From NCBI GenBank assembly GCA_965644315.1, contig CBFFRQ010000113.1:1-11792 (forward strand): a stretch of 11,792 bases of DNA, read 5' to 3'. Of the stretch, positions 1 to 11,792 are shown in pieces. Position 1 is the stretch's first letter; each line of letters opens with the position of its first letter. The notes under the pieces are model-generated. The model was given only the letters and a program-made list of their open reading frames with translations. It was not told where the DNA came from and did not search any database. The position numbers and the translations under genes were made by a program. The DNA is from Caecitellus pseudoparvulus (lineage: Eukaryota; Protista; Bigyra: Bicosoecida).

Positions 1-310
1 CGCGACAACGCAGTCACGTGCGCTCACGAGCAGCGCCATGCCACGCCACAGAACTGCACTCACTGTTACTTCGAGTGTTGGAGAGCCAACTTGGCTGTGC
101 TGCAAAGGCCAATGGCGGCTGGCTTGCCAACCACAGCTCGTGCAAGAGTTGACTTGCGGAAATTGACAAGTCGACAATACACGACACAATCACGCAGTGT
201 GCGCCGCAAGAGGAGTCAGACGCAGAGGAGAACCGGGCACAGGACGGTTGGCACAGGTGCGTTGATATAATTGGCTTGGGACGTTTACGCGGCGTGTGGA
301 TTGTGGCAGA
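1..310 (-). promoter_or_regulatory. Copy A of the conserved promoter/5'UTR cassette (CCAAT box, Inr-like motif, GTGAGT donor), pointing left out of the window
   Basis: Collinear with 4367-4680 and ~8210-8540. Shared + strand landmarks: CACTCACTG (57-65; on - strand CA|GTGAGTG, donor G at 63), TGCGGAAATTGA (155-166), GCAGTGTGCGC (194), GTTGGCACAGG (247-257), ATTGG (270-274; CCAAT on - strand). Positions 1-65 align without gaps to 4367-4431. Confidence 0.75.
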
Positions 311-629
311 GCGCAGAGTGTCGCGAACTGTTTGAGGGGGGCTGACTGACGTTGGAGGGAGGGGTGCGGGGACCGCGGTGATGCGGACGGGCTCAAGGCC
401 CAAATTGGCAGTCCCATACAAGGTCATGAACTGCTTAATGGCCTTTGTGGGCATTTATATGCCGGGAAGGCTCACAGACAGCCGAAAAAATGCCGAGAAA
501 GTGCAATGCTGCACCATCCCCGATGCGACGGGCGCATCCCGCCGCGCGTCTCGAGCTGGTGGGCGGCGCAGTGGTCGCCCTCAAGAGTGCCCAGGTGGCT
601 CAAGCCGCTCTCCACAAGCAGCCTCCCCC

Positions 630-1049
630 ATGGCGGCGGCAGCAGCCGCAGCAGCTGGTGCAGCGTCCGAGGCTCTGGAGGGGGATGCCCTGGTCCTTCG
701 CGTGGCCTCCTTCTTCACAGACTTCGGCTCCAACCTGCGCAGCGAGCACCGACAGGCGTCCCTGCAGGAGCTGGAAGACACCCCCGTCGGGAAGGAGCTC
801 GTGACCTCCCTGCAGGAGATCCAAGCCTCCACTGGCCGAGGTGAGGCCCTCATCTCGGAGGCCTTCAAGGTGGCCAAGGATGCCAAGGACGCTCAAGCCC
901 GAGAGGACGCTGCCCTGCTGCTGTCCCTGGCCTGGGCCAAGGACGCCATCACACAGGACGACGTGGTGAGCGGCCTCGCCACCCACCTCGCTGGCTACAA
1001 GGACTTCAAGGCGTACGACTTGCCCAAGGTGGACGTGTACTTGGGAGTG
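630..1049 (+). CDS. Exon 1 of an MA3(MI)+W2-like domain protein (eIF4G C-terminal-like, ~395 aa after splicing)
   Basis: ATG at 630 (CCCATGG), after which codons are strongly GC3-rich. Translation RVASFFTDF..QASLQEL..EALISEAFKVA..AREDAALLLSLAWAKDAITQDDVVSGL..YDLPKVDVYLGV follows the helical pattern of eIF4G/PDCD4 MA3 domains, including the D-[LIV]-P..YL motif. It ends at a GTACGT donor at 1050. Confidence 0.8.
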
Positions 1050-1265
1050 GTACGTGACGCGCACGCCCGGTGTCCGTGTGTGCACTTGCATTGGGATGAC
1101 GATTCGCGTACTTTCTGACACCTCTGTTCTGAGCGGCTTGCCGCCTTGATCTTCACTCCGCGACGAGGCCTACTGACCAAGTGCCGTGCACACACGTCCC
1201 CGCCCGCACCCGCCTGCACCCATGCCGGTCCGCCTCACTCCTTCCGCTCTACCCTCTCCTCGCAG
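1050..1265 (+). other. Spliceosomal intron, 216 nt, phase 0
   Basis: GTACGT donor at 1050. A pyrimidine tract CTCTACCCTCTCCTCGCAG ends at 1265. Removing it joins ORFs 378-1118 and 1146-2033 in frame, deletes the stop at 1116-1118 and restores the MA3 C-terminal helix (DLPKVDVYLGV|LFAPVINNG). Confidence 0.88.
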
Positions 1266-2033
1266 CTCTTCGCCCCCGTCATCAACAACGGCAGCATGCA
1301 CGTGGCCACCCTGGTGCGGCTGTGCAGCATTGGCACCGCATTCTTCGCTGGCTCCGGCTTGGCCCTGCTTGGCACCATGTTGGTGGAGGCCGCCAAGGTG
1401 AACGAAGACGGCCCTCCCGTCACCATCCCGCACGACGTCAGCCTCATGCCACTGGCTGGCCCCTGCACCTTCGACACACGGGGCTTCACCAAGAACATGG
1501 CGGCTGCCCTGCAGTGCGACGCCATTGCCTCGCATCCTGATGCGGCCCACCTGCAGGCTCTGCTGGCATGGCGCCAAGAGTCAGACCGGAAGGGTGCCGA
1601 GGACATCGCCGCCGCATGGAGCACACACCTGTCAGGTGCCAGCGCCCCCGCCGCGGCCAGTGCTCTCCTGCAGCTGGTCGGTGATGCCGGCAACGCTGGC
1701 ATGGGCGGCAATGCCGGTGCCGCAGACGTCGAGCAGGTGCACAAGGTGCAGGCCGCCGTGAAAACCATCGCAGATGCCGGGCGTGCCGCTGGAGCGGAGG
1801 AGTTCGCGGCGTTCCTGCTTGAAGGCACTGGGCGTTACTGCCAACTGGAGGACATGCACAGCGCCGACGCTCGCCCAGCAGTCATGGGGGCCTTCACAGC
1901 GTACTTCCTGGAGCAGGGCATCGTGACCAAGGAAGAGGCTGCCAAGTGGAAGGCCGCCAAGACTGGCGCCTTCCTGTCAGCGGGCCACGCCACCATCGTC
2001 AAGGCTGCACGTGCCGCCATCTCCAAGGCCTGA
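1266..2033 (+). CDS. Exon 2 of the MA3+W2-like protein
   Basis: Open to TGA at 2031-2033 with high GC3. The C-terminus VMGAFTAYFLEQGIVTKEEAAKWKAAK..GHATIVKAA resembles the W2 (eIF4G/eIF5/eIF2B-epsilon) AA-box region, but the terminal W-L-acidic tail is missing. Confidence 0.8.
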   Translation, partial: LFAPVINNGSMHVATLVRLCSIGTAFFAGSGLALLGTMLVEAAKVNEDGPPVTIPHDVSLMPLAGPCTFDTRGFTKNMAAALQCDAIASHPDAAHLQALLAWRQESDRKGAEDIAAAWSTHLSGASAPAAASALLQLVGDAGNAGMGGNAGAADVEQVHKVQAAVKTIADAGRAAGAEEFAAFLLEGTGRYCQLEDMHSADARPAVMGAFTAYFLEQGIVTKEEAAKWKAAKTGAFLSAGHATIVKAARAAISKA

Positions 2034-2259
2034 CACACAGGCACCATTGTGAATGCAACCATTGCGTGGTGATGCGCCAGGCACTGCCTTGCATTACATC
2101 GCCGATCCATCACTCCGCGTCTGTCACCTTGGCCTGGGTGGCCGGCACTGTTGCTGCTGCTGCTGCACTGGGCATACCTGCCACCCATGCCATGTGTGCC
2201 TGGTGCATCATGATGCTGTTTCGCGCACTCAGCGGGCAGGCGGGGTCTGAGCTGGGTCC

Positions 2260-2487
2260 CAGCATGCTGCAAGTAGCAGCAGAGCAGCTGAACAGCCCAG
2301 TTCAATCTCCACAGCAGCATTGCTGCGCGACAGATCTGGGGCAGCAGCTGCGAGTGGCGCGCAGCGGGTGAGGAGTGCAGAGTACCAGGCACGACACAGG
2401 CGTGAGAGACTGGGCGCATGGTGCTGCTTTGCATTCCAACTGCTGTGCTACAACCTGCCTCATTGGTGCCCGTTGGGTCGGCGAGAC
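2260..2487. repeat. 3' flank repeat, copy 1 (downstream of the short paralogue)
   Basis: Direct repeat of 5163-5392 at offset ~2903-2905. Examples: CAGCATGCTGCAAGTAGCAGCAGAGCAGCTGA, GCAGCGGGTGAGGAGTGCAG and TTGGTGCCCGTTGGGTCGGCGAGAC. Confidence 0.92.
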
Positions 2488-2503
2488 TGCTCGCTGGGAG
2501 CCC

Positions 2504-4327
2504 TCACCATGTCAGGGTTGGTGACCTTGAGCCATCGTTGCCGCACCACACTGACCCGTCAGCACGCTTTACAAGGACACCTCCCTTGGGACTCTGCGTC
2601 CTCGCAAAGACAAGAGCCGTGGGCATCTCAGCCTGCTTGCCAAACCCACCACCCCGCATCCACTTAATGATATCAGGGTGCACACCCCCACACAAGCTCT
2701 GGCGGTACACGTGCAGGCTCCCCAGGCCCAGACCACGGGGGTGCAGAGTCAACCACCCAGCATCCAAGGCGGTGTTGATGCACTGCAGGGCAGTCGGAAT
2801 GGTAAGGGCAGGTGCCGGGCGAGCGGCACCGTAGCCTGCTGCAACTGCAGCCTGTCGTGCCTGGCGGGGGATGTTCACTTCCAGGGTACTTTCCAGCTCT
2901 GTCCTGGTCACGGTGTACTGCCCAGAGCGGAAGGTGAGCAGGGTGTCCTTGGCCAGCTGCACTTGCTTGGCATCTGACAGGATCTCGTGGAAGGTATCCA
3001 GCAGAAGTTTGGGCATAGGGACAAGCTGCTCCAAGTCAGCCTCCCCTGCAGCTTCCTCCGTGGCTACTGGCCATGTCCATGGCTCCCGACATGCTTGGAC
3101 AAGCTTGTGTACTGCTTTGATGAGGTCTTGGGGTGTGTGCCCGAACTGCTCCATGATGTGTACCAGGAAAGCGTCCAGCTTCTCTGCAGAGCTTGCTCCA
3201 GCATCCCCCTTCCAGCCCCCCAGGCACAGCTTATCGAGATCCCTCGCCACCCGAAGCGCTGCTTCTGACGGCTGCTGGCCAAGGTGGCGCTGGAAGAGGG
3301 AGAATGTCCTGTCCACTTTCCTGCCCGCGTGTGTGAGGAGGAAGGCCATGAGGGATGTGCCGCTCCAGGCAGGCCCCCCCACGCGAATGTACCTAAGCAA
3401 GGATCCTTTCCAGTTCTTTCGCAGCTCGTGATGTGTGAAATGGGGCGGGAACTCATGAGGCCGCCCGTCGTAAGCGAACAGCTGCTGAGCCCGCTGGAAG
3501 GCTGTGCACAGGACCACGCCAACAGCAGGGTACTCCAACGACAGTAGCCGCCGCAGCTGCGTGCACCACAGATCTACACATTCCCGAGTGAAGTGGTCAC
3601 CCTGGAACAGGCAGTCGGCTTTGTCAATGAGCACAATGACGGCGATGTTGGCTTCTCTCAACACGGCGCTCGCCAGGCACAGGTGACCCGTCGTGCCAGC
3701 ACCAGTCAGAGCTGCACACACCCGACGCGACAGCTCTGCGGAGGCAGCGCTGCCGGTACCGCCTTCTGCTGACACCGCGGCCAGAAGATGCTCCACATTT
3801 ACCGTCTGGCGAGGGCCGCCACGTGCAGAGCTGGCCAGCAGCCGCAGCACCTCCGTGACAGGCGCGTACTCTTTCAGCTTTGAGAGCTTTCCTGCGACTG
3901 ACCCGAGCAGCCACTCATAAAAGCTACTAGTGTCAGACGGCTCACGGGCCCCAAGGTCGATGCTGCAGCACAGGGTGTGCCCGCCACCCGCTCTGGGGTT
4001 CCTCACAACCACCTGCCTTGCAAATGCCTTCTGCAAGCGGGTCTTCCCAACGCCGCTGGGACCTGTCAAGAGGTAGGCCTGGGGCCCTGTGGCCTTACTG
4101 TGCAGTTCCTCCACCATATACGTCAGATTTTGTAAGGCTGGCCGCAGGTGGTCTATGGGCACGAAGGGGTGGGTGGTGTCGGCTGCCATGTCAGCCAACC
4201 AGGCTTTGTCATCCTCGGTCAATGCTTGATATGTGCCTACGCGCTGCCCACCAACACACATCTCCTCAAAGGGACCAGGTTGTTGTGTGCCACGCAGGGG
4301 ATGTGCGAGAGCCGTTGCTTCTTCCAT
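2504..4327 (-). CDS. Short paralogue, 607 aa: P-loop NTPase-like protein lacking the nuclease core, with degenerate Walker B (probable pseudo-ATPase; may be a young pseudogene)
   Basis: Uninterrupted ORF from an ATG 2 nt after a TCACAG acceptor. Walker A GPSGVGKT at 4040-4063. Walker B reads VIVLIDKAD (K codon at 3620-3622). Near-identical to the long copy at a constant offset of 3776. Homology breaks at ~2527 and the ORF stops shortly after. Confidence 0.75.
   Translation of the reverse strand: MEEATALAHPLRGTQQPGPFEEMCVGGQRVGTYQALTEDDKAWLADMAADTTHPFVPIDHLRPALQNLTYMVEELHSKATGPQAYLLTGPSGVGKTRLQKAFARQVVVRNPRAGGGHTLCCSIDLGAREPSDTSSFYEWLLGSVAGKLSKLKEYAPVTEVLRLLASSARGGPRQTVNVEHLLAAVSAEGGTGSAASAELSRRVCAALTGAGTTGHLCLASAVLREANIAVIVLIDKADCLFQGDHFTRECVDLWCTQLRRLLSLEYPAVGVVLCTAFQRAQQLFAYDGRPHEFPPHFTHHELRKNWKGSLLRYIRVGGPAWSGTSLMAFLLTHAGRKVDRTFSLFQRHLGQQPSEAALRVARDLDKLCLGGWKGDAGASSAEKLDAFLVHIMEQFGHTPQDLIKAVHKLVQACREPWTWPVATEEAAGEADLEQLVPMPKLLLDTFHEILSDAKQVQLAKDTLLTFRSGQYTVTRTELESTLEVNIPRQARQAAVAAGYGAARPAPALTIPTALQCINTALDAGWLTLHPRGLGLGSLHVYRQSLCGGVHPDIIKWMRGGGFGKQAEMPTALVFARTQSPKGGVLVKRADGSVWCGNDGSRSPTLTW
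2528..4231. repeat. Duplicated coding block, copy 1 (pairs with 6304-8007)
   Basis: Constant offset of 3776 with no indels seen. Alternative-frame ORFs are also identical (3284-3547 vs 7060-7323; 3693-3920 vs 7469-7696). Confidence 0.95.
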
Positions 4328-4329
4328 AC

Positions 4330-4429
4330 CTGTGAGTCAATGCGAAGATCGTGCTTGTGTCGTTTGCGCGGCAACGCAGGCACGAGCGCCCGCGAGCAGT
4401 GCCACGCCATACCATGAGACCACACTCAC
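4330..4429 (-). other. Predicted 5'UTR intron of the short paralogue (100 nt)
   Basis: On the - strand: CA|GTGAGTG donor at 4429 and TTGACTCACAG|GT-ATG acceptor at 4330. The upstream exon has an in-frame stop near 4470 and no in-frame ATG after it, so it is non-coding. Confidence 0.7.
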
Positions 4430-4680
4430 TGTTGACGCTAAGTGTCGATGTGGATGATTTGCGGTTTAGTCAAAAGAATTGGCCGCAGATTCGCCAGACA
4501 CGGCGCTGATAACGTGTGGCCTGCGGAAATTGAGCAGCCACCAGCTCAAAGCGCAAACGTGCAGTATGCGCAGCGAGAGGGCTAGCCAGTGGCAGGCAGA
4601 GGTGGGAAAGTGAATGTTGGCACAGGCAAAGTGCACAGGATTGGCCGTGGGTAGGTGCGCGACATGTGGAATGTGGCAGG
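4430..4680 (-). promoter_or_regulatory. Copy B of the promoter/5'UTR cassette
   Basis: TGCGGAAATTGA at 4522-4533 (- strand TCAATTTCCGCA), GCAGTATGCGC at 4561, GTTGGCACAGG at 4616 and ATTGG at 4640. Spacing matches copies A and C to within 1-2 nt. Confidence 0.75.
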
Positions 4681-5162
4681 GTGCGGAGTGTTGCTGGGGG
4701 GGGGGGTGGCTATGGCTCGAGGGGGGGGGTGCCGTGAGCGCAGTGAGACAGGTGGGCGCCCTGGCCCACTTGGCAGTCTATGTGCTGCCTCTGGACCGCG
4801 TGGAGGGCATGCTGATCGTTGATTGGTCGGGGAGGTGCACCTCCAGCCAGGGTGCGGCTGGCACTTCCGGGAGGCGGGTGCGGCAGGCCAAGGCACCTGT
4901 CACATGGGCAGGGTGTGTGCGGCTGAGTGAGGGATCCCATGGTGCAGCTTCAGTCTCCCTCGCGTGCACTGGGACCGTGCTGAACCCCTGCTTGGTCATG
5001 TGGGTTGTACAGACGGTGTGTGTGTGTGCCAGTCAGTGCGAGTTGGGTACCGGGCGACTGGACTGCTCTTGACCCCCTGACTGCAGAAGCCTTCCTGCAG
5101 AGTGCCGGGTGTTAGAGGCTACGTCGCGCACCCAGTGGGCGGGTGGAGTCCCAGGAGGGTTC

Positions 5163-5392
5163 CAGCATGCTGCAAGTAGCAGCAGAGCAGCTGAGCAGCC
5201 CAGTTCAATCTCCACAGCAGCTGTGTCGCGCGACAGATCTGGGTCAGCAGCTGTGAGTGGCCTGCAGCGGGTGAGGAGTGCAGGGTACAAGGCACGGCCC
5301 CAGCGTGAGAGACTGGGTGCACATGGTGCTGCTTTGCATTCCATCTGCCGCGCTACAGCCTGCCTCGTTGGTGCCCGTTGGGTCGGCGAGAC
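5163..5392. repeat. 3' flank repeat, copy 2 (end and downstream of the long paralogue)
   Basis: Direct repeat of 2260-2487. It includes the long ORF's stop codon at 5353-5355. Confidence 0.92.
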
Positions 5393-8205
5393 GCGCCACC
5401 GAGGGCTCTAACTCTACGCCTTGGTCCTTCATGTAGCTGGGGGACAAACGTGCCATAGGCCCTAAGTCTGCGTACCGGTCCTCCAAGTTGCTGGGGGGCA
5501 TTCCTGCTGGCCACACAAGCACACAGCATCACGCCCCTTCTAGCACATACAACCCGAACCCTCCCCCAGAAGTCCTCCAGATCGAGACCATCAAAGACCT
5601 GGACGCCCTTCTTTCGCGCTTTGCGCTTTGTGTCGGGTGATGGTACGTGTGTCATGGCAACGAAAGCTCCACCATCCTCGAAGCGGACAGTTTCACTATC
5701 GAAGAACTCCTTGAGCTTCACTGCTACCAAGCGCTTGTCATCCAACACACCCCAGTCGATACTGTGAGCAATAATTGCGACAGCAATGATGTCCCACACC
5801 GCCCTGACCACTGGCAGGTGAATGTTCTCCAGATCAGCTGCCTTTCCAATTTTGAAGTTCTTCACACCCAAGAGTTTGGCAACTGCACCCCGGGTGCAGT
5901 TACTTGCCGTTTCTTCCTGCTTCTCGCTCCTGAGTGTATCTTGAGTGGCACGCTTAACCTGAACTCGCGCGACCTTGCAAGACACTTTCTGCCCAGCAAC
6001 ACTGGGAAGCACTCCGATAAGGTCAGCTCCGTTTTCATCAGGCGATTCTTTCACCCAGACACCACCCTGAGTAAGGGTCAAGCGTACCCTCAGTTCTGTA
6101 GGAGCCATCTTCAGCGACTCGCACGCAGCCTCTGCACGGGCAAGCCAGCTCTCACCATCTTCATAAGCTGCTCCCCCTCCCCCAGCGCCTGCACCTGCAT
6201 GTGCAGTGGCTCTGCTCTCTGCATACAAGGCCTCTGATTGACGCGTGCCTCTAACGTTCGATCTCCGCCGCCCAACGAACAACTCCACAAGCTCTCCAGC
6301 TTCTGAGTCATCGCTGCAGCACCACACTGACTCGGGGGTGGGCCGCACAAGCACACCTCCCTTGGGACTCTGCGTCCTCGCAAAGACAAGGGCCATGGGC
6401 ATCTCGGCCTGCTTGCCAAACCCACCACCCCGCATCCACTTAATGATATCAGGGTGCACACCCCCACACAAGTTCTGGCGGTACACGTGCAGGCTCCCCA
6501 GGCCCAGACCACGGGGGTGCAGAGTCAACCACCCAGCATCCAAGGCGGTGTTGATGCACTGCAGGGCAGTCGGAATGGTAAGGGCAGGTGCCGGGCGAGC
6601 GGCACCGTAGCCTGCTGCAACTGCAGCCTGTCGTGCCTGGCGGGGGATGTTCACTTCCAGGGTACTTTCCAGCTCTGTCCTGGTCACGGTGTACTGCCCA
6701 GAGCGGAAGGTGAGCAGGGTGTCCTTGGCCAGCTGCACTTGCTTGGCATCTGACAGGATCTCGTGGAAGGTATCCAGCAGCAGGACTAGCGAGGGGGCAT
6801 ACTCGCTCGAGTCGGCCTCCCCTGCAGCTTCCTCCGTGGCTACTGGCCATGTCCATGGCTCCCGACATGCGCGAACAAGCTTGCGCGCCGCGTTGGCGAG
6901 ATCTCGGGGTGTTTGCCCGTACTGCTCCATGATGTGTACCAGGAAAGCGTCCAGCTTCTCTGCAGAGCTTGCTCCAGCATCCCCCTTCCAGCCCCCCAGG
7001 CACAGCTTATCGAGATCCCTCGCCACCCGAAGCGCTGCTTCTGACGGCTGCTGGCCAAGGTGGCGCTGGAAGAGGGAGAATGTCCTGTCCACTTTCCTGC
7101 CCGCGTGTGTGAGGAGGAAGGCCATGAGGGATGTGCCGCTCCAGGCAGGCCCCCCCACGCGAATGTACCTAAGCAAGGATCCTTTCCAGTTCTTTCGCAG
7201 CTCGTGATGTGTGAAATGGGGCGGGAACTCATGAGGCCGCCCGTCGTAAGCGAACAGCTGCTGAGCCCGCTGGAAGGCTGTGCACAGGACCACGCCAACA
7301 GCAGGGTTCTTCAACGACAGTAGCCACCGCAGCTGCGAGCACCACAGGTCTGCACATTCCCGTGTGAAGTGGTCACCCTGGAACAGGCAGTCGGCGTCAT
7401 CAATGAGCACAATGACGGCGATGTTGGCTTCTCTCAGTACGGCGCTCGCCAGGCACAGGTGACCCGTCGTGCCAGCACCAGTCAGAGCTGCACACACCCG
7501 ACGCGACAGCTCTGCGGAGGCAGCGCTGCCGGTACCGCCTTCTGCTGACACCGCGGCCAGAAGATGCTCCACATTTACCGTCTGGCGAGGGCCGCCACGT
7601 GCAGAGCTGGCCAGCAGCCGCAGCACCTCCGTGACAGGCGCGTACTCTTTCAGCTTTGAGAGCTTTCCTGCGACTGACCCGAGCAGCCACTCATAAAAGC
7701 TACTAGTGTCAGACGGCTCACGGGCCCCAAGGTCGATGCTGCAGCACAGGGTGTGCCCGCCACCCGCTCTGGGGTTCCTCACAACCACCTGCCTTGCAAA
7801 TGCCTTCTGCAAGTGGGTCTTCCCAACGCCGCTGGGACCTGTCAAGAGGTAGGCCTGGGGCCCTGTGGGCTGACTGTGCAGTTCCTCCACCATATACGTC
7901 AGATTTTGTAAGGCTGGCCGCAGGTGGTCTATGGGCACGAAGGGGTGGGTGGTGTCGGCTGCCATGTCAGCCAACCAGGCTTTGTCATCCTCGGACATTG
8001 CTTCGTAGCTCCGAAAGACATCGCCCATTGCGAGCTGTGGGCCTTGTCTTGCCATTGCCTCGGCAATTCTTTGTGAGCGCCGTGGTAGTGGACCCCCAGT
8101 GTCTTCCTTGGATTCGCGCTGTTGGGTTCGCAAGGGCAGCCCCGCAGCGCAAAGTTCCTCGAAAGAGAACGGGGCGCTAGACCCGGCACCAGCAGCAGCC
8201 GCCAT
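5353..8205 (-). CDS. P-loop (AAA+/STAND-like) NTPase fused to a C-terminal Mrr-like PD-(D/E)xK restriction-endonuclease-fold domain; Crinkler/RHS (CR) effector-like, ~950 aa
   Basis: Walker A YLLTGPSGVGKT (7816-7839), Walker B IAVIVLIDDAD (7396-7401) and sensor-2-like YGQTPRDL (R at 6904-6906). Nuclease motifs: GKQAE helix, ESPDENGADLIG (D at 6022-6024), RVQVK (5953-5961) and FVAMTH..KARKKGVQVFDGLDL, the order seen in Mrr_cat-type domains. The start is moved from the track's GTG at 8286 (a splice donor) to the ATG at 8205. The extreme C-terminus is uncertain. Confidence 0.8.
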   Translation of the reverse strand: MAAAAGAGSSAPFSFEELCAAGLPLRTQQRESKEDTGGPLPRRSQRIAEAMARQGPQLAMGDVFRSYEAMSEDDKAWLADMAADTTHPFVPIDHLRPALQNLTYMVEELHSQPTGPQAYLLTGPSGVGKTHLQKAFARQVVVRNPRAGGGHTLCCSIDLGAREPSDTSSFYEWLLGSVAGKLSKLKEYAPVTEVLRLLASSARGGPRQTVNVEHLLAAVSAEGGTGSAASAELSRRVCAALTGAGTTGHLCLASAVLREANIAVIVLIDDADCLFQGDHFTRECADLWCSQLRWLLSLKNPAVGVVLCTAFQRAQQLFAYDGRPHEFPPHFTHHELRKNWKGSLLRYIRVGGPAWSGTSLMAFLLTHAGRKVDRTFSLFQRHLGQQPSEAALRVARDLDKLCLGGWKGDAGASSAEKLDAFLVHIMEQYGQTPRDLANAARKLVRACREPWTWPVATEEAAGEADSSEYAPSLVLLLDTFHEILSDAKQVQLAKDTLLTFRSGQYTVTRTELESTLEVNIPRQARQAAVAAGYGAARPAPALTIPTALQCINTALDAGWLTLHPRGLGLGSLHVYRQNLCGGVHPDIIKWMRGGGFGKQAEMPMALVFARTQSPKGGVLVRPTPESVWCCSDDSEAGELVELFVGRRRSNVRGTRQSEALYAESRATAHAGAGAGGGGAAYEDGESWLARAEAACESLKMAPTELRVRLTLTQGGVWVKESPDENGADLIGVLPSVAGQKVSCKVARVQVKRATQDTLRSEKQEETASNCTRGAVAKLLGVKNFKIGKAADLENIHLPVVRAVWDIIAVAIIAHSIDWGVLDDKRLVAVKLKEFFDSETVRFEDGGAFVAMTHVPSPDTKRKARKKGVQVFDGLDLEDFWGRVRVVCARRGVMLCACVASRNAPQQLGGPVRRLRAYGTFVPQLHEGPRRRVRALGGASRRPNGHQRGRL
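6304..8007. repeat. Duplicated coding block, copy 2 (pairs with 2528-4231)
   Basis: Near-identical to 2528-4231 at offset 3776. Confidence 0.95.
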
Positions 8206-8208
8206 CCT

Positions 8209-8286
8209 CTGTGACAACGCAAGGTCATAGTACCACGCATGAGGATTTATGAGCCACGCCACGACATGCCGCAAAACTGCACTCAC
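8209..8286 (-). other. Predicted 5'UTR intron of the long paralogue (78 nt)
   Basis: On the - strand: CA|GTGAGTG donor at 8286 and GCGTTGTCACAG|AGG-ATG acceptor at 8209. The short copy has the same layout. An in-frame TGA at 8302-8304 makes the upstream exon non-coding. Confidence 0.7.
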
Positions 8287-8540
8287 TGCTAATTTTGAGT
8301 GTCAAAAAACCAATTTTTCGGTGTAGCCAAGAGGAATGGCCACAGGTACGCTAGATACGGCTCTTGCAAAGTTGCAATTTGCGGAAATTGAGCCTGCTCC
8401 AAGTCACACCGCAAACGTGCAGTGTGCGCCGGAAGAGGGCTAGCCAGTCGCAGGCAAGGCCGGGAAAGAGTATGTTGGCACAGGAAAAGTGCACAGGATT
8501 GGTCGGTGAAAGGCGAGCGGCATCTGAAATGTGTCCGGTT
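8287..8540 (-). promoter_or_regulatory. Copy C of the promoter/5'UTR cassette
   Basis: TGCGGAAATTGA at 8380-8391, GCAGTGTGCGC at 8419, GTTGGCACAGG at 8474 and ATTGG (CCAAT) at 8498. Confidence 0.75.
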
Positions 8541-8769
8541 TGGCCAGGCTTGATCAGCAAGTGTTGCCTCAGCAGAGCACACGGCCACCGCCCCCCTCCT
8601 GAAAGCACCGGCCCGCGCAGAGCGGCTCTTCTCCGGCTTGAAACTTATCGCATACCTGACACACATTTTGCCGGGGCATTGTCCGCACATAGAGCTTAAT
8701 CCAGTAGCTTTGATTGCAAGACACGGTGGCTCGCTCCCAGCTTGGCACAGGTCCACTCAATGGCAGGGT

Positions 8770-11700
8770 TTACGTTTTGCCTCGCTTTGGTCTGGATGAT
8801 GCTGCGGTGGCCCGATCGGCTTCGCGGGTGGCCGCCTCCTCTTCTGCCATGGCAAGCCTTTCAGCCGCGGCCGCCGCTGCTGCTGCCTGGAGCGCCAGGA
8901 GTTCAGGCTTGGCACGGGCAGCCGTGCTGCTCACCCACCCATACAAGTCCAGCAAGATCTTGTGCAGGGTCGCTGTGCTGGGACCAGGCAGCGCAGCGGA
9001 GTCTTGGGCGTCTTGCGCCACGGCCTGGGCTTCAGCGGCAGACATGAGAGCTGTGCGTCTCACGCGTGGAAGGGGCCCCAGGCCTTCCACGGGAGAGTCT
9101 CCGTGTGGGGCTTCTTCGCCCTCTTCCTGCGGAACCTGGGAAGGCAAGCGGTCAAGAAGGTTCGCTCGGCGGCGCCACAGGCCCAGCAGGCGGCCGAAAT
9201 TTACCTGTCCCCGAACATCGGACATGGCTTGAAACAGCACGCCACGCATGATGTCATCACCGTCCTTGACTGAGGCAGCGACATCCCTGTCGGCAAGAGC
9301 TGTGTAAAGCGCGACCTCCTCATCGGCCTCTCCCCGAAGTATCTGTGCGCGGGCAGCCATGTCAGACACGTACAGCGAAAGCTGAGAGCCGTGCTGTGCC
9401 GACACGTTGTGCCAGCCCACCTGCAGCCCAGTTTCACTGCGTGCAAGTGTTCTTGAAGCAGAAACAGCGGCTAGGTGCTGCTCAACCTCCGCCTCTGCTC
9501 GGCTCGCCAGTCCTGCTGCATCGCCGCCTTGAGCCGCGGCCGCTGCGGCTGCATCCGCCAATGCAACGGGCGTAGGCTTCGCGTGGAGTCCCATGCCTTG
9601 GAACCACAACCGCACACCTTCACTCCCAGCCGCAACATGGGGCAACAGCGCCGACGTTTCCGACTGAGCGGAAGTCAGGGGATCACGCCACTCGCGATTC
9701 GCTGTGAGAGTCATGGGAGGCGGGGGGGGCTCCTCACTCGCTCCTCCCCGTTTGCCCTTGCCCTTCTTGCGGCTTCGTGGGGTGCCTGCTTCCTGTGCCG
9801 GCTCTGGCTGAATCTCAGGCGATGCGGCCTCGGGACTCAGCTCAGGAGCCACAGCTTGGATCACACCTGCTGGGAGGGCGGGGTGAACATCTTCGTGCAT
9901 CACTACGCTAAGCTCCGTGCCAGCGCCAGCGTTGGGGGGCGCTGCAACTCCTTCTGATGCTGCCGAGGAAGAGCCAGGCGATGCTGCTGCATCTGACGCC
10001 GCTTGCAGCGCTAAATGCAGAGCATCCAGGTCATCATGGTCAGGCCATGCGGCGATGCCCCAGCCCTTGCCAACAGTGGTGGCGAAGGCTCTGATGTCTG
10101 GAACGGCGAAGTCTCGCCCCCCCTGGACCTCGGGTGCCCACAGATCACGGCTCTCAACATCTTCAATGTCACTGGGCGCTGCTGGGTTGTCTGCAAAAGC
10201 CTTGGACGTCGGCGAAGGGCCTGTCACACACATCCACGCCATGAATGCCCGCCAGTCGACAAGTCGGGAAAAGTTCACAGGAGGGTGAAGGGTTGCCATG
10301 GCAGCGGCAGCAGCACTCGCGCGGGCTGCTTCCAAGCGCTGCTGTGGTGATAGGCTTGTAGCCGAGCCTGCACCCGTGTTGTGAGTGCCATCCGCAGGAC
10401 TTTCTGCGGAGGTGCTCGTTTCCGTCGACGCGAAATTTGCCCCGGCAGCAGCAGCAGCCGCAGCTGGAGCGGCTGCAAGCTCTGGCACTGGGCTCTCAAC
10501 TGCAGGAGCACTCTGGCCCTCAACAAAGGCGACGTCCCAGTCGATCCAAACAGCTCCTGGCGCCGAAACGGGCACTGGCTTAACTTCATGCACAATGCCT
10601 GAACTTGTCACGTCGCCAGCGATGGGTGGCCACACACCCTGAGCAAACTGCTCCTGCACCACACTGGCAGGGGTGGACAGCTCAGCGGGCGGAGACGGCG
10701 GCTCTCCGGCTTTGCCCTCCGGCACGTCATCATGCCCTGAGACATCACTGCTGCCCTCCACACTGGGGCCTTCCAGGCAAGCCTGCAGCGCTTGATGTAA
10801 AGCGAGTTGCAGGTCTCGCCGAGGTGCCGTGGTGGGACAGGCGGCTGGCAGGTCCAGGACACTGGTATCACCCCAGGTGTGCACAAGAGCCTCCCACTCT
10901 TCGGCATCCATGGCGAGAGGCGCTTGCCTGTGAAGCAGGGGGTGATGCAGAACAACCTTGGTCCTGGGTCGAATGCCGGCGGGCTCCTCCCAGGGCCAGT
11001 CTGCAGGGCCGGGGCACAGTCTGGAGAAGCGTTGGAGAGTACTTTCCCCGGCATCGGCCTCGTCGCTTGCCTTGCCTTCTCCTGCTGCATCCCCTACTTG
11101 CTCGCTAGCACCGGCGCCCAGGGACGTTTTGCTGGTGTCGTGAATCATGCCAGCGTCTTCGGCAGAGACATCCTCCACAGGGAGCACTGAAGAGGACTGA
11201 GCGGTGGAGTCTGCTGCAAGACCGCCACTCTCTGCCCCAGCGCCCAGTACTGTGCTTGCCAGGGGTGACAGCAGAGAGCCTTGAGTGGGTAGAAGTGCAG
11301 ACAGTTGCTGAGCATCCAGTGGGGAGCCAGCGACACACCGGCGGCTGGGGCCGTGACTTGCCTCCGCGTCCATCACTGATCCCGCATCGTCTGCACTGTA
11401 CACGCTTGAGCCGGAGGGCATCCGGCGGAGGGACCGTGGGGTGGCCCCTGAAGCCTCGTCGCCCCCTTCGCCGGCGTCTGTGGCAGCATCTGATGGGAGG
11501 GGGCCCAGGCCGTCTTCATCCTCACCGTCTTCTGCCGCCTGCCGCCCACTGGCGCTGGCCTTGCGCATGGCCACCACTTCAGCGATGGTGATGCCCAGCC
11601 GTTCAGCCTCCTCTGCATCGGCCTTCGCCTGTGCTTCGCGCTCCTCCTTCACCAAGCGCTCCACTTCTTTCGCTTGCCACTTCGCGTACTGGATGCGGGC

Positions 11701-11792
11701 TTGCACGCTGGACTCAGGCTCCACCTCCACGTGCACGCTCCAGGACCCAAGGTCGTCCAGGGATGTGGCAAAGCAGAGTCCAAGCTCTGCCA
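8770..11792 (-). CDS. 3' part of a large Ala/Glu/Ser-rich protein, possibly SPEF2/CPC1 (flagellar central-pair) like; truncated at the window edge
   Basis: The frame is open from the window edge (..AELGLCFATSLDDLGSWSVHVEVEP..) to TAA at 8770-8772, more than 1000 codons. Ordered motifs LVDWRAFM, AWPDHDDLDAL, VRLWFQ, VLFQAMSDVRGQVNFGRLL and STATLHKIL recall the degenerate EF-hand C-terminus of SPEF2, separated by low-complexity inserts. Coding status is secure; the family call is tentative (~0.4). Confidence 0.75.
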   Translation of the reverse strand, partial: AELGLCFATSLDDLGSWSVHVEVEPESSVQARIQYAKWQAKEVERLVKEEREAQAKADAEEAERLGITIAEVVAMRKASASGRQAAEDGEDEDGLGPLPSDAATDAGEGGDEASGATPRSLRRMPSGSSVYSADDAGSVMDAEASHGPSRRCVAGSPLDAQQLSALLPTQGSLLSPLASTVLGAGAESGGLAADSTAQSSSVLPVEDVSAEDAGMIHDTSKTSLGAGASEQVGDAAGEGKASDEADAGESTLQRFSRLCPGPADWPWEEPAGIRPRTKVVLHHPLLHRQAPLAMDAEEWEALVHTWGDTSVLDLPAACPTTAPRRDLQLALHQALQACLEGPSVEGSSDVSGHDDVPEGKAGEPPSPPAELSTPASVVQEQFAQGVWPPIAGDVTSSGIVHEVKPVPVSAPGAVWIDWDVAFVEGQSAPAVESPVPELAAAPAAAAAAAGANFASTETSTSAESPADGTHNTGAGSATSLSPQQRLEAARASAAAAAMATLHPPVNFSRLVDWRAFMAWMCVTGPSPTSKAFADNPAAPSDIEDVESRDLWAPEVQGGRDFAVPDIRAFATTVGKGWGIAAWPDHDDLDALHLALQAASDAAASPGSSSAASEGVAAPPNAGAGTELSVVMHEDVHPALPAGVIQAVAPELSPEAASPEIQPEPAQEAGTPRSRKKGKGKRGGASEEPPPPPMTLTANREWRDPLTSAQSETSALLPHVAAGSEGVRLWFQGMGLHAKPTPVALADAAAAAAAQGGDAAGLASRAEAEVEQHLAAVSASRTLARSETGLQVGWHNVSAQHGSQLSLYVSDMAARAQILRGEADEEVALYTALADRDVAASVKDGDDIMRGVLFQAMSDVRGQVNFGRLLGLWRRRANLLDRLPSQVPQEEGEEAPHGDSPVEGLGPLPRVRRTALMSAAEAQAVAQDAQDSAALPGPSTATLHKILLDLYGWVSSTAARAKPELLALQAAAAAAAAERLAMAEEEAATREADRATAASSRPKRGKT

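Follow-up and report, generated by a model that had tools for sequence, protein, structure and literature searches.

The window, by which we mean the whole 11,792-nt stretch of DNA that was analysed, contains two related genes in tandem on the minus strand, together with a large flanking ORF and several repeated elements:

5353-8205, minus strand: long gene, comprising a header, an AAA+ ATPase with lid, a winged helix, a linker and a predicted nuclease domain
8011-8205, minus strand: long-type N-terminal header, with a FEELC motif and a ~44-aa insertion
6427-8010, minus strand: ORC/Cdc6-like AAA+ module with lid and winged helix of the long gene
7816-7839, 7387-7416 and 6898-6918, minus strand: ATPase motifs of the long gene (Walker A, Walker B and the sensor-2-like GQTPR, respectively)
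5452-6150, minus strand: predicted Mrr-like PD-(D/E)xK nuclease domain of the long gene
6010-6057, 5947-5967 and 5647-5679, minus strand: conserved motifs of the predicted nuclease (KE..GADL, RVQVK and EDGG..TH, respectively)
2504-4327, minus strand: short gene of 607 codons; a short-type header precedes the AAA+/lid/winged-helix module common to both genes, a 54-codon tail follows it, and the nuclease domain is missing
4226-4327, minus strand: short-type header (MEEA..GPFEEMC), common to 9/9 short copies, with the ATG conserved
2488-2527, minus strand: deletion junction of the short gene, a 40-bp filler in place of 911 bp of the long form (5393-6303)
3528-3677, minus strand: divergent, apparently unconverted patch with the Walker B D>K change (3611-3640)
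2978-3177, minus strand: divergent, apparently unconverted patch with the R>Q change (3122-3142)
2221-2487, minus strand: 3' flank of the short gene, homologous to the long-gene 3' end and flank at 5124-5392 (88% identical)
4522-4680, minus strand: upstream element, repeated at 8380-8538 (81% identical)
28-71, 4394-4437 and 8251-8294: 44-nt upstream element
14-454, minus strand: upstream cassette of the type that precedes short-form genes on C26, C53 and C83
8770-11736, minus strand: flanking 988-aa Ala-rich ORF, within the duplicated block

The long ORF spans 5353-8286 on the minus strand and encodes 977 aa when read from a GTG, with the likely start at an ATG at 8205 and the stop at 5353-5355. 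The insertion in its header is absent from the short forms and from subfamilies B and C. Since the short copy has only the filler at the deletion junction, its entire C-terminal domain is gone. Sequence resembling the 3' flank lies downstream of nearly all subfamily-A copies examined, the exception being the truncated copy at C31:743 kb, and the short-form type of the cassette at 14-454 implies a further family gene just past the contig start.

Elsewhere the two genes are near copies of each other, as the earlier note had observed. Alignment with blastn pairs 4227-2528 of the short gene with 8003-6304 of the long gene at 96.2% identity over 1702 nt, and the proteins are identical at 531 of 575 positions. 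Only 67 nucleotides differ, the offset between the copies being 3776 throughout, and the differences fall into clusters (16 in 2528-2627, with 14 of these within 2528-2577; 32 in 2978-3177; and 12 in 3528-3677), the clusters being separated by tracts of 250-350 bp with 100% identity. Walker A (GPSGVGKT) is present in both genes. Walker B reads VIVLIDDADC in the long gene and VIVLIDKADC in the short gene (codons GAC AAA), and the sensor-2-like motif reads GQTPRDL and GHTPQDL, respectively. The differences listed in that note (IDD to IDK, TPR to TPQ, and a missing C-terminal domain beside an intact 607-codon ORF and Walker A) are thus confirmed.

Both proteins carry an ATPase core for which the top Foldseek matches were ORC/Cdc6 and PAB2304 (E 1e-7 to 1e-5 over ~500 columns), with a probability of 1.00 for ORC/Cdc6. 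AAA_22 scored 27.1 bits in the short protein and 26.5 bits in the long protein, against a cut-off of 27. The core has the Walker A (GxxGxGK[ST]) and Walker B (hhhhD[DE]) motifs and the base and lid fold of AAA+ proteins, and Walker B reads DE in subfamilies B and C. At the N-terminus of the lid helix stands G-x-T-P-[RK], with R or K in 14 of 18 aligned members and Q or E in several copies of both forms; we take GQTPR at this position to resemble the sensor-2 motif of ORC/Cdc6. The C-terminal domain has an alpha-beta-beta-beta-alpha-beta core with acidic residues and a (D/E/Q)xK motif, the features of a PD-(D/E)xK (Mrr-like) fold, and Mrr_cat models are its nearest relatives in fold. We describe the family as having an ‘NTPase+HTH+REase’ architecture of the Crinkler/RHS type, in which an AAA+ ATPase like that of ORC/Cdc6, together with its lid, is followed by a winged helix and then by a PD-(D/E)xK nuclease of the Mrr-like kind. 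The domain missing from the short gene is predicted to be a nuclease on the basis of fold and motif rather than of a sequence-family match. Foldseek of the C-terminal model against the PDB gave no match at E<=0.001. In a profile search of PDB sequences, the nuclease had no meaningful match and the ATPase matched P-loop stretches only.

Searches with PADLOC and Pfam gave no significant match among known defence families. Neither Pfam RHSP (PF07999, at E<=1) nor the Crinkler header PF20147 was found in the proteins, or in the genome; control genomes also gave none, so the genome search may be insensitive. The header of this family is a short FE[EK][LM]C motif; a Ubl/LxLFLAK header and any sign of secretion are absent from both proteins. 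When a complex of the two ATPase modules, long and short, was predicted in the presence of ATP, the score was 0.00, which speaks neither for nor against binding.

The family comprises at least 44 loci in the 30.6-Mb genome of this marine protist. Copy neighbourhoods were taken from 15 regions, with the subfamily C arrays and several copies lying outside this set. The long/short pairing, which the earlier note had proposed looking for at other loci, was found in four further twins. The long copy on C83 is frameshifted. Between duplicated blocks, the family genes are 75-85% identical and the block flanks 96-100% identical, making the genes islands of divergence within nearly identical blocks; the Ala-rich ORF, for example, is 96-100% identical at the nucleotide level on C119 and C31, unlike the divergent family genes. 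It may be that C113, C119 and C31 are haplotigs and not separate paralogous loci. Many copies lie on small contigs or close to contig ends, the latter suggesting a subtelomeric location. In the core tree, every long gene pairs with a short twin with 100% support, the twins differing by a dS of 0.03-0.11, and the long/short label needs at least five changes on this tree, as against a single deletion origin. Because long genes pair with their short twins despite the one junction shared by the short forms, gene conversion is indicated. Together, these data show a lineage-restricted family that lies in segmentally duplicated blocks and is reshuffled by gene conversion. A word-indexed homologue search found only three outside proteins, and other organisms still have full-length relatives, at 24-45% identity. 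The Walker A Lys or the Walker B acid has been lost in several copies, long ones among them, and so part of the family may be degenerating.

The deletion junction and its filler are identical in all nine of the short copies and in the environmental scaffold L046, from which a single origin of the short lineage is apparent, by a deletion of ~870 bp that kept the ancestral short header. This lineage has spread to at least nine loci and to environmental copies, its members often lying directly downstream of a long gene. The short gene in the window did not come about by local disarming of a copy of its neighbour; it is a member of an older nuclease-less lineage. Nor is it a product of random decay, as the earlier note had rightly argued: the lineage is old and recurrent, its frames are open and its pN/pS is below 1, and it has a single junction and a header of its own. 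Across the shared core of the nine short copies (of which eight are complete, with ~550 codons each) we found no stop and no frameshift, where ~5-8 stops would be expected under neutrality, as estimated from pooled counts. Pairwise dN/dS among short forms is 0.45-0.68, and pN/pS for private substitutions is 0.59 in short forms (p=9e-4) and 0.36 in long forms; in sliding windows, dN/dS was nowhere clearly above 1, with a maximum of 1.05 at residues 127-151. By this substitution pattern, the short lineage can be shown to stay open under what appears to be weak purifying selection. Conversion from selected long genes or from unassembled copies could mimic such selection on the short cores.

The D>K and R>Q changes had been read, together with the loss of the nuclease, as a selective disarming through which the short protein would counter its armed neighbour, as a dominant-negative antidote or decoy. 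The changes are real, GQTPR begins a lid helix, as the sensor-2 motif of ORC/Cdc6 does, the two genes are adjacent and co-oriented, and AAA+ proteins oligomerise. However, selective disarming is not supported. The second position of Walker B and the putative sensor-2 position are substitution hot spots: in both the long and the short forms they rank with the most variable of the 519 columns of the core, with D5/K2/G6/E3/N1 at the former and R4/Q6/K5/E2 at the latter. Nuclease-bearing long copies have G at the Walker B position on C31 and C119, and Q at the sensor-2 position on C53, whereas several short copies retain D or E and R or K at the two positions. The other twins are concordant at Walker B (G/G on C119, D/D on C53 and C83, and G/G plus a Walker A K>M change on C31/C35), and the closest environmental relative of the short gene in the window has G rather than K. 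A poison/antidote system would call for consistent inactivating changes across pairs, and the only consistent one is the loss of the nuclease. The two changes sit instead in patches inherited from the short lineage, that at 2978-3177 matching the short-lineage haplotype of P0001, C26 and C123; D>K and R>Q in the window are leftovers in patches not yet overwritten by gene conversion. We therefore regard an antidote or decoy of this kind as very unlikely.

Alternatively, the short copies could be non-functional relics, their nuclease having been deleted once, possibly since extra copies are harmful, and their frames kept open by conversion from long genes. The near-identity of each long gene to a short twin fits this explanation, as does the ~50-codon tail, which in most short copies is decaying through stops and small deletions beyond a conserved boundary. 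With private divergence of no more than about 2-2.6% in the short copies, an open frame in any one of them carries little weight. Of the two genes, the long one has weak RNA support: the single clear RNA run gave exact copy-specific contigs at 5358-5539, 6851-7012 and 7323-7429 (depth 2-7), and yielded no contigs specific to the short copy, these being Logan contigs, which carry no level, strand or ends. Yet the short-specific header could not be refreshed from long genes, and it has a dN/dS of 0.47 with its ATG conserved. Solo short copies (C26, C31:779 kb and C90), with no long gene within the fetched 10-kb stretches, still have a pN/pS of 0.58 (p=0.008). In addition, the deeply diverged nuclease-less forms of subfamily B (L018, L020 and L021) are open and all end at the same domain boundary; they share 39-49% identity with each other and with the long L016, except for L018 and L020 (77%), and L018 was found again, at 98.8%, in another sample. 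On this evidence, relics seem to us a somewhat unlikely explanation. It is also conceivable that the family does nothing for the host and is carried along in duplicated blocks as selfish cargo or as cargo of transposon origin, its short forms resembling non-autonomous derivatives. The abundance of copies on small contigs or close to contig ends is compatible with this, as are the conserved 5' and 3' flanks of each unit, and CR-type NTPase-REase modules are thought to descend from prokaryotic transposons (PMC5289972). However, around the units we saw neither a transposase or integrase nor any terminal repeats or target-site duplications, the copies travel with ordinary neighbour genes as in segmental duplication, and full-length relatives have been kept in other organisms, so that we consider such cargo quite improbable.

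We favour, with modest confidence, a gene-converting NTPase-nuclease family that includes an old and maintained nuclease-less lineage, whose twins would modulate their long partners. Conversion from the long gene beside it has overwritten most of the short-gene core at this locus. The long proteins may bind nucleotide, assemble on DNA and cut it, and would probably act in defence against invading DNA or in another genetic conflict. Their nuclease-less twins probably still function as ATPase/winged-helix subunits, which could modulate a matched long partner by co-assembling or competing with it. A bolder form of this model, which we think unlikely, would have matched two-gene units, each a nuclease executor and a nuclease-less ATPase twin with cores kept compatible by local conversion. 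Walker B and sensor-2 would then be toggled as on/off or locked-state switches, and the twin would restrain or license the nuclease, for self-immunity or as sensor and executor, in an undescribed kind of eukaryotic innate defence or drive system.

Fusions of NTPases to nucleases are central to prokaryotic immunity and to eukaryotic Crinkler/RHS-type proteins. The family described here bears on how a eukaryotic cell can live with, and control, numerous intracellular copies of such proteins, and this protist offers a compact natural system, in which nuclease genes stand beside twins that derive from one ancient deletion, have been maintained and undergo concerted evolution with their neighbour. 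Should the twins regulate the nucleases, built-in restraint on a conflict nuclease could be put to the test in a eukaryote; otherwise, the twins would clearly illustrate how gene conversion lends relics the look of living genes.

The nearest counterparts in domain order are the CR (Crinkler/RHS-type) proteins, which, according to the summary of Zhang et al. 2016 in PMC5289972, carry an NTPase + HTH + REase module. The order of P-loop NTPase, HTH/winged helix and restriction-endonuclease-fold nuclease is alike, the match here being at the level of fold only, and both groups have variable short N-terminal headers. In contrast, our family lacks the Crinkler header, RHSP match, Ubl/LxLFLAK header and secretion sign searched for above, and its ATPase is closest in fold to ORC/Cdc6. 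We met no earlier mention of a dedicated nuclease-less twin lineage in the CR literature consulted, which was not searched specifically for one. The RHS proteins of trypanosomes are intracellular, have a nucleotide-binding motif, and form a large family that has grown by tandem and segmental duplication, with mosaics produced by segmental/interlocus gene conversion and many truncated copies (PMC7563717). Our family is likewise large, duplicating and gene-converting, with truncated copies and a nucleotide-binding motif, but it has no RHSP match, its truncation is one inherited deletion rather than a retroelement insertion, its truncated forms are open and apparently selected, and its subtelomeric location is suggested solely by contig-end positions.

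Prokaryotic NTPase + Mrr/REase defence proteins (Avs-type) follow the same logic of an oligomerising NTPase coupled to a PD-(D/E)xK nuclease, and the nearest feature-based neighbours in the ESM Atlas are clusters with ATPase_2/AAA_16/nSTAND1 and Mrr_cat. Here, however, the host is eukaryotic, PADLOC and Pfam gave no significant match, and the family has many copies that undergo gene conversion, unlike the lone gene of a defence island. Paired sensor/helper or decoy immune receptors, such as plant NLR pairs, are encoded by neighbouring NTPase genes that are related to each other, the executing domain being absent from one of them. Although there is no homology to these receptors, and the pairing here may merely reflect tandem duplication, the genes in the window may be analogous to them, as adjacent related NTPase genes, one without an executor, in a family that diversifies fast by recombination.

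The two family genes of the window lie head to tail on the minus strand of contig C113, which measures 11.8 kb in a genome of 30.6 Mb and ~62% GC.

Features of the window
14-454, minus strand: matches the region directly upstream of short-form genes on contigs C26, C53 and C83
378-2033, plus strand: MA3-like gene, multicopy
2504-4327, minus strand: short ORF, 607 aa
5353-8286, minus strand: long ORF, 977 aa from GTG, with a likely ATG at 8205
8770-11736, minus strand: 988-aa Ala-rich low-complexity ORF, also found at C119:33834-36797 and C31:840099-843059

Aligned at the nucleotide level (4227-2528 versus 8003-6304), the short and long genes are 96.2% identical over 1702 nt, and 531 of 575 residues are identical in their proteins. 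Their 3' flanks (2487-2221 versus 5392-5124) are 88% identical and a common upstream element 81%, and 911 bp of the long gene (5393-6303) are replaced by 40 bp (2488-2527) in the short gene. The 67 differences are strongly clustered at 2528-2627 (mostly 2528-2577), 2978-3177 and 3528-3677, and these three patches are separated by tracts of 250-350 bp with 100% identity to the long gene. On re-reading the sequence, we found the two substitutions reported by the earlier note in the short gene (IDD to IDK, GAC AAA, and TPR to TPQ), as well as its intact Walker A motif and its own ATG.

AAA_22, right at the cut-off, was the sole Pfam match to both proteins, and Pfam gave no match in the C-terminal 300 aa of the long one. 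A core model built from an 18-member family alignment (mean pLDDT 72) had ORC/Cdc6 proteins and the archaeal ATPase PAB2304 as its best Foldseek matches, over ~500 columns spanning AAA+ base, lid and winged helix. For the C-terminal domain, modelled on 12 members (mean pLDDT 69; 70-96 in the core), Foldseek returned nothing significant; the nearest ESM Atlas models were Mrr_cat and Card1 nucleases, and the motif KE...G[AG]D...QVK is kept across subfamilies. Given these fold matches and the conserved motif, the long protein is predicted to combine an ATPase, a winged helix and a restriction-endonuclease-fold nuclease. Bacterial and archaeal proteins with ATPase_2/AAA_16/nSTAND1 plus Mrr_cat are its feature-based neighbours in the Atlas.

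Within its own genome the long protein has matches at 44 or more loci (61 segments), most copies lying on small contigs or close to contig ends; on one small contig (C121:1-13780), three full-length copies of subfamily C stand head to tail. Beyond this genome the family has a very narrow distribution: 3 proteins out of 5.8 billion matched in a word-indexed search, and 50 out of 1.84 billion representatives in a full HMM search. Many of these are 96-99% copies of C. pseudoparvulus genes from other samples, and others are full-length relatives (24-45% identity) in eukaryotic assemblies. A relative of 990 aa with the nuclease region, ~26% identical (L047; GCA_024449685.1 contig, 6001-8973), is a single gene amid ordinary eukaryotic genes (FGAR amidotransferase, CRAL-TRIO and a WD40/CFAP43-like gene). 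Because it persists singly in another assembly, the family is older than its expansion in C. pseudoparvulus.

Forms of subfamily A, the branch that holds the window genes
Long form: contigs C113, C119, C31 and C53, plus a frameshifted copy on C83; ~44-aa header insertion and nuclease
Short form: contigs C113, C119, C83, C53, C26, C35, C31, C90 and C123, plus environmental copies P0001 and P0002; compact header MEEAAALAHPLRGTQQPGPFEKMC, without nuclease

The frameshift of the long C83 copy (L015/L017, C83:8725-11483) falls near C83:9927-9969 and yields two overlapping frames, with the nuclease domain still open. The compact header is also present in subfamilies B and C and is therefore the ancestral state.

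The earlier note had read the Walker B and sensor-2 substitutions, together with nuclease loss, as a selective disarming that would make the short protein a dominant-negative antidote or decoy. This argument is not supported, since both sites vary in long and short forms and other twins (long/short pairs with the closest cores) agree at Walker B. In 17 sequences of subfamily A, the second Walker B position (residue 297; window 7396-7398) is D in 5, K in 2, G in 6, E in 3 and N in 1, within an otherwise almost invariant 20-residue block whose flank entropy is 0.18; at the putative sensor-2 site (residue 461; window 6904-6906), 4 have R, 6 Q, 5 K and 2 E. Both rank in the top 25 of 519 core columns for variability. 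Nuclease-bearing copies on C31 and C119 have a non-acidic G at Walker B, five short copies keep an acidic residue there, and the long C53 copy has Q at sensor-2. The closest relatives of the window's short gene carry K, G, E and N at the Walker B site, and the four other twins are G/G, D/D, D/D and G/G. The Walker A lysine is also lost (GTGMT, Lys to Met) in the long C31 copy (L004, C31:843632-846310) and its short twin (L007, C35:43-1824), both of which have G at Walker B and keep full open frames. The assignment of GQTPR as sensor-2 is itself reasonable: it starts a lid helix in the model, as the ORC/Cdc6 sensor-2 motif does, but the changes at the two sites are not specific to short forms. 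Since DE is mostly retained at Walker B in subfamilies B and C (one short copy, L020, has G) and R/K at sensor-2, the ancestral protein was a normal ATPase. Hydrolysis-related positions stand out as substitution hot spots across subfamily A, and the variation at residues 297 and 461 may stem either from relaxed constraint at these sites or from ATP hydrolysis being switched.

The same deletion junction and the same 40-bp filler occur in 9/9 short copies and in an environmental metagenome scaffold (L046; 91% identical to window 4680-2234, with an intact 607-codon ORF); the short form is old and has a single origin. Two short sub-lineages later gained a stop at the same Trp codon, immediately after the winged helix, by TGA with a 6-bp deletion (C35, C31, C90, C119) or TAG with a 3-bp deletion (C83, C53). 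Their ~50-codon tail decays downstream of the stop; the ~550 codons upstream are open in every short copy (that on C123 is 5'-cut by the contig edge).

In a maximum-likelihood core tree, by comparison, every long gene is joined to a short gene with 100% support (long/short: C113/C113, C119/C119, C53/C53 with C83 beside, and C31/C35), and the form label requires at least five changes. Because these are otherwise irreconcilable with a single deletion origin, cores must have been exchanged between the forms by gene conversion. Within pairs dS is 0.03-0.11, versus 0.2-0.45 between pairs. In the window the short gene was the recipient, since its identical tracts carry a long-type haplotype (e.g. 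ELSRRVCAALTGAGTTGH, also found in the long C31 copy) and its divergent patches keep the short-lineage haplotype of P0001, C26 and C123 (e.g. PQDLIKAVHKLVQ, EQ.VPMP).

The proposal of a maintained short gene, not one in decay, is supported and extends to the whole lineage, with open cores, pN/pS below 1 and header constraint. Over the 512-codon core, pairwise dN/dS is 0.43-0.60 for long-long and mostly 0.47-0.66 for short-short comparisons. Private substitutions give pN/pS of 0.59 in short copies (59 synonymous, 104 non-synonymous; p=9e-4 versus neutrality), 0.58 in three short copies with no long gene inside the fetched 10-kb stretches (p=0.008) and 0.36 in long copies, although private divergence is only ~2% and the constraint could look stronger than it is through donors absent from the assembly. 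Stops would arise from ~3.3% of random substitutions in short frames; none is seen among the private changes of nine short copies, versus ~5-8 expected by our estimate. The short-specific header, which cannot be repaired from long genes, has dN 0.145, dS 0.31 and a conserved ATG, and is 84% identical in nucleotides versus 72% for the 300 nt upstream.

Three nuclease-less members of subfamily B (L018, C31:26174-27775; L020, C105:1201-2997; L021, C170:30608-32161) are open over 574-596 codons (stop to stop) and stop at the boundary where the short forms of subfamily A stop too; no nuclease remnant was found downstream of them. They are 39-49% identical mutually and to long L016, with L018 and L020 at 77%, and L018 recurs in another sample at 98.8%. 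Truncation at this domain boundary is also seen in P0003 and in a C31 copy with the long header. Together with the subfamily-A short lineage, these copies show that nuclease-less ATPase forms are recurrent and long-lived.

For expression, sequencing runs were searched as assembled contigs. Parts of the locus are present in DNA runs, including an independent marine metagenome. Looking for RNA from both copies, as had been proposed, we found in one metatranscriptome (depth 2-7) exact long-copy-specific contigs at 5358-5539, 6851-7012 and 7323-7429, which hints that the long gene is transcribed; short-specific contigs were absent at this depth, which permits no firm inference.

The long-short pairing was also sought at other loci: the 988-aa ORF, a long gene and a short gene follow one another in the same order on C119, and on C31 the ORF is followed by a long gene. 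This ORF has no Pfam match and occurs three or more times, in every case immediately upstream of a long family gene; C-terminal fragments of it also lie upstream of the long genes of C53 and C83. Among C113, C119 and C31, its region is 96-100% identical in nucleotides, versus 75-85% for the family genes. Since dS is also high, this contrast reflects old variants shuffled among copies, not amino-acid-level selection alone; a sliding-window scan found no protein window with dN/dS clearly above 1. It could be that C113, C119 and C31 represent haplotypes and not separate loci, which would leave the conclusions unchanged. In several blocks on C83, C53 and C26, copies of the MA3-like gene alternate with family genes and run on the opposite strand; two of its ORFs, compared with full copies on C26, C53 and C83, are 94-97% and 88-94% identical in amino acids. 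Because 14-454 matches the upstream region of short-form genes, a third family gene probably lies just past the contig start.

The best-supported picture is of a gene-converting conflict family that is CR/RHS-like and includes an old lineage of nuclease-less twins, for which a regulatory role, as we infer it, is plausible. ATPase, winged helix and restriction-endonuclease-fold nuclease form the commonest module of Crinkler/RHS-type (CR) proteins in the summary given by PMC5289972, and the long protein has a matching module. In Pfam model searches, however, neither the Crinkler header nor the RHSP domain of trypanosome RHS was matched in the window proteins or the genome, and we therefore file the long protein as one that works like and is built like a CR protein, rather than as a demonstrated member. 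In genome behaviour, the closest described analogue is the trypanosome RHS family (PMC7563717).
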